Source of the DNA: a virus
Lineage: Duplodnaviria > Heunggongvirae > Uroviricota > Caudoviricetes
Virus record (IMG/VR): IMGVR_UViG_2711768034_000005
DNA: 5,564 nt
Direction: 5' to 3' (one strand)
Notes under the pieces: model-generated
What the model was told of the DNA's origin: nothing
Databases searched by the model: none
Seen by the model: only the letters and a program-made list of their open reading frames with translations
Shown here: piece by piece, positions 1 through 5,564 of the stretch
How positions within the stretch are numbered: the stretch's first letter is position 1
Layout: each line of letters opens with the position of its first letter
Program-made: the position numbers and the translations under genes

Positions 1-232
1 CCAGCTGGCGTTTGAGACGTGCAATCTCGGTAGACATCTCCAGTTCACGTTCAGAAGACGTCTGCTGATTTTGCTGTTTACTGCGCCAGTTGTAGAGTTG
101 TGATTCATACAGGCTGAGTTCACGGGCTGCGGCAGTAACACCGATGCGTTCAGCAAGCTTCAGGGCTTCACTGCGAAATTCAGGCGAATGCTGTTTACGG
201 GGTTTTTTACTGGTTGATACTGTTTTTGTCAT
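1..232 (-). CDS. insE: IS3 transposase OrfA (InsE-type HTH protein), N-terminal 77 codons; 3' end truncated by the window edge
   Basis: Minus-strand translation from the ATG at 230-232 gives MTKTVSTSKKPRKQHSPEFRSEALKLAERIGVTAAARELSLYESQLYNWRSKQQNQQTSSERELEMSTEIARLKRQLA, matching IS3 OrfA from memory. Not in the supplied ORF track because it runs off the window. Confidence 0.88.
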   Translation of the reverse strand, partial: MTKTVSTSKKPRKQHSPEFRSEALKLAERIGVTAAARELSLYESQLYNWRSKQQNQQTSSERELEMSTEIARLKRQL

Positions 233-257
233 GTGAGTCACCTCTGACTGAGAGTTT

Positions 258-297
258 ACTCACTTAGCCGCGTGTCCACTATTGCTGGGTAAGATCA
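258..297 (-). repeat. IS3 terminal inverted repeat (IRL), approximately 40 bp
   Basis: Terminal TGATCTTACCC... motif (minus strand) ending at 297. The inner boundary is approximate because the other end of the element is not in the window for comparison. Confidence 0.6.
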
Positions 298-446
298 TAC
301 CTCTTTCGCTCTCGTCAGAATTCCATCAAGATTAATTGCTAAAAAGCGTGCTAAAGAAAGAAGATCGTTATCGGCGAACGGGCCGATCACTCATGCAGGA
401 AGCATAGATCCTTTGAGCGGAGTTTCTGATATCTGAGGAGTGCGAA

Positions 447-1208
447 ATGCAATTGAGCAGCAGTGAACCTTGCGTGGTGATCCTGACCGAAAAAGAGGTA
501 GAGGTAAGCGTCAATAACCATGCTACGTTTACCCTTCCGAAAAACTACCTGGCCGCCTTCGCGTGCAACAATAACGTCATTGAACTCTCAACGTTAAATC
601 ACGTATTAATCACCCACATCAACCGTAACATCATCAACGATTATCTGTTGTTTTTAAATAAGAACTTAACCTGTGTAAAGCCCTGGTCGCGGCTGGCAAC
701 CCCGGTTATCGCTTGTCATAGCCGTACACCGGAAGTGTTCCGGCTAGCCGCCAACCACAGCAAGCAGCAACCCAGCAAACCCTGCGAAGCGGAGTTGACG
801 CGCGCATTACTTTTTACCGTATTGTCTAACTTTCTTGAGCAATCGCGGTTTATTGCCCTACTGATGTATATCTTACGCAGCAGCGTCCGCGACAGCGTCT
901 GCCGCATTATTCAAAGCGATATTCAGCATTACTGGAATCTGCGAATTGTCGCCAGTTCGCTATGTTTAAGCCCCAGCCTGCTCAAAAAGAAATTAAAAAA
1001 CGAAAATACCAGCTATAGCCAGATTGTCACAGAGTGTCGTATGCGTTACGCCGTACAGATGTTATTGATGGATAACAAAAATATCACTCAGGTGGCGCAA
1101 TTATGTGGCTATAGCAGCACGTCGTACTTTATCTCTGTTTTTAAGGCGTTTTACGGCCTGACACCGTTGAATTATCTCGCCAAACAGCGACAAAAAGTGA
1201 TGTGGTGA
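447..1208 (+). CDS. envY: AraC/XylS-family transcriptional regulator EnvY (porin thermoregulatory protein), 253 aa
   Basis: ORF 447..1208 with RBS GAGGAG at 435-440, 6 nt before the ATG. The C-terminal AraC-type HTH region (LSPSLLKKKLKNENTSYSQIVTECRMRYAVQMLLMDNKNITQVAQLCGYSSTSYFISVFKAFYGLTP) and the full-length sequence match E. coli EnvY as I recall it. Low GC. Confidence 0.88.
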   Translation: MQLSSSEPCVVILTEKEVEVSVNNHATFTLPKNYLAAFACNNNVIELSTLNHVLITHINRNIINDYLLFLNKNLTCVKPWSRLATPVIACHSRTPEVFRLAANHSKQQPSKPCEAELTRALLFTVLSNFLEQSRFIALLMYILRSSVRDSVCRIIQSDIQHYWNLRIVASSLCLSPSLLKKKLKNENTSYSQIVTECRMRYAVQMLLMDNKNITQVAQLCGYSSTSYFISVFKAFYGLTPLNYLAKQRQKVMW

Positions 1209-1253
1209 AGGGCAAAGCGGAAACGGATAAGACGGGCATAAATGAAGAAGAAA

Positions 1254-1298
1254 TGGCGCGCCCTGCAGGATTCGAACCTGCGGCCCACGACTTAGAAG
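1254..1298 (-). pseudogene. 3' fragment (about 45 nt) of tRNA-Arg(UCU) argU: prophage attachment-site core (attR), pauD-like tRNA pseudogene
   Basis: Reverse complement of 1254-1298 is CTTCTAAGTCGTGGGCCGCAGGTTCGAATCCTGCAGGGCGCGCCA, i.e. anticodon loop (UCU) through T-arm, acceptor 3' strand and CCA of argU. The sequence 5' of this (1299 onward) does not supply a D-arm or a complementary acceptor 5' strand, so it is a partial copy, not a functional tRNA. Confidence 0.85.
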
Positions 1299-1499
1299 TT
1301 CCTAGAACGACATTTTAAGTCAACAACTTACCGCGCCATCTCTGCGCTCACACGTCCCACTACCTCAAAACATGTAAAGCCTTGCAAGCCATTGTGAGGC
1401 CTTATGTGTCTCAGTTTTGTCCCTCTTTTTTGTACTAAAAAACATAGCAATTGAGGATAAACCTCATGCTATTTTCGCTTATATGCCTCTAAAGGCATA

Positions 1500-1720
1500 G
1501 CGCTTAAATAGATAAAAACACCACAAAAGCATAAAAAACCACACAGTAAAACCGCAATATAAAACAATAACAGATAATTAAACCAAAAACAGATAGCGCA
1601 TTGTGATAATCATTCAATACTAAACAAAATATAAACAGTGGAGCAATATGTAATTGACTCATTAAGTTAGATATAAAAAATACATATTCAATCATTAAAA
1701 CGATTGAATGGAGAACTTTT
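1500..1720 (+). promoter_or_regulatory. AT-rich ompT upstream region (promoter/leader) with RBS GGAG at 1710-1713
   Basis: Very AT-rich A-tract-rich sequence directly upstream of ompT; Shine-Dalgarno GGAG 7 nt before the ATG at 1721. The exact -35/-10 elements cannot be fixed from sequence alone. Confidence 0.4.
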
Positions 1721-2674
1721 ATGCGGGCGAAACTTCTGGGAATAGTCCTGACAACCCCTATTGCGATCAGCTCTTTTGCTTCTACCGAGACTATATCGTT
1801 TACTCCTGACAACATAAATGCGGACATTAGTTTTGGAACTCTGAGCGGAAAAACAAAAGAGCGTGTTTATCTAGCCGAAGAAGGAGGCCGAAAAGTCAGT
1901 CAACTCGACTGGAAATTCAATAACGCTGCAATTATTAAAGGTGCAATTAATTGGGATTTGATGCCCCAGATATCTATCGGGGCTGCTGGCTGGACAACTC
2001 TCGGCAGCCGAGGTGGCAATATGGTCGATCAGGACTGGATGGATTCCAGTAACCCCGGAACCTGGACGGATGAAAGTAGACACCCTGATACACAACTCAA
2101 TTATGCCAACGAATTCGATCTGAATATCAAAGGCTGGCTCCTCAACGAACCCAATTACCGCCTGGGACTCATGGCCGGATATCAGGAAAGCCGTTATAGC
2201 TTTACAGCCAGAGGTGGTTCCTATATCTACAGTTCTGAGGAGGGATTCAGAGATGATATCGGCTCCTTCCCGAATGGAGAAAGAGCAATCGGCTACAAAC
2301 AACGTTTTAAAATGCCCTACATTGGCTTGACTGGAAGTTATCGTTATGAAGATTTTGAACTCGGTGGCACATTTAAATACAGCGGCTGGGTGGAATCATC
2401 TGATAACGATGAACACTATGACCCGGGAAAAAGAATCACTTATCGCAGTAAGGTCAAAGACCAAAATTACTATTCTGTTGCAGTCAATGCAGGTTATTAC
2501 GTCACACCTAACACAAAAGTTTATGTTGAAGGCGCATGGAATCGGGTTACGAATAAAAAAGGTAATACTTCACTTTATGATCACAATAATAACACTTCAG
2601 ACTACAGCAAAAATGGAGCAGGTATAGAAAACTATAACTTCATCACTACTGCTGGTCTTAAGTACACATTTTAA
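1721..2674 (+). CDS. ompT: Outer-membrane protease OmpT (omptin, protease VII), 317 aa precursor
   Basis: ORF 1721..2674. N-terminal signal peptide MRAKLLGIVLTTPIAISSFA followed by STET.... Omptin catalytic residues are present at the expected places (precursor D103 and D105 in VDQDW; D230 and H232 in SDNDEHYD, equal to mature D83/D85/D210/H212). The full-length sequence matches E. coli OmpT from memory. Confidence 0.95.
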   Translation: MRAKLLGIVLTTPIAISSFASTETISFTPDNINADISFGTLSGKTKERVYLAEEGGRKVSQLDWKFNNAAIIKGAINWDLMPQISIGAAGWTTLGSRGGNMVDQDWMDSSNPGTWTDESRHPDTQLNYANEFDLNIKGWLLNEPNYRLGLMAGYQESRYSFTARGGSYIYSSEEGFRDDIGSFPNGERAIGYKQRFKMPYIGLTGSYRYEDFELGGTFKYSGWVESSDNDEHYDPGKRITYRSKVKDQNYYSVAVNAGYYVTPNTKVYVEGAWNRVTNKKGNTSLYDHNNNTSDYSKNGAGIENYNFITTAGLKYTF

Positions 2675-2690
2675 GAACGCCAACTAAAAT

Positions 2691-2720
2691 TTCCCCGAGG
2701 TGAAAATCGCCCCGGGGAAT
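2691..2720. terminator. Putative bidirectional hairpin terminator between convergent ompT and appY
   Basis: Imperfect inverted repeat TTCCCCGAGG ... CCCCGGGGAA (one mismatch, 9-nt loop) 17 nt after the ompT stop, flanked by AAAATTT on one side. The U-tract is weak on the plus strand and somewhat better on the minus strand (AUUUUA), so function is uncertain. Confidence 0.4.
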
Positions 2721-2922
2721 AACTAGCCATTTCAATGTAACAATTAACCCTTAAAATAAACCCAGAAGGTTATTAACTAAATCACATAGAAAACCATCAA
2801 TTATAGCATGTATAAAATAGGCGACAGCAACCCAATTACAAATTAATGGTTCCAGAATATCACATCAAAAAAACGCTGTATAATATTATAATTAACATGT
2901 AGACAACTTGTAATAAACATTA

Positions 2923-3672
2923 TCAGTCAATTGTTTTGTTTATTCCATCTGTGACGCCGATTATTTTCTCAAAATAATGAGATGGCGTGACACCATAATA
3001 ATCTTTAAATGCACATATGAAATATGAAGTACTGTTATAGCCACATTTCTGGGCTACGACATTGATAGAATAAGAGTTTGAAGTTATGAGTTTTTTTGCA
3101 TACCTCATCCTAGTATCTCTCAATATTTCAGTAAATGACGTTCCTTCATCCCTTAATCTTTTTTTTATTAAACTTTCACTCGTATAAATCAATTCCGCAA
3201 TATCTTTTAAATGCCATTGCCGCTCAATATTAAAACTGATTATTCCAGTAATTTTACAGGTAAATGTATTTATATTTGTTAGTATAAATGAATTTACACT
3301 TTCGCGTTTTTTGAACATGGCAAGTAAGGATATACATAGTCTTTCTTTTAACCAAAGGGAGTGTGAGTCTGCTATTTTAATCCCTTCAAACAGAGAAAAA
3401 ACAAGCGATAATGGAGGTTCCTCTTCAGCAATATAGCCATTCTTATCAAGAGTAAATTTGCCAGGCAGCTCATTATTCACGTCGATAAAAAAGGATAAAC
3501 ATGTTTTCTTATCTATATCAACAATTCTTAGTTTAGAGGGGCATACTGGTAACTCCCTTCTAATTTTGTCGCTTACAATAAACAATGAATTTTTTTTGAA
3601 CGAGATAACTCCCCTGTTTATAATTAAATCAAATGATTGACAGATGAAAACTACGGAGCAAACATAATCCAT
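2923..3672 (-). CDS. appY: AraC/XylS-family transcriptional regulator AppY, 249 aa
   Basis: ORF 2923..3672 (minus). The translation [56 protein letters not shown]... with a C-terminal AraC HTH ([19 protein letters not shown]) matches E. coli AppY from memory. Plausible RBS AGGTG 4 nt upstream of the ATG. Low GC. Confidence 0.92.
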
Positions 3673-4217
3673 CTTGCACCTATCATAAAATTAAAACAAG
3701 TTGATAGCAGTCAAATAACAACCAATTAAATACACAATCATAATCAGGATGATGTGCATTTATATTTTTATACACAAAATTATAGTTTGCAAATTTTAAT
3801 AAATTTCATTTAAGATTAAATTATTATATGTATATTGTTTTTTATTCTAACGTATTTCAAAGTTACATTTTTCAACGCTTACTATACTTTTTATTAACAT
3901 AAACTCACTACAACGCACCTGAAACCTCTTGCTATATATATGTCAACCGTTTGAATTTAAAATAAAAAGAGTATCATTTTTACTTGCATTTCTTATCAAG
4001 TCACATTCAACAACAGTAAAAAAACATTATTAGAACCATTCAATTAACAAAAAACCAACATCCAGCTTGCTTAATTTTTCTTTATTAAACGACATTGAAA
4101 ATCAATTGATAAAATACATCTAAACAACCTTTTGGGGCGCAAAAGCATAACATCAAACAAACAAATAACACACCGAAAAAACTCACAATTAATAACCTAT
4201 GATATACATACTGTTTA
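3673..4217 (-). promoter_or_regulatory. Long AT-rich upstream/leader region of appY (candidate promoter and nucleoid-protein-bound silencing region)
   Basis: About 545 bp of strongly AT-rich, A/T-tract-rich DNA with no ORF of 60 aa or more, lying between the tfa remnant and the appY start. Assignment as the appY control region is by position only. Confidence 0.4.
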
Positions 4218-4429
4218 TTATGGTTGAATAAGCCACTCGATATCTGGTGCTACGGAAGTGTCCACACGGTTTAGCAGCACCCGATACTTTTTTCAGGCTT
4301 CCAGCAACGATCTTTCTTCCTCCGTTGCGATTTCCAGATCTACAGCATCCTGCAGTGGCGCAATATACTCACTGAATTCCTGGATGTAGAACTGTGTGGT
4401 GACGGTCTTCCAGCCATTCGGCTCCTGCT
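4218..4429 (-). pseudogene. Tail fibre assembly protein (Tfa-like) C-terminal remnant with an in-frame stop; tfaX-like pseudogene
   Basis: Minus-strand frame ending at stop 4218-4220 translates ...[67 protein letters not shown]. The [19 protein letters not shown] motif is the conserved C-terminus of lambdoid Tfa proteins as I recall it. An in-frame TGA sits at 4293-4295. The upstream boundary is the junction with the FII fragment at about 4429/4430. Confidence 0.6.
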
Positions 4430-4495
4430 GTACCCGCGTATCGTTTCATCGGCGCAGGCAATGGCAGCATCGAACAGGTTATCGAAATCAGCCAC
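4430..4495 (-). pseudogene. Lambda FII-like head-tail joining gene, N-terminal 22 codons only (deletion-truncated)
   Basis: GTG at 4493-4495 (minus), 11 nt after the FI stop, with GGGAGG RBS; translation MADFDNLFDAAIACADETIRGY matches the start of lambda gpFII from memory, then homology ends abruptly at about 4430. Confidence 0.65.
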
Positions 4496-4506
4496 AGCGC
4501 CTCCCG

Positions 4507-4905
4507 TTATTGCATTCTGGCCAGGCCGCGCTCTGTCATTTCGGCTGCCACACCGGCAGAGACACGAAACGCCGTTCCCGGCAGCACAAATGCCACAGGT
4601 TCATCCCGCGTGGCGTGAAGTGCATCAGTATGCAGCTTCACCAGTGCCACGACCGTGACCAGTTCAGACGTATCCAGAATCACGGTATCCGGCTGCGCTG
4701 ATCCCACCTCATTTTCATGTCCGGTCAGCACATTTTCCCGGCTGAGAGGGGTGTCCTGACCGGCAGTTTCATCCGTGTCATCAAGCTCCTCTTCCAGCTC
4801 TGCCACACGGAGCGCCAGTTCTTCTTTCGTCCCCGTCAGGCTGACATCACGGTTCAGTTGTTCACCCAGCGAGCGGAGACGGGCAATCAGTTCATCTTTC
4901 GTCAT
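4507..4905 (-). CDS. Lambda FI-like DNA-packaging protein (gpFI), 132 aa, apparently intact
   Basis: MTKDELIARLRSLGEQLNRDVSLTGTKEELALRVAELEEELDDTDETAGQDTPLSRENVLTGHENEVGSAQPDTVILDTSELVTVVALVKLHTDALHATRDEPVAFVLPGTAFRVSAGVAAEMTERGLARMQ. Start ATG at 4903-4905 preceded by RBS GGAGGAG (4909-4915). The supplied 145-aa ORF (4507..4944) begins at an upstream in-frame ATG that lies in the E-FI spacer; I prefer the internal Met with the RBS. Confidence 0.82.
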   Translation of the reverse strand: MTKDELIARLRSLGEQLNRDVSLTGTKEELALRVAELEEELDDTDETAGQDTPLSRENVLTGHENEVGSAQPDTVILDTSELVTVVALVKLHTDALHATRDEPVAFVLPGTAFRVSAGVAAEMTERGLARMQ

Positions 4906-4946
4906 GGACTCCTCCACAGAGAAACAATGGCCCCGAAGGGCCATGA

Positions 4947-5043
4947 TTACGCCAGTTGTACGGACACGAACTCATCAGGGTCAGCCAGCAGCATCAGCGG
5001 TGCTGACTGAATCATGGTGAACTCACGCGCCGGATCCGCCAGA
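4947..5043 (-). pseudogene. Lambda E-like major capsid gene, C-terminal 31 codons plus stop (deletion remnant)
   Basis: Minus-strand frame LADPAREFTMIQSAPLMLLADPDEFVSVQLA* ends at stop 4947-4949, 41 nt upstream of the FI start. Position and spacing fit the E-FI arrangement of lambda-like phages; identity of the short fragment is by synteny plus partial recall. Confidence 0.6.
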
Positions 5044-5200
5044 TTTCGGCATACCATTTTATGACGGCGGCAGAGTCATAAAGCACCTCATTACCCTTGC
5101 CACCGCCTCGCAGAACGGGCATTCCCTGTTCCTGCCAGTTCTGAATGGTACGGATACTCGCACCGAAAATGTCAGCCAGCTGCTTTTTGTTGACTTCCAT
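5012..5200 (-). pseudogene. Terminase small subunit Nu1 (nohD-like), N-terminal 52 codons fused out of frame to the E remnant; truncated pseudogene
   Basis: ORF 5012..5200 translates MEVNKKQLADIFGASIRTIQNWQEQGMPVLRGGGKGNEVLYDSAAVIKWYAE, matching the lambda Nu1 N-terminus (winged-HTH DNA-binding domain), then IWRIRRVSSP* which is E-derived sequence read out of frame. Homology to Nu1 stops at about 5044. Confidence 0.85.
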
Positions 5201-5420
5201 TGTTCATTCCACGGCCAAAAACAGAGAAAGGAAACGACAAAGGCCCAAAAGCTCGTTTTCAGCACCTGTCGTTTCCTTTCTTTTCAGGGGGTATTTTAAA
5301 TAAAAACATTAAGTTACGACGAAGAAGAACGGAAACACCTTAAACCGGAAAATTTTCATAAATAGCAAAAACCCGCGAGGTCGCCGCCCCGTAACCTGTC
5401 GGATCGCCGGAAAGGACCCG
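5201..5420 (-). other. Lambda-type cohesive end site (cos): cosB 5201-5377, cosN 12-nt cohesive-end sequence 5378-5389, cosQ region about 5390-5420
   Basis: Reverse complement of 5371-5400 reads GACAGGTTACGGGGCGGCGACCTCGCGGGT, containing the lambda cohesive-end sequence GGGCGGCGACCT. The sequence between cosN and the Nu1 start closely matches the lambda cosB region (Nu1-binding R sites and IHF site) and 5390-5564 matches the lambda right-end sequence, all from memory. Confidence 0.82.
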
Positions 5421-5564
5421 CAAAATGATAATAATTATCATCTGCATGTCACAACGTGCATCTACGCCATCAAACCACGTCAAATAATCAATTATGACGC
5501 AGGTATCATATTAATTGATCTGCATCAACTTAACGTAAAAACAACTTCAGACAATACAAATCAG

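Follow-up and report, generated by a model that had tools for sequence, protein, structure and literature searches.

An IS3 insertion 149 bp upstream of envY in a small Escherichia coli lineage, probably near-neutral for envY and linked to one-sided loss of neighbouring genes

Introduction

Insertion sequences that land upstream of regulator genes can alter their expression, as in the IS1 and IS5 examples at bgl and flhDC, where the elements act as mobile promoters or by derepression. The DNA analysed here, a stretch of 5564 bp that we call the window, opens inside an IS3 element and continues into envY. The locus raises the question whether the element is a genuine insertion at this place, and what it does to envY and to its other neighbours.

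Both transcription units that flank such an insertion respond to temperature. The envY mRNA is up about nine-fold at 37 °C (PMC8544407), and the nfrBA-ybcH operon, which is weakly expressed and FliA-dependent, is about two-fold higher at that temperature (PMC8669469). NfrB and NfrA are required for infection by phage N4 (PMC8669469), and IS3 has been reported to generate adjacent deletions (PMC8860574).

Results

Identity of the element and layout of the window

Reverse-complemented, window positions 1–297 match the initial 297 bp of IS3C, as annotated in K-12, with zero mismatches, and the same stretch is 100% identical to the IS3 adjoining envY in 12 complete genomes. The IRL of the window element starts TGATCTTACCCAGC..., and alignment of IRL with IRR of the K-12 element gives an imperfect 40-bp repeat starting TGATC. 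The 77 codons of orfA run on the minus strand from 232 down to 2 and match PF01527 (HTH_Tnp_1; E 6.4e-10), so the transposase points away from envY, as the first-pass annotation had proposed. Relatives are annotated at this gene as 'IS3 family transposase, programmed frameshift'; the window does not reach orfB, the frameshift or IRR, the last of which is present in the relatives, where the full element measures 1258 bp. Identity to IS-free genomes, e.g. ATCC 8739, begins exactly at 298, and the preceding base is A in the window versus T in ATCC 8739. This homology break at 297/298 places the end of the element 149 bp before the envY ATG and, with the open reading frame at 447–1208, agrees with the earlier reading that the left inverted repeat ends at 297 and envY starts at 447. 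Sequence identity marks the element as IS3 itself, and so do all the family features open to checking: a terminal repeat of about 40 bp starting 5'-TG, an orfA helix-turn-helix and a 3-bp duplication, the last of these taken from relatives.

The features of the window are collected in Table 1. Up to 1298 it is identical to prophage-free strains and diverges from them thereafter, and the 45-nt argU fragment is the attR scar of a DLP12-like prophage. ARAGORN found no complete tRNA in the window. Within the prophage end, about 4945–5030 looks like the 3' end of the lambda E gene.

Table 1. Positions of the features recognised in the window.
Feature	Position	Strand	Basis or remark
IS3 left end	1-297	-	cut by window edge; 297/297 identical to K-12 IS3C
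IS3 IRL, about 40 bp, outermost base 297	258-297	-	IRL/IRR alignment of K-12 element and homology break at 297/298
IS3 orfA (insE), first 77 codons, ATG at 232-230	2-232	-	Pfam HTH_Tnp_1
TAC, right-hand copy of 3-bp target-site duplication	298-300		relatives with both flanks compared with IS-free genomes
Last 5 nt (TACCT) of 3' arm of hairpin after ybcH	298-302	+	remainder of hairpin beyond far side of IS3
Proximal 149 bp of native 182-bp ybcH-envY spacer, unchanged	298-446	+	genome comparison
envY, AraC/XylS-family regulator, intact, 253 aa	447-1208	+	ORF; Pfam HTH_AraC and HTH_18
tRNA-Arg argU 3' fragment, 45 nt, anticodon loop to CCA	1254-1298	-	window layout
ompT	1721-2674	+	window layout
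appY	2923-3672	-	window layout
Lambdoid prophage end, heavily deleted/decayed	4240-5400	n/a	tail-fibre-assembly remnant, FI, truncated Nu1, cos-like site
FI gene, complete	4510-4905	-	within lambdoid prophage end
Nu1, first 52 or so residues	5012-5200	-	within lambdoid prophage end
cos-like GGGCGGCGACCTCG	about 5375-5390	n/a	within lambdoid prophage end

Insertion site, target duplication and the split hairpin

The arrangement is not that of K-12, as had been noted from the sequence: in K-12 and ATCC 8739, ybcH stops 182 bp short of envY, both genes lying on one strand with IS-free DNA between them, which agrees with the description of clinical isolates (PMC6854850). The comparison of 298–446 with IS-free strains that the first-pass annotation had suggested puts the insertion point 36 bp past the ybcH stop codon and yields, from relatives, the target-site duplication. 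Relatives with both flanks read ...GGCTTAC, then IS3 (1258 bp), then TACCTC..., where IS-free strains have ...GGCTTACCTC... NT1F25, NCTC9008 and 214-4 are among the genomes in which TAC is duplicated around a complete IS3 of 1258 bp, and the 14 genomes with the left junction of this insertion show TAC on both sides of IS3. Because the far end of IS3 lies outside the window, the duplication and the left neighbour of the window element are deduced from these relatives; judged from sequence, the insertion is a plain transposition with the standard 3-bp duplication TAC.

In the IS-free sequence a 13-bp hairpin (−19.1 kcal/mol, z −3.0) starts 17 nt after the ybcH stop, and IS3 sits inside its 3' arm. 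In the carriers 12 bp of the hairpin survive on the ybcH side, after which IS3 sequence replaces the CUUUC of the tail (CUUUCGCU). The hairpin is stable and may or may not be an intrinsic terminator; its tail CUUUCGCU falls below the threshold of our terminator scan, which was at least 5 T in 8.

Spread of the insertion among E. coli genomes

The right junction, scored as window 1–1208 in one piece at an identity of at least 99.8%, occurs in 16 of 5426 complete E. coli genomes, and the left junction (ybcH-TAC next to IRR) in 14 of the same set. Six genomes have both (NCTC9008, 214-4, USMARC-51688, HN68, 300081 and 1297KP), so that 24 of the 5426 carry the same insertion, FDAARGOS_1277 and CREC_5, which look like one strain, being counted among them. 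The sources of the carriers are humans, pigs, cattle, ducks, a capybara and water; the genomes span several continents and different laboratories. No exact match to the 40-nt junction was found in genome contig or metagenome contig collections.

The window begins inside a repeat that has a median of 4 places per genome, as would be expected had a distant IS3 copy been joined to the envY region in assembly, a possibility that the first-pass annotation had named as fatal to its reading. The same base-exact right junction stands in 16 independently assembled complete genomes, which rules out an assembly collapse, and the matching left junction with TAC is found in 14; we give this artefact practically no credence. 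The junction is real and fairly old, and common to a small E. coli lineage.

HN68 carries the same IS3 at the same site in more divergent flanks (98.8% over window 1–2677; locus L026), and its alleles of EnvY, YbcH and OmpT differ from those of the window. Given these flanks, a single origin would require the segment with IS3 to have recombined between lineages; a possible alternative is that IS3 entered this TAC more than once. The IS3 copies among the carriers show 0–3 differences from K-12 IS3C, too few to settle single versus repeated insertion. A second, independent IS3 insertion in the same orientation lies 62 bp before the envY ATG and duplicates GAT (window 385–387); it occurs in four other genomes (1919D3, XYEH3934, AHM8C212RI and AHM8C160RI; locus L003, 5091–6348).

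The envY gene and its upstream spacer

EnvY of the window is the orthologue of K-12 b0566, with 252 of 253 residues identical (2 nt and 1 aa differ) and the same neighbours, and RefSeq gives the annotation EnvY to this DNA. It has the AraC-type double helix-turn-helix (PF00165 and PF12833). The spacer 298–446 differs from K-12 by 1 nt. At least 80% of it is covered in 4103 of the 5426 genomes, with an identity of 99% or more in almost every one, and it is 100% identical in thousands of IS-free genomes. Three things were moved 1261 bp off by the insertion: the 33 bp of spacer distal to envY, the hairpin, and nfrBA-ybcH. The earlier suggestion that native control elements of envY may have been removed or displaced thus holds in part: nothing was removed from 298–446, and displacement, which may or may not touch the envY promoter, is limited to the three items just named.

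A consensus scan found no sigma-70-like promoter with at least 9/12 matches in window 1–700, which includes the IS3 end and the junction, or in the IS-free spacer, and the terminator scan of the window and that spacer gave no hit either. A laxer scan gave best candidates of 7/12, which we do not trust; they include TTGCTA-18-GAAGAT at 336–365, present with or without the IS, and ATCATA-16-CAGAAT, the best candidate at the junction. The IS3 end itself is wild type in sequence and offers no outward or hybrid promoter at the 9/12 level. Fuqua and Wagner (2025) selected the 150-bp left and right ends of IS3 for mutagenesis on the ground that neither strand gave detectable promoter activity (PMC12095673). 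We infer that the left end of IS3 adds no outward promoter and that envY would retain whatever promoter lies in the 149-bp spacer. No mapped envY promoter or transcription start was found in the searchable literature.

An inverted repeat, ATCGGC-N6-GCCGAT, stands at 370–389, and the second IS3 insertion lands inside it. A regulator of envY may bind at this repeat, or the repeat may have no role at all. Its right half, GCCGATCA at 382–389, matches 7/8 positions of the sigma-28 −10 consensus. A FliA (sigma-28) promoter built on this half was rejected, the expected −35 (363–370, GATCGTTA) matching only 4/8.

Branch of the carrier lineage to which the window belongs

Window 1–4432 aligns collinearly at 99.8% with strain 300081, whose gene order is ybcH-IS3-envY-ompT-appY, and 4429–5563 is 100% identical to a part of the prophage in EC190486, another carrier. 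The join near 4429–4432 is absent from the 5426 complete E. coli genomes, and none of them contains the whole window end to end. Since the left part matches 300081 and the right part EC190486 with no full-length genome, the source has a private prophage deletion. PE15, at first sight a full-length match, was set aside because its record is rich in frameshifts and matches the window only piecemeal.

The window belongs to the prophage-bearing branch of the carrier lineage. The junction of ybcH with IS3 is kept in 8/8 of the prophage-bearing carriers examined, and all ten carriers that lost ybcH are without a prophage at argU. On this pattern ybcH-TAC is to be expected beyond the window's IS3, and a simple insertion with ybcH-TAC on the unseen far side is most likely and, in our estimate, probable.

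Deletions anchored at IS3

One neighbour of the insertion, nfrBA-ybcH or envY, has been lost in 18 of the 24 carriers. The deletion begins at the terminal base of a full-length IS3 in 17 of these 18; in NT1F25 the break is an IS1 38 bp from IS3, inserted after window 335, and envY is lost. On the IRR side six different endpoints were found (relatives L001, L006, L007 and L010–L015): two in nfrB only 3 bp apart, one just past cusS, and one each at IS5, an Rhs gene and a DcrB-like gene. In every IRR-side deletion nfrA and ybcH are gone, as is nfrB wholly or for the greater part, and ybcH is lost in 10 of the 16 genomes with the window's right junction. On the IRL side, one deletion takes out window 298 to about 734, and with it the spacer and some 96 codons at the start of envY; this was confirmed in four (L016, L017, L019 and L020) of the six genomes expected to share it, PEB21-38-A and 04A19CPO007 being the other two. 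A larger IRL-side deletion in EC190486 reaches into the prophage tail genes. The clearest consequence of the insertion is structural, namely the one-sided loss of a neighbour.

Carriers that keep the operon often have an internal stop in nfrA or a frameshift in nfrB (loci L005, L016, L018, L024, L025 and L026), and three genomes have a deletion that creates a vgrG'-nfrA' fusion. The Nfr system is decaying in the carrier lineage also by routes other than IS3.

Discussion

The explanation that we favour for the locus as a whole, and consider probable, is a simple and inherited IS3 insertion that is near-neutral for envY and seeds one-sided deletions. An IS3 copy would have transposed into the spacer between nfrBA-ybcH and envY, duplicating TAC and landing in the 3' arm of the hairpin after ybcH. 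The insertion would then have been inherited, possibly spread by recombination, in a small E. coli lineage, where it seeds one-sided deletions of its neighbours. Any direct effect on envY would be at most the lost read-through or far-upstream input from the ybcH side. Most likely envY has its own weak promoter inside the 149 bp and IS3 is close to neutral. As no recognisable promoter is present and the ends of IS3 were inactive in published assays, an effect on envY is unproven and probably small.

Expression of envY could nevertheless change if the gene relies on transcription running in from ybcH or on sites beyond −149, and IS3 may then have lowered or uncoupled it by cutting envY off from either. 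The 182-bp spacer without a recognisable sigma-70 promoter leaves room for such dependence on upstream transcription, some read-through is conceivable past a hairpin that has no good U-tract and falls short in the terminator scan, and both units are higher at 37 °C than at lower temperature (PMC8669469, PMC8544407); we regard a lowered envY as unlikely all the same. The opposite effect, activation of envY by an outward or hybrid promoter at the left end or by transcription through the element, seems very unlikely. IS elements including members of the IS3 family are known as mobile promoters, and point mutations readily make promoters in IS3 ends (PMC12095673), but the left end here is wild type and equal to that of K-12 IS3C, wild-type IS3 ends gave no detectable reporter activity in the same study, and the best junction candidate scores only 7/12. 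The second IS3 before envY in four genomes has the same orientation, but two insertions sharing one orientation carry no statistical weight.

A different doubt concerns the far side of the window's own IS3, which might mark a deletion, with nfrB', cusS, an Rhs or type VI secretion (T6SS) gene or an IS5 fragment next to it and nfrBA-ybcH lost. Such deletions, at six different endpoints, occur in ten of the 16 genomes that share the window's right junction; those ten are, however, prophage-free at argU, whereas the window carries a DLP12-like remnant, and ybcH stands beside IS3 in every prophage-bearing carrier examined. We hold a deletion here to be rather unlikely, if the least unlikely of the alternatives, and keep to a simple insertion with ybcH beyond it. 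It is tempting to explain the losses of nfrBA-ybcH by selection from N4-like phages. Several carriers, however, already have nfrA or nfrB as a pseudogene, and neutral decay of an operon that no longer works accounts for the losses just as well. The stronger proposal, that IS3 has been kept because it repeatedly deletes nfrBA-ybcH, which makes the receptor glycan system that phage N4 needs, and so offers a ready route to resistance, or that, instead or as well, it rewires the temperature control of envY, appears to us unlikely.

The insertion compares closely with known systems. K-12 IS3C (insE3/insF3, in prophage DLP12) shares the 297 bp, IRL and the start of orfA with the window, and K-12 IS3 and the element of the relatives are alike in their 1258 bp, programmed frameshift and 3-bp duplication; the sole difference between K-12 IS3C and the window's IS3 is location, K-12 being IS-free between ybcH and envY. 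The bgl and flhDC cases are alike in having an IS upstream of a transcription-factor gene, but differ in that the IS3 before envY delivers no recognisable promoter element. The adjacent deletions attributed to IS3 (Sekine et al., 1994, as cited in PMC8860574; Kanai et al., 2022) likewise run for varied lengths from one terminus of an intact IS3; as described in those accounts they arose on plasmids in the laboratory, whereas the present ones are natural chromosomal variants. In the carriers the deletions could result from intramolecular transposition, or from a second insertion followed by recombination between the copies.

Intergenic insertion of an IS and one-sided deletions anchored at it are textbook behaviour, and RefSeq already annotates the adjacency of IS3 and envY in 16 genomes. 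The insertion is real and now precisely mapped, but ordinary, a feature of an already known kind. At present it has little import for the biology of envY; it marks a lineage and makes the genome locally unstable. Strains with the same sequence over 298–1208, such as ATCC 8739 without and NCTC9008 with the IS, could serve as natural pairs for mapping the envY promoter, and phage could prove to be what drives the recurrent loss, anchored at IS3, of the N4 receptor operon.

Follow-up and report, generated by a model that had tools for sequence, protein, structure and literature searches.

The stretch of DNA analysed here (5,564 nt, hereafter the window) comes from E. coli and forms the right end of a lambdoid cryptic prophage of the DLP12 family, a family that inserts at argU and has appY, ompT and envY at the right end. 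With high confidence we read it as the late-gene stump of a lambda-like prophage of this family, which was cut down by stepwise deletion and in which the still intact FI gene is a passenger. A first-pass annotation of the same DNA had described a packaging module collapsed by two clean deletions around FI, and had offered two alternatives for the survival of this gene: chance, or retention for another reason such as use by a co-resident lambdoid phage. Our comparisons make it most likely that FI owes its survival to its position and to the recent origin of the lineage, not to usefulness, i.e. that it is a neutral passenger.

Results

Organisation of the window

As judged from the listing of open reading frames and from annotated genomes, the prophage is oriented in reverse relative to that of K-12. 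On the minus strand the order is cos, Nu1 (52 codons), junction J1, E', a 41-nt spacer, FI, an 11-nt spacer, FII (22 codons), junction J2 and tfaX', after which come appY, ompT, envY and IS3 (Table 1). The lambda gene order cos, Nu1, E, FI, FII, tfa with two junctions is the one given in the first-pass annotation, whose coordinates were right to a few bases. A BLAST comparison with lambda returned three blocks: window 5389..5044 corresponds to lambda 1-347 at 97.4%, window 5040..4429 to lambda 7068-7678 at 99.5%, and window 4374..4232 to the tfa gene of lambda at 85%. From 4432 to 298 the window is collinear with K-12, with 99.4% identity over 4,137 nt, and the succession tfaX'-appY-ompT-(tRNA-Arg remnant)-envY that marks the right end of a DLP12-family prophage was found as in K-12.

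The tRNA-Arg remnant (window 1252-1301) matches, at 98% identity, the 3' portion of the tRNA-Arg gene that lies at the left attachment site of the sister locus L001, and is the pauD/attR scar of the prophage. ARAGORN called no tRNA in the window because this argU-like piece is a 50-nt remnant only. The left end of the prophage lies outside the window; in the sister loci L001 and L005 a tRNA-Arg gene is found there beside fimZ, together with a partial integrase.

Table 1. Features of the window in the order of the minus strand; primes denote gene remnants.
Feature	Position	Strand	Remarks
Lambda-type cos region	5201..5564	-	cosQ-side sequence, cosN, R-site inverted repeats of cosB; upstream of Nu1
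Nu1'	5045..5200	-	Terminase small subunit codons 1-52; identical to lambda Nu1 residues 1-52
J1	5036..5044	-	Lambda nt 347, TCT filler, lambda nt 7068 onward, one extra G
E'	4947..5040	-	C-terminal remnant of major capsid gene, about 30 codons and stop, without own start codon; matches lambda 7068-7160
E-FI spacer	4906..4946	-	Native, 41 nt, identical to lambda; hairpin ATGGCCCTTCGGGGCCAT and GGAGGAG ribosome-binding site
FI	4507..4905	-	DNA-packaging chaperone, intact, 132 codons and stop; from lambda comparison and PF14000
FI-FII spacer	4506..4496		Native, 11 nt
FII'	4430..4495	-	Head-tail joining gene codons 1-22; GTG start, R14C relative to lambda
J2	4429..4432	-	Single remaining TACA copy; 4,908-bp deletion relative to precursors L006 and L007
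tfaX'	4218..4428	-	C-terminal remnant of tail-fibre assembly gene and 47 nt of upstream sequence; shared with DLP12 of K-12
DLP12-family cargo and attR end	298..4217		appY 2923-3672 (-), ompT 1721-2674 (+), envY 447-1208 (+); from ORF list and K-12 annotation
tRNA-Arg remnant	~1252-1301		50 nt, between ompT and envY
IS3 end	1..297	-	Adjoins envY upstream region; matches the annotated IS3 copies of L001, L006 and L007 at 100%

The cos region and the junction J1

Against circularised lambda (48328-48502 joined to 1-347) the cos region aligns collinearly, with 96% identity. Its cosN, GGGCGGCGACCT at about 5389..5378, is identical to that of lambda, and the R-site repeats of cosB, AGAAAGGAAACGACAG and CTGTCGTTTCCTTTCT, are preserved. 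With cosN and the R sites of cosB both present, the lambda cos site looks complete at the level of sequence despite the loss of terminase, and cos is retained in all relatives examined. Nu1 shows no difference from lambda in its first 156 nt, against about 20 differences in the 365 nt upstream, a pattern which suggests a mosaic boundary near the Nu1 start.

The identity of Nu1' to lambda continues to window position 5044, which equals lambda nt 347. From there the frame runs on out of register for 10 residues and stops, giving a 62-aa ORF (5012..5200). Nu1' covers only profile positions 1-52 of 164 in Pfam PF07471; by this profile and by comparison with lambda, a complete Nu1 including the C-terminal region of gpA interaction is absent from the window, and in relatives Nu1' is annotated by PGAP as a pseudogene.

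Base-by-base comparison with lambda resolved J1 into the TCT filler at 5043..5041, the resumption of lambda nt 7068 at 5040, and an extra G at 5037/5036. Relative to lambda, 6,720 bp are deleted, from Nu1 codon 53 to E codon 311, with the loss of A, W, B, C, Nu3, D and most of E. No microhomology and no direct repeat was found at the ends of J1, and the fusion is out of frame. The translation of E' ends in DPAREFTMIQSAPLMLLADPDEFVSVQLA before the stop at 4947, and 29 of its approximately 30 codons read as in lambda. A parental E gene naturally reading ...NLADPAREF was considered as the source of the deviation and rejected: six prophages with intact E match lambda at this place, and the TCT and the extra G therefore arose at J1 itself. 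A template for the filler was sought as well; ATCTGGCGG occurs in lambda at 6433 and 14520, and as reverse complement at 5143 and 22111, a match of 9 nt that is too short to demonstrate templated insertion.

The joining of Nu1 codon 52 to the end of E was thus correctly recognised in the first-pass annotation, except that about 30 codons of E remain and not 31. The word clean that it used for both deletions suits J2, which has TACA microhomology (see below), but not J1 with its filler and extra G, and neither fusion is in frame. Of 5,426 complete E. coli genomes, 11 (0.2%) gave a full match to a 201-nt query across J1, and the 62-aa Nu1' fusion ORF was found in 479 blocks of the assembly collection.

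FI and its spacers

FI differs from lambda by one nucleotide and its product from gpFI by one residue, K38E, so that 131 of 132 residues are identical. The protein scores 198.9 bits against Pfam PF14000 Packaging_FI (cut-off 27), its residues 2-129 aligning with profile positions 1-131 of 131, and residues 72-132 are identical to the C-terminal domain of gpFI in the structure PDB 2LSM. The exact 132-aa protein occurs in 21,177 blocks of the assembly collection; among the loci read with it are several lambda-like prophages in which A, W, B, C, D and E are present, and each full-head lambda-like prophage read there has its own FI. The earlier description of FI as a full 132-codon frame with its native ribosome-binding site and native-looking spacers of 41 and 11 nt is borne out by the base-by-base match to lambda, as is its full-length identity to gpFI. 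Inactivating substitutions relative to functional gpFI were looked for and not found: K38E is the only change, and the exact protein is also present in full-head prophages.

The GC-rich hairpin of the E-FI spacer (window 4927-4944, minus strand) is the same as in lambda and was listed in the scan as terminator-like; if the polymerase is not modified by Q, transcription running on into FI might be limited by it. Upstream of cos there is a sigma-70-like match, so that low-level expression of FI is possible. The scan for promoters and terminators gave counts near the shuffled expectation and is uninformative.

The junction J2

The two copies of TACA that bound the J2 deletion are found in L006 at 10133-10136 and 15041-15044, and the window holds a single one (4432..4429). 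In the precursors the left side reads ...GGGTACA/TGGG... and the right side ...TTCAA/TACAGCAGG..., the slash marking the break. A 4-bp direct repeat of which one copy is left is the signature of a microhomology-mediated deletion, which could have arisen by slippage or by microhomology-mediated end joining. What was lost is the remainder of FII together with Z, U, an S74-peptidase tail-fibre gene, tfaD' and the ybcY methyltransferase gene. FII' runs on out of frame into a 51-aa ORF.

On the right, J2 lands 47 nt upstream of the tfaX' pseudogene. This remnant covers profile positions 75-130 of 131 in PF02413 Caudo_TAP (with the stop read as W) and contains an in-frame TAG that is the same in K-12 and in the precursors; in K-12 it is annotated by PGAP as a pseudogene. 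Because tfaX' is already truncated in K-12 and in the precursors, J2 is not the source of the tfa truncation. The junction after FII codon 22 seen in the first reading of the sequence is therefore real, but it did not create the tfa remnant.

J2 is found in few places. A 201-nt query across it gave no match covering at least 80% in any of 5,426 complete RefSeq E. coli genomes, and the exact 45-nt pattern had no match in GTDB representative genomes or JGI metagenome contigs. An exact look-up of the 51-aa FII' fusion ORF returned nothing because gene callers do not call that ORF. Carriers were found by way of the 62-aa Nu1' fusion ORF, and J2 is present in at least two independent GenBank assemblies. 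One is L021 (GCA_974490235.1, contig of 4.66 Mb), with one mismatch over the whole 5,564-nt window; the other is L022 (GCA_045610645.1, contig of 4.61 Mb), which has J1 and J2 plus a deletion of its own, adjacent to IS3 and reaching into ompT. The architecture is accordingly rare, J2 being known only from a few draft or other GenBank assemblies.

Relatives and the decay series

The earliest stage of the lineage seen is L020, a human gut metagenome contig (ERZ917683 k127_6724) with J1, FI, FII, Z, U, V, G and T, and with H running off the end of the locus. Over positions 6001-12189 it appears as a head-less prophage still carrying tail genes. In L006, L007, L018, L025 and L027 the lambda sequence is gone from the beginning of V onward: the identity to lambda stops at nt 8964, beyond which lie an S74-peptidase tail-fibre gene, tfaD', an intact ybcY methyltransferase gene, tfaX', appY, ompT and envY. 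In L006 and L007 the segment cos-Nu1'::E'-FI-FII-Z-U is present to the left of the fibre gene, and removal of exactly 4,908 bp would turn L006 or L007 into the window, with 99.8-100% identity on either side of J2.

Other members of the lineage end differently on the right. L005 ends in IS26 inside U, L019 and L023 pass into T6SS genes just past FII (at approximately lambda 8064), and L001, L010, L024 and L026 have IS3-adjacent right-hand deletions. Copies of the IS3 end were located at window 1-297, L006 18739-19035, L022 9399-9696 and L001 9862-10160. They adjoin the upstream region of envY in the window, the inside of envY in L006, ompT in L022, and the S74 tail-fibre gene in L001, L010, L024 and L026, which looks like a set of nested IS3-adjacent deletions eroding the prophage from the right. 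In the sister genomes PGAP annotates a 'DNA-packaging protein FI' between pseudogenes.

A second, independent collapse of the head module was observed in E. coli genomes outside the lineage (L012, L014 and L016, approximately positions 1-6000), where the identity to lambda resumes at nt 6370 (about E codon 79) and the genes from FI to L look intact. The genes immediately upstream code for a D5_N primase, SSB, AlpA, and capsid and decoration proteins resembling E and D, respectively; this cluster may be a satellite-like element.

Sequence variation around FI

Between the end of the window and J2 (1,136 nt), 12 of the 15 J1 loci show no difference from the window, and in the lambda-derived block 2 of 611 positions depart from lambda. 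Given this near-identity, both within the lineage and to lambda, an intact 399-nt FI ORF is the null expectation; the lineage has existed for too short a time for decay of FI to be expected, and dN/dS carries no information. Among the few deviating loci, L007 has a single change in FI and L005 has four, clustered in what looks like a recombination patch; the PGAP accessions of both products differ from WP_000158905.1 and from that of the L001/L006 allele. In L022 the Shine-Dalgarno run GGAGGAG of FI is one G short, at approximately 6289 (window 4911-4912), 6-7 nt ahead of the start codon. None of the few variants in the area of FI points to purifying selection.

FI is intact in every J1 locus examined, both in the complete genomes (11 of 11) and in the sampled assemblies (10 of 10), and no member of the J1 lineage without FI was found among them. 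This uniformity is weak evidence of retention because the loci are nearly clonal, with about three independent right-hand endpoints in the FI-U block. By a rough estimate, if about three endpoints fall uniformly in the E'-U block of about 1.9 kb, the chance that none hits FI or the sequence upstream of it is about 0.4. Moreover, in less decayed relatives FII, Z and U (once also V, G, T and H) are as intact as FI. FI is thus not specially spared; it is the neighbour of the old junction J1 that all these loci share.

Discussion

Probable stepwise erosion of the prophage

The locus is best explained by stepwise erosion. An early illegitimate recombination at J1 would have taken 6.7 kb, from Nu1 codon 53 to E codon 311, and with it packaging and head assembly. 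A later event would have removed the genes from V through the side tail fibre, leaving a V-to-stf junction, and in the sub-lineage of the window this junction would subsequently have been erased by J2, when 4,908 bp between TACA tetranucleotides were lost, taking Z, U, the fibre gene, ybcY and the remainder of FII with them. The truncation of tfaX' would be an older event, common to K-12. Both deletions of the first-pass annotation are part of this history, but two events do not suffice for it and more are needed. Such stepwise deletional decay of prophages is an established process.

FI would have stayed intact for several reasons: it lies immediately to the right of the oldest junction, J1; the later deletions come from the right and happen to stop short of it; and the lineage is too young for point mutations. 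With the terminase, portal and capsid genes gone, FI is likely a functionless passenger, and could at most complement incoming lambdoid phages or recombine with them. Of the two alternatives put forward earlier, chance survival is thus favoured by the near-clonality of the lineage and by the equal intactness of FII, Z and U in relatives, whereas retention for another reason gained no tested evidence in its support.

Alternative readings

That FI is kept by selection, either as a supply of packaging chaperone to a co-resident or superinfecting lambdoid phage or for an acquired host function, would agree with its intactness, native ribosome-binding site and native spacers in all loci of the J1 lineage seen, and with an allele identical to that of full-head prophages. 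We nevertheless regard it as improbable. The sequences diverge too little for selection to be detected; FII, Z and U were equally intact in the sisters and were then lost without consequence; and L022, which shares J2, has a deletion in the very Shine-Dalgarno run of FI. The full-head lambda-like prophages that were read each bring their own FI, and the only known action of gpFI is to assist the docking of terminase-DNA complex I on proheads (PMC4856287), while the ORF listing and the BLAST comparison with lambda found no terminase or prohead genes in the locus.

Instead of FI, the unit that matters might be the intact cos with its neighbours. Should the terminase of an infecting lambdoid phage cut at this chromosomal site, cos would serve as a decoy or trigger abortive infection, or would permit one-directional packaging of the adjacent appY-ompT-envY. 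Although the lambda-identical cosN, the preserved cosB repeats and the presence of cos in all relatives examined are in line with this, we give it a very low probability, outcomes included: DLP12 of K-12 has a matching cos side (97.9%, window 5564..5044), so the feature is not specific to this locus, lambda packaging needs a second cos to finish, and the reading is silent on FI. The same very low probability is given to the broader proposal that FI, or the cos-Nu1'-FI stump as a unit, is retained through interaction with infecting or co-resident lambdoid phages; were it true, the stump would supply or titrate a packaging factor or offer a cleavable cos, and phage yield or the mobilisation of ompT and appY would be affected. 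Finally, the junctions could be artefacts of assembly or a chimeric joining of two prophages, as the absence of J2 from the 5,426 complete RefSeq E. coli genomes, the GTDB representatives and the JGI metagenomes might suggest. This we hold to be next to impossible. J1 recurs in 11 complete genomes and 479 assembly blocks, and J2 in two independent assemblies with contigs of megabase size, one with a single mismatch and the other with its own IS3 deletion; assemblers do not join sequences on a 4-bp overlap, and the precursors hold both sides of J2 in one collinear prophage. An assembly artefact at the junctions, which the first-pass annotation had named as a finding that would refute it, is thereby ruled out in practice.

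Significance

The preferred reading, a stepwise-eroded prophage with FI as a passenger, makes the locus a case of ordinary prophage erosion, and the finding itself is real. It provides an example, resolved to the base, of a filler-type junction, a 4-bp microhomology deletion and several IS-adjacent deletions, with intermediates in public genomes, and could be used for teaching or to mark the lineage of the carrier strains. The locus does not support a domestication of FI, and in so young a remnant selection should not be concluded from the intactness of an ORF.

Comparison with known systems

Compared with the E-FI-FII segment of lambda (nt 7068-7678), the window has two substitutions and one indel over 611-612 nt, and the spacers, the ribosome-binding site and the intergenic hairpin are identical. 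The difference lies in what surrounds FI: the window is devoid of its partners (the C-terminus of Nu1, A, B, C, Nu3, D and most of E), and FII is cut at codon 22. The sister remnants in CP062853 (an O9:H10 pig isolate), CP019280 and LR881940 share J1 and are 100% identical to the window from cos to FII codon 22, but they keep FII, with or without Z and U, and have right ends formed by the V::fibre junction, IS3, IS26 or T6SS genes; J2 is shared with the window only by L021 and L022.

The layout also differs from that of DLP12 in K-12, as the first-pass annotation had proposed (a full-length nohD followed by terminase and tail-fibre pseudogenes) and as K-12 annotation and alignment confirmed. 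K-12 has a full-length nohD, an A' fragment, tfaD', ybcY' and tfaX', and is without E, FI or FII sequence, whereas the window has Nu1 cut at codon 52, the E' stub, intact FI and the FII' stub, and is without tfaD' and ybcY. The two nevertheless have in common cos and the start of Nu1, tfaX' with the identical in-frame stop, and appY, ompT, the tRNA-Arg remnant and envY at the identity given above, and relatives of the window reside, like DLP12, at the tRNA-Arg gene beside fimZ.

Follow-up and report, generated by a model that had tools for sequence, protein, structure and literature searches.

The window analysed here, i.e. the whole stretch of 5,564 nucleotides, contains, from its first letter on, the end of an IS3 element (1-297), envY (447-1208, + strand), the attR of prophage DLP12 (1252-1298, - strand), ompT (1721-2674, +) and appY (2923-3672, -), followed by a remnant of a tail-fibre-assembly gene and, from position 4429 to the end of the window, by lambda-derived DNA. 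The attR is an exact 47-bp repeat of the 3' end of argU (tRNA-Arg), in agreement with the definition in PMC6379469, where such a 47-bp argU repeat is described at the far end of DLP12. The attR marks the prophage boundary, which makes ompT and appY part of the prophage and leaves envY outside of it. A tRNA gene at 1250-1330 was considered and rejected, as ARAGORN predicts none there and the 47-bp att repeat is found instead; Rfam gives a sub-threshold partial tRNA match at 1265-1348. The order of cos, nohD', tail remnants, appY, ompT, attR and envY is that of DLP12 in K-12 and in other strains, the envY-ompT-appY part of the window is 99.1-99.6% identical to K-12, and in close relatives argU and an integrase remnant are present at the other end of the prophage. 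The element at the far end of the window is the cos site of the cryptic prophage DLP12 (qsr'), here in a lineage that carries a 6.7-kb deletion. An earlier note on this DNA had put the site forward as a new candidate origin of packaging; it is an already known and ordinary site, the cos of DLP12 having been described before (PMC3945230), in a deletion variant of that prophage. At the opposite end of the window the IS3 end lies approximately 150 bp upstream of an intact envY, a junction which the window shares with 16 complete E. coli genomes; in the related strain O9:H10 the IS3 truncates envY.

The gene content of the window was determined by tblastn against lambda proteins. Residues 1-52 of Nu1 (100% identical), residues 312-341 of E, the whole of FI and residues 1-22 of FII were found, while A, W, B, C and D gave no match in the window, which confirms the absence of the terminase large subunit A claimed previously. 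The truncated nu1 ORF (terminase small subunit; 5012-5200, -) is composed of 52 lambda-identical codons (5045-5200) and 10 unrelated codons, and in relatives it is annotated as an incomplete DNA-packaging protein pseudogene. Its lambda-identical part is cut off by a deletion junction at 5041-5044, located by alignment and tblastn, where lambda bp 347 is joined to 7068. Lost with this 6.7-kb internal deletion are the whole of A, W, B, C, Nu3 and D and the greater part of both nu1 and E, and codon 52 of nu1 is now followed by the final 30 codons of the major capsid gene E (residues 312-341 and the stop; 4947-5040, -, by tblastn). The junction is present in 11 of 5,426 complete E. coli genomes, at 99.5-100% identity and with the pieces annotated as pseudogenes, and full-length nohD is kept in most DLP12 copies. 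Residues 1-52 of the Nu1 stub correspond to the DNA-binding domain of known structure (1J9I, 68 residues; 7LW0, 56 residues), and the recognition helix (17-24) and the wing (31-39) are retained. The earlier note was right in considering nu1 truncated, but not in placing the cut after the DNA-binding domain, because codon 52 lies inside the 68-residue construct 1J9I.

FI (4507-4905, -; 132 aa) is intact and 99.2% identical to lambda gpFI, it is annotated as DNA-packaging protein FI in relatives, and it has been kept whole although the neighbouring head genes are deleted or truncated. The FII fragment (residues 1-22; 4430-4495, -) ends at a second deletion junction at 4429-4432, where 4,904 bp are missing in relation to strain 300081 (the rest of FII, Z, U, tail-fibre genes and a SAM methyltransferase) and where the two sides share a 4-bp overlap. 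Strain 300081 is the nearest complete genome, 99.8-99.9% identical outside this 4,904-bp segment. None of the 5,426 complete E. coli genomes contains the junction of FII' with the tail-fibre-assembly remnant, and the GTDB representative genomes lack an exact 40-mer that spans 4429-4432. A full-length but sub-threshold Rfam match to IS009 (4252-4448, -; 107.3 bits vs. a gathering score of 117) sits in the tail-fibre-assembly remnant and spans this junction. Another pattern of deletions (Nu1', a portal fragment, E', FI' and J') was observed in the DLP12 remnant of MRE162 (L001), which indicates that DLP12 is decaying independently in separate lineages; the MRE162 copy also carries an A-to-G change at the lambda-equivalent bp 118, inside the R2 contact segment of cos.

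For comparison with lambda, the minus strand of 5044-5564 was aligned to the circularised lambda reference (48328-48502 followed by 1-347). The two are identical in 502 of 522 columns (96% over 522 bp), with a single 1-bp indel. A GGGTCCT motif corresponding to cosQ (5413-5419, -) is an exact match to lambda 48473-48479, which we take to be the cosQ coordinates and which are consistent with the alignment. The interval from cosQ to cosN contains no indels, so that the lambda spacing is kept, and the 22-bp cosN nicking region (5374-5395, -) is identical to lambda. It includes the 12-nt cohesive-end sequence GGGCGGCGACCT, of which the window holds one exact copy (5378-5389, -); if as many as two mismatches are tolerated, chance alone would give 0.15 matches to this 12-mer in the window. 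The remaining subsites were mapped with published lambda coordinates (PMC9026076, PMC4856287, PMC4669245). In these, minimal functional cos is lambda 48446-182 and I2 is bp 18-50 (PMC4856287), while R3 is bp 50-65, with TerS contacts at 55-63 and genetically defined key positions 56, 58 and 59 (PMC9026076). The alignment counterpart of the minimal functional cos is a complete lambda-type cos at 5209-5446 (-); the adjoining 5447-5564 (-) is non-coding homology to the lambda right end (48328-48445), upstream of cos and outside cos proper.

I2, the spacer and bend between cosN and cosB (5340-5372, -), is identical to lambda at 32 of 33 positions, with C23T as the change and no indel. Both the spacing between cosN and cosB (PMC4856287, PMC9026076) and I2 itself are required in lambda, block substitutions in I2 being lethal (PMC4856287), and termination needs I2 together with cosQ and cosN (PMC4669245). 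The TerS-binding site R3 (5325-5340, -) matches at 15 of 16 positions, the exception being C53T; all nine contact bases (55-63) are unchanged, the key positions 56, 58 and 59 among them. The core of I1, the IHF site (5299-5311, -), is identical to lambda bp 79-91 (13/13) and has one mismatch to the IHF consensus; its exact borders were drawn from that consensus and are therefore putative, although the position between R3 and R2 is as in PMC4669245. R2 (5266-5281, +), inverted in relation to R3 and R1, is identical to lambda bp 109-124 at all 16 positions, and R1 (bp 151-166; 5225-5240, -), an accessory TerS-binding site (PMC4669245), matches at 15 of 16, the change being C151T in its first base. 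The site thus has the cosN, cosQ, I2 with its spacing, and cosB in the order R3-I1-R2-R1 with R2 inverted that characterize a cos of lambda specificity, and with them all the elements that published work requires for initiation and termination of the lambda type. Packaging specificity of the phage-21 type was ruled out, as the R sites are of the lambda/phi80 and not of the phage-21 type. In a promoter and terminator scan of 4900-5564 cosN (5376-5391, -) was flagged as terminator-like, which we regard as a pattern artefact of its GC-rich symmetry and the T-run of I2; the same scan also flags a hairpin between E' and FI (4927-4944, -). From this comparison the description of cosQ, cosN (5378-5389) and cosB as intact stands, cosN and cosQ being exact and the R3 contacts, I1 core and R2 unchanged. 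The comparison of the R sites with lambda, which the earlier note had set as a test of its own proposal, found none of the positions changed that genetics or NMR has shown to matter for Nu1 binding.

The whole alignment holds 20 differences from the lambda reference, including C23T in I2, C53T at the edge of R3, C151T at the edge of R1 and a 1-bp deletion between R2 and R1, and these raise the question whether the site is an inert fossil, made unusable by C53T, by C23T, by the changed R2-R1 spacing or by its chromosomal context, and so of no consequence. There are grounds for such a view: C53T changes a base that is conserved in all three lambda R sites (R3, R2 and R1), I2 is functionally critical (PMC4856287), and the prophage is decaying, with two deletions in the present copy and the change at R2 bp 118 in that of MRE162. 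There are also grounds against it. C53T is common to DLP12 of K-12 and phage 2H10, and the K-12 cos, which has most of the variants of the present one, also carries A73G, T102C and the 1-bp deletion; the cos region of K-12 DLP12 gives viable hybrids (PMC3945230). The 1-bp deletion between R2 and R1 is present in K-12 DLP12 and in three deposited phage genomes, which makes the lambda reference the outlier, and bp 16-24, which include the changed position of I2, vary among the functional phages lambda, phi80 and 21. Of the differences from lambda that lie in the minimal cos, all but those at bp 23 and 48448 are represented in at least one of the phages PhiR26_1, 2H10 and PhiR49_1*. The variants at bp 23 and 48448 were found in IMG/VR viral contigs by exact-pattern scans, and two of these contigs carry both.

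These two contigs contain the allele unchanged. The 250 bp at 5201-5450 are 100% identical in L016 (IMGVR_UViG_2778261645_000002), part of a 43-kb viral contig of which 9.9 kb were covered; positions 1054-9072 of it comprise the cos allele and, after it, Nu1, A, W, B, C, D, E, FI and FII, all at full length. They are also 100% identical in the metagenome viral contig L023, where full Nu1 and residues 1-635 of the 641 of A follow, up to the end of the covered stretch. The exact allele is therefore part of lambda-type packaging modules which appear to be complete and whose TerS DNA-binding domain is identical to that of lambda. L016 may be closely related to the phage that supplied the left arm of the present DLP12 variant. 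As an identical allele heads an apparently complete set of head genes, it is very probably cleavable by a terminase of lambda specificity, and such a terminase would probably recognise and nick the present cos. C53T or C23T might still cause a quantitative defect of cleavage. With the identical allele standing before terminase genes and with the key positions of R3 unchanged, we consider it unlikely that the site is inert.

A usable cos is not yet a route for the transfer of ompT. In the classical lambda 'doc' particles host DNA is reportedly packaged from the one cos of a prophage that has not excised, and the present cos is intact and correctly oriented. The earlier note had proposed that a helper phage supplying terminase would start packaging toward lower coordinates, through appY, ompT, envY and the adjacent chromosome. 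The direction agrees with what is known of lambda terminase, which stays on the translocated cosB-bearing end, and action of a helper terminase in trans on repressed chromosomal cos sites is likewise documented (PMC4669245). In the same work passive chromosomal prophages, arranged in tandem, were packaged by a helper at 1-4 virions per cell, given two cos sites, the second one downstream being needed. That completion depends on a second cos, as the earlier note had foreseen, is a requirement of cos terminases: without a second cosQ-cosN the protruding DNA blocks tail attachment (PMC6687093), and unterminated heads are not fit for tails (PMC6687093, PMC4856287). We searched the 63 kb downstream in strain 300081, which contain nfrAB, cus, pheP and then the ent/fep cluster, and no second cosN (22-mer, up to 5 mismatches) was present there; the only resemblances to the cohesive-end sequence were two 12-mers with 2 mismatches, which is chance level. 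Furthermore, cos phages are reported not to perform lateral transduction (PMC12829572), and the present site is of the cos type, while origins of lateral transduction belong to headful, pac-type terminases. Reads from purified lambda virions grown in K-12 map almost exclusively to the lambda integration site and approximately 25 kb on either side of it (PMC7667829), yet K-12 carries a near-identical DLP12 cos. The proposed interpretation is thus partly supported, in that initiation at this cos is plausible and productive transfer of ompT is not, and the cos-initiated route for mobilising ompT is not supported, given the lack of a second cosN-like site within 63 kb downstream in strain 300081 and of reported lateral transduction in cos phages. 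That the site is an effective helper-dependent origin, delivering appY, ompT, envY and adjacent chromosome at a biologically meaningful frequency in a cos-type lateral transduction, is in our opinion very unlikely.

A further possibility is that the cos, perhaps together with the 62-residue Nu1 stub, has been kept as a decoy that hinders lambda-type phages by abortive packaging, by poisoning of TerS dimers or by occupation of cosB, loosely in the manner of the PICI protein Rpp. The stub does retain the winged helix-turn-helix and wing and is identical to the region that folds and dimerises (PMC4669245), and PICIs are known to redirect a lambda-type TerS through a protein resembling its DNA-binding domain (PMC9026076). 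Against this, the truncated form is rare and lineage-specific, being found in the 11 genomes mentioned above, where it is annotated as a pseudogene, and most DLP12 copies have full-length nohD. The 1-4 chromosomal copies of cos would face hundreds of phage cos copies, which makes titration impossible. K-12 with DLP12 is fully permissive for lambda, which also speaks against a decoy. Because the truncation is rare and lineage-specific and the copy numbers oppose titration, we regard a defensive role as extremely unlikely.

The consequence for which there is experimental precedent is recombination with incoming phages. DLP12 of K-12 and lambda share 98% identity over 3,353 bp that span R, Rz, cos, nu1 and A (De Paepe et al., PMC3945230), and recombinants between lambda and DLP12 were approximately 100-fold more frequent than those with Rac or Qin. 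Ten of 19 junctions in that study adjoined cos and three of 19 lay beyond it, all recombinants tested were viable, and the authors proposed that terminase breaks at the cos sites of both lambda and DLP12 stimulate exchange (PMC3945230). In accordance with such exchange, the cos segment differs strongly when copies of DLP12 from separate lineages are compared. Its divergence amounts to 3.3-4.0%, compared with 0.4-0.9% in the flanking envY-ompT-appY DNA and 0-1.3% in the nu1 stub; in the comparison with K-12, where 8 of 246 positions of the cos segment differ, the difference between cos and flank is significant (Fisher p = 2e-4). Expressed as a ratio, the non-coding cos segment (5201-5450) is about six times more diverged than the ompT/appY/envY DNA (298-4228). 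For bp 53 and 145 all four combinations of alleles exist among lambda, the window, K-12 and PhiR26_1. Stronger-than-neutral conservation of the whole cos segment was rejected, since the opposite was seen and the segment is more diverged than its flanks. Within the segment, one of 21 variable positions falls in the functional cores, where 5.2 would be expected (binomial p = 0.02, from only seven sequences), and this sole exception is the R2 change in the MRE162 prophage. These patterns suggest that the segment has repeatedly been replaced from live phages by recombination, and relaxed constraint on non-coding DNA could, in this small sample, contribute to the divergence as well.

Taken jointly, these observations are most simply explained if the site is a relic that resembles live cos sites by its descent from, and repeated exchange with, active phages. 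We find it probable that it is a relic cos of DLP12 which a helper terminase can use, which leads packaging into a dead end and whose consequence lies in recombination. A terminase of lambda specificity, supplied in trans, would bind R3 and R2 with the help of IHF and nick cosN. It would then remain on the cosB side as Complex I and translocate toward FI, appY, ompT, attR, envY and about 47 kb of chromosome. With no cosQ-cosN downstream the head could not be closed, and the event would come to a dead end. The unprotected end on the cosQ side would at the same time be exposed to RecBCD or Red, and for that reason the practical consequence would be cos-stimulated recombination and exchange of markers with lambdoid phages, and not transfer of ompT. 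The function of the present cos is deduced here from its sequence and from its presence in apparently complete phages and prophages; the role in recombination was demonstrated in DLP12 of K-12, which has full-length nohD and more flanking homology, and is extended here from it to the present deletion variant.

Several known systems share a part of these properties. The cos of lambda has the same subsites in the same order, orientation and spacing, and differs in its setting, the present site being part of a defective prophage without a cognate terminase. The cos/nohD region of K-12 DLP12 is the same element with the same neighbours (attR, ompT, appY, tail remnants, nohD, cos and ylcI); K-12 has full-length nohD and a fragment of A, whereas the present locus has only the first 52 codons of nu1, joined to E'-FI-FII'. 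The lambda 'doc' particles come, as would any particles from the present locus, from one chromosomal cos, by unidirectional packaging into host DNA and without proper termination. The 'doc' prophage is said to supply its own terminase, and its particles to be defective unless the protruding DNA is trimmed, as Sternberg and Weisberg are reported to have found in 1975. The assay of Feiss resembles the present locus in that a repressed, unexcised cos is used in trans and packaging proceeds from cosB downstream, but there a second cos lies one genome length downstream and complete virions result, while the present locus has a single cos (PMC4669245). The E. coli PICIs with Rpp also have a chromosomal lambda-like cosN that relies on helper terminase (PMC9026076, PMC6739421); unlike the present locus, which keeps the cosB of lambda, they excise, replicate, are of packageable size and possess rpp and a cosB of their own. 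We therefore also considered whether the locus is a PICI or another cos satellite, and rejected this on gene content: what adjoins cos is limited to the nu1 stub, E', FI and FII', and the annotations of the close relatives O9:H10 and 300081 show an integrase pseudogene and neither rpp nor replication genes. Finally, lateral transduction by pac phages has in common with the packaging proposed for the present locus the initiation in situ and the unidirectional packaging of flanking chromosome, and is set apart by its requirement for headful (pac) termination (PMC12829572, PMC6687093).

A 250-bp cos-like stretch (at least 80% coverage) is present in 3,970 of 5,426 complete E. coli genomes (approximately 73%), a count that takes in the cos sites of other lambdoid prophages, and a transduction route from such sites, if it were true, would consequently be widespread. 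In the strongest form of that proposal, a helper of lambda specificity would set off packaging in situ at the DLP12 cos in the majority of infected cells, and a measurable class of particles, or of DNase-protected heads, would result, with a fixed headful of about 50 kb that begins at 5389, passes ompT and the cus operon and reaches the enterobactin cluster, as a widespread cos-lateral transduction with a fixed origin. We hold this to be very improbable. Were it correct, a considerable proportion of E. coli strains would possess a fixed starting point from which ompT, the cus operon and some of the enterobactin cluster could be moved, and the view that flanking chromosome is not transduced by cos phages would have to be revised. 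According to the reading that we prefer, of a relic cos that acts through recombination, a packaging signal can continue to look functional in a prophage that is itself dead, and in this way become a preferred place of breakage and recombination for incoming lambdoid phages, which would help to explain the mosaicism of these phages and the rescue of DLP12 genes into them.
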